Source: Betaproteobacteria bacterium
GTDB lineage: Bacteria > Bacillota > UBA5301 > DYFA01
Direction of reading: 5' to 3'
NCBI GenBank assembly: GCA_050260635.1
Contig: JBLNCL010000003.1
Location: forward strand, 75,976 to 139,975
Length of the DNA: 64,000 bases
The first letter of the stretch is position 1, and every line of letters starts with the position of its first letter. A program made the position numbers and the translations under genes. Shown piece after piece: positions 1 through 64,000 of this stretch. Under the pieces are notes generated by a model. The model was not told the origin of the DNA. It made no database searches and saw nothing but the letters and a program-made list of their open reading frames with translations.

Positions 1-1311
1 GGTCTTCCCGGTCCCCGTCCCTCCGGATAGCAAGATGTTCTTCCTTTCCGCCACGGCGCGCCCCAGCGCCTTGGCCAACTGCAGAGTGAGTGTCCCTGCG
101 GTCACCAGGTCTTCCATGGCCAAGCCGCGCACGCCAAAGCGGCGAATCGTCACGAGGGGACCGTCGAGCGCCAAGGGCGGGATCACCGCGTTCAAGCGGG
201 AACCGTCTGGCAAGCGGGCATCAACCATCGGGCTGCTCTCATCAATCCGTCGGCCTAACGGTCCGATGATACGATCCACCAAACGGATGATCTCGTCAGG
301 CGAGGCAAATTGACAGGGAACCTGCCGAAGCTGTCCACCTTTTTCAATGTAGACTTGATCCGGCCCGTTGATCATGATCTCTGTCACCTCGGGATCCTTG
401 ATCAGGTCCTCCAAGGCGCCCAGCCCCACGACCTCGTCCACCAACTGGAGGACCAGTTCCCCCACGTCCCGCCGGGGCAGACGCTGGGCCTCTGCCAACT
501 CCTCCACCACGGACGTCGCCTCCTCGGTCACCCGCCGGCGAAAAGCCCACGGGTTGTCCGGGCGTGCCACCCCACCCAGCCGCCGGACAAGCTTCTGCAG
601 GGCCTCCTGTTTGACTTGCACAGCGAGGGAGGGCGGCTCTTTCCTGGCTGTCCCGTCGTGCCAGGCGGGCCGCGGAAGAAGGGGTAACGCCCTGAGAGTC
701 TGCTCCGTTCGCACTGCCAGAGCTTCCAGAGCAGCAGTCCAGGCGCCACCCCGCCACGCGCGCAACCCCCGCGTGACCATGGCAGTCACCTCCTCGGGCG
801 CCTCCGGAAGGACGCCCCAGCACCCGGCGCCCACGGCCGCCTGAGCCTCCTCGACCGCAATTCCTCCCGCCATCCCGCTCCTATTCAGCACCAACCCCAC
901 TCGCCGTTCCCCCACGCCGTGGTCCATGACCCGCTGTCGTGCCCGGGTGAGGCACCGCAATCCCAACAGGTCGGGCGTTCCCACTATGATCACTGCGTCG
1001 GCGACCGCGACCACCTGCCGGAGGACAGGCTCCTGCCGGAAAGCACAGTCCACCACGAGTCGTCCCTCTGGGCCGAGAGAGGCAAGTAGTTGCTCCAGCG
1101 ACAGAGGGCCACCGATTCGGTCCTTGGGCATTAGGTACGGTAACTCTGCCTTTTCCAGCAGCAATTCCGTTTCGTCCGCCGACTCACCGTCGAGCTGAAT
1201 CAAGCCAACCGCCCTCCCTTGGCGGTGCCAGGCCGCTGCCAGTCCGGCTGCAACGAGGGTGCAGCCGACTCCCCCTTTGCCTCCCCACAGAGCCACCACT
1301 TTACCGCTCAT
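1..1311 (-). CDS. cpaF: Fused CpaE/TadZ-like (MinD/ParA) plus CpaF/TadA pilus ATPase, truncated by the window edge
   Basis: Manual translation from ATG 1311 has no stop down to base 1: MSGKVVALWGGKGGVGCT (TadZ-type Walker A), then GLGALEDLIKDPEVTEIMING, RRIDESSPMVDARLPDGSRLNAVIPP and NILLSGGTGTGKT. Absent from the ORF track because no stop lies in the window. Confidence 0.88.
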   Translation of the reverse strand, partial: MSGKVVALWGGKGGVGCTLVAAGLAAAWHRQGRAVGLIQLDGESADETELLLEKAELPYLMPKDRIGGPLSLEQLLASLGPEGRLVVDCAFRQEPVLRQVVAVADAVIIVGTPDLLGLRCLTRARQRVMDHGVGERRVGLVLNRSGMAGGIAVEEAQAAVGAGCWGVLPEAPEEVTAMVTRGLRAWRGGAWTAALEALAVRTEQTLRALPLLPRPAWHDGTARKEPPSLAVQVKQEALQKLVRRLGGVARPDNPWAFRRRVTEEATSVVEELAEAQRLPRRDVGELVLQLVDEVVGLGALEDLIKDPEVTEIMINGPDQVYIEKGGQLRQVPCQFASPDEIIRLVDRIIGPLGRRIDESSPMVDARLPDGSRLNAVIPPLALDGPLVTIRRFGVRGLAMEDLVTAGTLTLQLAKALGRAVAERKNILLSGGTGTGKT

Positions 1312-2749
1312 CGCCCGATGGTACCTCCTCAGCTGGGCTGGATGAAGACAGGAGGGTCGTTGTCAGGAGAATGGTCAGTTCGGTTTCTCTCCTGGCCCCC
1401 CGGTTGGTGCGGAACAGGCCGCCCAGGATAGGCACGTCGGCCAGCGCGGGAACCCGGCCGCCGTGGTCCGTCTCCTCGGTGAGGGAAAGTCCGGCCAGAA
1501 CCAGCGTGTCACCACTCTCTTGCTCGACTGCGGTTTCAGCCCAGCGGCTGCGTAAAGCCGGGACCGTTCCTGCCCCCAGCCGGATGCCGTTGGCCCAATC
1601 AAGCGTCGATACCTCCGGACGGGCCGTCAACCGGATCCTCCCGGAGGACTGCAAGACCGGACGGACAAGGAGTCGCACTCCATACTCTTTCCACTCCATG
1701 CTCACTTGACCGTTCGCCTCCAACGGGACGGGAATCTGTCCACCGGCCAGGAAGCACCCCTCCGCCCCGTCCATGACGGTCATGGTAGGCTCGGCGAGAA
1801 TCCTGGCCCGACCCGACTCTTCCAAGGCCTTTAACTTGACCAGCAGCGGTTCAAGTCTGGCCAGTGGTTCCAACCGCACCCCGTTCGGGACGACCCGCTC
1901 ACCGGCTGCCATCGCCGCCGGCCACTCCAGCCCCAATTCGCGGCTAGCCTGACGGTCAACCTCGATCAACCGGGCTTTGATCGAAAAGAGCCCGGCGGTT
2001 TCGGTCACCCGGAGGGCGTCAACGACTTGTCCCGGAAAGAAAGCCTCTGCCAGCTGAACCACCACCCGGTGGGTCGCCTCACTGCGAACCTCACCTTCGA
2101 GCACAATCTTTCCCGCCTGACGCGTCAGCGCAACCCGCTCCCCGCCTCTTTGTCGCAGTAAGCCGGTCACCGCGGACAGATCGCTTTCCTGGTTGGGAAC
2201 CGCTGATGACGCCTGGTCATCCCTGCCCCCGCCTGCCGCGCCGGTGAGGTCAAGCAGACGATCACCAAGGAGTGTGCTGAGGCGAGCCAGCCTCGCTCGC
2301 CCATCCGGACCAGGTTCGCCCTCCACCACCACGTAGCCAGCCACGCTGCGAACCCGCACCCCATCATCGGCCACGAGATCCCGGACATCGTTTTCAGACA
2401 GGGCCGGCGGAGAACAGAGGACGCGCACCGGCCGTTCGACCACCTTACCCGCCGGGTGCCAAAGAAGAAGGGTCGTCTGCCCCTCGCTCTTTCCATTGAC
2501 CAAGATTTCCCCCGCCGACAGGACGCGGACATCGGCGATGCTCGGCTGTCCCACCGCCACCCGCGAGACCTCCGGAACGGCTATCACCGTCGATTCGCCC
2601 GCCCGCAGGATGATCGGTTCGGAGGGTTCGGCCCCTCTGGCTGCCGTTCGGCCGGCAAACAGCAGCGCCCAGGCGAGAATCAGCGCCCAACAGCAGGTCC
2701 AGCCGAGGCGCCTGAACCACCTAGCTTCCCTGCGGTTCCCGTTCGACAC
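1301..2749 (-). CDS. cpaC: Tad pilus secretin (RcpA/CpaC family)
   Basis: Signal peptide, N-terminal RVAVGQPSIADVRV pilus-formation domain, BON-like segment, and secretin core ARILAEP...FLAGGQIPVP...VPALADVPILGGLFR...ETELTILLT. Confidence 0.9.
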   Translation of the reverse strand: MSNGNRREARWFRRLGWTCCWALILAWALLFAGRTAARGAEPSEPIILRAGESTVIAVPEVSRVAVGQPSIADVRVLSAGEILVNGKSEGQTTLLLWHPAGKVVERPVRVLCSPPALSENDVRDLVADDGVRVRSVAGYVVVEGEPGPDGRARLARLSTLLGDRLLDLTGAAGGGRDDQASSAVPNQESDLSAVTGLLRQRGGERVALTRQAGKIVLEGEVRSEATHRVVVQLAEAFFPGQVVDALRVTETAGLFSIKARLIEVDRQASRELGLEWPAAMAAGERVVPNGVRLEPLARLEPLLVKLKALEESGRARILAEPTMTVMDGAEGCFLAGGQIPVPLEANGQVSMEWKEYGVRLLVRPVLQSSGRIRLTARPEVSTLDWANGIRLGAGTVPALRSRWAETAVEQESGDTLVLAGLSLTEETDHGGRVPALADVPILGGLFRTNRGARRETELTILLTTTLLSSSSPAEEVPSGDER

Positions 2750-3488
2750 CGCGAATCACCTCCACCGGCTTCACAATCAGCTTGCCGGACGGTCGCCCGG
2801 TCTCCTTGGAAGGGGCAGCAATCCAGTGGGCCACCGGCGGTTCTCCCACAGGATTCCAACGGTCCGCCGCTCCCCGCAGCACCAGCCGGAGTCTTCCCGT
2901 CTCCGCCGCCAGCGCCAGCGCCTGGGCTTGCGCCGGAGAAACAGCCAGCATCACCCAGGGTTCGGAGCTGCCCGACGTCCCTCCACCACCTCCGACCTTC
3001 AGCACCCTTACCCCCGGCACTAGCCGTGAGACCTGGGAGAAACCGTCTGTTGACGGCGTCACCGCCACGACGTCCACAGAGTCACCCGGGTGCACGGCCC
3101 CTGCTGTCTCGGCGTCGACGGGCACCGCAAAGCCACGTTCGCCAGCGGCCAGTTCGGCCAGCAACCCCTCCGGTGCCCCGGGATCGGCCGTGCGTCCAGC
3201 GATCACCTGATCACCTGGCCACAGCGGCACAATGGTCACCCGACCGACGACCTCGTCCAGGGAGCGGTAGGCGCCGGGCAAGACGCTCCCTTTGGGCACT
3301 CTCTCCAGTCGGACCACGGACCGCTCCAGGCGCTGGTAAGCCGGCAACTTCCGGTCCACCACGACAACTGGTTCGCGAGCCTCTCGTGCGGCGTGCGACT
3401 GCTCGGTAACCGCCGAATACCCCAACGACAGGGCGCCGGCCAGCACGGCCAGCCCCGCACCGATCAGAAGGTTGCGCCGCCTGAGCAC
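2721..3488 (-). CDS. cpaB: Flp pilus assembly protein CpaB/RcpC (SAF domain)
   Basis: N-terminal TM, VVVVDRKLP SAF motif, GERGFAVPVD...VHPGDSVDVV; GTG 3488 behind a GGAGGTG RBS. Confidence 0.85.
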   Translation of the reverse strand: MLRRRNLLIGAGLAVLAGALSLGYSAVTEQSHAAREAREPVVVVDRKLPAYQRLERSVVRLERVPKGSVLPGAYRSLDEVVGRVTIVPLWPGDQVIAGRTADPGAPEGLLAELAAGERGFAVPVDAETAGAVHPGDSVDVVAVTPSTDGFSQVSRLVPGVRVLKVGGGGGTSGSSEPWVMLAVSPAQAQALALAAETGRLRLVLRGAADRWNPVGEPPVAHWIAAPSKETGRPSGKLIVKPVEVIRGVEREPQGS

Positions 3489-4249
3489 GCCCGCACCTCC
3501 ATCTCCGCTTTCGCCTCCGTCTGCGCCGGCGTCAAAATGACCAGGGCTGACGTCCCGCCGGCCGGACGGCGGCACAAGTTGACCAACACCGACCACTGGC
3601 GGAAGCGATAGGTTCCGGATGCCCAGTCCATTGCCCCAGAGACGGATGGGAACGGTTTCTCACCCCGGTCAAGGTGGCGTCGGTAGAACTCGACCACCTT
3701 GCCCAGCGTCGCCCCGGTTTCAAAGAGGATTGTAATCGGGCCGCGCCGGCTGCCGCTTTCAATCAGCAACGCACCGTCAACCCCTGGAAAGAGCGGGAAG
3801 CCGTTTAGCCGCCCACTCACCACGCCCCGTGCAAGCTGGCTCCGGCGCTGGCCGGATCCCGCCGGGCGGAGCTGGAGCAGTAGACGTGTCAGGCGCGTGT
3901 CATCGGCAGGAAAGGCAAAGGCAGTACACTCCCAGCCCCCCCGCCGAAAGGTCAGGGGCCGCCGTTCAGTCCCGACGACCGCCTCTCCAGCCTCCTCGCG
4001 CCACCCTGTCCCCACGAGCTTGGTCCGGTAGAATCGATCCACGTCCGCTGGGGACAACACGGTTCCCGCAATTATGAGGCGGGTAGACTGGAGATTGACC
4101 AGCGACTCCAAACGCTTCAGCACCGTCGTTCCAGGCGGCAAGGGAATCTCGGGGAAGGGCGTCGGCCCACTGGCCCGGCCGCTCATCTTCCACCACAGGA
4201 TGACTCCCGCCGCCAGTGCCACCGTCAAAACCGCTATCTGTACCTTCAC
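3464..4249 (-). CDS. Hypothetical exported protein in the tad operon
   Basis: N-terminal hydrophobic anchor, AGGAGGTG RBS, tightly packed between neighbours. Confidence 0.7.
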   Translation of the reverse strand: MKVQIAVLTVALAAGVILWWKMSGRASGPTPFPEIPLPPGTTVLKRLESLVNLQSTRLIIAGTVLSPADVDRFYRTKLVGTGWREEAGEAVVGTERRPLTFRRGGWECTAFAFPADDTRLTRLLLQLRPAGSGQRRSQLARGVVSGRLNGFPLFPGVDGALLIESGSRRGPITILFETGATLGKVVEFYRRHLDRGEKPFPSVSGAMDWASGTYRFRQWSVLVNLCRRPAGGTSALVILTPAQTEAKAEMEVRACSGGATF

Positions 4250-4253
4250 GAAC

Positions 4254-4625
4254 TCACCTCCTAGCTCTCGTACACAACACCGCCCGCCCTCGGCCTGCGA
4301 CGGCCGAGAGCTTTAACCGGGGTACGGTCCCGCCGGGCCACCAGGCCGCGGATACCGTGGAGGTCACTGTTACCAGCCGGAGCTGCCCAACGCGCCTGAC
4401 CTGAACCATCGTCTGCCCGGGGTCCACCAGTCGATTCCGCCCGAGCTGAACCCGCGCGGCGCCCGCCGCGTCAGGGCTGTCCGCCCCGATGACGGCCGCC
4501 AGTTGCACGTCCGCTTGGCTGATAGCCAACCGGCAAAGGATCAGCCCACCCAGGACCACCTCCGCCAGCAATGGGAGGACGAGAACAAGTTCGATCAGGG
4601 CCTGTCCACTCGTGGTGTGCCTCAT
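4254..4625 (-). CDS. TadE-like minor pilin
   Basis: GQALIELVLVLP class III prepilin motif. Confidence 0.8.
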   Translation of the reverse strand: MRHTTSGQALIELVLVLPLLAEVVLGGLILCRLAISQADVQLAAVIGADSPDAAGAARVQLGRNRLVDPGQTMVQVRRVGQLRLVTVTSTVSAAWWPGGTVPRLKLSAVAGRGRAVLCTRARR

Positions 4626-5314
4626 TGCCGGGTACTCCCTTCCCTCGGGGAGGGGATTAGCCGGCTATCATAGTCCGTGGCCAAAAGGGGCCAACTGCTT
4701 TGTCCTCCGCCCCCGCTGCGGGAGGCCGCCGCCCCCGCCCGACCGCGCAACGGCAGAATCATCCCTGCCCGCCGGGAAACCAGCCAACCTTCAAGGTAGA
4801 GAACCCGGTCCCCCCAGCGGCGCTTCCCGACCGGCCGCAGATCGTCGGCGATCCACAGCGGAAAGCGCTGCCCAAGAAGCCACGGCAGGAGGTACACCCG
4901 GCGCACCATCAGGCTCGGCCAACGACCCTCGGCCCCCCGGAACTGCGCCCAATGGGTACCCAATGCTGTCGCCGTCCCCCAGGCCGCCTGCTTCGCCAGG
5001 TCCGGCGTCCGGCGGATCACTTCGTCTTGAGCCCGGCGGAGCTGGGCAGCCCAGTAGCCGCACTCCCCCTGCCCCAACAGGGCACCGATCCCCAGCGCTA
5101 ACAAGGCCTGATTGACGAAGGCCACCGTGTTCAGCCCATCAGCCAGGACCGCTACGCCAGTGGTCGTCCCGGCCTCCAGGCTGTTCTGAAGCACCAGTCG
5201 GCCGAGACTCGTGCTGTGAGCAATGACCAGCGTCTCCCAGATAACGCCGGCCAAGGCCAGAGCCAGGATTACGGCTACAAGCGCTTGTCCGCGATTGTCC
5301 GCCACCCTTTTCAT
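4622..5314 (-). CDS. TadG/Tad-like pilus protein
   Basis: RGQALV prepilin-like N-terminus followed by LQNSLEAG; overlaps both neighbours. Confidence 0.7.
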   Translation of the reverse strand: MKRVADNRGQALVAVILALALAGVIWETLVIAHSTSLGRLVLQNSLEAGTTTGVAVLADGLNTVAFVNQALLALGIGALLGQGECGYWAAQLRRAQDEVIRRTPDLAKQAAWGTATALGTHWAQFRGAEGRWPSLMVRRVYLLPWLLGQRFPLWIADDLRPVGKRRWGDRVLYLEGWLVSRRAGMILPLRGRAGAAASRSGGGGQSSWPLLATDYDSRLIPSPREGSTRQ

Positions 5315-5658
5315 CAGTCTTTCTCCCGTTCCAACTCAAGCAGAAAGTCGTTCATCTTTCCCGCCTCGGGGGCGGTCTCCCGAGTCTTAAGAACTACGTG
5401 ACGGGGAGACAAGGACACCTCGACTTGCTTGCCGTAGCCCGCGCCTCCCATGCGCTTCCAATGCTCTGCGACGCTTCGGCCAGTCCGTCCGGCGTCCGGA
5501 TGATCCTCCACGGCCGCCGACCTGGCCCCGGCCAACGCCGCCGAACGGGCTGCCAAGGCTCGGATGCCGGCCAAGGGAGGTACGATCGTCCACCACAGGA
5601 TCGCAATCACCACTGGAAAAGCGATCGCCACTTCGACTGTGCTCTGGCCTCTGTCCAT
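5314..5658 (-). CDS. TadE-like minor pilin
   Basis: RGQSTVEVAIAFP and AARSAALAGARSAA motifs; AAGGAGG RBS. Confidence 0.8.
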   Translation of the reverse strand: MDRGQSTVEVAIAFPVVIAILWWTIVPPLAGIRALAARSAALAGARSAAVEDHPDAGRTGRSVAEHWKRMGGAGYGKQVEVSLSPRHVVLKTRETAPEAGKMNDFLLELEREKD

Positions 5659-5805
5659 GGGACCCCTCCTTCTGCGTTCCGCCGGCAGGCGATTTTTCGG
5701 GAGCGCCGCCCGTCCATCTCCCAGGTTGTTGTTGGGTTGCCCTGCCAGGCGTCACCAGCCAGTACCTTGTTTTTGGTTTTTTGTGGCCTCTCTCGCTCGA
5801 ATGTG

Positions 5806-5979
5806 TTACTTCACGATCTCTGCGGCAAGCTTAGTGAACTTGGCGGTGATTGCTCCGCCCAAAGCCCGGACGGATACAATGCAGGCCACTGCGATCAGCG
5901 CGGTGAGCAGCCCGTACTCCGCCATGCTCTGCCCGGCCTCTTCGTTCCAGAGCCGTAGCCAAACTTGCCTCACTGTCAT
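5806..5979 (-). CDS. flp: Flp family major pilin
   Basis: EEAGQSMAEYGLLTALIAV...LGGAITAKF; ATG 5979 behind GGGAGGG. Confidence 0.92.
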   Translation of the reverse strand: MTVRQVWLRLWNEEAGQSMAEYGLLTALIAVACIVSVRALGGAITAKFTKLAAEIVK

Positions 5980-6018
5980 CCCTCCCCTCGCCAAAGTGCG
6001 GCGCCCCCAAACCTACAC

Positions 6019-6198
6019 TCAAGACGGCCACGCCAAACCGAGGAGGAACCGGAGCCGCACCGCAGCAATGGCTCCCCTCAGCAAGCCGGCCAGCATCCCT
6101 AGCACCGCCGAGACCAAAGCAAGCGTCAGAACGTACTCAACCAGCGCCTGGCCGGTAGCCGATGTCGATTTTTGCGGCCTCGCCGTCACTTCGCTCAC
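6019..6198 (-). CDS. Second Flp-like pilin (59 aa, not in the ORF track)
   Basis: Manual translation: MSEVTARPQKSTSATGQALVEYVLTLALVSAVLGMLAGLLRGAIAAVRLRFLLGLAWPS*. Start is 6198 or 6189. Confidence 0.75.
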   Translation of the reverse strand: MSEVTARPQKSTSATGQALVEYVLTLALVSAVLGMLAGLLRGAIAAVRLRFLLGLAWPS

Positions 6199-6237
6199 CG
6201 CTCCTAGCTGCGTCTTCGTTGATTCATTGCTCGTTCA

Positions 6238-6293
6238 TGACGAATTTTGTCGAATTCGTCAGCCGTAGAGCTTGCATGTCGAAATATGTCGAT
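6238..6293. promoter_or_regulatory. Cluster of Spo0A-box-like (TGNCGAA) sites in the tad leader
   Basis: TGACGAA 6238-44, TGTCGAA 6248-54, TTCGTCA 6255-61 (reverse), TGTCGAA 6277-83, TGTCGAT 6287-93; two tandem pairs with a 10-bp period. Confidence 0.7.
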
Positions 6294-6328
6294 ATTGCGC
6301 TTTCTATCTTTGTCTTTCGGGCAATTGC

Positions 6329-6357
6329 ATTATAGGCCGCCCTCCCTTGCTTGTCAA
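6329..6357 (-). promoter_or_regulatory. sigA promoter of the tad operon
   Basis: Perfect TTGACA-N17-TATAAT on the minus strand. Confidence 0.85.
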
Positions 6358-6517
6358 CCCATATCTGTTAGCGACTGGGGATACTGGTAACTCGCTCCAT
6401 CTCGCCGATCCGCCTGGTCCCCCGGGGTGCTTGCCGCGCTCGCAGGCAATAAGAGGAGAGGGTGCGGCCATTCAGTCGGCTCGCACCCTCCACCTGTCAG
6501 CTGCTGTGCCGGTCTTA

Positions 6518-8182
6518 CTACCCGGTCTTTTTAACCGCCGCTGTCGCCCGTTCCAGTTCGGCGGCGGCCATCTCCCGCAGCTTATACTTTTGGATCTTCC
6601 CGGAGGCAGTCGTCGGGTACTCCGTGACGAAGCGGACGTAGCGAGGCACCTTGTGGCGAGAGATGCGGGCGCGGAGGAACTCTTGGATCTCGGCTTCATT
6701 AGCCGTTTCGCCGGGCTTCAGGCGGACAAAAGCCATCACCTCCTCGCCGTAAACCGGCGAGGGAACGCCCACCACCTGAGCATCGGCCACCTTCGGATGC
6801 CGGTATAGGTACTCCTCGATCTCCCGGGGATAAATGTTTTCCCCGCCCCGGATGATCAGGTCCTTGATGCGACCGGTGATCCTGACGTACCCGTCCTCGT
6901 CCATGGTGCCGAGGTCGCCCGAGTGGAGCCAACCCTCCTGGTCGACGGCCTGGGCCGTCGCCTCCGGCATCTTGTAATAGCCCTTCATCACGTTGAAGCC
7001 GCGGCAGACTACTTCACCCACGGTCCCCCGAGGGACCTCCTCGTTGGTCACCGGATCCACAATCCTGACCTCGATGTTTGGCAAGGCCTGTCCCACCGTG
7101 GAAACCCGCCGTTCCAGCGGGTCATCAGTCCGCGTCTGGGTCATCACCGGTGCTGCCTCGGTTAGCCCGTAGGCGATGGTGATCTCCCTGGCGTGCATCC
7201 GGTCGATGACCTTCCGCATGACCTCCTCGGGGCAGGGCGCCCCGGCCATGATCCCGGTGCGGAGGCTCGAAAAGTCGTACTGGTCAAACTCCGGATGTTC
7301 GAGAATGGTGACGAACATGGTCGGAACCCCGTGCAAGGCCGTGCAGCGCTCGCTCTGCACGACCTCCATCACCTTCTTCGGGCTGAAGTGGTCCAGCGGT
7401 ACCATGGTCGCTCCGGCGGTCACAGCCGCGAGGGTCCCGAGGACGCAGCCGAAGCAGTGGAAGAAGGGCACCGGGAGGCAGAGCCGGTCCTGGTGGGTCA
7501 GCTTCATGCAGTCGGCGATGTACTTGGCATCGGCGATGATATTGCGGTGGGTCAGCATCACGCCTTTGGGGAAACCGGTAGTCCCGGAGGTGTACTGGAT
7601 GTTGACCACGTCATCGCAGCGCAAGGCGGCCTGGCGGGCGCGCAGTTCCGCGTCGCTCACCCCCTCGCCCATCGCCACCAGTTCCTCCCAAGTGAACATC
7701 CCCGCTGGGGCTTTCTCGCCCAGGTAGATGACGTTTTTAAGCTTCGGGAGCCGCTCGGACCTCAGGCAACCCGGAGCGGCGGTCTTGAGTTCCGGGCAGA
7801 TTTCGTAGATGGTTGCGATGTAGTCGGCATCCTTGAAGCTGTCGATCAGGATCAGCGTGGTTGAGTCAGACTGCCGGAGCAGGTATTCGAGCTCGAAGAC
7901 CTTGTAGTTCGTATTCACGGTCACCAAGACCCCGCCCAACTTGCCCAGGGCAAACTGGGAAATCAACCACTCCGGGCGATTGGTGGTCCAGATGGCGACG
8001 TGATCTCCCGGCTCGACGCCCATGGCCAGGAAGCCCTTGGCCGCCCGCTCGCAGGCGCGGCGAAACTCGGCGTACGTCCAGCGGATGCCGAACTCCGGGA
8101 AGACCGCCGCCTCGGTCTCGGGATTAGCGGTCGCCGTACGGTCCAGCAGTTCCCCCAAAGTCAACGAGAACAGATCTTTCAC
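6518..8182 (-). CDS. AMP-binding acyl-CoA synthetase (YngI/fatty-acyl-CoA ligase type)
   Basis: YTSGTTGFPKG, YGLTE, GWLHSGD and TASGKIQK motifs; GTG 8182 with AAGGAGG RBS. Confidence 0.9.
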   Translation of the reverse strand: MKDLFSLTLGELLDRTATANPETEAAVFPEFGIRWTYAEFRRACERAAKGFLAMGVEPGDHVAIWTTNRPEWLISQFALGKLGGVLVTVNTNYKVFELEYLLRQSDSTTLILIDSFKDADYIATIYEICPELKTAAPGCLRSERLPKLKNVIYLGEKAPAGMFTWEELVAMGEGVSDAELRARQAALRCDDVVNIQYTSGTTGFPKGVMLTHRNIIADAKYIADCMKLTHQDRLCLPVPFFHCFGCVLGTLAAVTAGATMVPLDHFSPKKVMEVVQSERCTALHGVPTMFVTILEHPEFDQYDFSSLRTGIMAGAPCPEEVMRKVIDRMHAREITIAYGLTEAAPVMTQTRTDDPLERRVSTVGQALPNIEVRIVDPVTNEEVPRGTVGEVVCRGFNVMKGYYKMPEATAQAVDQEGWLHSGDLGTMDEDGYVRITGRIKDLIIRGGENIYPREIEEYLYRHPKVADAQVVGVPSPVYGEEVMAFVRLKPGETANEAEIQEFLRARISRHKVPRYVRFVTEYPTTASGKIQKYKLREMAAAELERATAAVKKTG

Positions 8183-8270
8183 TACCGGCCCTCCTTCTCG
8201 ACTTCTCTGCTGCTCAGTTTTCCGGGGATCGCCCCTCCCGGTGCTCTCTTCTCCCCTGCGCGGGCGACGG

Positions 8271-8302
8271 AAAAGCCCCTCGCCTTGCAAGGACGAAGGG
8301 CT
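8271..8302 (-). terminator. Terminator-like hairpin
   Basis: AGCCCTTCGTCCTTGCAAGGCGAGGGGCTTTT on the minus strand. Confidence 0.6.
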
Positions 8303-8319
8303 GAGCCGCCTTGGTGACG

Positions 8320-8348
8320 ATTCTACCATCCGCCAAGCCGGGCGTCAA
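8320..8348 (-). promoter_or_regulatory. sigA-type promoter upstream of the acyl-CoA synthetase
   Basis: TTGACG-N17-TAGAAT with a TG extension. Confidence 0.6.
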
Positions 8349-8361
8349 TTCGAACCAGCCA

Positions 8362-8907
8362 TCAACTGCCGGCGGGGCGGGTCTGCTGCACCGGTCGGGA
8401 GGCAACCATCCGCCGGGAAAACTCTGCCAACGGATACAGGATCGGCACCAGGAAGGTATTGACGGCTGCGGCCGGAATGACCACCGTCAGATACAAGGCC
8501 CCAAAGGATGCCCCGCCCGGCAGCCCGACGAGGAACTGGGCTGAGGCTAGGAAGACGAACCCCGAGTACAGAGTGGCGAGACAGCCGATAATGCCGGCCG
8601 CCAGCCGTCGATCGACCCGGGAACCAAGCGCCCGCAGAAGGAGAAAGGCAACCAGAGCCGTGGTGAACTTGTCGATCAGATTGGGCACCTGCCCGCCCGG
8701 GAAGGTGGTCGTCAAGGCGGTGATGATTCCGGCGATGACACCCGACTGCAAGCTGAGGCTCAAAGAATCGCTCAGCAGGATGACGACGAACAACATCGCC
8801 AACAGAAAATCGGGCTTCATGCCCCCGAGAAGTCCAGGGGTGACTGCATGGAGGACGTAACCGATGGCCAACAGGAGGGCCGCTTGAAGGCTTTGCCGAA
8901 GGTTCAT
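8362..8907 (-). CDS. trpP: Tryptophan transporter TrpP
   Basis: LLLAIGYVLHAVTPG..GGMKPDFLLAMLF...TTFPGGQVPNLIDK signature. Confidence 0.88.
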   Translation of the reverse strand: MNLRQSLQAALLLAIGYVLHAVTPGLLGGMKPDFLLAMLFVVILLSDSLSLSLQSGVIAGIITALTTTFPGGQVPNLIDKFTTALVAFLLLRALGSRVDRRLAAGIIGCLATLYSGFVFLASAQFLVGLPGGASFGALYLTVVIPAAAVNTFLVPILYPLAEFSRRMVASRPVQQTRPAGS

Positions 8908-8911
8908 TGTT

Positions 8912-8987
8912 CTTCTCTCCTCTCGTCTGATCTCTTCACACCAGCTGCATAGCTCTACGACTCGGTCAACTCCGCTCTGCTCGTCTC
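8912..8987 (-). promoter_or_regulatory. Putative TRAP-binding (G/U)AG repeat array overlapping the trpP RBS
   Basis: mRNA reads GAG-AC-GAG-CA-GAG-CG-GAG...GAG-UCG-UAG...GAG-AU-CAG-AC-GAG-AG-GAG-AG-AAG just before the AUG. Confidence 0.7.
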
Positions 8988-9093
8988 CGACCCCCGGCAT
9001 CCCCCCTGACATTGGCCTCGCTGGGACGTTTCTTATATTTTACCTCCAATGGCTCTGTTCCACAACCCCCAATTCAAGCTATGACCGGAAAAC

Positions 9094-10029
9094 CTACCCG
9101 TACAGGTACTGGATCGCTGTCCCGGCTGCGACGCTGACCCCAAGCAGGAGCCCGACCACGCGAAGCGTATCCCGGAGATCCCTGTTCTCGCGCAGCAGCA
9201 CCAGCGTGCCCAACCCAGCGCTGGCGGAGAGACCGGCGATGGCTGAACCGAAACTCAACGCTCCCTTGAGGTAAGCCTGGGTAATCACCACTGAGGCAGC
9301 GCAGTTGGGAATGAGCCCCACGAGCCCGGTCAAGAGTGGCTGGAGCGGGGTGTTGGCCAGCAAGAGCCGGCCCAAGTTCTCCTCGCCAACTCGGTGGATC
9401 GCCAGGTTCAGAGCAACCGAGACGGCCATGACAAAGAGGAACACCCTCAGCGTGTGCTTGACGGGATGGGCCAAGAGTTCCTTGAGGGGCGGTTTCTCCG
9501 GGGGAACGGTATGACAACAGCAGCCCTGGTGGGCGTGGAGAAGACTCTCTCCCCCTCCCTCAGCGAGGACCCTTAACTGCTGGGCAGCCGAAAGCTCCCT
9601 CCTCCTCGCCAGGCGGGTGGACACGCCCATAGCTAGGTCCACTGCATAACCCGCGGCCAAACCGATGGCAACCTTGGTCGCGAGCAGCGGCCAGACCAGC
9701 CCAGCCTTCTCCGGCTGGGCCAGAATCACCGGGATGGCCTCGTCCGAGGTGGAAAGGTAGACCGCCAGGAGGGTACCCGGGGTTATCAACCGCATGGTAT
9801 AAAGGGAGGAAGAGATGACGGAAAAGCCGCACTGAGGTAGGGCGCCAAACAAGGCCCCCAGAACCGGCCCCGCCATGCCGGCCCGCATCACCCGACGCCG
9901 GATTTCTTCGCCCCACCGAAACTCCACGAACTCGATACCGACGTAGATCGCTAGGAGCCACGGGATCATCCGCAGACTGTCCTTGACGCCCTCAAGCACA
10001 ACCTCCAACACGGCCCCCACCCCGGTCAC
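9094..10029 (-). CDS. Putative manganese/metal transporter membrane protein
   Basis: GALPQCGFS, LSTSDEAIP and GLIPNCAAS motifs; His/Cys loop HAHQGCCCH. Confidence 0.8.
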   Translation of the reverse strand: MTGVGAVLEVVLEGVKDSLRMIPWLLAIYVGIEFVEFRWGEEIRRRVMRAGMAGPVLGALFGALPQCGFSVISSSLYTMRLITPGTLLAVYLSTSDEAIPVILAQPEKAGLVWPLLATKVAIGLAAGYAVDLAMGVSTRLARRRELSAAQQLRVLAEGGGESLLHAHQGCCCHTVPPEKPPLKELLAHPVKHTLRVFLFVMAVSVALNLAIHRVGEENLGRLLLANTPLQPLLTGLVGLIPNCAASVVITQAYLKGALSFGSAIAGLSASAGLGTLVLLRENRDLRDTLRVVGLLLGVSVAAGTAIQYLYG

Positions 10030-10060
10030 CGAACCCTTCTATACCAGACGAGCCTATTAT

Positions 10061-11239
10061 TCACCTGTAGCAATGGCCTGTCAACCGCTGGCGCCGGTGC
10101 GCCGTCTGGAACACGTACAAGCCCAACAGGACTGACGCCCCGGCTGCCAGCCAGAAGGGGGCCGCGGGGCACCAGCTGTAGGCGTACCCGCCCATGATGG
10201 GTCCAACGGTATATCCCACACCGGTTGTGAGGTTGTAGAAGCCGAGGGAGCGGCCGAGCTGGTCCGCCTCAACCTCCTGGGCAATGGTAGAGGTCATCAG
10301 CGTCTTGACCCCATCGAAGGAGCCCCGCAAGGCCAACACCAGCCAAATCACCGGCCACCGGCCCAACGTCACCAGCCCCACCATGCCCAGGGCATGCAGT
10401 CCCAGGCCGACCGCGAGGCCTCGTCGCGGCCCTGCGCGGTCAGCGTAACGCCCCAGCAGGACCGCTAACAGGGCTCCCCCCAGCCCGGTGACCGCCCCGG
10501 CCGTGTTGACCCACTCGACACCGTGATGAAGGACGTCCCGGGCAAACGGCGCCACAAAGTGCCAGGAGAAGTAGAGCGCCGCCGCCACCCCGCCGAAAAG
10601 GAGGCAAGACAGGCAAAGCTCCGGCCCAGGTAGCTCCAGGCCTCGTCGGCCTACCCCGCACCGCTGTCGAAATCGGGCAGGCGGATGGTCGGGGCTGACG
10701 AAGAAGATGACCGCCGTGGAGATCCCAAAAAAGAACGCCGCCGCCCGAAAGACTCCAGACACCCCCCAGGCGACCTGAATTGGGTTGGCCAGCAGCGGAC
10801 CCAGTACAAAACCGATGGAAAAACCCGCGTACACTACGCTCATGGCTGAGGAAAGCCGTCCCGGCTGGGCCTTGGCGGCGATGTAGGCATTCATGTGGGG
10901 GACGTTAAAGATGCTGGCAGCAAAGAGAACCACTCCGGGGATGAGCTGCCGCCAATCCCGGGCGGCCAGGTACAGCAGCGGTACCGGGATACACATCGCC
11001 CAGCCAAGGATAAGTTGCCACCGGCGTTCGAACCGGTCGGCGAGGTATCCCCCGGGAATCACCGAAAGTGCCCCGACGAGAGAGGCCAGCGCCGAGAGGT
11101 AACCCAGCTCCACCGCACTGGCACCCAGAGACTGAACAAAAAGCGGCCAGGAGAAGAAGTAGCAGCCGTAGCCGATGCTGAACAGGCAAAGAGAGGCGAA
11201 GAATAGCCATAGATCCCTGGTCACAGTAGTCCTCCGCAA
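10061..11239 (-). CDS. MFS transporter
   Basis: About 12 TMs; motif A in both halves (GYLADRFERR, GRYADRAGPRR). Confidence 0.88.
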   Translation of the reverse strand: MRRTTVTRDLWLFFASLCLFSIGYGCYFFSWPLFVQSLGASAVELGYLSALASLVGALSVIPGGYLADRFERRWQLILGWAMCIPVPLLYLAARDWRQLIPGVVLFAASIFNVPHMNAYIAAKAQPGRLSSAMSVVYAGFSIGFVLGPLLANPIQVAWGVSGVFRAAAFFFGISTAVIFFVSPDHPPARFRQRCGVGRRGLELPGPELCLSCLLFGGVAAALYFSWHFVAPFARDVLHHGVEWVNTAGAVTGLGGALLAVLLGRYADRAGPRRGLAVGLGLHALGMVGLVTLGRWPVIWLVLALRGSFDGVKTLMTSTIAQEVEADQLGRSLGFYNLTTGVGYTVGPIMGGYAYSWCPAAPFWLAAGASVLLGLYVFQTAHRRQRLTGHCYR

Positions 11240-11282
11240 GTTGTTGCGTTGCCGAATGAGCGATTGCCGGATTACAGCTTCT

Positions 11283-11810
11283 TCAGTGGTCGCCCTTCTC
11301 CTCCCCGAGCGGAGCGGCTGCCACCAGCCGCACCTCGACTCGGGAGGCGTACCGCCGGACCAGCTCGGCCTGGCGGCGCCGGAGTTCCGCCGCCAACTGC
11401 CCCGCCCGCCCCTCCGTTCCTTCGACTTGGCGGGTCAACTCCTTCTCCCACCGCCGCAGGTCAGCTCTGAATTGCCGCCGCGTCGTCGTCCGGCGGGCCA
11501 GTGAAACCCGCACCCGCAAGACCGCCACCTGGTGCAAAACCCGACCGAGTCTGGCCACTTCTTCGGTCAGGGAACGGTGGTAGTACCGCGCCAGTTCCTC
11601 TTCAGCGGCGGCCCGCCGCTCCGCCACCTCCCGCTGCCAGCCGGGCAAGACTCGAGCCAGGAAGGCGCGGCAGGCTGCTTCGGCCCGGACGCGGGCCTCG
11701 TCCAGGTCCCTGGACGGCCCTACCACTACCGCCAAGTGAGCCTCCCGCCAAAGCGGTCCGTACAGCCTGGCACGAAAGAGGAAGGCGAAGCCGGCGGCTG
11801 GTTCACCCAA
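11283..11810 (-). CDS. Hypothetical coiled-coil protein (YqhG-like partner of the SNF2 helicase)
   Basis: Overlaps the helicase stop; TTG 11810 after GGAGGAGG; EEELARYY motif. Confidence 0.55.
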   Translation of the reverse strand: MGEPAAGFAFLFRARLYGPLWREAHLAVVVGPSRDLDEARVRAEAACRAFLARVLPGWQREVAERRAAAEEELARYYHRSLTEEVARLGRVLHQVAVLRVRVSLARRTTTRRQFRADLRRWEKELTRQVEGTEGRAGQLAAELRRRQAELVRRYASRVEVRLVAAAPLGEEKGDH

Positions 11811-13464
11811 GGGTTCCCTCCTCCCCCACCAGTTTTTCTCCAGACTCGTCAAGCGGGCCGAGGAGACTGTCGCTCCGCTGCGTAGCCATGGCGAAAGCGG
11901 CCCGGCGAGCCGCCACCTCCCGGCTCAGACGGGCAAAGCCAGCTTCAAGGTCTTCGGCGGTCCGGCTCTCCAGGACCAGGTCGGCGATCCTCCGCTCCAG
12001 ACCGTGCTCCAGGATGAGGTCCAGTTCTCCCAGGACCGCCTCGCAGAGGTCAAGTTTCACCCCGAGGAGTTCGAGCACACGGTTCTCGATGGTCCGCTCC
12101 GCCACTAGGTTGGTGATCTCGACCGTCTCCCGCTGGCCGAGGCGGTGGATCCGCCCAATCCGCTGCTCCAACCGCATTGGGTTCCAGGGCAGATCGAAGT
12201 TGACCAGCCAGGAACAAAACTGCAGGTTATGCCCTTCCGCCCCCGCTTCCGTTGAGATCATCACCCGGGCTGGACCGGCAAACTCCGCTACCGCTGCCTC
12301 CCGCTCCGAGGGAGAGAGGCCGCCATGGTACAGGGCGAAGGACACCCCCACCGCTGAGAGTTCCCGGGCAATGGTCTCCTGAGTCCCCCGAAACTCCGTG
12401 AAAACGAGGAGCTTGTCCCGGCGTCGGGAGGCCACATCCCGCAAGAGCCGGGCCTTACGGCAGGTGGTTCCCTTCGCCTGGGCTGCTATCTCCCGGTAGC
12501 GCCCCGCCAGTTCCGGCGGCAAGCCTGGCGTCCGGGCCATACGCAAGAGGGTCCGGCGAACCGCCTCCGGAGAACTGGTCGCCTCCCGCAGTAGCACCGC
12601 CAAGGGCAGCATCTGTTGCCGGGTCCGGCGGCATTCGCGGGCCGTTTGCAACAGCTCGAGGCAAGCGAGGTACAGCGCTCTCTCTTCCTCCGAAAGGGCA
12701 ACCGCCACCGTCTCCACCCGCCGGACAGGGAAGGAGAGACGGGCGGCGCGCCCCTCAGCCCGGAGCATGACCTTCCCCAGGCACTCCCGCAGAAGTGCGG
12801 GGTTCTTCGGGTGGTGCCGATCGGCCGCAAAAGCGCGCCGAAACTCGGCCGGCGTCGAGAAGAGACCCGGCCGAACCAAAGTGACGAGGTTGTAAAGCTC
12901 GCGAAGGTCGTTCTGCAGAGGCGTCGCCGTGAGGAGGAGCAGGTAGGTGGTTTCAATCGCCCAAACCAAACGCCAGTTGGCCGTCCGATGGTTCTTGAGC
13001 CGGTGCGCCTCGTCCACGATGACCAGGTCCCATGGCCGCTCCAAGATCACCCGCGTGTGATTGGGCCGTTTGGCTAGGTCCAGTGAACCGATGACCAACT
13101 CTGCCCGCCAGTCCATCGTGGTCCGGGCCACGACCGCTTCCAGGCCGAAGCGGTGGCGCAGCTCGGCCGCCCACTGGGAAAGCAGCGCTGACGGAGCCAG
13201 AATCAGGGCCCGCCGGACGAGCCCCCGGGCGCGCCACTCTGTCAGACAGGCCAGGGCTTCGATGGTCTTCCCCAGCCCGACCCCGTCGGCCAGCAGCGCC
13301 CTCCCGGCCAGCTCGTTCACCACCCGCCGGACCGCTTGCCGCTGGTGCGGATAAAGCCGCAGCGACGGCAGGATCTGGGGTAGCAGCAGGTCGCTCTCCT
13401 CTTGCCGGCAGTCCAGGTGGCGCAAAGCGCCAAGAAAAGCGTCACGGCCGAAGCTGACGTCCAT
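11803..13464 (-). CDS. SNF2-family helicase (YqhH-like)
   Basis: VGLGKT, DEAH, TATPLQN, STEAGAEGHNLQ and WNPMRLEQRIGRIHRLGQ motifs. Confidence 0.9.
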   Translation of the reverse strand: MDVSFGRDAFLGALRHLDCRQEESDLLLPQILPSLRLYPHQRQAVRRVVNELAGRALLADGVGLGKTIEALACLTEWRARGLVRRALILAPSALLSQWAAELRHRFGLEAVVARTTMDWRAELVIGSLDLAKRPNHTRVILERPWDLVIVDEAHRLKNHRTANWRLVWAIETTYLLLLTATPLQNDLRELYNLVTLVRPGLFSTPAEFRRAFAADRHHPKNPALLRECLGKVMLRAEGRAARLSFPVRRVETVAVALSEEERALYLACLELLQTARECRRTRQQMLPLAVLLREATSSPEAVRRTLLRMARTPGLPPELAGRYREIAAQAKGTTCRKARLLRDVASRRRDKLLVFTEFRGTQETIARELSAVGVSFALYHGGLSPSEREAAVAEFAGPARVMISTEAGAEGHNLQFCSWLVNFDLPWNPMRLEQRIGRIHRLGQRETVEITNLVAERTIENRVLELLGVKLDLCEAVLGELDLILEHGLERRIADLVLESRTAEDLEAGFARLSREVAARRAAFAMATQRSDSLLGPLDESGEKLVGEEGTLG

Positions 13465-13466
13465 CC

Positions 13467-14903
13467 TCAGCGGCTGGCTGGCACCCTCTCCTGCCGCAGC
13501 CGCGCCACCAGTTCCTCAGCGACCATCCAGATGTCTCCTGCCCCCATGGTGATCACCATATCGCCCGGCTGCACCGTGCGGGCCAGGTAGTTGACGATGT
13601 CCCGGTTGTTCTCGATCAGCGCCACCGGTCGCCCATCGTTGGCCTCGATCAGCCGGGCCAGCCGCTCGACCGTCACCCCGGGAATCGGCCTCTCCGGCGG
13701 TGGCGAGTAGATCCGGCCGAGCACCACGCGGTCGGCATCCCCGAAGGCTTTCCCGAATTCCTCCATGAGGAAGTGGGTCCGGGTATAGCGATGGGGCTGG
13801 AAGACCGCCACGATCCGGCGGCCAGGCCAACCCTCTCGGGCGGCCCTCAAGGTGGCCTGAATCTCAGTCGGGTGGTGAGCGTAGTCGTCCACCACCGTGA
13901 CGCCACGCTCTTCCCCGATGAACTGGAAGCGCCGTTTGGCCCCGTGGAAGTTGGCCAGGTGTTCCCGGACCGTCTCGAAGGGGATTCCCAGCTCGGCTGC
14001 GGCAGCCAGAGTGGCCAGCGCGTTGGCAACGTTGTGCCTACCCGGAACTACCAGACTCATGCGGCCCAGGTGGGTTCCACGATGGTAGACGTCGAAGGTC
14101 GAACCCCGGTCGGCCAGGACAATGTCGCCGGCGGTATAGTCGGCCTCCGTCTCCAAGGCATAGGTGGTCTTCCGGCGGGGAACCCGTCCGGCGATTTCCC
14201 TCACCCGCTGGTCACCGGTCCCGAGAACCGCCAGCCCGGACGGATGAAGGTTACTCAGGAACTCCTCGAAGCTGGCCACCATCTTGGCCAGGGTCCCGTC
14301 GTAGTATTCCAGGTGGTCCGCCTCGATGGTCGTCACCACGGCGATTCGGGGCCGGTAGCGGAGGAAAGACCGGTCGCTCTCGTCCGCCTCTGCCACGAGG
14401 TACTCCCCCTGGCCGTACTTGGCGCTGCCCCCGATGTCGTTCAACTCCCCTCCGATGACCACAGTGGGGTCCAGCCCAGCTCGCTCCAGGACCAAGGAGA
14501 TCATGGAGGTGACAGTCGTCTTCCCGTGGGCGCCGGCGACGGCGATGCCGTAACGTTCATTCAGCAGGGCTGCCAGAACGTCCGAGCGATGGACCACCGG
14601 GATACCCCGCTCCCGGGCCGCCAGAAGTTCGGGGTTGTTCTCGGCGATGGCGGTCGAAACGACCACCAGGTCGGCCCCCTCGACGTTCTCCGCCTGGTGG
14701 CCGAGGTGGATGCGAGCCCCCCGGGCCTCGAGGTTGAGCGTGGTTGGAGAACCCTTGAGGTCCGATCCGCTGACCCGGTGTCCCATCTCCAATAGCACCT
14801 TGGCGATCGGGCTCATCCCCGACCCACCAATGCCGATCAGATGTATGGCCAGCGGACCCTCCGTAAGCGACCGCACCACCCAGCCCCCCTCAACGGCTCC
14901 CAA
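13467..14903 (-). CDS. murC: UDP-N-acetylmuramate-L-alanine ligase
   Basis: IHLIGIGGSGMS, GAHGKTT, EADESD, DDYAHHPTEI and FQPHRYTRT motifs; start approximate. Confidence 0.95.
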   Translation of the reverse strand: MGAVEGGWVVRSLTEGPLAIHLIGIGGSGMSPIAKVLLEMGHRVSGSDLKGSPTTLNLEARGARIHLGHQAENVEGADLVVVSTAIAENNPELLAARERGIPVVHRSDVLAALLNERYGIAVAGAHGKTTVTSMISLVLERAGLDPTVVIGGELNDIGGSAKYGQGEYLVAEADESDRSFLRYRPRIAVVTTIEADHLEYYDGTLAKMVASFEEFLSNLHPSGLAVLGTGDQRVREIAGRVPRRKTTYALETEADYTAGDIVLADRGSTFDVYHRGTHLGRMSLVVPGRHNVANALATLAAAAELGIPFETVREHLANFHGAKRRFQFIGEERGVTVVDDYAHHPTEIQATLRAAREGWPGRRIVAVFQPHRYTRTHFLMEEFGKAFGDADRVVLGRIYSPPPERPIPGVTVERLARLIEANDGRPVALIENNRDIVNYLARTVQPGDMVITMGAGDIWMVAEELVARLRQERVPASR

Positions 14904-15002
14904 TCCCTCAATTCCTAATATCTACCCGGACAAGGATCTCTTATCCCTGGTGTTCGGCAAGCGGCCTGACCTTCCCTGCGTCACCGAAAAGGCCGCGTCA
15001 GG

Positions 15003-15033
15003 CAAAACGGAGACCCGGGGTGTTCCCCGGGTT
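15003..15033 (-). terminator. Intrinsic terminator after spoIIP
   Basis: ACCCGGGG-AACA-CCCCGGGT hairpin followed by CTCCGTTTT. Confidence 0.55.
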
Positions 15034-15082
15034 GGCCTGCTGACGAGCGTCGAACTTCGGCAGCCGCTGGTTGATGCCCCAG

Positions 15083-15865
15083 TTACTGCTCCTTCACCGG
15101 CTGGGCTGGCAAGGCCAGGGCGGCCACCGCATCGGCCAGGAGTTTCGCCGCCCGTTCCGCCTCCTCTTTCGTGTTCTGCGGATAGCTCCCGATGAAGACA
15201 GTCACCGCCTGGGGACTGACCCGCAAGTTGAAGCTGCCATGCTGGACCTTGACCCCCCGAGAGACGCCTGGGTATAGCTCGTTCAGCTTGGCGTCCAGGC
15301 TCTCGGCAAAGGCCAGGTTCTGCGCCAGATGGGGGTTATCCTGGTCGCCGACCACGAAGGCGATCCGGGCCACCTTCTCTCCGTTGACGGTGGCGGTGGT
15401 GGCGTTGGTGATCTCTGGCGGCAGTCCGTCGCGATGGAGATCGAAGACCATCTTGATGCTCGCATTCTGCGCAAGCTGCTCGCTGACCGTCTCGTAGGAG
15501 TGGTCGAAGGCATCCTTAAAGACAGGGTAATCGTGCACCGTTTCGGAGTGAACCGCTGTGATACCCCGTTCGGCCAGGGCTTCCTTGAAGGCCCGCCCGA
15601 CTTCCACAATCTGACCGGCCTCCCCTCGGGCGTGGGATTCGCCGGGAGCGTAGTTTTCTGAGGTGTGGGTGTGATAGATGGCGACCGACGGACCCACCCG
15701 GGCCGCTGTCTGCCGAGCGACTCGCGGCGGGAGTAAGCCCTTCAGCCCTCCAGGCGGGTAGAAGCCAAGGTAACGAGCACCCAACACCGCCACCACCACC
15801 AGCGTCACCAGGATAAAGAACAGCCCCGGCCCGTTCCGCTCGGAATCGAAGTCATGCGACCGCAC
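15083..15865 (-). CDS. spoIIP: Stage II sporulation protein P
   Basis: IYHTHTSENY and FDLHRDG motifs; N-terminal TM. Confidence 0.85.
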   Translation of the reverse strand: MRSHDFDSERNGPGLFFILVTLVVVAVLGARYLGFYPPGGLKGLLPPRVARQTAARVGPSVAIYHTHTSENYAPGESHARGEAGQIVEVGRAFKEALAERGITAVHSETVHDYPVFKDAFDHSYETVSEQLAQNASIKMVFDLHRDGLPPEITNATTATVNGEKVARIAFVVGDQDNPHLAQNLAFAESLDAKLNELYPGVSRGVKVQHGSFNLRVSPQAVTVFIGSYPQNTKEEAERAAKLLADAVAALALPAQPVKEQ

Positions 15866-15987
15866 GGTAGACCCTCCCTTCCCTTACAGAATCTTTATGC
15901 TCCCTGCGAAGCCCGCATAACCGGACCAGTCCCCCGCAGGAATCCCCGGAGGTTCGCCGAATATTTTGAAATTACCCTGCAGAGGAG

Positions 15988-17235
15988 GTGCGCCGCATGG
16001 TCCAGATCGCCCTGGTGGCGGTGGCCGCCGCCCTGGTGGGCTTCGTCGCTGGGTGGCTGGTTTTCGGCCGTCTCCGGCAAGTCCCCCCGCCCTCGCCTGC
16101 TCCCACCTCTTCCAGCCAGGCGGAGCAGACCCTCAGCATTGCCTCCCAAACGCTGCCGATCATCCGCCAAGGATTCAACGCCGAAAACGCCGGAAAGGTG
16201 GCCGAGATTATCCAGCGGATCAGCGAGGTGGCGGCGGTCGCCATTACCGACACCGAGCGCGTCCTGGCCTTCGTTGGCGCCGGCTGCGAACAACATCGCC
16301 CAGGCGACCCAATCCTGACTGAGGCGACCAAGCGCGCCCTCTCCACCGGCGAGCTGCAAGTCGTGACCAACCAGCGGGATTTTCACTGTGCGCGCGTCGA
16401 CTGTCTCTGCCCGCTTGAAGCGGCGGTGATCGTCCCGCTCAAGGTAGAGCGGCGGGTGGTCGGGGCCTTAAAGCTGTATCAGACGAGGAACGGGGAACTC
16501 CCTTCTCACCTGGTCAGGCTGGCGGTGGGGCTGGGCCAACTCCTCTCGACCCAGATCGAGATGGCCGAGTTAGACCGGCAAGCGCAACTCGTGACCCGTG
16601 CGGAGCTGGATGCCCTGCGGGCCCAAATCAACCCCCACTTTTTCTTTAACATCCTAAATACCATCATCATGTACAGCCGGGTCGACCCGGAGCGAACCCG
16701 AAGACTCCTCGTTCGCCTGGCGGAGTTTTTCCGCCAGACCCTCAAGACTCCGGGCCACTTTCAGAGCCTCCGGGACGAGCTAGCCTACCTCCGAACCTAC
16801 CTTTATCTTGAACGGAACCGGTTCAAGGACAAGCTGCGGGTGTGCCTCATCGTCGATCCTTCCCTGCGGGAGGAAGAGGTGCCGGTCCTGATTATCCAAC
16901 CGCTGGTGGAGAATGCCATCAAACACGGTATCGGACCCAAGATCGGAAAGGGAAAGGTCGAGGTCTCGATCCGGCGGGACGCCGAGGGATACATTGTGCT
17001 CCGGGTCAGCGATGACGGTGTGGGGATGAGCCGAGAGCGGCTCCGGACGGCGCTGGAGCCCGGCGTCGGCTCTGGTAACGGGGTGGGGCTCTCCAACGTC
17101 TACGAGCGGTTGACTAGGCTGTACGGCGACCGCCTGGGCTTTGCGGTGGAGTCGGCCCCCGGCCAGGGAACGACCGTGACGATCCGGTTCGAGCCACGTC
17201 GGCGAGAGAAGGAGCGAGTGGCTGATGGTGCTTAG
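15988..17235 (+). CDS. LytS/YehU-family sensor histidine kinase
   Basis: GAF-like domain, ELDALRAQINPHFFFN, QPLVENAIKHG, DDGVG and GVGLSNV motifs. Confidence 0.9.
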   Translation: MRRMVQIALVAVAAALVGFVAGWLVFGRLRQVPPPSPAPTSSSQAEQTLSIASQTLPIIRQGFNAENAGKVAEIIQRISEVAAVAITDTERVLAFVGAGCEQHRPGDPILTEATKRALSTGELQVVTNQRDFHCARVDCLCPLEAAVIVPLKVERRVVGALKLYQTRNGELPSHLVRLAVGLGQLLSTQIEMAELDRQAQLVTRAELDALRAQINPHFFFNILNTIIMYSRVDPERTRRLLVRLAEFFRQTLKTPGHFQSLRDELAYLRTYLYLERNRFKDKLRVCLIVDPSLREEEVPVLIIQPLVENAIKHGIGPKIGKGKVEVSIRRDAEGYIVLRVSDDGVGMSRERLRTALEPGVGSGNGVGLSNVYERLTRLYGDRLGFAVESAPGQGTTVTIRFEPRRREKERVADGA

Positions 17236-17995
17236 GGCGCTCATCGTGGATGACGAATACCCGGCCCGCGCTGAACTGCGCTACCTTCTTCAGGCCTATC
17301 GGGACCGGGTGGAGGTGGTGGGCGAGGCGGCCCACGCCGCAGAGGCGCTGGCCCTGCTGCAGGCGGTAGATTACCAGATCCTCTTCCTGGACATTGATAT
17401 GCCCGGCCTCTCCGGACTGGACCTGGCCCAACGGATTCAAGGGATGAGCCGGCCCCCGGCGGTTGTCTTCGTCACCGCTTACGACCACTACGCGCTGCAG
17501 GCTTTCAATGTAAACGCGGTGGACTACCTGCTGAAACCGTTCGACGAAAAGCGACTCCACCAGGCGCTGAATAAGGTCTTTCGCGCCCTAGCTGGCCAGG
17601 CTGGCACGCCTGCGGCCAAGGAAGGTGCAACGGAACAGGCCGTCGCCCCCCGGGGCGTCCGCCTCGATCGGATCCTTGCCGAACGAGCCGGCAAGACCGT
17701 GCTGGTGGATGAGAAAGACATCTACTACGCCTTCGCCAAGGACGACGTGGTCTACCTCCAGCTCCAGAGCGAGCGCTTGCTCACCCGGTACACCTTGAAA
17801 GAGCTGGCCGCGCGTCTGCGCCAGCCCCCTTTCTTCCAGTGCCACCGCAGCTATCTCGTGAACCTGCGGAAGGTCAAAGAGATCGTGCCCTACTGTAACG
17901 GCACCTACGGGCTCCTCTTGGAGGACCCCCGCCGGAGTGAGGTGCCGGTCAGCCGGGGGCAGAGCCGCCGTCTCAAATCGCTCCTCGGAATGTGA
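17225..17995 (+). CDS. LytTR-family response regulator
   Basis: IVDDE...FLDIDMP...VDYLLKP receiver domain; CHRSYLVNL...VPVSR LytTR domain. Confidence 0.92.
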   Translation: MVLRALIVDDEYPARAELRYLLQAYRDRVEVVGEAAHAAEALALLQAVDYQILFLDIDMPGLSGLDLAQRIQGMSRPPAVVFVTAYDHYALQAFNVNAVDYLLKPFDEKRLHQALNKVFRALAGQAGTPAAKEGATEQAVAPRGVRLDRILAERAGKTVLVDEKDIYYAFAKDDVVYLQLQSERLLTRYTLKELAARLRQPPFFQCHRSYLVNLRKVKEIVPYCNGTYGLLLEDPRRSEVPVSRGQSRRLKSLLGM

Positions 17996-18452
17996 CAAGG
18001 CAGACGATCGTAAGCGAAAGGCCTGCCAGGAAGCGCACCCCCCGCCCTGACCGGCGGGCGGCCTTACCCCAGAGAAGAGAGGCCCCAAACCCGCCCGCCA
18101 TGGCCGTTAGGAGTACCGCCAGGGTCTGCGCGACACCCAGGCCCAACAGCACGATTCCCGCCGCCCCCAGAAGCGCACGGCCGAGGAGGCCGCAGTCGGC
18201 CGCCGGCCCGGTCGGAATGAAACTGGCCGATTCGGCCAGGTGGACGAGGCCGAGGCAGCCCAGGATACCGGCTCCCAGGAGCGCCGCCCCGGCCGTCGGC
18301 AGCCCCCTTCCCAGCCAGCACCCCACCAATGCTCCACCCAACGTGGTCACGGCACCAGCCGCCAGCATCCAGGGAGGCTTGTTGTCTAGCGCACCACCCG
18401 TCCACCAGTCCAGGAAGAAGGCCGCCACGACCCACCACGCATAGGCTGACAC
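17973..18452 (-). CDS. Hypothetical membrane protein (weak YtaF/MntP-like)
   Basis: Gly/Leu-rich multi-TM ORF; possible sigE-like CATAGGCT upstream. Confidence 0.45.
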   Translation of the reverse strand: MSAYAWWVVAAFFLDWWTGGALDNKPPWMLAAGAVTTLGGALVGCWLGRGLPTAGAALLGAGILGCLGLVHLAESASFIPTGPAADCGLLGRALLGAAGIVLLGLGVAQTLAVLLTAMAGGFGASLLWGKAARRSGRGVRFLAGLSLTIVCLVTFRGAI

Positions 18453-18588
18453 AAAGTCATCCCCCCAGCCTGCACCAGCCTATGCTGCTGCGGTGGGGGA
18501 GTGACCTTCGGGCGAGGGGTCAGCAAGGCCAGGGCAGCCGCCCCTCCATGACGTTCTCCTCCTCCTGGCTCGCTCCTGGTTCAGGCGC

Positions 18589-20553
18589 TCAACCGGCTTC
18601 TTCCTCAGACGAGTACGCCTTCTGCAAGTTCTCGATGACCGACGAGTCCGCCAGGGTGCTGGTGTCGCCCAACTGCCGGCTCTCGGCGATGTCCCGCAGG
18701 AGCCGCCGCATGATCTTGCCGCTGCGCGTCTTTGGCAATTCGGCGGTGAAGATGATGTCATCCGGCTTGGCAATCGGACCGATTTTGGCCCCCACGTGGT
18801 CCCGAAGCTGCTGGGCCAGGAGTTCGCTCCGCTGGGCCCCTTCCTTCAAAGTGACGAAAGCGGTGATGGCCTGCCCCTTGATCTCGTGGTGCCGCCCGAT
18901 GACCGCCGCCTCTGCTACCAGCGGATGGTCGACCAGGGCCGACTCAACCTCCATCGTGCCAATCCGGTGACCAGCGACCTTGATCACGTCATCAATCCGT
19001 CCCAAGACCCAGAAGCAACCATCTTCGTCTTTGCGGGCGCCGTCGCCGGTGAAGTAGAGCCCCGGGAACCGGCTCCAATACTGGGCCTTGAACCGTTCGG
19101 GATCGCCGTAGATGCCCCGCAACATGGACGGCCAGGGCCGCTTGATGACAAGGTATCCGCCCTTCCCAGGCGGCACGGGGTTTCCCTCGTTATCCACGAC
19201 GTCCGCCTCGATCCCTGGGAACGGAATGGTCGCCGACCCTGGTTTGGTGGTGACCAGCCCCGGCAGCGGCGTGATCATGATCGACCCCGTCTCGGTCTGC
19301 CACCAGGTGTCCATGATCGGGCAGCGCTCCCGACCTATGAAGTGGTAGAACCATATCCAAGCCTCAGGATTGATCGGCTCGCCGACCGTCCCCAGAATCC
19401 GGAGACTGGAAAGGTCATGCCGCTCCGGCCACTCGATTCCCCACCGCATGAAGGTTCGAATGGCGGTGGGTGCAGTATAGAAGATCGTCACCCGGTACTT
19501 TTCGATGATCTCCCAAAACCTATCCCGGCCCGGGTAGTCCGGCGCCCCCTCGTACATCACGACGGTCGCCCCGTTGGCGAGTGGGCCGTAAACGACGTAG
19601 GAGTGGCCAGTAATCCAGCCGATGTCGGCGGTGCACCAGTAAACATCGTCTTCCTTCAGGTCAAAGATGTATTTGGCAGTGGTGTAGGTTCCCGTCAGGT
19701 ACCCACCAGTGGTATGAACGATGCCCTTTGGCTTGCCGGTGGTCCCGGAGGTATACAGGATGAAGAGAAGGTCCTCGGCATCCATCGGCTCCGGGTCGAA
19801 GGTCTGGGGTGCGCCATGGACCAGTTCGTCCCACCAGTGATCCCGACCGTCCGCCATGATGTCGAGCGCCTCCTGGCCGACCCGCCGCACGACCACCACC
19901 GACCTGACGTCCGGGCACTCCTTCAACGCCTCGTCCACGTTCCGCTTGAGCGGAACGATCCCACCCCGGCGGTAGCCCCCGTCGGCCGTCACGACTACCT
20001 CTGACCGGGCGTCCAGGATGCGGTCCCGCAGCGCCTCTACCGAGAAGCCGCCAAAAACCACGGAGTGGACCGCCCCGATCCTGGCGCAGGCCAGCATGGC
20101 GATAGCCAGTTCGGGGATCATGGGCAGGTAGAGCGTCACCCGGTCTCCCTTGCGGACGCCGAGTTTCTTCAGGGCATGGGCAAACCGGCAGACCTCCCGG
20201 TAAAGATCTTGATAAGTGAGGACTCGGTGGTCGCCCGGCTCTCCCTCCCAGATGAGGGCGGCCTTGTTCCGCCGCCAGGTCTTTAGGTGGCGGTCGATGC
20301 AGTTGTAACTGGCGTTGAGCTTTCCGCCCACAAACCACTGGGCGAACGGTGGATCCCACTGGAACACGTTGTCCCACGGGCGGAACCAGTCGAGCTCAGC
20401 CGCGTGGTCCGCCCAGAAGCCCTCGGGGTCCTGAGCAGCCCGGCGGTAGAGTTCCGGATCACGGGCGTTGGCGGTAGCGGCAAGTCCGGGTGGCGGTGGA
20501 AAGGTGCGATCCTCTGCCAGCAAGGCGTCCAGGGTTCTCTCGTCGAGCGCCAT
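18589..20553 (-). CDS. acs: Acetyl-CoA synthetase
   Basis: [20 protein letters not shown] and [11 protein letters not shown] motifs. Confidence 0.96.
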
Positions 20554-20675
20554 GGCATTCCCTCCTTGTCGTCATGCCTTCAACATACCCGACGGGGAAC
20601 GCCGGCGCAACACAAGGGCGGCCAACGCCGCCGGTCACCGGGCGAGCGGTTGTTTTCGGGGGGTCAACGGCTGGC

Positions 20676-21113
20676 TTACCGCCGCGGAGTCCAAACCTCT
20701 GACGCCTGCTGGAGGATCCGCCGGTCACCGGACCAGGTCAGCCGATTCCGGGCCTCCTCCCAGCTCAGCCACTCGGCTTCCTGCAGGCCCTCTTCCGTCG
20801 CTAGCCGGAGGTAGTCCCGGGGAGTGAGCGGCTGCATCAGGTACCAGATGACCCGCTTGGGACGGAGAGTCTTCTCCCCTTTGCGCCGGTAGGCGTACGA
20901 AGTCTCCCCCAGCGGGGCGACGATGCTCGCCTCCAAGCCGGTCTCCTCCCTCACTTCGCGGAGGGCCGCTTGTTCCGGCTCCTCGCCCGGCTCCAGGTGG
21001 CCCTTGGGCATGATCCATTCGCCCCGGGTGTGGCGGATGACCAGCACTTCCCCTCCGTCCACGACCACCCCTCCGGCTGAAACCTCCACCTGCGGACTTG
21101 GTTTCTCTCTCAT
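20676..21113 (-). CDS. NUDIX hydrolase
   Basis: GHLEPGEEPEQAALREVREETG Nudix box. Confidence 0.9.
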   Translation of the reverse strand: MREKPSPQVEVSAGGVVVDGGEVLVIRHTRGEWIMPKGHLEPGEEPEQAALREVREETGLEASIVAPLGETSYAYRRKGEKTLRPKRVIWYLMQPLTPRDYLRLATEEGLQEAEWLSWEEARNRLTWSGDRRILQQASEVWTPRR

Positions 21114-23824
21114 CGGCCGCCCTCCAGCCCGTTCAACGCCTGCCGGAGCCGCTTCATGGCCGAGCCGAAACCGGCCCAGTCCCCGCTGGCCAGCCGCTGC
21201 TCTGCCTCACGCAAGCTTTCGGCCGCCCGATGGATCAATTCGTCCGTCAGAGCTCCACGGTCGACACCGGGAGCCTCCGGAAGCGGCGGCCGTGGAGGCG
21301 GCGGCCCCGCCGGAGTCACCGGCGCCGCTGCACCGAAGACTTGGGCGAGAGCCTTCTCAAGGGTCTCCTCCATCACCACCCGGTCCCGGAAGGCGACCAC
21401 TACCCGCTTCAGCTCCGGCATTTGGGATTGCTCTGCCTGGAGGTAGATGGGCTCCACGTAGAGGATGGACTGCCGAATCGGTATGACCAGCAAGTTACCC
21501 CGAATGACCCGCGAGCCCTTTTGGCTCCAGAGGGTAAGCTGGCGGGAAATTTCGGAGTCCTGGTCGATGCGGGCTTCGACCTGGCTTGGGCCGTAGGTAA
21601 GAGACTGCTTGGGAAACTTGAAGACCACCAGCCGCCCGTAGTCGTCCCGATCGCAGTGGGCCGCCAACCAGGCGATCAGGTTGTTCTTTCGGGCGGGGGT
21701 CATGGGCAGCATCAGCACGTATTCCGGCCGCTTCCCGCCAATCAGGCGCATCTGAACGTAGTATGGCTCAACATCCACCTGATCGCCGGCGACCACCTCC
21801 CGCGGCACCGCCCAGACGTCTTCCTTGTTGTAGAAGACGTTGGTGTCGCTCATGTGGTAGACCGTGTAGACCTGTGCCTGGAGGCGATAGAGGTCCTCCG
21901 GATAGCGAACGTGGTCCAAAAGCTCAACCGGCATGGCCGACTTGGGTTTGAAGAGGCCGGGAAAGATCCGGGCATACGTCGCAGCGATCGGTTCGTTCGC
22001 ATCCCAGAGGTAGTAGGTGGTTTCCCCAGAGTAGGCGTCAATCACCACCTTGACGGAGTTGCGAACGTAGTTTCCCCACTCTCCCATGGGCTCCGAATAG
22101 GGAAAGAGGTCGCTGGTGACGTAGGCGTCCTGCAGCCAGTAAAGTCTCCCCTTGGCCGCGACAAGGTACGGATCACGGTCGTAGCGCAGGAAAGGGGCAA
22201 TTCGCTGGACCCGCTCGCGGATATTGCGGTACAGGTGAACCCGGCTCTGCGCAGTGATGTCACTCGCCAAGAGCAGGTTTATCGTCCCGAAGCGGAGCGC
22301 AAAGGCCACCCGGACCAGCGGCGAGGAGAGGCGGACACCGCTGTCGGCCTCGTAACGGCTATAGGCATTCCGATCACCCAGTGGATAGTTGAACTCCGGA
22401 GAACGGGCATTGGTGATGACGTAGTCCCCCGCCAGTTCACCGTAGTAAATCTCCGGTCGGGTCACTCGGGGGCCCACCCGGGTTTCGGGTGGGATGTTCT
22501 TGATCCAGAAGTTGGGCATGCCCTCCTCATTGACCTCGTTCACCGGGCTCATGACCAGTCCGTAGCCGTGGGTGTATTTGAGGTGCAGGTTGAGCCAGGT
22601 CCTGGCTTGAGCAGGAATCTTCTCCGGGTTGAGTTCCCGGGCGGCCAGCGTCACCGCCCGGGTCGTCCCCTCGATCGGGTAGCGGTCCACGTCCACCCCG
22701 ACAAAGTCATAATACGGCCGCATCTCCTGGAGCTGCCCGTAGGTAGCCTGGAGGGGCCGCCAGTCCCAAAGGCGGACATTCTGCAGCGTCTCCTGCTCCT
22801 CCTGGAGTTCGGCATAGCTCAAGTCGTTCCGGACAGAGAAGGGGTGTTCCTCGACCTTATCCAGGCCCCACCCCAGCCGGGTGTACCTGATGTTGTGCCG
22901 GATATAGGGGCCCTCCTTGGCCAGCTCGTTCGGCTCGACGACAAAGCGCTGCACCATCCCCGGGTAGGCGCTGCCGAGCAGCAGCGAAACTGAGACCAAG
23001 AGAAAGACTCCGGCCACAAGCCACCGGCCGCTGCGCACGATGGTGGAGAGAAGCACGATAACGGTGCAAGCCAGAGCCACTGCGGTCAACACCTGATAGC
23101 CGATGAGGTTAACATGAACGTCGGTATACCCGGCCCCGAAGACCACCCCTCGGGTCGAGTAGAGGAGGTTAGCCTGGCTCAGCCAGTACCCCCACGCCTT
23201 CAGGGCGAAAACGCCAGCCAAGAGCAGCGCCAAGTGATAGCGGGCTCGCCCCTGAAAGGAAGGCGAGAAACCCGAAAAAACCAGTTGCCCCGAAAGGATG
23301 TAGATCGCCCCGACCAAGAGAAGGGGCACTACCAAAAGAGCCATCCCCGTGCGGTAGAGGTAGCGGTAGAAGGGTAGCTTGAACAGGTAGAAGCCGAGGT
23401 CCCGGCCGAAGAGCGGATCGACGAGGTGGAAAGCACCGCCATGAAGGAACTTCTGAACGACTTCCCAATAGAGCGAGGCGGCAAGGGCAGCGAACACGGC
23501 CACCGCGGCGGAAAGGACGGCGAAGAACCTGGTCACGCGTTCGGCCGTCAATAGCTCCGCCAGCGGCGTTCCCTCAAAGCGGAGCAGCGCCCGGCCGATG
23601 ACGGGGCGAGTAAGGAGTAGATTCACCAAAAGGAACAGGAAGAAGGTCAGCCCAACCAGGAGCCGGACCGCCCAGGTGGTGCCCAAGGCTGTCCAGAAAA
23701 CCGGGGCATAGCCCAGACTGCGAAACCACAGCCAATCCGTATAGAAGCGGGCCAATCCGTTCAAGAGCCCGCTGGCCAGCAGTACCCCAAGCACTAGAAG
23801 GACCAGCGCCGAACGGCGTCCCAT
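21110..23824 (-). CDS. UPF0182 family membrane protein
   Basis: YTDWLWF, DPLFGRDLGFY, NVRLWD, YTHGYG and NYVRNSVK motifs. Confidence 0.92.
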   Translation of the reverse strand: MGRRSALVLLVLGVLLASGLLNGLARFYTDWLWFRSLGYAPVFWTALGTTWAVRLLVGLTFFLFLLVNLLLTRPVIGRALLRFEGTPLAELLTAERVTRFFAVLSAAVAVFAALAASLYWEVVQKFLHGGAFHLVDPLFGRDLGFYLFKLPFYRYLYRTGMALLVVPLLLVGAIYILSGQLVFSGFSPSFQGRARYHLALLLAGVFALKAWGYWLSQANLLYSTRGVVFGAGYTDVHVNLIGYQVLTAVALACTVIVLLSTIVRSGRWLVAGVFLLVSVSLLLGSAYPGMVQRFVVEPNELAKEGPYIRHNIRYTRLGWGLDKVEEHPFSVRNDLSYAELQEEQETLQNVRLWDWRPLQATYGQLQEMRPYYDFVGVDVDRYPIEGTTRAVTLAARELNPEKIPAQARTWLNLHLKYTHGYGLVMSPVNEVNEEGMPNFWIKNIPPETRVGPRVTRPEIYYGELAGDYVITNARSPEFNYPLGDRNAYSRYEADSGVRLSSPLVRVAFALRFGTINLLLASDITAQSRVHLYRNIRERVQRIAPFLRYDRDPYLVAAKGRLYWLQDAYVTSDLFPYSEPMGEWGNYVRNSVKVVIDAYSGETTYYLWDANEPIAATYARIFPGLFKPKSAMPVELLDHVRYPEDLYRLQAQVYTVYHMSDTNVFYNKEDVWAVPREVVAGDQVDVEPYYVQMRLIGGKRPEYVLMLPMTPARKNNLIAWLAAHCDRDDYGRLVVFKFPKQSLTYGPSQVEARIDQDSEISRQLTLWSQKGSRVIRGNLLVIPIRQSILYVEPIYLQAEQSQMPELKRVVVAFRDRVVMEETLEKALAQVFGAAAPVTPAGPPPPRPPLPEAPGVDRGALTDELIHRAAESLREAEQRLASGDWAGFGSAMKRLRQALNGLEGGR

Positions 23825-23841
23825 GCCCCTACCCCTCCCTT

Positions 23842-24753
23842 CTAATGCGCCTCGGATGCCCCGGCCGGCTGCTGGGGGGAAGAAGCCAGTTGCGCCAGTT
23901 CGTCAGGCGGAAACTGGTAGCGGGTACCACAAAAGCGGCAGACCAATTCGGCACCCTCGGGCTCTGCGGCCAGCTCGGCCAACTCGTCGGGTCCCAGAGC
24001 GACCAGCGCCCGGCTCAACCGCTCGCGGCTGCACCGGCAGCGGTAGCCCAGCGGCTGGCGCCCCACCTCCTCCCAACCCCACGGCTCCAGAAGACCGGCC
24101 AAGACCTCCTCCGGCCGTCGGCCGTCATCAATCATGGAAGTGATCGGTCCGGTCCGCCGAACGGACTTTTCCAGCTCCTCTCCAAGGCGGGGATCGGAGC
24201 CCGGCAGGAGCTGCAAGAGGTACCCCCCTGCTGCCCGAACTGAGGCGTCCACCCCTACCAGAACCCCCAGGGCCACGGCCGAGGGCGTCTGCTCCGAGCG
24301 GACAAAGTAGTAAGTCAGGTCCTCGGCTATCTCCCCGCTGGCCAGGGGTACGGACCCCCGATACGGCTCCTTCAGTCCGAAGTCCCGCAGGACGTAAAGC
24401 GTCCCGTTCCGTCCCACCGCCCCGGCAACGTCCAGCTTCCCCTCGGGGGTCGGCGGGAGGTCGACCTCTGGGTTCCGGACGTAGCCCCGGACACCCCCAT
24501 GGGCGTCCGCTTCGGCCACCAACGCACCAAGCGGACCGTCACCCAAGACTTGTAACATAACCCGCTCCTCGCGCTTGAGAAGAGCCCCCAACATGGCCGC
24601 TCCGGTCAATGCCCTCCCCAGGGCTGCGGTCGCCGTCGGGTAGGTCCCGTGGCGAAGGCGAGACTCCTCGCAGAGGCGCGTGGTGCGACAGCAAAGAGCC
24701 CGTATTTGACCCTCCGCCGCCATGGCACGGACCAAATAGTCACTCTCGGTCAT
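23842..24753 (-). CDS. hslO: Hsp33 redox chaperone
   Basis: SGEIAEDLTYY..SEQ and C-terminal CRCS...CRFC zinc motif; ATG 24753. Confidence 0.93.
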   Translation of the reverse strand: MTESDYLVRAMAAEGQIRALCCRTTRLCEESRLRHGTYPTATAALGRALTGAAMLGALLKREERVMLQVLGDGPLGALVAEADAHGGVRGYVRNPEVDLPPTPEGKLDVAGAVGRNGTLYVLRDFGLKEPYRGSVPLASGEIAEDLTYYFVRSEQTPSAVALGVLVGVDASVRAAGGYLLQLLPGSDPRLGEELEKSVRRTGPITSMIDDGRRPEEVLAGLLEPWGWEEVGRQPLGYRCRCSRERLSRALVALGPDELAELAAEPEGAELVCRFCGTRYQFPPDELAQLASSPQQPAGASEAH

Positions 24754-26078
24754 CGCCCGGCCCCCTTGAGCCGCTCGGCCAGGTAGGTCCGGACTTGGCC
24801 GAAGGCGATGCGCTCTTGCGCCATGCTGTCCCGGTCCCGCACCGTCACCTGTTGGTCTTCGAGGGATTCGAAGTCCACCGTAACGCAATAGGGAGTCCCC
24901 ACCTCATCCTGGCGACGGTAGCGCTTGCCAATGGACCCAGCGTCGTCGTAGGCGGAGACCCACTCCTCGGCGAGCTCTTGGCGGAGCGCCTGGGCCTTTT
25001 CGATGAGCTCGGCCTTCTTCGACAGCGGAAAGACCGCCACTTTGACCGGGGCCAGCCGCGGATGGAGGTGAAGCACAACCCGTTCGTTGGCGATATCGTT
25101 CTCGTAAGCATCCACCAGGAAGGTCAAGAGTGCCCGGTCCACTCCGGCCGAGGACTCCACGCAGATCGGAACGTACCGCTCGCCAGTCAAATCGTCGAAG
25201 TACGAGAGGTCTTTGCCAGAGTGCTCAATGTGCCGGGTCAGGTCGAAGGTGCCGCGGTGGGCAATCCCCTCGATCTCCGAAAAGCCGAAGGGAAACTCAT
25301 ACTCGATGTCCACGCAAGCCTTGGCGTAGTGAGCCAGTTCGTCGTGCTCATGCGCCCGCCGGCGAAGCTTTTCCGGCTGGACGCCGAGGTCGAGATACCA
25401 CTGGTACCGCTCGTTTACCCAGTACTGGAACCATTCCATGTCAGTCTTATGGTCTACGAAGAACTCCAACTCCATCTGTTCGAACTCCCGGGTCCGGAAG
25501 ATGAAGTTCCCTGGCGTCACCTCGTTGCGAAAAGATTTTCCGATCTGAGCGATGCCAAAGGGAATCCGCATCCGGGCGGCGTCCCGGACCGTCCGGAAGT
25601 CGGCGAAAATCCCTTGGGCAGTCTCCGGGCGCAAATAGACCTGGGCCGCCGACTCTTCCACCGGCCCGAGATACGTCTTGAACATCAGGTTGAACTGCCT
25701 CGCCTCGGTGAGTTCGCCGCCACATTCCGGACACCGGTCGGTTGACAGGTGATCGGCGCGGAACCGTTGCTTGCAGGCTTTGCAGTCAACCAGCGGATCG
25801 GTGAAGTTCTCCACGTGGCCGGATGCCCGCCAGACGTCTGGATGCATGATAATGCTGGTGTCTACCCCCACCACATCGGTCCGCCGCTGGACTACCTGCC
25901 TCCACCAAGCCTCCTTGACGTTCCGCTTCAGTTCGGCGCCGAGCGGGCCATAGTCCCAGCAAGAGTTGATCCCGCCGTAAATCTCGCTCGACGGAAAAAT
26001 GATCGCCCGCCGCTTGCAGAGCGAGAGCAGCTCGTTCATGTCGGTTAGGCCGTGTTCCCTCAACGCTTTCTCCTCCAA
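24750..26078 (-). CDS. glyQS: Glycine-tRNA ligase (alpha2 type)
   Basis: YLRPETAQGIF, FRTREFEQME and GSIGKRYRRQDE motifs. Confidence 0.95.
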   Translation of the reverse strand: MEEKALREHGLTDMNELLSLCKRRAIIFPSSEIYGGINSCWDYGPLGAELKRNVKEAWWRQVVQRRTDVVGVDTSIIMHPDVWRASGHVENFTDPLVDCKACKQRFRADHLSTDRCPECGGELTEARQFNLMFKTYLGPVEESAAQVYLRPETAQGIFADFRTVRDAARMRIPFGIAQIGKSFRNEVTPGNFIFRTREFEQMELEFFVDHKTDMEWFQYWVNERYQWYLDLGVQPEKLRRRAHEHDELAHYAKACVDIEYEFPFGFSEIEGIAHRGTFDLTRHIEHSGKDLSYFDDLTGERYVPICVESSAGVDRALLTFLVDAYENDIANERVVLHLHPRLAPVKVAVFPLSKKAELIEKAQALRQELAEEWVSAYDDAGSIGKRYRRQDEVGTPYCVTVDFESLEDQQVTVRDRDSMAQERIAFGQVRTYLAERLKGAGR

Positions 26079-26175
26079 CCAGATATTATCCTCATACTAC
26101 CGCATTTGTACTAACGAGGCAAGGTCCGGCAACCAACGCCGGACCTCCCAAAAGCCCTAATGGTCCCGTCACCGG

Positions 26176-27090
26176 CTAGGGCGCCGCCGCTGGTGGAGCA
26201 GACGACCCCTCCCCGGGAGGAGATGGTTCGGCCGCGTCCCTCGCCGGTTGCGGCTCCGCCGGAACCTGGACCGGAGGCGCCGGGGCACTGGTCGGCGCCG
26301 ACCGGTACGGCGAGGGCGAAACGACGACCGCTTCTTTGGTAAACAGCCGGGTCAGCGGCTCCCGGCCGTCGAGGGTCACCGGCTGACCATTCCAGGTCAG
26401 CGTCACTCCCCGGGGATTGCCGATCCGGACGTTCAGCCGATCCTGGGCAGTCCACTCGCGCCGGTCTCCGGCGGCCAGCTCCCCCTCGTAAACCAGTTGC
26501 CCATCGGCCGACACCCGAAACCAACACCGGTCGGTCAACTCCACGCTGACTCGAACCGGCGCAACTGGAGCAGCTTGCTCGGCGGCAGCTGCGGCCTCCT
26601 CGCTCGGCGTCTCCGCCGGCGCCGGCGGCTCAACCACCCGGCTTCCTGGCGCTTCCACCGACGGACGCGGCCGGCCGGCAATTGGGAATCGGGTCGACCA
26701 GATGGCCAGCGCCCACCCGCTGGCGATGGCCGCCAGGATCGTCGCGGCAAAGACCAGCCCCAGCCGTGCGGAGCGGTTTGGATGCCCACCCCCAGACCGG
26801 GCAAGGCGGCGCTGGGTGGCGCCCTCCGGCGCCGACGGCTGCTCCAGCGAGGCTTTCCGCTCTTGATACTGACGGACCAACTCCTCGCCGTCCATTCCCA
26901 GGAACGCCGCGTAACGGCGGAGGAAGCCCTTCAGGTAAACCTCGCCGGGTATTCGTTCAAACTCCCCGGCCTCAATGCTCTCCAGATACCTAATGGTAAT
27001 GCGAGTCGCCTGATAGACCTCGTCCAGTGAACGCCCCTGCCGCTCTCGCTCGGCCCGAAGCTTCCCGCCGATCTCCAGCATGCCTTCCAT
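26176..27090 (-). CDS. rodZ: RodZ/YmfM-like HTH-TM-DUF4115 protein
   Basis: N-terminal HTH (YLKGFLRRYA), TM, and CWFRVSADG...RIGNP domain. Confidence 0.85.
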   Translation of the reverse strand: MEGMLEIGGKLRAERERQGRSLDEVYQATRITIRYLESIEAGEFERIPGEVYLKGFLRRYAAFLGMDGEELVRQYQERKASLEQPSAPEGATQRRLARSGGGHPNRSARLGLVFAATILAAIASGWALAIWSTRFPIAGRPRPSVEAPGSRVVEPPAPAETPSEEAAAAAEQAAPVAPVRVSVELTDRCWFRVSADGQLVYEGELAAGDRREWTAQDRLNVRIGNPRGVTLTWNGQPVTLDGREPLTRLFTKEAVVVSPSPYRSAPTSAPAPPVQVPAEPQPARDAAEPSPPGEGSSAPPAAAP

Positions 27091-27119
27091 CGTTGCTCCC
27101 TCCGTCCGGCCCCGCGCCG

Positions 27120-29531
27120 CTACCTCTCACCCTCCGAGGAGAGCAGAACCTCCCGCGGCTTGGACCCCTGGTATGGGCCAACCACCCCGTTCAACTCCAT
27201 CATGTCGATCAGGCGCGCCGCCCGGGCATAACCGATGCGGAATCGCCGCTGGATCATGGAGATGGAGGCGTTGCCGGTGGAGACCACAAGTTTGACTGCG
27301 TCGTCGTACAGTTCGTCATCCCCCATCTCCCCCTCGACCCGCGCCTCGCTGGTTCCTAGGTCGGCTTGGTAATCCGGCTGGCCCTGCCGCTTCCAGAAGC
27401 CAACCAGGGCCTCCACCTCGCGGTCGGTCATGAACGCCCCCTGGACGCGGAGGGGTTTGGCCGCCCCCACCGGGCAGAAGAGCATGTCGCCCTTGCCCAG
27501 AAGGCGCTCCGCCCCCGCCATGTCCAGGATCGTTCGGGAATCCACCTGGGACGAAACGGCAAAGGCGACCCGGCTGGGGATGTTGGCTTTGATCAGGCCA
27601 GTGATCACGTCAACCGAGGGGCGCTGGGTGGCAATTACCAGATGGATCCCGGCCGCCCGGGCCATCTGGGCCAAGCGGCAGATCGAATCCTCCACCTCGG
27701 CTGCGGCGACCATCATCAAGTCGGCCAGTTCGTCCACAAAGACAACCACGTAAGGCAACGGCGTGACCTCTCGCTCGCCTGATTGGGTTCCGGAGACGTC
27801 TTCGGAGGGAGCTGCGGTCGCGGCCACCTCCTCCGCTGCCCGGGCGATCAGGGCGTTATACTTCTCAATGTTCCGCACCCCGCTCGAGGCAAACAGCTCA
27901 TACCGCTTCTCCATCTCCTCCACGACCCACTTGAGGGCAGCCGACGCCTTCTTTGGATCGGTGACCACCGGCGCCAGAAGGTGCGGGATACCGTCGTAGA
28001 CGGCAAGCTCCACCCGCTTCGGGTCGATCATAAGCAGCTTGACTTCGTTCGGCCGCAGCCGGTAGAGGATGCTGGCGACCATCGTGTTGAGACAGACCGA
28101 CTTACCCGACCCGGTAGCACCGGCGATCAGCAGGTGAGGCATGTCCACCAAGTCGCAAACGGTGGGCACCCCGGCAATGTCCTTCCCCAGAGCGAGAGGC
28201 AAGCGGCACTTCGGGTTCTCAAACTCGGGCGAGGCGATGATCTCCCGCAGGTGGACGAGAGCTGTCTCCTTGTTAGGAACCTCGATTCCCACCGCCGCCT
28301 TGCCCGGGATGGGCGCCTCGATCCGCACGTCGGCAGCGGCCAGCGACAGGGCGATATCATCCGCCAGGCTGACAATCCGACTGACCTTCACCCCCGGAGC
28401 CGGCTGCAGCTCGAACCGGGTTACTACCGGACCCTGATCGATGTGAATCACTTTCGCCTTCACGCCGAAATTGTCCAGCGTCTCCTCAAGCAAGCGAGCC
28501 TGCTCGGTCAGGTTTCGGACCGGCTGCTTGGCCGGAGGCACCGGCTCGGAGAGGAGGCTGAGAGGAGGAAGTTGATAAGACGCCTGGCCGCCGAGGAGAG
28601 CCAATTGTGCGCCGTGAACGGCCGCGCCTTGCCCCTCTTTCGATTCCTCGGCTCTGGCCTCCGGATGCTCCTCAAGAGGCGACGAAAAGTAGGTTCGGAT
28701 GGTTGGCGGCGCCGGCGGTTCGGCCTCCGCCTCCTCCTTTCGGAGGGAGGCTGGCGGCGCGCCCTGTCGGGAGATCGCTCGAACGGGCTGCAGTTCTAGC
28801 GAAGCGGGTTCTGGCTTCTGCTTCTCCTCCATTTCCTCCTCCGAGCCATCCGGCATAAGGAAGGAGACCAGCCCATGTGCCACCCAGACAACCGCCTGAA
28901 CGCTCAGTCTGACGAACACCAATGCGCCCTGCCAGACCGTGCTCGCCAACCCTTGAATGAACCGCCAGAAGGCCCGCCGGGTCCCCGGAGTGGTCAGGAG
29001 GACCACGCCGGCGAGCGCCATGGCTCCCAGCGCCACCTGGGTGCCTGTCGCGTCCAGCAAGCGGAGCAGCGCCACCGCCACGAGGCTGCCGACGATCCCT
29101 CCTCCTCGCCCCTGCTGAGCCGACTGGATAGCGTCCCGGACGACGACTTGTTCGGCCAGCTTTCCCTCAAGCAGCCGCGGCATGCTCAGGCCAGCGGCCA
29201 ACGCCAGCCACCACAGCAAGAGGCCCCACCGTTTCGGTGCGGCCAGGCTTGCCTCGCCCAACAGGGAGCGGAGATTTAAAAGGATAACGAGCAAGGCGAC
29301 GGCGATCGTGCTACCGCCCAGAAGCCACCGGAGCCAGAAGGCCAAGGTCCGGCCGACCAACCCCGTATCGTTGCTTCTCAAAGTCAGCAGGACCAACACC
29401 GCCAAGGCAACGACGACCACGGCGCGGATCTCTCGCCGGACCCCGGCGGTGTGCCGGCCAAAGCCTTGCGGCCGGGCCGCCGCCCGCCGTCGGCCCCCGT
29501 TTCCGCCGGCCACCCGTTTGCCTCGAGGCAC
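27120..29531 (-). CDS. ftsK: DNA translocase FtsK/SpoIIIE
   Basis: [22 protein letters not shown] and gamma domain [12 protein letters not shown]; GTG 29531 after GGGAGG. Confidence 0.95.
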
Positions 29532-29533
29532 TC

Positions 29534-30262
29534 TTAACCCTCCCGGAGACCGATTACGGCAGCCATCCGCCCCGTCCCCGACCCCTCGCGCCGGTAAGAG
29601 AAGAACCAGTCGGGACAGCAGGCCGTGCACTCTTCCACGGTCGTTACATTCTCGGCGGGAACGCCGCTCTCCTTCAGGTCGTGCCGCACCGCAGCCCGCA
29701 GATCGAGGTAGGCCCGGCCCTCGCGGGAGGGGGTGACCAGCTTCTCCGCCACTTCGGGAAAGGCCGCCGCCACCTGCTCCAGCACCGGCTCATCCACCTC
29801 GTAGCAACAGGGACCGATACCGGGGCCGATCGCCACCAACAGGTCCTGCGCCGCCGAACCGAACTCCTCCACCATCCGACGGACCGCCTTCCCTGAGATA
29901 CGCCGGACCGTCCCTCGCCATCCCGAGTGGACAGCCGCCACCACCCTGCGTCGTGGGTCGAACAGTAAGACTGGCAGGCAATCGGCAGTCAAAACGGCCA
30001 AGGCCACCTCGGGGCTAGCGGTGAGCAGCCCGTCACCCTCCTTCTCGGCAACCGCCGGCACCTCTTGGGCGCTCCTGACCACCAGCAAATCGTCGCCATG
30101 CACCTGGCGGGCGACCACCAGCGGCCGCCGGCCCAGCCCCAGGGCCTCCAGCAGTTGGCGCCGGCCGCCCAACCGGGTCGAGAAACCATGGACCACCAGG
30201 CCGGTAGCAGATAAGGACGCAGCCTCCAGCCACGCCACCCCTCCCTGCTCCACTGCCCTCAC
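29534..30262 (-). CDS. pgeF: Peptidoglycan editing factor PgeF (YlmD/YfiH)
   Basis: [25 protein letters not shown] and FFSYRR motifs. Confidence 0.92.
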
Positions 30263-30276
30263 TGCAAGATGACCTC

Positions 30277-30732
30277 TCACTGCCGGTTGAGGAGCTTCTG
30301 CAGTTCTTGCATGAAGCGGTTGATGTCCTTGAACTGCCGGTAGACCGAGGCGAAGCGTACGTAGGCCACTTCGTCCACGTCCCGCAGCCGTTCCATGACC
30401 ATCTCGCCGATTTCGCCCGAGCTTACTTCCCGGTCGAGCCGGCCGTACAGCTCCTTCTCCACCTCGTCGACCAACGCTTCCAGCCGCTCCATCGGGACCG
30501 TCCTCTTCTCGCACGCCCTGATCAGCCCGTGGAGCACCTTGTTTCGGTCGAAGGCTTCCCGTCGCCCATCCTTCTTTACCACCATGAGCGGCAGCTCGTC
30601 CAGGCGCTCGTAGGTGGTGAACCGGCGACCGCAGCTTGGGCATTCCCGCCGGCGGCGGATCGCCGTCTCATCATCGATGGTCCGCGAATCGAGAACCTTG
30701 CTGTCGGGCTCACCACAGAATGGGCACTTCAT
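30277..30732 (-). CDS. nrdR: Transcriptional repressor NrdR
   Basis: MKCPFC...RRRREC and [10 protein letters not shown] motifs. Confidence 0.96.
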
Positions 30733-30776
30733 CGGCCCGCCTCCGCCCCAAGAACTGCCTGCTTCTCATTATTTTC

Positions 30777-30805
30777 ATTATAATGGCCCTCGCCCGCCAT
30801 GTCGA
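30777..30805 (-). promoter_or_regulatory. sigA promoter of nrdR
   Basis: TCGACA-N17-TATAAT. Confidence 0.65.
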
Positions 30806-30833
30806 GCAAGGGCCACGGCCAACCGGGGGACGT

Positions 30834-31106
30834 TCATTTCCCTGAGTCGGAGCGCGTGTGGTCAACCAAGTAGGCAGGTTCAACCAGAATCACGTCGGTG
30901 CCGATCCGCCGGATCTGGGCCCAGGGTATGACTACCTCATCGTTGCGAGGGAAGAGATGAAACAGTCTTGCCCTGGCCGGAAGGATGATCGCGGTCACTT
31001 GGCCGGTCGTGGCGTCGATTTCAAGGTCGTCGATGTAGCCAAGCCGGCGCCCGTCGGTCACATTGATGACCTCCCGGAGTCGGAGGTCTGAGATTCTGGC
31101 AAGCAT
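30834..31106 (-). CDS. ylmC: YlmC/YmxH PRC-barrel sporulation protein
   Basis: SDLRLREVINVTDGRRLG...IPWAQIRRIGTDVILV. Confidence 0.92.
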   Translation of the reverse strand: MLARISDLRLREVINVTDGRRLGYIDDLEIDATTGQVTAIILPARARLFHLFPRNDEVVIPWAQIRRIGTDVILVEPAYLVDHTRSDSGK

Positions 31107-31172
31107 CGCTTCCCCTCCCGCGCCGGGTTGGTTAAATCCTATGAACGTACAGGAACCAACATGCGGGGCGGC

Positions 31173-31838
31173 CTACGGCCAAACCAGCGAGGCCAGAATC
31201 GAGAGAGGGACAGCGCGTCTTTTGTCGGAGAGCTGTGGCAGCTTGAACCGCACCGTGACCCGGTCGCCAGCGGTCCGCTTGACGATCCTGACCCGCCCTC
31301 GGGCGAGGTCGGAGTCCATGTCCAAGAAGCAAAGGGGAGGGAAGAGGACACACCACCAGTTATGGCCGCGGCCCTCCCCAAGAACGACCCGCAGGGCCCG
31401 GTACTGCCCGGCCGGCAACGTTATTCTTCCGTAAGTCCGGACAGGGAAGGGATAGACCCCGTACTGGACTCTCACGGGGTAGTCAAACCCCTCGGCCCGC
31501 AGCCTCCGTTCAGCGATGTTCCGGAACAGGGGCAGGTTGCGGCGGGCTACCTCAGTGGCCTCCTCGGGGTCCCTAACGTGGCGGAAGAGATCCCCCGCCT
31601 CGCGGAGCAAGTCGTCCCTGATCTGGAGCTTCACCCGCTGATCGGCGGGTGAATCGCTATTGGCAATGATGTGAAGTCGAATCAGGTTGCCCGGGCGAAA
31701 GGCCAGCCCGTCCCCCTCACCGGCCCCAATGGCCCTCAGCCCTACCCCGGTCACGGCGAGGAACGCCAAGAGGATCAGACCTGCAACACGAAGGCGAGTG
31801 ATTGACGGTTTCGGCCGCGCCTCTTTCATCTCTCTCAC
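31173..31838 (-). CDS. spoIIR: Stage II sporulation protein R
   Basis: IRLHIIANSDSPADQ...GHNWWCVLFPPLCF. Confidence 0.93.
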   Translation of the reverse strand: MREMKEARPKPSITRLRVAGLILLAFLAVTGVGLRAIGAGEGDGLAFRPGNLIRLHIIANSDSPADQRVKLQIRDDLLREAGDLFRHVRDPEEATEVARRNLPLFRNIAERRLRAEGFDYPVRVQYGVYPFPVRTYGRITLPAGQYRALRVVLGEGRGHNWWCVLFPPLCFLDMDSDLARGRVRIVKRTAGDRVTVRFKLPQLSDKRRAVPLSILASLVWP

Positions 31839-32617
31839 TGCTCCTGCGGGGCGATGTGGCGTCGCATATGCTTAAGGGCTGCTTTTTCCAGACGCGAAAC
31901 CTGAGCCTGCGAGATGCCTATCTCCTCGGCCACCTCCATCTGCGTCCGGCCTTCGAAGAAGCGTAGGGTCAAGATAAGCTTCTCTCGCTCGGTCAGTTTC
32001 TGCATTGCCTCGCGGATCGAAATGCCCTCCAGCCACTCGCTATCTGGGTTTCGCTCGTCCGAAACTTGGTCCATGACGTAGATTGGGTCGCCCCCGTCGT
32101 GGTACACTGGTTCAAAAAGCGAGATCGGCTCCTGGATCGCGTCCAGGGCGTAGACTACCTCTTCCTGGGGGAGGTTGAGTTCCTTGGCGATTTCGCTAAC
32201 CGTCGGTTCCTTGGCATGCCTGTTGACGAGGTTGTCCCGAACCTGGAGGGCCTTGTAGGCGATGTCCCGCAGGCTCCGGCTGACCCGGATCGGGTTGTTG
32301 TCCCGCAGGTAGCGGCGGATTTCCCCGATGATCATCGGGACGGCATAGGTCGAGAACTTCACGTTCTGGTTCAAGTCAAAGTTGTCAATCGCCTTCATCA
32401 GGCCGATGCATCCGACCTGGAAGAGATCGTCCACGTACTCGCCGCGGTTGTGAAAGCGCTGGATCACCGAGAGCACCAGCCGCAGGTTGCCCTGGATCAA
32501 CTGGTCCCGAGCCGACCGCTCTCCACTGCGCATCCGCTGCAATAGTTCCCGCATCTTGGCGTTGGTCAGCACCGGCAGCTTAGACGTGTTGACGCCGCAA
32601 ATCTCGACTTTGTTCAT
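31835..32617 (-). CDS. sigG: Sporulation sigma factor G
   Basis: MNKVEICGVNTSKLPVL and ISQAQVSRLEK motifs. Confidence 0.96.
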   Translation of the reverse strand: MNKVEICGVNTSKLPVLTNAKMRELLQRMRSGERSARDQLIQGNLRLVLSVIQRFHNRGEYVDDLFQVGCIGLMKAIDNFDLNQNVKFSTYAVPMIIGEIRRYLRDNNPIRVSRSLRDIAYKALQVRDNLVNRHAKEPTVSEIAKELNLPQEEVVYALDAIQEPISLFEPVYHDGGDPIYVMDQVSDERNPDSEWLEGISIREAMQKLTEREKLILTLRFFEGRTQMEVAEEIGISQAQVSRLEKAALKHMRRHIAPQEQ

Positions 32618-32682
32618 CCCCTGACCCCTTCCGCCAACCATTCCTTGCCAGACATTCCCATTATGGGATGCTTGCCTCCCCT

Positions 32683-33444
32683 TTATTCAAAGCGAACTAA
32701 ACCAAGAGCGTCATAGCAGAGCGGGTCAAACGATCCTGTCACGGGCAACCCCTTGGCCCGTTGAAAATCCCTGGTCGCCGCCATCGACTCCGGTCCCCAC
32801 TTGCCATCGAGTGGCCCGGCGTAGTAGCCGGCCTCCTTCAATGCTCGCTGGACCAAGAGCACCCGGGAGGACAGGTATCCGGGCTCCAGCGTCTCCCGCT
32901 CCTCCAGCGGAGCGAGCGGCTCACCAATGATCTTGACCGGAGTTCCGATCTTCACCCACTCGTACACCTCGTCGGCGTGCTCGTTAAACATTCGAATGCA
33001 GCCACCCGATACGGCACTGCCGATGGTCCAGGGCTTATTGGTGCCGTGAATGCCGTAGGTGCCCCAGGGAACCGATATCTGCATCCAGCGCGAGCCAAAT
33101 CCTTCGCCCCACTTGGCCTTCTCGACGATTCGCCACTCTCCGACCGGGGTCGGCGTGGACGGCTTTCCGATCGCCACCGGATACGTCCGAATGGGCACGT
33201 AGTCCGAGTAGAGGATGAGTTGCCGCCGCTGGAGGTCGACCAGAATGTGCGTGCGGCCGGGCTTCCGCCCCCCCGGGCCGCTGGCTGGAGTGGCGGGAGC
33301 CAGTTCCGCCACCGGCCGGGGACAGCCACAGGGATAGCTCTTGCTGTTTACGGCGCCGCTGGAACCCAAGACTTGCCCTGGGATAGCGCTGACCAAGCCG
33401 AGCGCCAGCGCCAGCACCGGGGCCATGCTGGAAATTCGTGCCAC
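32683..33444 (-). CDS. L,D-transpeptidase (YkuD) with C-terminal PG-binding domain
   Basis: Signal peptide, IHGT...SGGCIRM catalytic motif, and GYYAGPLDGKWG...FQRAKGLPVTG. Confidence 0.88.
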   Translation of the reverse strand: MARISSMAPVLALALGLVSAIPGQVLGSSGAVNSKSYPCGCPRPVAELAPATPASGPGGRKPGRTHILVDLQRRQLILYSDYVPIRTYPVAIGKPSTPTPVGEWRIVEKAKWGEGFGSRWMQISVPWGTYGIHGTNKPWTIGSAVSGGCIRMFNEHADEVYEWVKIGTPVKIIGEPLAPLEERETLEPGYLSSRVLLVQRALKEAGYYAGPLDGKWGPESMAATRDFQRAKGLPVTGSFDPLCYDALGLVRFE

Positions 33445-33551
33445 TCACAACCCTCCGGTCTTAGGATTCCCGGGGTAAAAAAAATAAGACAGGTAAACCT
33501 GTCTTGCGCTGGGGTGATTCACGCAACGCGAGGCTCCGCCCAGGCGCTGGC

Positions 33552-34292
33552 CTATTCCATCCGTCGGATCTCCCGGCGGAGTTTGCGGATGATGCGCTTC
33601 TCAAGGCGGGAGATGTAGGACTGGGAGATGCCGAGCAGGTCAGCAACCTCCTTCTGAGTCTTCTCTTGGCCATCTGTCAGGCCGAAGCGGAGTTCCATGA
33701 TGCGCTTCTCCCGGAGCGGAAGACGATCCAGGGCGATCGCGAGGAGTTTCCGGTCGACTGTCTCCTCCAGGTCCTTGTAGATGATGTCTGTTTCGGTCCC
33801 CAAGACATCGGAGAGCAAGAGTTCATTGCCGTCCCAGTCCACGTTGAGCGGCTCGTCGAAGGAAACCTCGGCCTTCGTCTTGCTGTTCCGACGAAGGTAC
33901 ATCAGAATCTCATTCTCGATGCAGCGAGAAGCGTAGGTTGCCAGTTTGATCTTCTTCTCCGGATCGAACGTGTTGACCGCCTTGATCAGGCCGATGGTGC
34001 CGATGGAAACCAGATCTTCGATGTGAACCCCGGTGTTGTCGAATTTCCGGGCGATGTAGACCACCAGGCGCAGATTGCGCTCGATAAGGATCCCCTTGAC
34101 CGCTCCGTCGCCCGCGCTCAGCCTTCCTAGCAGTGCCGCCTCTTCCTCGCTGGAAAGCGGCGGCGGGAGCACCTCGCTCGTCCCGACGTAGTACAGGTGG
34201 GGACGCGGCAGTAGCCCCACACGGGCCAGGATCCGCAGCAAGACAAGGCGTAGGCTCAAGAACCAACGTTGGACTGCCGCCTGCATCTTCAT
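33552..34292 (-). CDS. sigE: Pro-sigma factor E
   Basis: Pro-sequence followed by [14 protein letters not shown]; [13 protein letters not shown]. Confidence 0.96.
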
Positions 34293-35254
34293 CCTCCCAG
34301 CCCCTGGAGAGTGCCACCTACTCCGAAACGGGGGCCGAGAACCAGGCGACCCCGCCGGCGGCTCGCCTGGGCCAGGACCGCCTGGAGCAGTACGGGGTGG
34401 GCCAACGCCTGGTAGTACCCGGCCCGGTCGAGCGGCTGGCTGTGGAAGGCGATCAGCGCAGTCTCCGTCGCCGGCCCCTCCTTTCCTGCGATGCGCACCG
34501 TATCAGCCCGGAGACAGAGCAAGAGCCCCTGCTCCCGCCCCAGCGTCGAATAGGGAACAAGACGCACCCGGGAGGCGAACGGCGTCCCGGCCAGAAGGCT
34601 CACTCCGGCCGCCGGGTTCTCTGCGGCGACGGCCACCGCCTCGGCCGCCTCCGGCGGCAATAACTCTTCTCGCAGGTCGCTCCCGAGAATCACCACCGGG
34701 TGACCCGTCAGCGGGTCGGTCAGTCGGTTCCCGGTGTCCAACAGCGCCGTGGCACGAACCTGGCGGTCCAGCAGTTCCACCTCGAGCGGCAGGTAAACCA
34801 CCCGGTCCCAGAGCCATCGCTGCACCACGCCCCAGCCCAGTTCGGCTGCGGCAAGGGTGACTCCCGTCGCCACGAGGGGGGGCACCCACCCTCGTGCCCC
34901 CAGGTTATAGGGGACGTAGGCAGCACCCGCCCCAAGCATCGCCAAGAGGCTGTACGCACCAAGCGACGAAAGCAGTCGACCCGCCGGGAGCGGCCAATAG
35001 ACCAGGGCGTGGGTGGCCAGAAAGGCCCCAAACACGCCGTACCAGGTCCGCAGACAGCCCAGCGGCAGCAGTCCGAACCCCGCCAGGTCAGCCAAGATGG
35101 CGTAGAGCGCTCCCCCCACCGCACCCGCGCCTAGACGGGCGCTGCCTGGCCGGAGTCCTATTACGGCGCCCGCCGCCCATAACAGGACAGCCATCTGCCC
35201 GCCGATAAGGGCAAACAAGAGGAGGTACGTCCCCACGTTCACTTCCAGGACCAC
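34289..35254 (-). CDS. spoIIGA: Pro-sigE processing peptidase SpoIIGA
   Basis: Multi-TM N-terminus; [11 protein letters not shown] aspartic protease motif; position before sigE. Confidence 0.88.
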
Positions 35255-35391
35255 TGTTGTCCCTCCCGCCCGGATATCCCTTATCTACCGCTTCCGCTTG
35301 CTAACTCCTCCCGTCGCCAACGCAAAGAGGAGACCCCTCAAGCGGTCTCCTCCACTGCGCTGACTTACGCACGGTCGCCAATCCAGCAAAG

Positions 35392-36438
35392 CTATCGGCG
35401 GCGCAAGAAGGCGGGGATGTCCAGGTCGTCACCGGAGGCGAAGGGTTTGATCTCCAATTCGTCGGCCTTCTTCTCGACCGGTTTCGGTCCGGCGAATCCC
35501 GTCGCGATGACGGTCACCCGAACCTCGTCCTTCAGCTTCTCGTCGATCACTGCACCAAAGATGATGTTGGCATCTTGATCGGTACAGGCGGCGACGATCT
35601 CCGCCGCCTCGTTCACCTCGTGCAGGCCGAGATCCGGACCGCCGGTGATGTTCAACAGCACCCCGCGAGCGCCCTCGATCGAGGCTTCCAGCAAGGGACT
35701 CGAAATCGCCGCCCGGGCCGCGGTGGCCGCCCGGTCCTCGCCCGACGCGACACCGATCCCCATCAGGGCGCTTCCGGCATCCATCATGATCGTCCGAACG
35801 TCTGCGAAGTCCAGGTTGATGAGGCCCGGCACGGTAATCAAGTCGGAGATGCCTTGCACCCCCTGACGAAGGACGTCGTCGGCCACGCGAAAGGCCTCCA
35901 GCATCGGGGTCCGCTTGTCAACCACCGTGAGCAGCCGATCGTTGGGAATGGTGATCAACGTATCCACGTTGGAGCGGAGGGCAGCGACGCCCGCCTCAGC
36001 TTGCTGCTGGCGGCGGCGCCCCTCGAAGGTGAAAGGCCTGGTCACCACACCCACCGTCAAAGCGCCCAACTCCCGAGCCAGCTTGGCCACGATGGGAGCG
36101 GCGCCGGTGCCTGTTCCCCCACCCATCCCGGCGGTGATGAAGACCATGTCCGCCCCGGCGAGGCAGCGACGGATCTCCTCCTGGCTCTCCTCGGCCGCAT
36201 CCCGGCCGATATCTGGATTGGATCCTGCTCCGAGCCCCTTAGTGAGACTCTCGCCGAGTTGTAGCCGGTGGGTGGCGCGGGAGCATTGCAACGCCTGAGC
36301 GTCGGTGTTCATGGCCAAGAATTCGACGCCGGTGAGCCCGGCCGCAATCATCCGGTTGACGGCGTTGGACCCCCCACCTCCGATTCCGACCACCTTGATG
36401 CTGGCCAACTGATCCGTCTCGACGTCCAATTCGAACAT
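35392..36438 (-). CDS. ftsZ: Cell division protein FtsZ
   Basis: GGGTGTG tubulin signature; C-terminal DIPAFLRRR; ATG 36438. Confidence 0.98.
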
Positions 36439-36488
36439 GTGCGACGCTCCTCCTTGCCTACCCTGTCTTGGCGAGTGTCCCAGCGATC

Positions 36489-37724
36489 TCAATCGACGAA
36501 AAACTCTCCAAACCAACGCCGGATGATCTCCATCAGGCCGGTTCTCACCCGATGCCCCCGCCGAGAGGGCTGTGCCGCCGAGGCGGTGGTCCGCCGCCCA
36601 TACAGGGCAAGCCCCACGCCTGTGGCGTATGAGGGGTTGGCAACGAATTCCGGCAGCCCCCCGAGTCCCTCCGGCACCCCGAGGCGGACCGGCAATCCCA
36701 AGATCCGGCGGCCAGCCTCCAACAGCCCGCTGAGCTGAGCGGAGCCCCCAGTCAAGACCACCCCGGCAGGGACAAAGGCAGGATGGGAAACCCGTTGCAC
36801 CTCCTCCGCAACCAACTGGAGGATCTCCTCGACCCGAGCCCGAATAATGAGCGACGGATCCACGCTCCAGAAACCGGTGGACTCTTGTGCCCCCGCTGCC
36901 ACCTGACCCATCGCCTCCAGGCCTGGCAGCACGGGCAACTGCCCGTAACTCAGCTTCAACCGTTCCGCCTCCGCCCATGGCAGGCGGAGCCCGTAGGACA
37001 GATCGGAAGTAACGTGGTTTCCACCGACGGCCAACACCGCTGTGTGCCAGATGTTCCCCTCATGAAAGACCGCGACATCGGTGGTGCCGGCGCCGATGTC
37101 CACCAGGACGCAACTTCCGTGACGCTCCTCCGGGGCCAACACCGCTTCGGCCGAAGCCAACGGCTGCAGGACCAGATCAGCCACTTCCAGTCCCGTCCGC
37201 TCCACGCACTTGACCATATTGCGCAGGGCCGTGACCGCCCCCGTCACGATGTGCACGTAGACCTCAAGGCGGACGCCGGACATGCCCACCGGATCGCGAA
37301 TGCCGCGACAGCCGTCCACCACGAACTCGCGGGGAAGAACGTGAATCACCTGGCGGTCGCTCGGCAGCGCCACCGCCCGGGCCGCTTCGACGACTCGCCC
37401 GACATCGCTCTCCGTGATCTCCCAGTCGGGTCTCGCCACGGCTACCACCCCGTGGCTGTTGAGAGAGGCGATATGTCCGCCGGCCACCCCGACGATGACC
37501 TCGTGGACCTGAACCCCCGCCATCCGTTCGGAGCGGGCCACCGCTTCACCGATGGCCGTCGACGTCCGTTCCAGGTCGACTACCATGCCCTTGCGCAGGC
37601 CGTTGGAGGGAGCGGTCCCGACGCCGAGCACGTTCAGGTGCCCCGAAGGATGCGCCTCGGCAACAATGGCGCAAACCTTCGATGTCCCAACGTCCAATCC
37701 CGCGATTATCCGTCGCTCGGGCAA
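36489..37724 (-). CDS. ftsA: Cell division protein FtsA
   Basis: [17 protein letters not shown] and VLTGGSA motifs. Confidence 0.96.
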
Positions 37725-37759
37725 ACAATAAGACCCCCCGGCGGGATACTAGGCTTCAT

Positions 37760-37784
37760 ATTCGACAGCCGGGAAGTCTTTCCT
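37760..37784 (-). promoter_or_regulatory. sigH-like promoter of ftsAZ (contains TGTCGAA)
   Basis: AGAGGA-N17-GAAT; B. subtilis ftsAZ has a sigH promoter. Confidence 0.6.
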
Positions 37785-37786
37785 CT

Positions 37787-38128
37787 TTAGCGGCTGCGCC
37801 ACTTCTCCAGCAGGTGGCGCCGGATGATCCCGAGGTTGGTAAAGATGCGGATGCTGAAGGCCACGGTGGCGCCAAGGATCAGGTCCACCCCTAATTTGGC
37901 ACCGAGGTAGGTGAGGAGAGTCGCAGCCACGATATTGATGAAGAATCCACTGATAAAGACGGTGTTATCGTACTTGTCCTCGAGTCCTGCCCGCAGGCCG
38001 CCAAAGACCGAGTCGAGCGCCGCCAGGATAGCGATGGCCATGTAGTTCGCATAGCCAACCGGCAGGACGAGCGGTGACGAGAGGCCGATCAGGATACCCA
38101 AGGCCAACCCGAGGAGCGGCAGCCACAT
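37787..38128 (-). CDS. sbp: Small basic protein Sbp (DUF1290)
   Basis: YMAIAILAALDSVFGG...FISGFF; position before ftsA. Confidence 0.9.
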   Translation of the reverse strand: MWLPLLGLALGILIGLSSPLVLPVGYANYMAIAILAALDSVFGGLRAGLEDKYDNTVFISGFFINIVAATLLTYLGAKLGVDLILGATVAFSIRIFTNLGIIRRHLLEKWRSR

Positions 38129-38131
38129 CTC

Positions 38132-38860
38132 CTATTCCCTCCTTTCCCCGCCGGCCACATCGCTGACCGGCCGGGCGTATTCGTACTCCAGACTGCCTGT
38201 GTAGCCGGGCAGCCTCATCCGCTCCGAGCGTTCGACCCGTACCTGGATTCCCCAGGTCCGCAAGGCGTCCAAAACGCCTCCGCGCAACCGCATGGCGCTC
38301 TCCAAGGTAGCCGGGTCTCCCACAGCTTGAATTACGAAGGGCGCCCCGACCCTGGTTCGGTTGATCGAAGCGGTCGGGCCGGCGCAGCGAATTTCGGTCC
38401 GGGAGGTCCACCGCTGGCCGTTGATGGCAATTCCTTTCGCTCCGCCAGCCAGCAGTTCGTTGATGACCAACAGCAGGTCCTCGTCGTGGATCACGTACAT
38501 GTCTTGATCCTGACCGGGGCGGGCCTCCCGGTCGCTGTCGTTCAAGGTGACGACGATACCCGGACCGACCAGCTCTGTCAGACCGGCTTGCTCCCGCGCC
38601 CGGGCCACAGACTTGGTCAGGCCGGCGAGGAGAAACCGCCCCTCCGCCGCCTTAGCCAACTCCGAACGGAGCACCGCCACCTCCCGTTCCAGGGAGCGGC
38701 GGCGGGCTTCGGTCTCTTCGTACAGGTTGAGCAGGACCTCTGACCGAGCCGTGGAGAGCCGTGTCTTCTGGGACTGGGTGCGAAACTGGACTACGAACAA
38801 AAGACCCATGAAGACGCAGATGAGGGTGGCCGTTACCTCCCATGGCCGCAGGTTCCTCAC
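38132..38860 (-). CDS. DUF881 family protein
   Basis: GPGIVVTLND, IHDEDLL..INEL..GGAKGIAINGQR. Confidence 0.88.
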   Translation of the reverse strand: MRNLRPWEVTATLICVFMGLLFVVQFRTQSQKTRLSTARSEVLLNLYEETEARRRSLEREVAVLRSELAKAAEGRFLLAGLTKSVARAREQAGLTELVGPGIVVTLNDSDREARPGQDQDMYVIHDEDLLLVINELLAGGAKGIAINGQRWTSRTEIRCAGPTASINRTRVGAPFVIQAVGDPATLESAMRLRGGVLDALRTWGIQVRVERSERMRLPGYTGSLEYEYARPVSDVAGGERRE

Positions 38861-39561
38861 GGCCGCTCCCTCCCTTCCCCGGAGAGTCCGGAAGTTGCCG
38901 AGCGGTAGGCGGGAAGCACCATCTCCTTGAACGTCTGCACTGTGACGCTGATCCCCCACGCCTGTAGAGCGTCCAGGACGCCTCCCCGTACCTCCAGGGA
39001 GCGAGTGAGGTTCTCGGGGTCACCGATGGCCTGGATAACGAACGGCTCACCGGTGCTGCGGTTGTTGACCGACATGAGAGCGCCGGCCCGGCGAATCTCG
39101 GTGAGGGCCACCCGGCGCTCACCGTTGATCGCGATGGCCTCCGCTCCGGCGGCCACCAACTCATTGACCACATTCAGCAAGTCCTCGTCGTGAACCAGAA
39201 AGAGCTCTTCCTGGTTCTGCTTCCGCCCCGCCACCGGGCTCTCGAGGGTGATTTGGACGCCTGGTCCGGCCACCTTGGTCGTCCCCGCCAGCAGTTGGGC
39301 TTTGACTAGTTCCGAGTTCAAGCCGCGCAGCACGCTCTTACCCTCGCCAGCGTGGCGCAACTCGGTCCGAAGCGTCTCGACTTCGTGGGCCAGCGACGCT
39401 TCCTGCACTTTGGCTTCGTTGTAGAGCCGGACCATGAGCTCGGAATCCCCGGTCGGGAGGCGGTCCTTGGCGCTCTGGGTCCGGAATTGGACCGCCAAGA
39501 GAATCCCCAGAACGAGGCAGACAAGGCTCACCGAGAGTTGCCCTCGCCTAATTCGGCTCAC
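38857..39561 (-). CDS. DUF881 family protein
   Basis: VHDEDLLNVVNELVAAGAEAIAINGER. Confidence 0.88.
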   Translation of the reverse strand: MSRIRRGQLSVSLVCLVLGILLAVQFRTQSAKDRLPTGDSELMVRLYNEAKVQEASLAHEVETLRTELRHAGEGKSVLRGLNSELVKAQLLAGTTKVAGPGVQITLESPVAGRKQNQEELFLVHDEDLLNVVNELVAAGAEAIAINGERRVALTEIRRAGALMSVNNRSTGEPFVIQAIGDPENLTRSLEVRGGVLDALQAWGISVTVQTFKEMVLPAYRSATSGLSGEGRERP

Positions 39562-40309
39562 CGTCCACCCTCCCCTGTGTTTCCCCGGTCTCTCCGCCAC
39601 CTTTCCGGAGATATGGCCGCTCCGGGTCACGCAAATCGATCTCCTTGATCGGCCAGTCGTTGGCCTCCGCCTCGGTCAGAATCGATTGCAGAAGGCCCAG
39701 CTTCTCCTCGATCTGGTGGCGGGAACCCAGCCACGCCCGGCTTCCATTATCCAGCGTCATGGTCAGCGTCAACCCCCGGCCCACCTCCACCCCGACGACC
39801 CGACGGTAGAGGGAGCTGGGCAAGCTCTGCAGCACCGCTGCCACCCAGCGCAGGTCCTCTCCCTGCGCCGGCTTGCCCAGCCGGACCGGAGCGAGCCGGC
39901 ACCCGGTGACCACCGGCAGGTTGCGAGCCTGTGCCGCCTGCCGAATGGCAAACGGCACGCCGGCGCCGTCGAACAACAGAAAGTGCTCCCCGTATGGTAA
40001 GACGCCAATCGCCTGGCGTTCCCTCAGGTCGATACGAAGCTGAGCAGGAAGTCGGCGGACGACCCGGACCCCAGCCACCGGCGGGTAGTCTGCCAGCCTC
40101 TCTGCAACTGCCCGCGTATTGACAGAGAAGACATTGGCCGGCAGCGACAGCCCCCCCACCGCCAGGACTTCCTCTTGCGTGAGTTGACGAAGGCCGGTTA
40201 TCCGAACGGTCCGCACAGTGAAATAAGCCGATTGGCTGAACGCCAAGCCGGCAGTGACTGCAAGGAGCAGCCATAAAAAAAGTACCTGCGGCTTCTTGTC
40301 CGCAGTCAC
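39548..40309 (-). CDS. divIB: Cell division protein FtsQ/DivIB
   Basis: TM plus POTRA domain; C-terminal IDLRDP. Confidence 0.85.
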   Translation of the reverse strand: MTADKKPQVLFLWLLLAVTAGLAFSQSAYFTVRTVRITGLRQLTQEEVLAVGGLSLPANVFSVNTRAVAERLADYPPVAGVRVVRRLPAQLRIDLRERQAIGVLPYGEHFLLFDGAGVPFAIRQAAQARNLPVVTGCRLAPVRLGKPAQGEDLRWVAAVLQSLPSSLYRRVVGVEVGRGLTLTMTLDNGSRAWLGSRHQIEEKLGLLQSILTEAEANDWPIKEIDLRDPERPYLRKGGGETGETQGRVDGEPN

Positions 40310-40370
40310 CGTGGTCCTCCTTCCCCGGGCACTATTATAGCATGGCGCCCTGTCGAGGAGAATCGGATTC

Positions 40371-41663
40371 TTATGCCGTCACCCGAGTGGTGAAGGACGG
40401 CCGGTCGGCAGCCGGGATGGTTTTGACCTCGGCCCCCAACGCGGTCAGCTTGGCAGGCAGGTCCTCGTACCCGCGATCCAAATGGTTGGCGTTTTCCACG
40501 ACAGACTCCCCTCGGGCCCCCAGGGCCGCCAGGACCAAAGCCGCACCGGCCCGCAGATCGGGGGCATGGACGGTCGTCCCGGTGAGATACTCCACACCTT
40601 GGATCACTGCCACCCGCCCCTCGATTCGAATATCAGCCCCCATCCGCATCAATTCCTCGACGTGCTTGAAACGGCTTGAGAAGACTTCCTCGTGGATAAA
40701 GCTGATCCCTTCGGCTAGACAGGCTACTGAAGTGAATTGCGGCTGAAGATCGGTTGGAAAACCGGGGTAAGGTAGCGCTCGGATCGTCGTGCCGCGCAGC
40801 CTCCACCCGGCTTTCGCGCGGACGCCGTTTTCTTGCCTGGTCACCTCCGCCCCCATGTCCGCCAACTTCGCCAAAGCAGCCTCACAGTGCTGCGGAATCA
40901 CATCGGACACCGTTACGTCACCCCGGGTGATGGCGGCTGCGGCGAGATACGTCCCGATCTCGATTCGATCGGGGATGACCACGTGGTGAGCGCCGTGGAG
41001 ACGGGCGACACCGTCCACCCGGATGATGTCCGTTCCGGCCCCGCGAACCCTCGCCCCCATCTGGTTCAGGAAGCTCTGCAGATCGACGATCTCCGGCTCC
41101 CGGGCAGCGTTCCGGATAAAGGTCCGGCCATCAGCCAGGCAGGCCGCCGTCATCAGGTTTTCGGTCGCTCCCACGCTTGGGTAGTCAAGGAGGATATCGG
41201 CTCCGTGCAGCCGCTTGGCCCGGAAGTGGACAACCGGACCATCCTCTTCCACCTCGGCGCCCATCGCCCTGAGCCCCTGAATGTGCAGGTTGATCGGGCG
41301 GGGGCCGAGGGCACAGCCGCCCGGCGTGGTGGTGACTGCTGCTCCCAACCGCGCCAGCAACGGCCCCACGACTTGGACCGAGGCGCGCATTTCCCGCACC
41401 AGCTCGTCCGGGGGTTGGCAGGCCAGAAAAGCGCCGCTCCTCAGCCGGAGGACGTGTTCGTCCTCCCACCTTACCTCGCTCCCCAACGCCTGTACCACCC
41501 GGATCATCGTCTCCACGTCCCGGATAAGCGGAACGCGCTCCAGGATGCACGTTTCCTCGGTCAAGAGGGTCGCGGCCATCAGCGGCAGCGCCGAATTCTT
41601 AGCGCCGGAGGCCACCACCTGCCCGACGAGCCTTCGCCCTCCTGTGATCACCAATCGTTCCAC
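40371..41663 (-). CDS. murA: UDP-GlcNAc 1-carboxyvinyltransferase
   Basis: GAKNSALP, MRAS, PGGCALGPRP, PYPGFPTDLQ and DLRAGAAL motifs. Confidence 0.95.
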   Translation of the reverse strand: MERLVITGGRRLVGQVVASGAKNSALPLMAATLLTEETCILERVPLIRDVETMIRVVQALGSEVRWEDEHVLRLRSGAFLACQPPDELVREMRASVQVVGPLLARLGAAVTTTPGGCALGPRPINLHIQGLRAMGAEVEEDGPVVHFRAKRLHGADILLDYPSVGATENLMTAACLADGRTFIRNAAREPEIVDLQSFLNQMGARVRGAGTDIIRVDGVARLHGAHHVVIPDRIEIGTYLAAAAITRGDVTVSDVIPQHCEAALAKLADMGAEVTRQENGVRAKAGWRLRGTTIRALPYPGFPTDLQPQFTSVACLAEGISFIHEEVFSSRFKHVEELMRMGADIRIEGRVAVIQGVEYLTGTTVHAPDLRAGAALVLAALGARGESVVENANHLDRGYEDLPAKLTALGAEVKTIPAADRPSFTTRVTA

Positions 41664-41665
41664 CC

Positions 41666-42619
41666 TTACTCCCCCCGCCCGGAACCCCACGTTCCGCCCA
41701 CAAACTTTATCTCTGGTTCAAGTGCGATGCCGAATCGCTCCCTTACCCGCCGCTGCAGTTCCTCGACCAGCCAGCGTACGTCGGCCGCCGTGGCGGCGCC
41801 CACGTTCACGATGAAGTTGGCATGGATCTTCGATACCTCAGCCCCGCCTCGCTGCAGTCCCTTAGCGCCTACCGCTTCGAGCAGCTGTCCAGCTTTGGCC
41901 CCAGGTGGATTCTTGAAGACGCTCCCGGCGCTCCGCCCTGGCGGCTGAGTGCGCCGCCGGGCTGCCAGAAGTTCTGCTGTCCGACGGCGGATTGCCTCCC
42001 GCTCTCCGGGCTGCAGCGCCACCTCGACCCGGGTCACCACCTCACCGGTTCCCGTCAGCCCGCTGGTGCGATAACCAAAACCAACCTCGGCGGGGGCGTA
42101 GCCGCCCTGGGTTCCGTCGGCTTTGCAGGTCACAACGCTGACCAGGATGTCGGACAGCGAGGCCCCCCAGGCCCCGGCGTTCATCGTCACCGCCCCGCCG
42201 ACCGTCCCAGGGATCCCAGACAGAAACTCAGCCCCGGTCAGCTCGGCGTCCACCGCGGCCCTGGCCAGAGCCGGCAGGGAAACCGCTGCCCCCGCCGTCA
42301 ATCCTCTCGCCGTGCGGGCCAGCTGACGAAACCCCACCCCCAACCGGACCACTACACCCCGATACCCCTCGTCAGCCACGAGCAGGTTGCTGCCGTTACC
42401 TATCACGAGCCAAGGCAGTTGAAGCTGCGTTAGCGCCGGCAAAAGCAGTGAGAGTTCCTTCTCCCCCGGAGCCACCACGAACAGGTCCGCTGGTCCGCCA
42501 ATCCCGAAAGAGGTGTGGGCCGCCATCGGTTCTCGGATCCAGACGGAGCAGCCGGTTTCCCGGGTCAGCCGTTCCGCCAGTGCCTCAAGCTCGCGCTCCG
42601 TTTGAACGGTCTCGTTCAT
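41666..42619 (-). CDS. murB: UDP-N-acetylenolpyruvoylglucosamine reductase
   Basis: GNGSNLL, IPGTVGGAVTMNAGA, SAGSVFKNP and HANFIVN motifs. Confidence 0.95.
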   Translation of the reverse strand: MNETVQTERELEALAERLTRETGCSVWIREPMAAHTSFGIGGPADLFVVAPGEKELSLLLPALTQLQLPWLVIGNGSNLLVADEGYRGVVVRLGVGFRQLARTARGLTAGAAVSLPALARAAVDAELTGAEFLSGIPGTVGGAVTMNAGAWGASLSDILVSVVTCKADGTQGGYAPAEVGFGYRTSGLTGTGEVVTRVEVALQPGEREAIRRRTAELLAARRRTQPPGRSAGSVFKNPPGAKAGQLLEAVGAKGLQRGGAEVSKIHANFIVNVGAATAADVRWLVEELQRRVRERFGIALEPEIKFVGGTWGSGRGE

Positions 42620-42644
42620 GGCACTTCCCTCTACACCATATGTC

Positions 42645-43787
42645 TTATCCGGTCCAGTGACTCTGTCCTAGCCGCCAGACGAGAGCAGCCACCGCCTCCG
42701 CTGCCTCCGGCCGACCCAGCGCCCGGCTGGCCTCCGCCATGCCAGCAAGCCGCCCAGGCTCGCCGAGCAGCTGATCGACCAACTCGGCCAGCCGCTCCCC
42801 GGTCAATTCGGCCTCTCTCAGCATGACGGCCGCCCCGGCCCTCTGTCGGGCCAGGGCGTTCTTCTCCTGGTGGTTCTCCGCCGCCGTCGGCAGGGGAATC
42901 AGGATGGCTGGCAGACCCCGGACCGCCATCTCGGAAAGCGCCATGGCGCTAGCCCGGCTGATGGCCAGGTCAGCCGCGGCGAGCGCCAACGGCAGGTGGT
43001 GAAGGTAGGGATAGACCTGGGTGTTGGCGAGACGGAGGCAGTCCCCCGTCCAAGAGGCGCCGGCCTGGCCAAGCAGGAAGGCCTTAACTTCGGCAAATGA
43101 ACGCTCTCCCGTGACCCAGACCACCTGGAGATCCTGGCGGGCCAACCAGCGGGGCAAGGCGTCCTGAACCGCGGCGTTGATTGCCCGGGCCCCCTGACTC
43201 CCCCCGAAGACCACGAGGGTCCGGCGCCCCGGGTCAAGGCTGAAGCGGGTTTGTCCCTCCTCCCGGCGGGCCGAGACCACCTCGGGGCGCAGCGGATTGC
43301 CAGTGACCACCACCTTGTCAACGGGGAAGTAACGCCTGGCCTCAGGGAAGCCCAAGGCGACCTGGTTCACCCAGCGGCCAAGGATCCGGTTGGTCCACCC
43401 GGGCAAGGCGTTCTGCTCCTGAATGATGGACGGTATGCGCAGCAGTCGGGCCATCAGGACCACCGGTCCGCAGGCATACCCACCGGTGCCCAGGACAACG
43501 TCCGGCCGGAACTTGTGCAGGATCCTCCGCGAGGTCTCGAGGGCGCCAGCCGCCCGCCAGACAGTGCGGAGCGTGTCCACGGAAAGGCGGCGCTGAAAAG
43601 CCTGGACGGGGAGCGTGATCAACTCGATGCCCTCTCGTGGAACCAATTCCCTCTCCAGGCCCCGGCTCGCCCCCACCCACAACAGCTCGACTGGGCCGTT
43701 TCGACCTAACGCCTTTGCTACCGCCAGCCCAGGGTAGATGTGGCCGCCCGTTCCCCCTCCGGCAATCAGCACCCGCAGGCTCCGCAC
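42645..43787 (-). CDS. murG: MurG GlcNAc transferase
   Basis: GGGTGGHIYP, GGSQGARAIN and HQEKNA motifs. Confidence 0.95.
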   Translation of the reverse strand: MRSLRVLIAGGGTGGHIYPGLAVAKALGRNGPVELLWVGASRGLERELVPREGIELITLPVQAFQRRLSVDTLRTVWRAAGALETSRRILHKFRPDVVLGTGGYACGPVVLMARLLRIPSIIQEQNALPGWTNRILGRWVNQVALGFPEARRYFPVDKVVVTGNPLRPEVVSARREEGQTRFSLDPGRRTLVVFGGSQGARAINAAVQDALPRWLARQDLQVVWVTGERSFAEVKAFLLGQAGASWTGDCLRLANTQVYPYLHHLPLALAAADLAISRASAMALSEMAVRGLPAILIPLPTAAENHQEKNALARQRAGAAVMLREAELTGERLAELVDQLLGEPGRLAGMAEASRALGRPEAAEAVAALVWRLGQSHWTG

Positions 43788-43792
43788 CGACC

Positions 43793-44893
43793 TCACCCCC
43801 GTCGCTCTGTTCCATGCTTCGAAATGTTCAACAGAATCCCCACGCAGGACAGCGTAATGGCGAGTGATGACCCACCGTAGCTCAGAAGGGGCAGGGTAAC
43901 ACCGGTGATCGGCAGGGAGCCGGAAATGACCATCATGTTCAGGATGGCCTGGAAGGCCACGACCGACGTTAGACCGGCTGCGAGCAGAGAGCCGAACTCG
44001 TCCGGTGCGTTGATGGCAATGCGGTAGCCACGCCAAGCAAAAACGAAGTAGAGCGCAACCACCGTCAGGGTCCCGAGAAGGCCAAGTTCCTCGCCGAGGA
44101 TGGCAAAGATGAAGTCGGTGTGTTGTTCTGGCAGGTAGAGGAACTTCTGCCGGCTCTGTCCGAGGCCCAGCCCGAGGATTCCGCCGGAACCAAGGGCCAA
44201 GAGCGACTGGATGGTCTGGTAACCGATGTCCTGCCGGTGAGCCCAGGGGTTGAGAAAGGCCGTTAGCCGGGCTGCCCGATAGGGTTTCGCCTTGGCCAGG
44301 TAGACCAAGCCCGGGAGAACGGCCAGGCCGGCGGCTATGAGCCAAGAAAAGCGTATCCCGGCCAGGATGAACATGGCGGTGGTTAGCCCCATGATGATCA
44401 GGGTGGAACCGAAATCCGGCTGCTTCATCACGAGCAACACGATCAGGCCGAGGATCCCTGCCGGAACAGCCAGCCCCGACAGGCTCAATACCCGCTCGGG
44501 ACGCCCGGCGAAGTAAGCGGCGAGGAAGACGACCATCGCCAGTTTGGCGATCTCGGTCGGCTGGATCGAGAGCGGCCCCAGATTGATCCAGCGGGTGGCC
44601 CCCAGGGCGCTTCGCCCCGTCACCAGCACCGCCGCCAGGAGGATGATGGCTATCGCCAGCGCCGGTGCGGCCAGCCGCCGGAGGCGATGGTAGTCGAAGT
44701 TCATGAAGAAGGCCATGCCGGCCAGACCAACCAGCGCCGCCAGCAGTTGGTGGAAGGCGAAGTGAAAGGGACTCCCGTAGTCTCGCATCGCCTCATACGA
44801 GCTGGCGGAGAGGACCATCACCAGCCCCAGGCTGAGCAACCCGAAGGTGGCGCCGACCAGGATCAGGTCAGCCGTTGCGAGCTTCCGTCGCAC
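43793..44893 (-). CDS. spoVE: SEDS protein SpoVE/FtsW
   Basis: QPTEIAK, GLGQSRQKFLYLPEQHTDFIF and LSYGGSS motifs. Confidence 0.92.
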   Translation of the reverse strand: MRRKLATADLILVGATFGLLSLGLVMVLSASSYEAMRDYGSPFHFAFHQLLAALVGLAGMAFFMNFDYHRLRRLAAPALAIAIILLAAVLVTGRSALGATRWINLGPLSIQPTEIAKLAMVVFLAAYFAGRPERVLSLSGLAVPAGILGLIVLLVMKQPDFGSTLIIMGLTTAMFILAGIRFSWLIAAGLAVLPGLVYLAKAKPYRAARLTAFLNPWAHRQDIGYQTIQSLLALGSGGILGLGLGQSRQKFLYLPEQHTDFIFAILGEELGLLGTLTVVALYFVFAWRGYRIAINAPDEFGSLLAAGLTSVVAFQAILNMMVISGSLPITGVTLPLLSYGGSSLAITLSCVGILLNISKHGTERRG

Positions 44894-44918
44894 CCCCACA
44901 CCACCGCCTCCCAACCGC

Positions 44919-45893
44919 TCAGAGCACCCTCTTCCCCGGCGCCAGCAACAGACCAGCGAGGGTAAACAGCAGGGCCATCAACCAGAACCGCGCCACCACC
45001 TTGCTCTCCGGCCACCCCACCAGCTCGAAGTGGTGGTGAAGCGGGGACATGCGGAACAAGCGACGCCCCGTGAGGCGAAACGAGATCACCTGGATGATCA
45101 CGGACAGCGTCTCAAGAACGAACAGCCCCCCGATAACGGCAAACAAGAGCTCCGTCTTGGTAAGCAGGGCTAACGATCCCAAGGCGGCCCCCAGGGCCAG
45201 GGAACCGGTGTCTCCCATGAATACTTGGGCCGGCGGGGCGTTGAACCAGATGAAGCCGAGGCAGGCTCCGGCTACCGCTCCGGCGAAGATGGCCAGATCA
45301 ACTGCGCCTCGCCCCAGGGCGATCAGGGCATAAGCTACTGCAGCCAGGGTCACGGTCCCCGCCGCTAAGCCGTCGAGCCCATCCGTGAGGTTGACGGCGT
45401 TGGCGCCACCGGCCATCACCACCACCCCGGCAAACAAGGTGTACGCCCAAACCGGCAGCCGGATTGTGCCCGCGTCGCCTGGGATAACCAGGTTCGGGCC
45501 GAGCCCTGGGGTCACCGCCACGACGTAAGCCAGGGCCAAGCCGAACAGCAACTGCCAAAAGAGCTTGGTGCGGGCCTTCAGGCCGAGCGGACGGCGCCGC
45601 ACGACGATCAGCAGATCGTCCACCAGGCCGATGAAGAAGTATCCCGCCGTCACCGCCAGCGCCAACGGCAAGTGGCCGCTCTCGGGCACCACCAGCGCCG
45701 TGGCCGCCATGAACGCTGCCACGATCAAGAGACCACCCATCGTGGGGATGCCCGCCTTCTTAAGGTGAGTCTGCGGTCCGTCGCTACGAACCGACTGCCC
45801 GAATCTCAAGCGCCGAAGATACGCGATGGTGATCGGCCCCAGCCCCAGGACGATCACGAGCGCCAGCCCACCGGCGTACAAAACTCTATCCAT
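44919..45893 (-). CDS. mraY: Phospho-MurNAc-pentapeptide transferase
   Basis: PTMGG, NLTDGLDGL, FMGDTGS and PLHHHFEL motifs; ATG 45893. Confidence 0.96.
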   Translation of the reverse strand: MDRVLYAGGLALVIVLGLGPITIAYLRRLRFGQSVRSDGPQTHLKKAGIPTMGGLLIVAAFMAATALVVPESGHLPLALAVTAGYFFIGLVDDLLIVVRRRPLGLKARTKLFWQLLFGLALAYVVAVTPGLGPNLVIPGDAGTIRLPVWAYTLFAGVVVMAGGANAVNLTDGLDGLAAGTVTLAAVAYALIALGRGAVDLAIFAGAVAGACLGFIWFNAPPAQVFMGDTGSLALGAALGSLALLTKTELLFAVIGGLFVLETLSVIIQVISFRLTGRRLFRMSPLHHHFELVGWPESKVVARFWLMALLFTLAGLLLAPGKRVL

Positions 45894-47319
45894 GCCTCCC
45901 TGCCCCCACTCGCCCGAGTTCCTGAACGATCTCCTCCATGTGCATTCCCCGAGAACCCTTGACCAGCACCACGTCTTTTGGTCGGAGCGTCCCCACCAGC
46001 GCTCGGGCCGCCGCCGCCGTGGTCTCGTAAGCCTCTGCCAGGCCCAGCCCAGCCTCCTGCGCTCCCCGGACGGTGTTGGCCGACAACGGTCCCACGCCAA
46101 CCAGCCGGTCCACTCCCAGCTGGGCGGCATACTCGCCGATCTTCCGGTGAGCCTCAGCGGTTCCCTCGCCCAACTCCAACATGTCGCCGAGCACGGCCAC
46201 TGCCTGGCCGCCGGAGCGACTCTCGACGAGGAGTTCGAGCGCCGCCCGGACCGAAGCCGGACTGGCGTTGTAGGCGTCATTGATAAGGAGGAACCCCTCC
46301 CGGCCTCGCTCGACCTGGAGGCGCATTTCGGTCAGACGGACTTGTTCCAGTCCCCGGGCCACCCCGGCCAGAGTCAGCCCCAGCGCCACCCCGACCGCAG
46401 CCGCGGCCAGGGCGTTGCGGGCGTTGTGAACCCCCGGAATCGGCAGCTTCACTGCTTGCCGTTGCTCGCCCGCCAGCAACGTGAGGCTGACCCCTCGGAC
46501 GCCGTGCGACTCGACCGCTTCCCCGGCCACGTCCAGCCTCCGTTCCTCTGGCCGCTCGCCTGGTCGAAGCAGGCCGTAGCAGACCACCCGCGCGGGAGAG
46601 ATCTGCGCCATCGCCAAAACTCGCGGGTCGTCGGCATTGAGAACCGCTACCCCATCCGGCGGTAACGCCTCGATCAACTCCGCTTTGGCCCGGGCGATGT
46701 TCTCCTGAGAGCCGAGCAGTTCGAGGTGGGTTTCGCCGACGTTGGTCACCACCCCGACCGTGGGACGGATGATTTCCGCCAGGGTCCGAATCTGGCCGAG
46801 CCCCCGCATGCCCAGTTCGAAACAGGCCGCTTCGGAGGCGCTGTTTAGCCGAAAGACGGTCAGGGGAAGGCCGATCTCGTTGTTCAGATTCCCCTTGGTC
46901 GCCACTGTCCGCCAACGGCTCCCCAGGACGGCGGCGATCAGGTCCTTGGTTGTCGTCTTCCCGACGCTCCCCGTCACCCCGACGACGGGTATCGCGAACC
47001 GGCGACGGTAGAAAGCAGCCAGGCGTTGTAGGGCCACCAGCGTATCCTCCACCGCCACGGCGAAGGCCCCCCCGCCTTCGTCGCTGGGCAACCAGCCAGC
47101 TCCCGCTCGTTCGAGCAAGAAACCTGCGGCCCGGGCGGCCAACGCCTCGCCGATGAACTGGTGGCCGTCGAAGCGCTCGCCGCGGAGCGGAACAAACAGG
47201 TCCCCTGCCTGCACGGACCGGCTGTCGGTCGAGACACCGGTGAACCGGTCGTCCAACGCCCCCCGAACCAGCCGGCCGGCCGTCGCCTCCAGCAATTCCC
47301 GAACAGTCAAGCTATCCAC
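45886..47319 (-). CDS. murF: MurF ligase
   Basis: TGSVGKTTTK, NNEIGLP, DAYNASP and VLVKGSRG motifs. Confidence 0.95.
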   Translation of the reverse strand: MDSLTVRELLEATAGRLVRGALDDRFTGVSTDSRSVQAGDLFVPLRGERFDGHQFIGEALAARAAGFLLERAGAGWLPSDEGGGAFAVAVEDTLVALQRLAAFYRRRFAIPVVGVTGSVGKTTTKDLIAAVLGSRWRTVATKGNLNNEIGLPLTVFRLNSASEAACFELGMRGLGQIRTLAEIIRPTVGVVTNVGETHLELLGSQENIARAKAELIEALPPDGVAVLNADDPRVLAMAQISPARVVCYGLLRPGERPEERRLDVAGEAVESHGVRGVSLTLLAGEQRQAVKLPIPGVHNARNALAAAAVGVALGLTLAGVARGLEQVRLTEMRLQVERGREGFLLINDAYNASPASVRAALELLVESRSGGQAVAVLGDMLELGEGTAEAHRKIGEYAAQLGVDRLVGVGPLSANTVRGAQEAGLGLAEAYETTAAAARALVGTLRPKDVVLVKGSRGMHMEEIVQELGRVGAGRHG

Positions 47320-48811
47320 GGCGAACGCCCTCCAGTCGGGCGATGGCCTGCCGGGCCTCTTCGCGGTCGTCGAAGTGGATCGTTCGGTCAGCGAAAACCT
47401 GGTACGTCTCGTGGCCCTTCCCCGCCAGTAGCACTATGTCCCCGGGACGGGCCACCTCCACTGCATGCCGGATGGCCTCCCGCCGGTCCACCAGCACCCG
47501 GTAAGCCTCCGGTCCCGGCGCAGTTCTCGCCACTCCCGCCACTACCTCGGCGCAAATAGCCGCCGGATCCTCGCTTCGTGGGTTGTCGCTGGTGACTATG
47601 GTGTAGTCGGCCATCCGCCCAGCTATCTCCCCCATCAGCGGGCGCTTGCCCCGGTCCCGATCGCCCCCGCAGCCGAAGACCAGGATCTTCCGGCCCCGCG
47701 TAACGCTATCCGCCGCCCGCAAGAGGTTTTCGAGTCCATCGGGAGTGTGGGCGTAGTCCACGACCACGCTGAAGGGCTGCCCCGCCTCGACGGCCTCAAA
47801 CCGCCCCGGAACCCCCGGGATGGCTTCCAATCCCCGCCGGACTGCCTCCAGGGAGCACCCTTCCGCCATGGCTGCCGCTGCGGCCGCCAACGAGTTGTAG
47901 ACGTTGAACCGACCGGAGAGGCGTAGGGTCAGGTCCGTCGCCCCCTCGGGAGTGACCAGCCGGTAAGACAATCCCGCCGTCGCCAGCCGAACATCCTCTG
48001 CCCGAACTTGGCTCTCGCCGCCAAGCCCGTAGGTCGTCACCGGCACCGTAGAAACCTGGGCGAAGTAGTCAGCCGACGGATCGTCGGCGTTGATGATCGC
48101 CCGCCGTGTCCCCCGCTTGGCGGTGTGACCCAGACCCGCAAAAAACTTGCCCTTCGTTGCCCGGTAGGCCTCAAAGGTCTCGTGGAAGTCCAAGTGGTCT
48201 TGAGTGAGGTTGGTGAAGACACCGAGGTCGAACTCGACCCCGGCGATCCGCTTCAGTGCGATGGCGTGAGAAGAAACCTCCATCACGACATGGGTGCAGC
48301 CGACGTCCCGCATATGCGCCAGCAGGGCCTGCAGGTCAAGCGATTCGGGAGTGGTCCGTTCGGTCGGAATCTCCTCCTGACCTGCCAGATTGCGGATCGT
48401 TCCGATCAGTCCGACCTTGCGTCCGGCCGCCTCCAGAATGGCTTTGATCAGATAGGTCGTGGTGGTCTTGCCATTGGTTCCCGTTACACCGATCATCCGC
48501 AGGGACGATGAAGGACTGCCATAGAAGTGGGCCGCCATCAACCCCAAAGCCTGCCGGCTGTCGGCGACAAGCGCCAGCGGAACCGGCGTCGGGTCTGGCA
48601 GGTCACGCTCGGCCACCACCGCTGCCGCTCCCCGCTCGATGGCCTCCCCCACATAGAAGTGGCCGTCGGTGCGCAGGCCGCGGATACAGACGAAGACGTC
48701 GCCCGGTTTGACCCGGCGGGAGTCATAGGCCAGCCCACCCACCCTTGTTTTCGGATCACCCCGCCACTCCCGGACCGTCAATGCGGAAATCAGCTCACTC
48801 AGTGTCGTCAT
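47312..48811 (-). CDS. murE: MurE ligase (meso-DAP type)
   Basis: GTNGKTT, DYAHTPD and DNPR (mDAP specificity motif). Confidence 0.96.
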   Translation of the reverse strand: MTTLSELISALTVREWRGDPKTRVGGLAYDSRRVKPGDVFVCIRGLRTDGHFYVGEAIERGAAAVVAERDLPDPTPVPLALVADSRQALGLMAAHFYGSPSSSLRMIGVTGTNGKTTTTYLIKAILEAAGRKVGLIGTIRNLAGQEEIPTERTTPESLDLQALLAHMRDVGCTHVVMEVSSHAIALKRIAGVEFDLGVFTNLTQDHLDFHETFEAYRATKGKFFAGLGHTAKRGTRRAIINADDPSADYFAQVSTVPVTTYGLGGESQVRAEDVRLATAGLSYRLVTPEGATDLTLRLSGRFNVYNSLAAAAAAMAEGCSLEAVRRGLEAIPGVPGRFEAVEAGQPFSVVVDYAHTPDGLENLLRAADSVTRGRKILVFGCGGDRDRGKRPLMGEIAGRMADYTIVTSDNPRSEDPAAICAEVVAGVARTAPGPEAYRVLVDRREAIRHAVEVARPGDIVLLAGKGHETYQVFADRTIHFDDREEARQAIARLEGVRRG

Positions 48812-48859
48812 AAGCCACTCCCCGGCTAGTCTTTCCCCGGCTCTGCCGCCTTCAAGCCA

Positions 48860-50836
48860 CTATTCCAGCGGGTTGAGCCCGGTGCCCGGCTTCAGCGGGC
48901 CAGCCGTATGGAGGAGAATCCGCGTCCCCCTGGCCACCCGCGCCCCAGGCTTCGGCACCTGGTCGACCACGACCTCTCCGTCACCCTCGAACCCGAAACC
49001 GAGCCCGGCCCGCGTCAGGATGGCGGAAGCCTCTCCTCGCGGGTAGTTCCGGATGTTCGGAACCATCACCAGCGCTCCTGCCTCTTCGCCGCCCTCGCTT
49101 TTCGGCTTCTCGTCCACCACCGGCGGCACCTTCAAGTAGGTCAGCGTGTCGCGGACCACCGCCTGGAAGACGGGAGCAGCGATGACCCCGCCAAAGGTCA
49201 CCCCGCTGGTCGGCTCGTAGAGTGCTACCAGCGCTGCTACCTCCGGGTCGTCGAAGGGGGCGAAGCCGACAAACGAGGCGATAACCTTGCTGTGGGAATA
49301 GCCTCCCGCCTCCGCCACCTGCGCCGTTCCCGTCTTGCCGGCAGGCCGATAACCCGGAACGTCGGCTCGTTTACCTGAGCCGTTGACCACGACCGAGCGG
49401 AGGATCCGTCGCATCTCGCGAGCCGTCGCCGCCGAGATCACCTGTCGGACCTCGGTCGGCTGCGTCACCTTGAGCCTGGTTCCCTTGGCGTCCCTGATCT
49501 CCTTGACCAGATAGGGGCGCATCAGGCGGCCGTCGTTGGCCACTGCCGAAACCGCTGTCAGAAGCTGGAGCGGGGTAACAGTGATACCCTGTCCAAAACC
49601 GACGTTCACCCATCCGACCAGAGCGATGGAGCCCGGGACGTGGACAATCCCGTCCGCCTCCCCCGGAAAGTCGATCCCGGTCGGCTGCCCGAAGCCAAAG
49701 GCTCGGATGTAATTATAGAACCGCTCCTCGCCGATTTCCATCCCGAGCGTACCAAAGACTGTGTTGCACGAGTGTTCCACCCCCTCGACGAAGGTTTGCA
49801 CCCCGTGCCCTCCCGGCAGCCAACAGTGGATGGTATGCTTTCCGACGCGAAGGAAGCCAGGATCGTTGAACTTCCGTTCCGGCGTGGTCACCCGTTCCTC
49901 CAGCGCCGTGGCTGCGGTGATCACCTTGAAGGTCGATCCCGGCTCGTAGAGGTCGGAAACCGCCGTGTTCCGGCGGTACTGGGCCGGGTACTTGGCGTAG
50001 TCATTCGGATCGAAGGAAGGCAGGTTAGCCAGAGCGAGAATCTCACCGGTCTTGGGGCGCATCACCAGGACCACGCCTTTCTTGGCTCCCGTCTCCTGGA
50101 GCGCCTTGGCCAGTTCGCGCTCGGCAATGTACTGGATCACCTTGTCGATCGTAAGGTAAATATCGGCCCCGTCGCGGGGCGGGATGTACCGCTTAATCCC
50201 CCCGGGGATGATGTTTCCGTGGGCGTCCCGCTCCGCCTCGACCCGTCCTGGCAAGCCACGAAGGTATCGGTCGTACCACACCTCCAACCCCTCGAGCCCT
50301 TGGTTGTCAATCCCGGCAATGCCCAGAACCTGGCTGGCCAGAGCGTGGTTGGGGTAGAACCGCTGTGGATTCTCGACCACGCCGACCCCGGGGAGGTTCG
50401 CCTCCCGAACCGCTCTGGCCTGCTCAGGTGGGACCTTCTTCTTTATCCATTCCGACGATGACCGGCGCCTGACCTTGGCCAAGATCTCCTTTTCCTGCTC
50501 CTCCATGTGGAGAAGCTGGGCCAGGCGGCGGGCGACCAGCTCGGCATTCTCCTTGGCCTTGTGGCGATCCCGGGTCACCTCCGCTGGAACCACATACACG
50601 GCGTCCGCCGAGATGGAAACGGCCAGCTTCTCTCCGTTGCGGTCGAAGATTGTGCCCCGTCGAGGATCGATTGGCACCGGATGGAGCCGCTGTTCGAGGG
50701 CGCGTGAAGTGAGAAAGGAGTTCTGGATCACCTGAACCCAAAAGAGACGGCCGGCCAAAAAAAGGAAGCAACCAGCGGCCAGGAAGAAGAGCAGAGCCAC
50801 CCGCCGTCTGACCACCAGCTGACTGAGCTTGCGCAT
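48860..50836 (-). CDS. spoVD: Class B PBP SpoVD/FtsI with PASTA domain
   Basis: EPGSTFK, SCN and KTGTAQ motifs; C-terminal PASTA. Confidence 0.88.
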   Translation of the reverse strand: MRKLSQLVVRRRVALLFFLAAGCFLFLAGRLFWVQVIQNSFLTSRALEQRLHPVPIDPRRGTIFDRNGEKLAVSISADAVYVVPAEVTRDRHKAKENAELVARRLAQLLHMEEQEKEILAKVRRRSSSEWIKKKVPPEQARAVREANLPGVGVVENPQRFYPNHALASQVLGIAGIDNQGLEGLEVWYDRYLRGLPGRVEAERDAHGNIIPGGIKRYIPPRDGADIYLTIDKVIQYIAERELAKALQETGAKKGVVLVMRPKTGEILALANLPSFDPNDYAKYPAQYRRNTAVSDLYEPGSTFKVITAATALEERVTTPERKFNDPGFLRVGKHTIHCWLPGGHGVQTFVEGVEHSCNTVFGTLGMEIGEERFYNYIRAFGFGQPTGIDFPGEADGIVHVPGSIALVGWVNVGFGQGITVTPLQLLTAVSAVANDGRLMRPYLVKEIRDAKGTRLKVTQPTEVRQVISAATAREMRRILRSVVVNGSGKRADVPGYRPAGKTGTAQVAEAGGYSHSKVIASFVGFAPFDDPEVAALVALYEPTSGVTFGGVIAAPVFQAVVRDTLTYLKVPPVVDEKPKSEGGEEAGALVMVPNIRNYPRGEASAILTRAGLGFGFEGDGEVVVDQVPKPGARVARGTRILLHTAGPLKPGTGLNPLE

Positions 50837-50854
50837 CGGGCTGCCGCCCTCCCT

Positions 50855-51328
50855 TTACGGGGCCGCGTGAGCCGCCTGCACCGGCGAACCCCGGAAGAAG
50901 CGCTGAATCCGGGCAATCATCGGTAACCCTCTTTCCTGCGCTGCCGGTTTCACCAGCGCCACTTTCGCAGCCCCCGTGAGGTAAGCCGGTTTACCGGGCG
51001 AAACCAGCTTCAGCTCCTCCCGAGCCACACGCTCAATCCGCTCCGGGGAGGATAGCTCGCTGATCTGCAGCTGGAGCCGGTCGGTCTCCACCGCGGCGGA
51101 GTGAAGAGCAGTCTTGACTCCGTTCAGGCGGTAGGTCAGACTGATCACCCATGCCTGCTCAGCCACGTAAAGAAGGAGCAACGTCCCGACGACGGCGAAG
51201 AGGAACGCCAAACGGGCAACCTCCGACGGACGGCGCCGGGCCGCCTGCCGGCGCAAAGGCCGGCTGCCCCCGATTCCGGTAACTTCCCTGTTGCCCCAGG
51301 TCTCCGCCACTGCCCTGGCCGCTACCAT
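50855..51328 (-). CDS. ftsL: Cell division protein FtsL
   Basis: TM, coiled coil, LSSPERIERVAREEL; position after rsmH. Confidence 0.85.
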   Translation of the reverse strand: MVAARAVAETWGNREVTGIGGSRPLRRQAARRRPSEVARLAFLFAVVGTLLLLYVAEQAWVISLTYRLNGVKTALHSAAVETDRLQLQISELSSPERIERVAREELKLVSPGKPAYLTGAAKVALVKPAAQERGLPMIARIQRFFRGSPVQAAHAAP

Positions 51329-51354
51329 GTTTATTCCTTCTTCCCCACGCTAAT

Positions 51355-52317
51355 TCAGCCTTCTCCGCCGGCCAACCGCTCCGCCGCCCGCAGCTTGGCG
51401 CTGCGAGCCCGCGGGTTCCCTGTGACCTCCTCCGGCGCGGGCCCCACCGGTCGCCGGGTTAGAATCCTCACCAAGGGTTGGTGTCCGCAGACACAGACCG
51501 GAAGCCCGGGCGGGCAAATGCACCCTTTGGCTGCCCCGGCCAACGTCTGCTTGACGATCCGATCCTCCAGCGAGTGAAAGCTGATCACCACTACTCGTCC
51601 GCCGGGCCGCAGGACCTCGATGGCCGCCCGAAGTCCCTGCTCCAGCGCCCTTAGTTCGTCGTTCACCGCGATCCGCAGAGCCTGGAAGGTCCGCCTCGCC
51701 GGATGCGGCCCACTCCGTCTGGCCGCCGCCGGGATAGCCGCCTTCACCACCTGGACCAGATCCTCCGTGGTTTGGAGGGGTTTCACCTTTCGCCACGCCA
51801 CCACCATCGCGGCGATTCGGCTGGCCCAACGTTCCTCTCCGTACTCCCGGATGATCCGGGCCAACGTCTCCTCGGAGGCCGTATTCAGAAGCTCCGCCGC
51901 CGTGACCGGCTGCCGCCGGTCCATCCGCATGTCTAGCGGGGCCTCGCTCTGGTAGCTGAATCCTCGCGCCGCCTCATCGAGTTGAAATGACGAAACCCCC
52001 AGGTCGAATAGGACCCCATCCACCTGGTCCAGGTCCAGCTCCGCCAAGACCTCCGCCAGACGGCTGAAATTCTCCCTCACCAAGACCGCCCGACCATGTC
52101 GCACCTCGTTGGCCAATCGCTCGTTAGCCTGCCGCAGTGCAGTCTCATCCCGATCCAGCCCGATGAGTCGGCCGCTGGGGGCGCTCGCCGCCAAGATGGC
52201 CGCCGCGTGGCCACCACCGCCGACTGTGCAGTCCACGTAGATTCCGCCGGCGCGACAGTTGAGGAAGCTCACCGCCTCCGCCAGAAGGACCGGGCGATGC
52301 TTAGACACCTGGCCCAC
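51355..52317 (-). CDS. rsmH: 16S rRNA methyltransferase RsmH
   Basis: HRPVLLAE, DLGVSSFQLD, SFHSLEDR and NPRARSAKLR motifs. Confidence 0.96.
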   Translation of the reverse strand: MGQVSKHRPVLLAEAVSFLNCRAGGIYVDCTVGGGGHAAAILAASAPSGRLIGLDRDETALRQANERLANEVRHGRAVLVRENFSRLAEVLAELDLDQVDGVLFDLGVSSFQLDEAARGFSYQSEAPLDMRMDRRQPVTAAELLNTASEETLARIIREYGEERWASRIAAMVVAWRKVKPLQTTEDLVQVVKAAIPAAARRSGPHPARRTFQALRIAVNDELRALEQGLRAAIEVLRPGGRVVVISFHSLEDRIVKQTLAGAAKGCICPPGLPVCVCGHQPLVRILTRRPVGPAPEEVTGNPRARSAKLRAAERLAGGEG

Positions 52318-52319
52318 GG

Positions 52320-52748
52320 CTAGAGGCCCACCACGGTTTCGGCAATCTCGCCGAAGGACGCCTCCGCCGCCGCCGAATACTTCTCCCATTCGGCCTTGGA
52401 CCAGATTTCCACCCGTGATGACACCCCGATCACCACAACATCTTTCTCCAACCCCGCATATGCCCGCAGATTGGCCGGCAGTATGATTCGGCCCTGTTTA
52501 TCCAACTCGCACTCGGTGGCGCCAGACATGAGAGTCCGGACGAAGGCCCTCGCCTCGGTTTTCCCTAAGGGAAGGGTCTGGAGCTTCTCCTCCACCAACT
52601 TCCCCCACTCGCCCAGCGGGTAGACGAAGAGACAGCGATCCAGGCCCCTGGTGACCACGAACCTTAGCCCCAGCTCTTCCCGGAACCTAGCGGGAATGAT
52701 GAGACGGCCCTTGTCGTCCACGCTATGCTCGTACTCGCCCATGAACAT
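52320..52748 (-). CDS. mraZ: Transcriptional regulator MraZ
   Basis: [15 protein letters not shown] and LDKQGRI motifs. Confidence 0.96.
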
Positions 52749-52760
52749 CGTCCGTCTCAC

Positions 52761-52788
52761 CTCCACTTTCCACCACTTCTCTCCACTT
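52761..52788 (-). promoter_or_regulatory. MraZ operator (three GTGG(A/T)G boxes)
   Basis: AAGTGGAG-AG-AAGTGGTG-GA-AAGTGGAG with a 10-nt period just upstream of mraZ. Confidence 0.8.
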
Positions 52789-52846
52789 CGCCGTTATCTT
52801 TCGCCCCTCTCTCCCCATTTCCTTCTTTTCCCCGGCTCCCAACAGG

Positions 52847-52889
52847 AAAAAAATCGGAGGCGGCCTCGAACCAGTCTCGAGGCCGCCCC
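52847..52889 (-). terminator. Intrinsic terminator upstream of the dcw cluster
   Basis: GGCGGCCTCGA-loop-TCGAGGCCGCC followed by TCCGATTTTTT. Confidence 0.7.
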
Positions 52890-52929
52890 TTCCGCTCGCC
52901 GTCGTTGCTGCGCTTATTCTACCAGCCCG

Positions 52930-53346
52930 CTATCGTTCGCTCTGCTTCCCCTCCTGGTTTCCCGTTGAGGCCTGCGCTTTGGCGCCCTGGACAATCGCCC
53001 GAAGCACCAGGGTGTACGCCACCAACATGGAAACGATGAGTCCCTCCCACCAAAACAGACGGGGTGATCCTTCCCAGCGAACCGCCACGTACCCGGCCGC
53101 CGCCGCAAACAGCCCGGAAGCCAGAAGCTCCCGGAAGACGACGAGCCGATAGATGGCTGCCAGCGGGGTACCTGCCACCCCCTTGGCCGCCCGGCGGGCC
53201 CGCTCTGCCGAAATCAAATGAATCACCACTGGCATGACCGCCAGTCCGATCGCCAGATTGACCCGGAAGAGCAGGGCCAGCAAAGCGAAGAAGACGGTCC
53301 CGCCAAAGTAGACGACCCTGAGGCGCCGTTCGGCCTCTTGATTCAT
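52930..53346 (-). CDS. Hypothetical 4-TM membrane protein
   Basis: Hydrophobic ORF, overlapped ATGA with the upstream gene. Confidence 0.65.
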   Translation of the reverse strand: MNQEAERRLRVVYFGGTVFFALLALLFRVNLAIGLAVMPVVIHLISAERARRAAKGVAGTPLAAIYRLVVFRELLASGLFAAAAGYVAVRWEGSPRLFWWEGLIVSMLVAYTLVLRAIVQGAKAQASTGNQEGKQSER

Positions 53347-53894
53347 CCCCGTCCCCCCGTTCCCGTGCTGCGGCCCTCACCCCGCCGTGAGCGCTTCACC
53401 TGTGACTCACCGTTGTGGTGCAACTCCCTCACCCATTCGCGCAGGATGCGCTGCGGAAAATACAGAAGCAGTCTGGCCGGGTTGAAGACCCGCAACAGCA
53501 GGTAGTGGCAGTATAGCTCCGGGCCGAACAGCCAGGACTTGCCCGTCATCCGTTGACGGTGAAGCCCCACCTGATGAAACAAGGCCTGCCCGAGGCGGAG
53601 CCGGCTCAACAGGTAGCCGGTCCAGCGGTCCAGACGGCTGGGCTGAGTGCCCAGGATCGGTTCAAGATAAAGCTCAACCAGGGCGTGGCGTCCGTCCCGG
53701 TTGGAGTAGACGCCCATCCAGCGGGTTCGATCGGTCGCCCGCCCGGTGCGGCAGTCAAGCAGGGCCACCTGGTAAAGTCCAGTCAAGTCGCTCGCCGGGA
53801 CATCGGCCAAGAGCCAGGCGACCATCTCCTCGACGGCGAAGCCGTAGTCCCGGCTGGTCAGGTTTCGGATCTCGATCCCACCAAAGCGGCGCAT
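53343..53894 (-). CDS. Hypothetical protein with degenerate zincin-like motif
   Basis: ATG 53894 after GGAGGGAG; GVYS...VELY...LFHQVGLH. Confidence 0.55.
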   Translation of the reverse strand: MRRFGGIEIRNLTSRDYGFAVEEMVAWLLADVPASDLTGLYQVALLDCRTGRATDRTRWMGVYSNRDGRHALVELYLEPILGTQPSRLDRWTGYLLSRLRLGQALFHQVGLHRQRMTGKSWLFGPELYCHYLLLRVFNPARLLLYFPQRILREWVRELHHNGESQVKRSRRGEGRSTGTGGRG

Positions 53895-53916
53895 CCGGTC
53901 TCCCTCCCCGCTTCCG

Positions 53917-55074
53917 TTATCGGCAGGATCGTTCACCGGTATAGCCCCCTCTCTGGCCGCTCCGTCCGGCCACTTCCAGGGTGAACGGCACGCCCTGCTG
54001 ACGAAGACGAGACTGGCAGATGGCAATCGCCGCCGTGCTGTCGTCCACCATGACCCATGGCCGGCCCAGCCTAGCCGCCACGACCCCGGTTGTCCCGGAG
54101 CCGGCATAGAAATCGCCCACTAAATCCCCCGGCCGGCTTGACGCCTGGATAATCCGTTCCAGCAGGCGCTCCGGTTTCTGCGTCGGATACCCGCAGCGTT
54201 CCCGCCCCGCCTCGGCGATCCCGCGGATATCCTCCCACAAGTTATCCACGGCGTAACGCTTGACGAAGCCCCGCCCCCGTGGTTCCAGGTAGTACTTGAC
54301 GCGGATAGTGCCGCGGGTCGTGCCCACCCGGCCGTCCGCCATGATCAGCTTTCCCCCTCGGGTCACATGCACCCGCCCCTCTCTCGCCAAGGCCAGTAGG
54401 GCGGCATCCGAATACGTCCCCCGGTGAGAGGTGGAGAAAAAGCCCCGCTCGTCGCGGCAGTACCGGCGTTCTGCTTCCTCCCGGCTGATCACCCTCTCCT
54501 CGACAATTGGGTTCCAAACCCCGCCCCCCGGCGACCTGGTGTAGCAGAGGAGATACTCGACGTTATTGCCAAAGTACCGGGCGGAGGCTTTCCTCCCCCG
54601 AGCCACCTCTCGGCGCCAGACAACGACGTTCTGGCAGCACTTTCGCCCGAATATCTCATCCATCAGCACCTGGACGTAATGACAGGTCCGCCGGTCAAGG
54701 TGGATCCAAACCGTTCCCTCCAGCGATAACAATTCCCGCAGCAATTGGAGCCGCGGGTAAATCGCCCTGAGATACTCGCCCAGCCCGGCCTCCCCCCAAG
54801 TGTCGCGGTACGCTGGCTCGACCCCGCCGGAGCGACGAAGGGCGAACTCGCTCTCCGTGCCATACGGCGGATCCAGGTAGATGAGAGTGAACCGGCCGGC
54901 GTAACCCTCCGCCAGAAGCCCAGCCATGGCCAGCAGGTTGTCCCCGGTGATAAGGCGTCCGCCGGAGCCAGAGCCGCCGTCGAACGTCTCACGCACGGTC
55001 AGCCGCACACCTTCCGGCCGGCGGCAGGCCCTTTTCCCTCTCCACTTAAGGCGCACGTCCTCACTGCCCGGCAC
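53917..55074 (-). CDS. Orphan beta-class N6A/N4C DNA methyltransferase (Mod/YhdJ-like)
   Basis: GDNL, IYLDPPY, YPTQKPERLLERII and DFYAGSGTT motifs. Confidence 0.9.
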   Translation of the reverse strand: MPGSEDVRLKWRGKRACRRPEGVRLTVRETFDGGSGSGGRLITGDNLLAMAGLLAEGYAGRFTLIYLDPPYGTESEFALRRSGGVEPAYRDTWGEAGLGEYLRAIYPRLQLLRELLSLEGTVWIHLDRRTCHYVQVLMDEIFGRKCCQNVVVWRREVARGRKASARYFGNNVEYLLCYTRSPGGGVWNPIVEERVISREEAERRYCRDERGFFSTSHRGTYSDAALLALAREGRVHVTRGGKLIMADGRVGTTRGTIRVKYYLEPRGRGFVKRYAVDNLWEDIRGIAEAGRERCGYPTQKPERLLERIIQASSRPGDLVGDFYAGSGTTGVVAARLGRPWVMVDDSTAAIAICQSRLRQQGVPFTLEVAGRSGQRGGYTGERSCR

Positions 55075-55097
55075 TGCCAGTTCCCTCCGCCAAGAGC

Positions 55098-55122
55098 ATT
55101 CGTCTGCGCTACTCCAAATCCT
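55098..55122 (-). promoter_or_regulatory. sigH-like promoter of the methyltransferase operon
   Basis: GAAGGATTT-N14-GAAT. Confidence 0.55.
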
Positions 55123-55242
55123 TCCTTCTGGGACTTTCGCCCTTTGTGAAACCAGCCCGGCCCAGCGGATTAGGGATGGTCGTACAATGAATCAGCCGGG
55201 TGCCTTGGAGGGCGCGCCCGACTGAATGAAGGAGGGATCGCC

Positions 55243-55443
55243 GTGACTCAATCCAACCCCCAGGGAAACGAGCCGACCCTGGCCGCCCAGTTTCCCAAGA
55301 CCTACTCCCTGTTCAAATCGCTTTCCCTGCCCAAGGAGCTTACGGAAGGACTGCGCAACGCCGCTCCGCCAGACCCCAAGACCATGCAATCCATCATGGC
55401 CTTGGCCCAGATGATCGAGAAGGCGCTAAGCAATTCGAAGTGA
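55243..55443 (+). CDS. Small hypothetical protein (66 aa)
   Basis: Strong AAGGAGG RBS, GC3-rich codons, fills an intergenic gap. Confidence 0.6.
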   Translation: MTQSNPQGNEPTLAAQFPKTYSLFKSLSLPKELTEGLRNAAPPDPKTMQSIMALAQMIEKALSNSK

Positions 55444-55533
55444 GCCGGGCAGTTCAAAGGCTGTCCCGAGAGTGATTTGGGGCAGTCTTGCTTGATCTCA
55501 CGAGTCGACGCCAAGATGGCGCCGCTCTCTTTG

Positions 55534-55573
55534 TCTGACTAATATTGACCTTTTTACCTTTGTGCCGTATAGT
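55534..55573 (+). promoter_or_regulatory. sigA promoter of hsp20 with an overlapping CtsR-like box
   Basis: TTGACC-N17-TATAGT; TCTGACT-AAT-ATTGACC reverse heptad repeat over the -35. Confidence 0.6.
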
Positions 55574-55612
55574 GGAGGTAGAGTCAGACTAGAATAGCGT
55601 AACGGAGGTCGA

Positions 55613-56035
55613 TTGCTTATGCGCCATCTGGCTCTCTTCCCCCCAGACTGGGGCATGGCCCGGCAATGGAGCGACTTCTTTGACGGCTGGCCGTTCCCGG
55701 CGTTCAACCGGCTGATGGCCACCGACGTCCGGGAAACGGAAGGGGAGTACCACCTGACCATGGACCTGCCCGGCGTAAACAAGCAGGATGTGCAAATCGA
55801 GGTGAAGGACAACGTGCTGCACGTGGTGGCCGAACGACGAGCTGAGACTGATACCTCGGCCAAAGACGGCAGCTACCTCTACCGGGAACGCCACTATGGG
55901 CGGCAGGAACGCTCCTTCACCCTCCCAGGCGGCGTAGATCCCGAGGGAATCAAGGCCACCTTCGACCGGGGGCAGCTGGAGATCATCCTTCCTAAGAAGA
56001 ACCGGCATCCTGGTCGGCGGATCGAGATTCAGTAG
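55613..56035 (+). CDS. Hsp20 small heat-shock protein
   Basis: DVRE...DLPGV...RERHYGRQERSFTLP...ATFDRGQLEIILPK. Confidence 0.92.
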   Translation: MLMRHLALFPPDWGMARQWSDFFDGWPFPAFNRLMATDVRETEGEYHLTMDLPGVNKQDVQIEVKDNVLHVVAERRAETDTSAKDGSYLYRERHYGRQERSFTLPGGVDPEGIKATFDRGQLEIILPKKNRHPGRRIEIQ

Positions 56036-56160
56036 CATCAACGTCGTCGGCGGACCTTGAATCACGGGGCTGTCCCGAATCGCTTGCGGGCAGCCCCTGT
56101 CAATTCCTGTCCGGCAGGGACACGGCCGTCCCCGGCGAACAACCGGACCATACAAGGAGG

Positions 56161-57129
56161 ATGCCGATGAAGTCGATCGGACAGGTTCGACGGGCTCTGC
56201 CTCAAGAATTCCTGGACCGCCTGGGCGAGTTCTTCCCGCCCCCGGTCCAGGAGGAAATCCTCGCTGGTTTCGGGGCGGAGCGCCCGACCACCCTCCGGGC
56301 CAACACCCTAAGAACCGACGTCCGGGCATTGATGCGAGAACTTGCGGCCGGGGGAGTCAAGTTCGAGCGAGTCCTCTGGTACCCCGAGGCGCTCATCATC
56401 AAGAACCGGCGGGAGAAGGATCTCGGGTCGCTTCCGGCCTACCGTGAGGGCCGCCTCTACCTGCAGAGCCTCTCAAGTATGGTGCCGGTGCTCGTCCTCG
56501 GACCCCTGCCCGGGGAGCGGGTTCTGGACGTGGCTGCGGCGCCGGGCAGCAAGACTACCCAGCTCGCCATGTTGATGCAGGATTACGGGTACATCCTGGC
56601 CAACGACTCCAACCCTGTCCGTCTGGAGCGCCTCAAGTACAACCTGCGCCTCCAGGGCGTCACGATTGCGGAAGCGGTTCTCTCCGACGGCCGTTCGCTC
56701 GGCCGGTGCCATCCGGAGGCTTTCGACCGGGTCCTCCTGGACGCTCCTTGCAGTGGCGAAGGCCTCTTTTCCGCGTCTGACCCTGCCACTTTCCGCCACT
56801 GGTCTCCAGCCCGCATCCGGAAGTTTGCCTCGCTCCAGCGCGCCCTCTTCACGAGCGCTTTCGAGACCCTGCGCCCCGGCGGGGTGCTGGTCTACTCCAC
56901 CTGCACCCTGGCCCCGGAGGAGGACGAACTCCTCGTGGACTGGGCCCTTTCGGCCTTCGCGGGCCGCCTGAAGACAGAACCACCTCCGCTGCGGGTCCCA
57001 GGGGCTGTTCCCGCGCTCACCCGGTTCGACGGCAGGGACCTGACCCCGGGCGTCGTCCAGGCCTTTCGCTTGCTCCCGAGCCACCTGTTCGAAGGCTTCT
57101 TCGTTTGCCGCTTCGTCAAGACGCGTTGA
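56161..57129 (+). CDS. RsmB/RsmF/NOP2 RNA m5C methyltransferase
   Basis: LDVAAAPGSKT, DAPCSGEG and YSTCT motifs. Confidence 0.9.
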   Translation: MPMKSIGQVRRALPQEFLDRLGEFFPPPVQEEILAGFGAERPTTLRANTLRTDVRALMRELAAGGVKFERVLWYPEALIIKNRREKDLGSLPAYREGRLYLQSLSSMVPVLVLGPLPGERVLDVAAAPGSKTTQLAMLMQDYGYILANDSNPVRLERLKYNLRLQGVTIAEAVLSDGRSLGRCHPEAFDRVLLDAPCSGEGLFSASDPATFRHWSPARIRKFASLQRALFTSAFETLRPGGVLVYSTCTLAPEEDELLVDWALSAFAGRLKTEPPPLRVPGAVPALTRFDGRDLTPGVVQAFRLLPSHLFEGFFVCRFVKTR

Positions 57130-57853
57130 AGGTACCCGATACCCCGCCCGGATGGCTCTGGTGCGACGAGGCGCCCATGCTGCCGAGGAGACCGTCGATG
57201 GCCAAGAGCCACGCCAAGCACGCCTCGACATAAAGGCAGGTCAATCCCGCCTTGTGGAGAGCGGGGTAGTTTTCGGCTTTGCTGAACAGCACCATTGCGA
57301 AACCGGCGAGCACCGCTACGAACTGCAGCCGGGAGATGGTGTGGGGCCGGAAATTGGCGGCGCCCATCACCAGGGCCAACAGGCGGGTTTTGGTGTCCTT
57401 GAACCTGAGGCGTGAGACCTTGATCCGGTCGGTGATGGTCACCAGAATTTGAGGCATGACCATCATGAGTATTATGCTGGTCTCAAGCAAGCCGTTGATT
57501 AGGGCCAGGATACCCATCCAGCCGCCGAGCAGCCAGTCGGAAAAGTGGTCCAGGTAGGCCCCGGTGCGGGAAGTCTGCTTCCTGGAACGGGCCAGCATGC
57601 CATCGATCGTGTCGGTGAGGGCAGCAGCGATGAGAACGTTGCTTTGCGCTGTGAGCGGTTGGCCGGTCAGGAACAGCGTTATCGCTACGCCCACCAAAAC
57701 TATCCTGAGCGACGTGATGTGGTTGGGGTGGACCCAACGGGGTATGACGGCTGCCACGACGCGACCGAGGGTTCGATCCCTCAGGTCCTCTTCCAGCGAG
57801 GTCAACCGTTCCCAGATTTGAGGGCGAACGCTCCTTCCGGCCAAGCAGAACAC
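57116..57853 (-). CDS. CDP-alcohol phosphatidyltransferase
   Basis: PNHITSLR and DTIDGMLAR......TGAYLDHFSD motif; start uncertain. Confidence 0.85.
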   Translation of the reverse strand: MFCLAGRSVRPQIWERLTSLEEDLRDRTLGRVVAAVIPRWVHPNHITSLRIVLVGVAITLFLTGQPLTAQSNVLIAAALTDTIDGMLARSRKQTSRTGAYLDHFSDWLLGGWMGILALINGLLETSIILMMVMPQILVTITDRIKVSRLRFKDTKTRLLALVMGAANFRPHTISRLQFVAVLAGFAMVLFSKAENYPALHKAGLTCLYVEACLAWLLAIDGLLGSMGASSHQSHPGGVSGTFNAS

Positions 57854-57959
57854 CCCGCGTCGAAGCCCTAGGTCATTCCCCTGGATTCTTCACCTTCCAC
57901 CTGGATCCTCCCTTCCTTTTAGGCAGTGAACGTTGACCGCCCGCCCGTGGCGGACCCAC

Positions 57960-57990
57960 AAGAAAAGGGCCACAGCCTCTGTGACCCCTT
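57960..57990 (-). terminator. Displaced native rnpB terminator
   Basis: GGGTCACAG-AGG-CTGTGGCCC-TTTTCTT immediately after the duplicated rnpB 3' end. Confidence 0.75.
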
Positions 57991-57999
57991 CTGTGAAAA

Positions 58000-58028
58000 T
58001 GAGCAACCAGGTCTGTAAGCCGAGTTCT
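58000..58028 (+). repeat. att direct repeat, left copy (duplicated rnpB 3' end)
   Basis: TGAGCAACCAGGTCTGTAAGCCGAGTTCT, identical to 63877-63905; extends to 34 bp with one mismatch. Confidence 0.92.
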
Positions 58029-58111
58029 CCACCCGGGGTGGCAGAAGGTCTAAATGCCCATGCAGAGCGGGTTTTCAGACCCCCTACGCATATAAGGGGT
58101 GTTATAGACCT

Positions 58112-59011
58112 ATGCAGATCGAGAAGGTCGTCGCCGAATTCCTCTTCCACCTCAAGGTCGAGAAGGCCGCCTCTCCCCTCACCCTCAAAGCCTACCGGGG
58201 AGACCTCAAGCACCTCGTGAGCCTCTGCCAAACCGAAGGCCTGACCTCCATCGACCAGGTGACCACCGCCCACCTCCGCCGCCTCCTGATGCAGCGTCAA
58301 GCAACGCACGCCTACGCCCCGAACACGGTCGGGCGGTTCGTCAACGCCTATCGCTCGTTTTTCCGGTTCTGCCTGGAGCAGGAGTACATCACAAAGAACC
58401 CGATGCTGCCCATCAAGCCGCCCAAACGCACGACGCCCGTTCCCGTCTACATGACTCCAGCCGAAGTCAAGCGGCTCTTGACCGCCGCCGAACGGAAGAA
58501 GGGCCGGGGTTGGATGCGTGACCGCACAGCCATCGAGCTTCTCCTCATGACCGGCGTCCGCCGCAGCGAACTCATCTCCCTTAACTGGGACGATGTGGAC
58601 TTCGGTGCCGGTACGATCACCGTCCGCAAAGCCAAAGGGCGCAAGCAGAGGGTCATCCCGATGCACCCGGTGCTCCGGGAACATCTCTGGGAGTATCTCC
58701 AGACCCGCCTGCCGCTCGGTGAAGAACGAGCCATCGTCGTGGGACTCGAAGGCCACCGGATCGAAACCAACGCTCTCAACCGCCTCTTCCGGCGCAACCT
58801 GCGCCTCGCCGGCCTGGAAGGGAAAGGGTTGACTCTCCACAAGTGCCGCCATACCTTCGCCACGCTGGTGCTCAATTCGGGAACCCCGGTCAACCTCTTC
58901 CAACTGCAAGAGCTCCTCGGACACGCCGACCCGAAATCCACTTCCGTCTACGCCCATGTCGATACCCGTCAACTCGGCGACCTCGTGGCCGCCGTCCGAT
59001 TCGCCGGTTGA
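58112..59011 (+). CDS. Tyrosine recombinase 1 (XerC/D-like)
   Basis: SAM-like N-domain, GVRRSE (R), KGRKQR (K), HKCRH, LGH and SVY. Confidence 0.93.
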   Translation: MQIEKVVAEFLFHLKVEKAASPLTLKAYRGDLKHLVSLCQTEGLTSIDQVTTAHLRRLLMQRQATHAYAPNTVGRFVNAYRSFFRFCLEQEYITKNPMLPIKPPKRTTPVPVYMTPAEVKRLLTAAERKKGRGWMRDRTAIELLLMTGVRRSELISLNWDDVDFGAGTITVRKAKGRKQRVIPMHPVLREHLWEYLQTRLPLGEERAIVVGLEGHRIETNALNRLFRRNLRLAGLEGKGLTLHKCRHTFATLVLNSGTPVNLFQLQELLGHADPKSTSVYAHVDTRQLGDLVAAVRFAG

Positions 59012-59085
59012 CCCCTTCGGGGTGCGTCCTTCGTCCGCCGGGGGATGCGCAGCGCCGGCATCCCCCGTACCCCCTCGGCTATCTC

Positions 59086-59126
59086 CGACGCAAACCCGGC
59101 CCACTTCGGGGTCGGTTTTGTCGTCG
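59086..59126. terminator. Long hairpin / probable terminator after recombinase 1
   Basis: CGACGCAAACCCGGCCC-ACTTCG-GGGTCGGTTTTGTCGTCG. Confidence 0.5.
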
Positions 59127-59262
59127 TCGAGGGGAAAGCATGTTGGGCGGTGTCACCTGCTCACCCGGTTTCCTGGCTGTTGTCGGCGTCCAAGGAGGGC
59201 GGTGCATCAATTTTGCGCACAATGGGCCAGAGCCACTACCTCACCTCGTCTACCCGGGCAGG

Positions 59263-60018
59263 CTACGCCTCCATCGCCTGAATGCCTCTCGGAGTTATCT
59301 TGCAGACCCCATCCCGGTACTCGATAAGCCTCTCTTTGTGCAGGTGGCGCAGTATCTTCCTGAAGCGGGTGGTGTTGCCGTACTCGGTCCATGCCTGCAA
59401 GTCTTTCTCCGAGACCGGGCCGCTTTCGTGATACAGCAGTACGAGAATCTGCTTTCGAGTCGGCATTTTCGGGTCTAGGACCCGCCGAACGTCCCCGTCC
59501 TCGAAAACGAGGGGGAGGCGTCGCTGGACTAACGCATCTACTGTCGCTTGGCATTCGTCCGGCGGTAATGTCGATGTCTGACGGATAAGTTCCGCCATCA
59601 CCCAGTCAACGGCAGACATGATGTATGTGCTGTCCATTACGTTGGGCTGGACCTGGCCGACATGCCCGACTCCACGATTGTTACGAAGGTTATAGATCGA
59701 ACGTAGCACTCTCGGGATGTGAAGCCGGAAGGCTTCGTCTCCGGTCCCTTGCTCGTAGTGCTGCATGGCCCCGTCGTTGAGTGGGGGCAGCTTCTGACTA
59801 GTCGAGACGTACTTCTTGTGCAGTTCAAACTCCAAAATCCGACGCACTGCCTCCACGAAGAAGCCGCCTTCCAGTTCGGACGGCTTAAACTTGCGGAGGT
59901 AATAGTTGCGCTTCAACTCCTCGTAACTGCGCACCGTCTCCCTAACGATGTCATCGGGGTAGCCACGCCCCGTGAGTATCGCCTCGATCTTGCTTTGCAC
60001 CTCATCAACTCCCGGCAA
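59263..60018 (-). CDS. Putative HEPN-like protein with C-terminal winged helix
   Basis: Helical domain with FVEAVRRILE and YNLRNNRGVGH (R-x6-H); C-terminal FRKILRHLHKERLIEY..CKITPRG. Confidence 0.65.
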   Translation of the reverse strand: MPGVDEVQSKIEAILTGRGYPDDIVRETVRSYEELKRNYYLRKFKPSELEGGFFVEAVRRILEFELHKKYVSTSQKLPPLNDGAMQHYEQGTGDEAFRLHIPRVLRSIYNLRNNRGVGHVGQVQPNVMDSTYIMSAVDWVMAELIRQTSTLPPDECQATVDALVQRRLPLVFEDGDVRRVLDPKMPTRKQILVLLYHESGPVSEKDLQAWTEYGNTTRFRKILRHLHKERLIEYRDGVCKITPRGIQAMEA

Positions 60019-60613
60019 TCAGGGAGGCCAGCAACGTCTGTGCCCGTTCCTTCCCCGGCATCGTCAGCTTAACAGTGAAGTTCGGGCTACCCTGTTTACC
60101 CGTACTGAGGAACAGGTCAGTTCGTTTCTTCAGGTGGGCGGCGAAGTTGTTCCCGTCTAAGCATGCGTGGTCCTTGCAAAGTCGGCGTAGTTCGGCTGCC
60201 GCAACATCCGTTCTTCCGTAGAACTCACTTGCCAAGCAGTAGAGCAGGGAGAGGTTGACTTCTTTCTCCGCTTTGTTCTTGCCGGGAATCTTCTTAACGA
60301 TAATCGTAAACGTGTCCGCTTCCGTGTGGATTACCCGATTTACGCTCTCTTTCGGTGCTCCGAACACCGCCACATATTTGTCCTGCTCAGGCTCAGGTGC
60401 AGTGGGCGAGGCTACGGTTCCGATAGGGCCCGTTGAGGCAGCCGGGACAATAGGGGCCTCTACCTGAACATGCCTCACGAGACTCTTGACCTGCACATCG
60501 AAATACTCTCGAATCCACTTCAGGTTCTCGTTCACGAACGACTCGGTACCTTCGAATTCTACTAGGCCCTCCCGGAGATTGATGACGACTCTGGCTTCTG
60601 AAGCGGCTGCCAT
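60005..60613 (-). CDS. Hypothetical protein with C-terminal winged-helix-like domain
   Basis: ATG 60613 after GGGAGG; N-terminal VEFEGTESFV, Pro/Ala linker, C-terminal NFAAHLK...KLTMPGKERA. Confidence 0.65.
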   Translation of the reverse strand: MAAASEARVVINLREGLVEFEGTESFVNENLKWIREYFDVQVKSLVRHVQVEAPIVPAASTGPIGTVASPTAPEPEQDKYVAVFGAPKESVNRVIHTEADTFTIIVKKIPGKNKAEKEVNLSLLYCLASEFYGRTDVAAAELRRLCKDHACLDGNNFAAHLKKRTDLFLSTGKQGSPNFTVKLTMPGKERAQTLLASLIAGS

Positions 60614-61572
60614 AGTCACCCTCCCGTCCACCAGATTGTTATGATGTGAGAATTTCCCCACAAACAGGAGGACTTCCTGCGGGAAGGAAGACGAGAGCCT
60701 CTTGGCCCGGTTTCAACCGCTGGCCCACCAGGCGCTTTTCGGGTCGCCCGGCTTAGGCTTTCCACCACGTTGGCTCACCTTCCTCGCCACTGGGCAATTA
60801 TCTCCGAGTTTTGGATCTTTCGATGGACTCGTTCTAAACTGAAGTCGTTCTCGAAATCACGACAATCCGGAAAGGAGATTTGGCGATGCCAAGAAGACCA
60901 TGGAGACGTTGTCGCCACCCCGCTAGGGCGCACGGCGGGAGATGGGTTGAGGAGTGCGGCCCGACCCGGAGGCTAGCCACCTTCGGGCACGACAAACGGC
61001 GACGACTGGTTGCTGGGAGCCGACCAACCAGATCGTGGAGCTGAAGGCCGGGCCTCTTCACGGAGGGGGAAGATGAGCCACTAGACGGTCCGCTCGATGC
61101 CTGAACGGCACACCTCATGGTCAGCGGACCACCCGACGTGCTACCGTAGGCCCTTGGGCTGCGGTGCCGCAATGAAGCAGGAGACTGCAGAGCGGTGTAA
61201 CTGGCACGGGTTCAGCAACGTGAGGGCAGGCGGCACGAAACAGGCCCAGGCAAAAAAGCGGAGCGAGCAGACAAGAGCCGACATCGTCGGCTTGGCCGAA
61301 GGCCGATGCGACGATGCCGGAACGGCAACGGCCGCCGGGGCGGCGGACGTTGCCGAATGGGCGGACCGCCGCAGGCGGGACGACCCTTCGGAGACGAGAT
61401 GGCAAGCGGCCGGAAGGCCGCTGACGATAGCCCGCAATCGTTCACCCCAACGGCACGGCGCAGCCGGGACGCTTGGGGTGAACGGCGGGAATAGATTTGC
61501 CCTCCGCTAGGAGCGCCCCTTCGCCGGCCTCCTTGGCCGGGAAGGGGCAAAGCGCCGCAAGGAGGTGAGGTT

Positions 61573-62541
61573 ATGTCTAAGCTCGGGAGCCCCGTGCACC
61601 AGGTCAAAGAGGCTTTCCGCTCGGTCACCAAGGAAGGCGTCTCCAAACACGCCGAGAAGGCGAAGCACAATGGTCAATCGCCGTACATTCACGCCTGGCG
61701 AACCGCCAAGAACTATACCGAAATCGGCTGCGCCTTCGTCAAGTTCGCCGGCGTGCGGGACATTCGGACGCTGACGCCAGAGCATGGCGCTGCCTACCTA
61801 AGACACCTCCAAGAGCACGGGGGCAAGGGCGGCCAGCCGGGGTCAGCCTGGACGGTAAAGCAGGCCGCATCGGCGTTGCACAAGCTCGAGCTTGGCATCG
61901 AGGCCCGGTACGGCGTCAAAGTCTCCCTTCTTCCGGCAGATTGGGTCGGCCCGGTTCGGCACGAAGAAGACAAAAAAGACATCCGGGCGCCGTACACAAG
62001 GGAGGAGATGGCAAAACTGCTGTCAGCGGTGTCCCAACGGAACCCCGAGATGGGCACCGTCTGCAAAGTCATGGCCGAAACCGGGCTGCGCATCTCCTCG
62101 GTCATTGGCCACAGAGACGGCATGAGCGGCGGCCGGGGGATTAGGGTCAAGGATCTGGACATCGAAGGGTGCCGGGTCCGAAACTACGGGAAAGGCGGCC
62201 ACCCGACGGGCTGGCTCCAGGTCTCGAAAGAGACGATGGCCGAGCTAAAAGCCTTAGCAAACGGCAAGGGACGGAATGAGCGGGTTTTCAACGTGAAGTA
62301 CGACCAAGTGCGCCACGAAGTGGTGAAAGTGGCCCGCCAGACTAAGGCTGAATACCGGGCACTTCACGGGTTCCGCTACTTTTTCGCCAACGCCCGCTAC
62401 CAGGAATACCGGCAGCAGGGCATGAGCGACCTGGAGGCCCGCAAGGCACTCGCTAAGGACCTTCAACATCACCGGATCAGCGTCACCCGGGTCTACGTTC
62501 CGGGCGTCGGGTGGGTCACCATCTCGGCGAGCGACGCCTAA
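61573..62541 (+). CDS. Tyrosine recombinase 2 (divergent)
   Basis: AAGGAGGTG RBS; TGLRISS, GKGG, HGFR and LQHHRISVTRVY. Confidence 0.85.
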   Translation: MSKLGSPVHQVKEAFRSVTKEGVSKHAEKAKHNGQSPYIHAWRTAKNYTEIGCAFVKFAGVRDIRTLTPEHGAAYLRHLQEHGGKGGQPGSAWTVKQAASALHKLELGIEARYGVKVSLLPADWVGPVRHEEDKKDIRAPYTREEMAKLLSAVSQRNPEMGTVCKVMAETGLRISSVIGHRDGMSGGRGIRVKDLDIEGCRVRNYGKGGHPTGWLQVSKETMAELKALANGKGRNERVFNVKYDQVRHEVVKVARQTKAEYRALHGFRYFFANARYQEYRQQGMSDLEARKALAKDLQHHRISVTRVYVPGVGWVTISASDA

Positions 62542-62596
62542 ACGCACGGCCGCAAGACGCAGGCTCACGCCAGATTTGGAGTTCCCCGCCCTCTTG

Positions 62597-62605
62597 TGTT
62601 ATAAT
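62597..62605 (+). promoter_or_regulatory. Extended -10 promoter upstream of recombinase 3
   Basis: TGTTATAAT. Confidence 0.45.
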
Positions 62606-62755
62606 GCCCGCAACAACGGCGACGACATGGCCGAAAGAATTTCGGTGGCGGAGGCCCTGGCCTCCTTTCTGTGGCTTTTCTTAGACTTCGGCTGACCTCG
62701 CTTCAACGCAACTTTAACCGGTCGTGTCTCCCAAACGAAGGGAGCACTGGCCGAG

Positions 62756-63895
62756 GTGAAGGTTCTCACTTGCCCCGAGTTCATCGAGGAGATTACCCTG
62801 GATAACCCACTGCTTGACTGCCTCACGGCCTACTACCAGCAACGGCGGGCGGAAAACGACTTCCGGGAATCAAGCTTCATCGCCTACCGGACTGACCTGA
62901 TGCACGTCGTGCGCTACCTGGAAGGCCAGAACCTGCCCCCCACCCTGCGCCATCTCACCCGGGAAAACGTCCGGCGGCTCGAGGCCCTTTGGGTGCAGCA
63001 AGGCCATGCCCGCACGACTATCGCCCGCCGTCTCAATTCCCTGCAGGCCATCGTTCGCTACTGCAGGGACTTCGTTCCCGAGTTTGTCGACCCGTTCGCC
63101 GGGCGCCGCATCGCCAGGGGAGACCGTCATAAGCGGCCGGACTGCCTCTCGGAGGCGGAATATGACCGGGTACTCGGACCCAGAGCCGACTTCGGCCGCA
63201 ACCCGCTCCGCAACCGGGCACTTCTCACTCTCATGTACTTCACCCTTTGCCGGCTGAGCGAAGCGGCAGCCCTGACCTGGGGTGACGTCGACTTTCGGCA
63301 GGACCAGATCCACTTCAAAGCCCCGACCAAAAACCACGACCCGAAGACCGTCCCGATGGCGCCAGAGTTGAAGGCCGTGCTGAGAGCGCTCCAGCGTTCC
63401 CTGCCTTCTCTCCCCCGGGCGGATGCTCCAGTCTTCGTCAGCGAGCAAGGCGTCCGGTTCACCGAGTCCGGGATCAAGAAGATGGTCAAGGACCACGGTA
63501 TCCGCAACGGCGTTCCCAGGCTCCACTCGCACTTGTTCCGCCACACGGGCGCCACCCGGCTCGCCTGCCAGGGCGTGCCCCTGCCGGTCGTCGCCAAGCT
63601 GGCCGGCCACCATGACCTTGGCACGACGATGAAATACTACATCCACGTCCCCGATCAAGCCAGCCGGGAGGCCGTCTCGCTGCTCGGCCAAATGAGCGGC
63701 CCCAAATTCGTCTGGATGAAGAAGGAAATCGACCCGAGCCGTCGAAGTCAGTCTCCAAATCATAGCGGAGGGCGAGTCTGGAGGCCTTCCGCTCCGGTTC
63801 AGGAACTCGGTAGAGGCCGTAAGGTTGCGAAAATCGAAGAGCGGGCGAGCAAAGTGCTTTCCCGCTCCGAAGAAAGTGAGCAACCAGGTCTGTAA
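62756..63895 (+). CDS. Tyrosine recombinase 3 (XerD-like); stop codon inside the att repeat
   Basis: SAM-like domain (TIARRLNSL), TLCRLSE, HLFRH and AGHHDLGTTMKYY; start uncertain. Confidence 0.9.
   Translation: MKVLTCPEFIEEITLDNPLLDCLTAYYQQRRAENDFRESSFIAYRTDLMHVVRYLEGQNLPPTLRHLTRENVRRLEALWVQQGHARTTIARRLNSLQAIVRYCRDFVPEFVDPFAGRRIARGDRHKRPDCLSEAEYDRVLGPRADFGRNPLRNRALLTLMYFTLCRLSEAAALTWGDVDFRQDQIHFKAPTKNHDPKTVPMAPELKAVLRALQRSLPSLPRADAPVFVSEQGVRFTESGIKKMVKDHGIRNGVPRLHSHLFRHTGATRLACQGVPLPVVAKLAGHHDLGTTMKYYIHVPDQASREAVSLLGQMSGPKFVWMKKEIDPSRRSQSPNHSGGRVWRPSAPVQELGRGRKVAKIEERASKVLSRSEESEQPGL
63832..63867 (-). terminator. Element-supplied terminator-like hairpin downstream of rnpB
   Basis: GAGCGGG-AAAGCACTTTGCTCG-CCCGCTC followed by TTCGATTTT. 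Confidence 0.55.
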
Positions 63896-63905
63896 GCCGA
63901 GTTCT
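63877..63905 (+). repeat. att direct repeat, right copy (within rnpB)
   Basis: Identical to 58000-58028. Confidence 0.92.
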
Positions 63906-64000
63906 GTCGTGTACGGTCATCTCTCTGGGACGCCAGTTGCCAGGCGCCTCAAGCGACCAACCCGGGAGAAAGGCGGGCCACCCTATCTCTCCCCTATTTG
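63877..64000 (-). ncRNA. rnpB: RNase P RNA (type A), 3' portion; continues beyond the window
   Basis: Minus strand reads CTCCCGGGTTGGTCGCTTGAGGCGCCTGGCAACTGGCGTCCCAGAGAGATGACCGTACACGACAGAACTCGGCTTACAGACC: P18 GCAA loop, CR-IV AGAGAGATGA, CR-V ACAGAACnCGGCTTA. Exact 3' end approximate. Confidence 0.9.

Follow-up and report, generated by a model that had tools for sequence, protein, structure and literature searches.

RNase P RNA is universal in bacteria and generally essential, and the sequence of its core hardly varies across bacteria. Can its gene, rnpB, serve as the landing site of an integrative element and stay whole? The question is raised by the window analysed here, a 64,000-nucleotide stretch of one contig of assembly GCA_050260635.1, for which the original prediction had described a perfect 29-bp direct repeat whose right copy runs into RNase P RNA. 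A repeat search of the window recovered the repeat at 58000-58028 and 63877-63905, where it encloses 5,877 bp, as the perfect part of a wider pair of 34 nt with one mismatch (57995-58028 and 63872-63905; spacing, 5,877 bp). Exactly two copies of the 29-mer were present in the whole assembly (2,378,378 bp in 32 contigs), even with up to 5 mismatches allowed. Within the window, RF00010 matched positions 63877-64000 of the minus strand (86.9 bits; E = 1.4e-25; model positions 229 to 367), and only the cut made in the gene by the window edge keeps this score under the 100-bit gathering threshold. The earlier account of the gene is corrected here: rnpB lies on the minus strand, with only 124 nt inside the window. 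In the assembly, the complete gene (window-equivalent 63877-64224) scored 314.6 bits over model positions 1 to 367 and was the sole copy.

The insertion has left its target intact: the model match is full length, and the 5′ and 3′ terminal strands of the RNA are complementary. The 29-nt repeat corresponds approximately to the last 29 model positions of RF00010 and includes the conserved GAACUCGGCUUA together with the 3′ strand that pairs with the 5′ end of the RNA. The original prediction had laid the repeat over the 3′ strands of CR-V/P4 and of P1; the conserved stretch and the pairing strand are both there, in segments that we take to be CR-V, P4, and P1 from established knowledge of RNase P RNA. 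In the rnpB sense, the left copy is followed by a hairpin and U-run at approximately 57957-57999 (−31.8 kcal/mol; z = −3.44; 0 of 200 shuffles as stable), which is absent from the list of a simple terminator scan and which supports the orphaned terminator proposed at this place. It is only 40% identical to the corresponding flank of G002, a genome of the same family and another genus that carries the same IntA, IntB, and IntC modules inside its own rnpB, and is therefore host DNA outside the element. A second, element-borne hairpin now stands 3′ of the working gene (−24.7 kcal/mol; z = −2.63; 2 of 200 shuffles as stable). Together, the intact gene, the displaced tail, the orphaned native terminator, and the element-supplied terminator bear out the predicted footprint of a site-specific integration that restores the 3′ end of its target. 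The element has a GC content of 60.9%, compared with 64.8% for the genome, and its 5,877-bp interior holds three intact tyrosine recombinase genes, a two-gene cargo, and a 0.7-kb strongly structured noncoding stretch (Table 1).

Table 1. Features of the rnpB insertion and its borders (positions are those of the window)
Feature	Position	Strand	Evidence
Orphaned native rnpB terminator (host side)	57957..57999	-	Hairpin and U-run
Displaced native rnpB 3′ end (distal att copy)	58000..58028	-	Perfect 29-nt copy of 63877-63905
Spacer from distal att copy to IntA; candidate recombinase-binding arm	58029..58111	.	Conservation versus G002
IntA, 299-aa tyrosine recombinase	58112..59011	+	Phage_integrase 1.4e-37, N-terminal SAM-like domain
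Terminator-like hairpin closing the IntA module	59096..59125	+	Terminator scan and alignment
Cargo gene 1, 251 aa, C-terminal winged helix	59263..60018	-	HTH_27, weak, 7.9e-4
Cargo gene 2, 218 aa, no family	60005..60661	-	ORF
Strongly structured noncoding stretch upstream of IntB	60850..61572	+	Folding z-scores
IntB, 322-aa divergent tyrosine recombinase	61573..62541	+	XerA_Arch 6.9e-10, phrog_1 1.3e-10
IntB-IntC spacer with extended -10-like TGTTATAAT (62597-62605) and hairpin (62650-62665)	62542..62755	+	Sequence inspection, terminator scan
IntC, 379-aa tyrosine recombinase	62756..63895	+	Phage_integrase 1.1e-28
Element-borne hairpin and U-rich tail, now 3′ of rnpB	63800..63876	-	Folding energy
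Proximal att copy, the element-supplied 3′ end of working rnpB	63877..63905	-	Repeat and RF00010 match
rnpB (RNase P RNA, class A)	63877..64000, continuing to window-equivalent 64224	-	RF00010

All three recombinases retain the R-K-H-R-H-Y catalytic hexad, and dN/dS values of 0.08 (IntA), 0.10 (IntB), and 0.25 (IntC) against G002 indicate purifying selection on each of them. Two of the genes adjoin an attachment copy: 83 bp separate IntA, which reads inward, from the distal copy, while IntC overlaps the proximal copy, its last codons and stop codon falling inside the repeat. The spacer between the distal copy and IntA is 97.6% identical to that of G002 over 83 columns, compared with 92.6% for IntA itself, and this conservation beyond the level of the gene makes it a candidate recombinase-binding arm. 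Similarity to G002 ends at 59132, just past the hairpin that closes the IntA module, and beyond this point the cargo differs between the two elements. The IntB-IntC spacer is 92.5% identical to G002 without gaps; a promoter scan listed no promoter in it, and the −10-like reading was made by eye.

A search with IntA of 401 genomes sampled in the phylum gave a top group at E ≤ 1e-46. The group stands apart at 37 to 42% identity and comprises the integrases of G025, G106, G021, G127, G349, G163, and G362, together with those of the source genome (G000) and G002. A displaced rnpB tail lies beside the integrase in 8 of these 9 genomes, whereas none was found within 1.5 kb of the 21 next-best recombinase loci, which served as controls, and the group integrases hold the same position by the displaced tails, reading inward. 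These counts uphold the suggestion that an element family uses the rnpB motif as its attachment site. The repeat is perfect over 29 nt in G025, where the copies are 48,251 bp apart; it measures 27 nt with 1 mismatch in G362, 25 nt across contigs in G127, and 25 nt with 3 mismatches at about 7.3 kb from rnpB in G106. In G163, the rnpB contig ends in a repeat of at least 27 nt, and G349 carries an rnpB fragment of at least 91 nt. For the IntA-type gene G021:C58, the 234 bp available up to the contig end hold no recognizable rnpB tail. In a tree from a quick maximum-likelihood search only, the integrases of G000, G002, G362, G127, and G025 grouped with an SH-aLRT value of 98, and the G025 integrase had been placed in the group before its repeat was known. 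Where both ends share one contig, the rnpB islands span 5.9 to 48 kb; the description "compact" thus suits the 5,877-bp member and fails for the family, in which one relative reaches 48 kb and another exceeds 15 kb. Cargo of the larger members includes type I restriction-modification, SNF2/DUF1156, UvrD, AAA_13, HerA-like, and NOV_C genes. In G362, the single mismatch confines the crossover to the repeat's first 17 nt, and the variant base of the element can still pair with the 5′ strand as G-U. The insertion in the window reflects real site-specific integration at rnpB, carried out by an integrase lineage dedicated to this target. Judged by its association with rnpB tails, IntA is most likely the rnpB-specific integrase; IntC, directly against the working gene, could equally have this role.

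It is possible, although we consider it doubtful, that the element is a composite in which an IntA-type rnpB element became fused to a second module consisting of the structured region, IntB, and IntC. The second module would then be cargo or the remnant of a tandem element without a middle att copy, and IntB and IntC would be unneeded for integration into rnpB. Such an origin is suggested by the confinement of IntB and IntC to the G000/G002 element, no relative of either being found in the other IntA-group islands, and by the position of the cargo between the two modules. IntC is 89% identical at the amino acid level in G002 and at most 38% identical elsewhere among the 401 phylum genomes. 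IntB lacks close relatives: a search of 5.8 billion proteins yielded, besides its own 90% cluster, a single protein at 31% identity, and its distant relatives (9 records; 21 to 28% identity) are the single recombinases of small nonmobilizable plasmids. In the G127 island, no recombinase is seen over the proximal 15 kb. Against a composite, a third att copy is absent even at 5 mismatches, the two modules are present together between the same ends both in G002 and in metagenome contigs, and all three recombinase genes are under purifying selection. Moreover, a 438-aa recombinase of G021, weakly grouped with IntB (SH-aLRT 80), also adjoins rnpB, and a proximal recombinase may thus recur in such islands.

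The stretch at 60850-61572 has MFE z-scores of −11.5 (plus strand) and −6.3 (minus strand) and matched no Rfam family at E ≤ 10. Relative to G002, 0 of 81 predicted pairs are broken; substituted columns number 7 among the 162 paired and 22 among the 106 unpaired. The stretch is a candidate RNA or long leader. On a bolder reading, which strikes us as rather improbable, the G000/G002 element would be a minimal three-recombinase episome built around an undescribed structured RNA of about 0.3 to 0.7 kb upstream of IntB that controls or primes life as a free circle, with its recombinase genes aligned across att and an IntA lineage that reaches a near-universal landing site limited by pairing between the tail and the host RNase P RNA. 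From the coordinates, a circular form would carry IntB, IntC, att, and IntA in this order on one strand. In Logan contigs of 4 metagenome runs, the 5,877-bp circle was not detected; one back-joining contig was present in run X3, at a depth of 2.5 and with a junction that was not clean.

Cargo gene 1 is absent from the G002 copy of the element. In Atlas, clusters of hypothetical proteins of about 255 aa score 0.97 with it and Hypoth_Ymh scores 0.78; its N-terminal part is possibly HEPN/Ymh-like, which we treat as a lead. Cargo gene 2 had no match in Pfam, NCBIfam, PADLOC, or PHROGs and only unnamed clusters in Atlas. Searches of the five ORFs against Pfam, NCBIfam, and PHROGs recognized no excisionase-like, relaxase, coupling-protein, replication, or capsid/terminase family, and the element DNA matched none of 50,697 phage or 72,556 plasmid records. 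A prophage was rejected because no capsid/terminase family was recognized in these searches, and an integrative conjugative or mobilizable element because no relaxase or coupling-protein family was.

The segment is mobile between genera. Element segments are 85 to 98% identical between G000 and G002, while the host flanks reach 40 to 65% in the alignment and 68 to 75% by BLAST. The drop in identity falls exactly at the repeats, which measure 26 nt in G002, and the distal flank and native terminator differ. Contigs that are 85 to 99% identical to the conserved modules of the element were found in 4 metagenome runs from 3 studies, one of them with a third, different left flank that begins at 57995. 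We regard it as very unlikely that the segment is instead an old, immobile insertion inherited vertically, with the repeat as a fossil and its genes decaying or domesticated. Some family members are plainly decayed (the G127 integrase carries a stop codon and lacks its C terminus, and the G362 island contains IS3 and IS21), and neither a circle nor an empty site has been seen for the source element. The equal divergence of element and host that such inheritance implies is contradicted by the comparison of G000 with G002, whose genes flanking the element share only 40 to 73% identity, and the exchanged cargo, the third flank, and the dN/dS values of 0.08 to 0.25 also argue against it. The predicted empty site was found for a family member: in 3 G362 relatives, rnpB is followed by a small ORF and uppS, the pair that borders the island of G362 at its far end. 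None was found for the source element itself because G001, the only genome of the same genus, has no assembled rnpB; its synteny differs after the RsmF gene. At E ≤ 1e-20, IntC is missing in the remaining 8 genomes of the class. That the insertion is a free plasmid or phage with 29 nt in common with rnpB, misjoined to the chromosome during assembly or binning, has next to no probability, for although the draft genome is in 32 contigs and short repeats can mislead assemblers, both junctions lie within a single 165,701-bp contig with host genes on either side, both junction types were assembled independently in G002, and single contigs of G025, G106, and G362 contain equivalent junctions.

We conclude that 58029-63905 is very probably a small integrative, nonconjugative element that was inserted into rnpB by tyrosine-recombinase recombination and that may move from cell to cell. 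Recombination would join the attachment site of the element to the last 26 to 29 nt of the single-copy rnpB. This site would carry a copy of the rnpB tail, comprising the conserved core stretch and the 3′ strand of the terminal helix, along with a terminator of its own, so that the ribozyme gene would stay whole, ending on element DNA, and the original tail and terminator of the host would be left orphaned at the far end. IntA would most likely be the enzyme that recognizes rnpB, and the crossover would probably lie where the repeat covers the conserved core. Tolerance would be limited to hosts with matching sequences, because the helix strands supplied by the element must pair with the 5′ part of the host RNA.

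Islands and prophages that integrate at the 3′ end of tRNA or tmRNA genes (the Islander/TIGER class) were reportedly described by Williams in 2002. As in these islands, a tyrosine integrase is present, the direct repeat equals the 3′ terminus of a gene for a small stable RNA, element DNA rebuilds that gene while the native tail is moved to the far end, and the cargo is frequently of defence or accessory type. Unlike in them, the target is rnpB, which encodes a catalytic RNA, and the repeat holds part of the ribozyme core and a helix strand that needs the host 5′ end. Defence islands gather at integration hotspots, and the defence-type genes of the larger rnpB-family members fit this pattern, with the RNase P RNA gene as the hotspot. 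Our literature search found no report of rnpB as attB, in agreement with the original view of a rarely described target. In a 2025 paper (PMC12540744), phiEf11, a temperate phage of Enterococcus, integrates into ffs (4.5S RNA) with a core of 27 nt; ffs is called novel there, and only tRNA/tmRNA and csRNA are given as known RNA targets. The rnpB islands resemble phiEf11 in that their attB is a stable RNA gene other than a tRNA gene and their core is of similar length (26 to 29 nt); they differ from it in being nonphage islands of 5.9 to 48 kb.

Three tyrosine recombinase genes in one small element also recall the multirecombinase elements RIT, GInt, SE, and Tn554, as presented in PMC10214605 and PMC5385486, and as in RIT all three enzymes keep the catalytic tyrosine. 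Unlike the elements as described there, ours is bordered by a long direct repeat that derives from a host RNA gene. RIT was rejected: the genes are co-oriented but not adjacent, IntA being 2.5 kb from IntB with two opposite-strand cargo genes between them, and in place of the 34-bp terminal inverted repeats given for RIT in PMC10214605, the ends are direct repeats, with no inverted-repeat pair joining them among 25 of the 26 window pairs listed. The four-gene end operon of GInt and SE, with its catalytically deficient recombinase-fold member and small accessory protein, was rejected as well, since recombinase genes lie at both ends here and none lacks catalytic residues; no GinD/Srap/TnpC-like or other conserved fourth gene was recognized in the element.

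The largest island resource (PMC12424338) sorts sites only as tRNA/tmRNA (33.8%), CDS, or intergenic; with these three classes, rnpB islands would be filed as intergenic and are probably present there, unrecognized. An integrase lineage that targets the core of rnpB adds a target class to tRNA, tmRNA, and, since 2025, ffs. The element also illustrates how such a gene can be used safely, by supplying a replacement tail and terminator, and a testable host-range rule follows, by which the tail of the element must pair with the 5′ strand of the host. Integrases with conserved natural landing sites may be of interest for genome engineering, and if the episome reading were true, the IntA lineage would open a near-universal bacterial landing site, limited only by pairing of the tail.

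The segment between positions 58029 and 63905 of the window is bounded by a 34-nt direct repeat with one mismatch, and the 29-bp repeat that had been proposed to mark an integration event forms its perfect core, with copies spaced 5,877 bp apart. This 29-mer occurs exactly twice in the source assembly (G000; 2.38 Mb, 32 contigs), also when up to 5 mismatches are allowed. The right flank had been predicted to be RNase P RNA, and an Rfam search confirmed this: the bacterial class A model matched 63877-64000 on the minus strand with 86.9 bits (E = 1.4e-25, model positions 229-367), a score truncated by the window end, and the complete gene reached 314.6 bits over model positions 1-367 and is the sole copy in the assembly. 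The right repeat thus represents the final 29 nt of the working gene and covers a conserved core stretch and the strand complementary to the 5' end of RNase P RNA. An orphaned terminator was likewise present, in that a strong hairpin with a U-run directly follows the left copy in the rnpB sense (-31.8 kcal/mol, z = -3.4). Downstream of the working rnpB there is now another hairpin, supplied by the element and followed by a U-rich tail (-24.7 kcal/mol, z = -2.6). The window contains no tRNA or tmRNA genes.

Between the repeats we identified five convincing open reading frames, three of which encode tyrosine recombinases, termed IntA, IntB and IntC. An alignment showed that all three keep the catalytic residues R-K-H-R-H-Y. 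IntC abuts the working rnpB in convergent orientation. Among the products of these frames, we recognized no family of capsid, terminase, relaxase, replication or excisionase proteins. The GC content of the element is 60.9%, versus 64.8% for the genome. The 251-aa cargo protein is a member of widespread unnamed clusters (feature score 0.97; structural TM 0.87), with a weak lead to the family Hypoth_Ymh (score 0.78), which we take to be HEPN-like, while the 218-aa cargo protein matched unnamed proteins only. The conserved spacer between IntB and IntC contains an extended -10-like sequence (TGTTATAAT), a 22-codon hydrophobic open reading frame that begins at position 62627 and, at 62650-62665, a hairpin with a T-run; from its sequence, it looks like a leader or attenuator for IntC.

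Features of the rnpB-associated element and its borders (window coordinates)
Feature	Position	Strand	Description
CDP-alcohol phosphatidyltransferase gene	57116-57853	-	Between RsmF and the displaced rnpB tail
Distal repeat copy	57995-58028		Displaced rnpB tail; perfect core 58000-58028
IntA	58112-59011	+	299 aa; Phage_integrase, 1.4e-37
Cargo protein 1	59263-60018	-	251 aa; winged helix at C-terminus
Cargo protein 2	60005-60661	-	218 aa; without any family
Structured region	60850-61572		Non-coding, 0.7 kb, plus strand; upstream of IntB
IntB	61573-62541	+	322 aa; weak SAM-like domain only in Pfam; NCBIfam XerA_Arch, 6.9e-10; phrog_1, 1.3e-10
Within the IntB-IntC spacer	62597-62695		Conserved
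IntC	62756-63895	+	379 aa; Phage_integrase, 1.1e-28; final codons and stop inside the repeat
Proximal repeat copy	63872-63905		Perfect core 63877-63905, end of working rnpB
rnpB (complete)	63877-64224 (window-equivalent)	-	RNase P RNA

The same element was found in the rnpB of G002, a genome from another genus of the same family. One G002 contig starts inside the element, at the equivalent of 61304, and continues through IntB, IntC, the repeat and rnpB into host genes; a second contig of 2.9 kb carries IntA and a displaced rnpB tail of 26 nt, together with a strong terminator unlike that of G000 (-38.5 kcal/mol) and a flank of unrelated sequence. Segment by segment, the two elements share 85-98% identity, with 97-98% reached in the non-coding spacers that adjoin the att copy and follow IntA. 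Outside the element, identity is 40% left of the left repeat and 59-65% beyond rnpB, with 68-75% for the flanking host genes in BLAST comparisons. Ratios of dN/dS between the two copies were 0.08 for IntA, 0.10 for IntB and 0.25 for IntC. The cargo is swapped past 59132, where G002 has one 233-aa protein, which by its sequence looks like a signal-peptide protein, in place of the two genes of G000. Synteny of G000 with G002, and also with G001, a genome of the same genus, stops at RsmF; the adjacent CDP-alcohol phosphatidyltransferase gene has no close counterpart in either genome (best E = 1e-5).

Contigs from four metagenome runs in three studies (biogas fermenter and soils) in the Logan collection were 85-99% like the IntA module and the 60890-63830 module and barely covered the left host flank. 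In one of them, a third flank, unrelated to the others, begins at 57995. These comparisons draw on small shares of the runs (0.06-0.11) and on assembled contigs only, so that uncovered parts are uninformative. One low-depth contig, from run X3, joins the right end of the element (63781-63810), with 17 other letters in between, to a stretch of about 38 nt that is similar to the native terminator (57957-57994). The joint is not clean and was not accepted as a circle junction; some variants of the element may carry a terminator like the native one of G000. At 90% identity, the protein clusters of IntA and IntB have three and four members, respectively; they include P0124, P0127 and P0128, and two other members, on contigs equal in length to C7 and C91 of G002, were counted as the same records as these.

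The non-coding region upstream of IntB contains no credible open reading frame and matched no Rfam family even at E ≤ 10. It folds much more stably than shuffled sequences (20 shuffles per strand), with z = -11.5 on the plus and z = -6.3 on the minus strand. Within the 269 nt common to G000 and G002, all 81 predicted pairs are preserved, with three G-U-type and two double changes. Of 162 paired columns 7 are substituted, compared with 22 of 106 unpaired ones (Fisher 3e-5, on a structure predicted from the same two rows), and covariation between the two sequences was not significant against a shuffle control (98/500). For these two reasons we treat the region as a lead rather than a finding; a structured RNA not described before, or a long leader, may be encoded here.

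The three recombinases differ in their relatives. For IntC, a search of 5.8 billion proteins returned no close relative (best 32% identity), nor was a close one present among five loci in metagenome contigs (22-29%) or four in genome contigs (26-31%). IntB has no close relative elsewhere; in annotated collections, its distant relatives are confined to single recombinases of small non-mobilizable plasmids (nine records, 21-28% identity) and three Thermus phages. The IMG/VR virus collection gave no match to IntB and only two loci for IntA (29-32%), and the DNA of the whole element matched no plasmid or phage.

When IntA was searched against 401 genomes of the phylum, a separate top group emerged (E ≤ 1e-46, 37-42% identity) that comprises seven genomes beyond G000 and G002. 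The original prediction had proposed looking for recombinase homologues that adjoin rnpB, and a displaced rnpB tail indeed lies beside the integrase in eight of these nine genomes; the 21 loci ranked next (31-36% identity), which presumably are ordinary Xer-type genes, lack the core motif within 1.5 kb. The genomes are all draft assemblies, in which several islands are divided among contigs, and the 401 genomes are a sample of a larger phylum group. In a quick maximum-likelihood tree of 97 recombinases (98 rows, one left out as too short), IntA of G000 and G002 and the enzymes of G362, G127 and G025 formed one group (SH-aLRT 98). G025 was placed there before its repeat was known, and the repeat was found on checking.

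In all positive cases the integrase lies on the distal side, on the strand opposite rnpB and reading into the island, as IntA does. The G362 island is delimited by a 27-nt repeat with one mismatch, its copies 6,838 bp apart, and contains a tyrosine recombinase, a glyoxalase-like gene, IS3 and IS21; G362 also has, besides its full-length rnpB, a second, weak RF00010 match of 85 bits, below the cut-off (contig C3:132128-132467, L123). The island of G127 has a 25-nt repeat distributed over two contigs, with the IntA-like gene (41% identity), a pseudogene, 135 bp from the displaced tail. In G025, rnpB and a perfect 29-nt copy of its tail share a contig; the copy is situated 48,251 bp downstream and 140 bp from the integrase. 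In G106, the tail comprises 25 nt with three mismatches, and the same contig carries rnpB at a distance of about 7.3 kb; G163 has a tail of at least 27 nt, its rnpB contig ending inside the repeat. In G349 (contig C11:156224-157335, L219/L245), an IntA-type integrase adjoins a piece of the rnpB 3' part that measures at least 91 nt (roughly 90-270 nt; 44.9 bits). In this genome (99% complete), no full-length rnpB was found among the candidates scored (89 of 109), and its true rnpB may be unassembled, divergent or outside the scored set. Five of the eight genomes share the rnpB nucleotide at which the identity block starts; compared with these, the block starts earlier by one base in G025, later by five in G163 and much earlier in G349. 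In the ninth genome, G021, no recognizable tail was seen in the 234 bp between the integrase and the end of contig C58. Another G021 contig (C45:6000-13709, L196) encodes, 470 bp downstream of rnpB, a 438-aa tyrosine recombinase that groups weakly with IntB; after it come genes for a Cas6-like protein, an ABC transporter and a MerR/TipA regulator, and the contig closes with IS3. The two contigs may be parts of one split rnpB island.

The larger islands carry defense-type genes. G025 has type I restriction-modification, UvrD, AAA_13, HerA-like, DUF4062, Sacsin/NOV_C and large serine recombinase genes, with an ImmA/IrrE-HTH pair adjoining the integrase, and G127 has an SNF2 helicase with NOV_C and two DUF1156 proteins. 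The element-borne terminator hairpins after rnpB in G025 (L010/L211), G127 (L202) and G106 (L243) are alike by eye, with an AT-rich palindrome around GAATATTTAT, which suggests a shared ancestral attachment-site region.

A census of duplicated tails with the motif AGAANNCGGCTTAYRG matched 231 of the 401 phylum genomes, 19 of them at least twice. True duplicated tails among the 19 were those of G000, G002, G362 and G127. One double match came from two overlapping contig ends (G089), and nine were due to chance as judged from listings or loci (G302, G072, G134, G318, G358, G391, G200, G276 and G334). Five more (G032, G105, G292, G317 and G376) were assigned to chance solely from the listing, given differing letters, opposite strands or a distance of more than 180 kb between the copies. 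G025, G163, G106 and G349 were missed because their tails do not fit the motif. The same motif gave no true case among those followed in 401 Bacteroidota genomes, a result to be read with the four home-phylum cases that it misses; there, G806 turned out to be contig ends that overlap, and the copies in G720, G741 and G776 lie on separate contigs and differ in their letters. In IMG/VR, the motif hit 63 loci, six with a whole rnpB, one with a 3' piece and one with a 19-nt match. The last (L175) matches the rnpB core 287 bp upstream of an integrase gene and contains no other rnpB part, and in L186 a tRNA gene comes immediately after a 50-nt rnpB 3' piece. Either might be a phage attachment site or a relic, and both serve as leads only.

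Empty sites, which the original prediction expected in related genomes, were clean for one family member, and none was found for the G000 element itself. In three relatives of G362, from other genera of its family, rnpB is followed within about 0.5-0.8 kb by uppS, which in G362 lies past the distal end of the island; G402, one of the three, additionally has the same small Gly/Tyr-rich open reading frame. G001 was rejected as an empty site, as its assembly has no rnpB and no motif and its synteny differs. One G001 contig (C67:1-641, L072) ends in a transposase-like open reading frame shortly after a glutamine synthetase gene.

These observations are best read as classical conservative site-specific recombination at the rnpB tail, in which an element site consisting of an rnpB tail and a terminator would recombine with the chromosomal rnpB tail. 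At the G362 mismatch, the element's base is found in the copy next to the gene and the host's base in the distal one, and the crossover therefore falls within the first 17 nt of the repeat, in the conserved core; the element's base still forms a G-U pair with the 5' strand. Because the element supplies the core strand and the terminal-helix strand, it would be tolerated only where both pair with the 5' part of the host gene, from which we infer a host-range rule. The 5' strands of rnpB are identical in G000 and G002. By association, IntA is most likely the rnpB integrase. In a circular form, IntB, IntC, att and IntA would lie in this order on one strand.

In the full-text literature we found no report of rnpB as an attachment site, in agreement with its description as a rarely described target, although an earlier mention is possible. 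A 2025 study of a phage that integrates at ffs gives tRNA/tmRNA and csRNA as the only RNA targets (PMC12540744), and the largest island resource classes sites as tRNA/tmRNA, CDS or intergenic (PMC12424338). By the defining features of RIT, GInt, SE and Tn554 elements (PMC10214605, PMC5385486), the element belongs to none of these types. It works like islands that target tRNA or tmRNA genes and like the ffs-using phage (PMC12540744). The integration strategy is a known one, and what is new is the rnpB target, a dedicated integrase lineage and a miniature member with three recombinases and its structured region.
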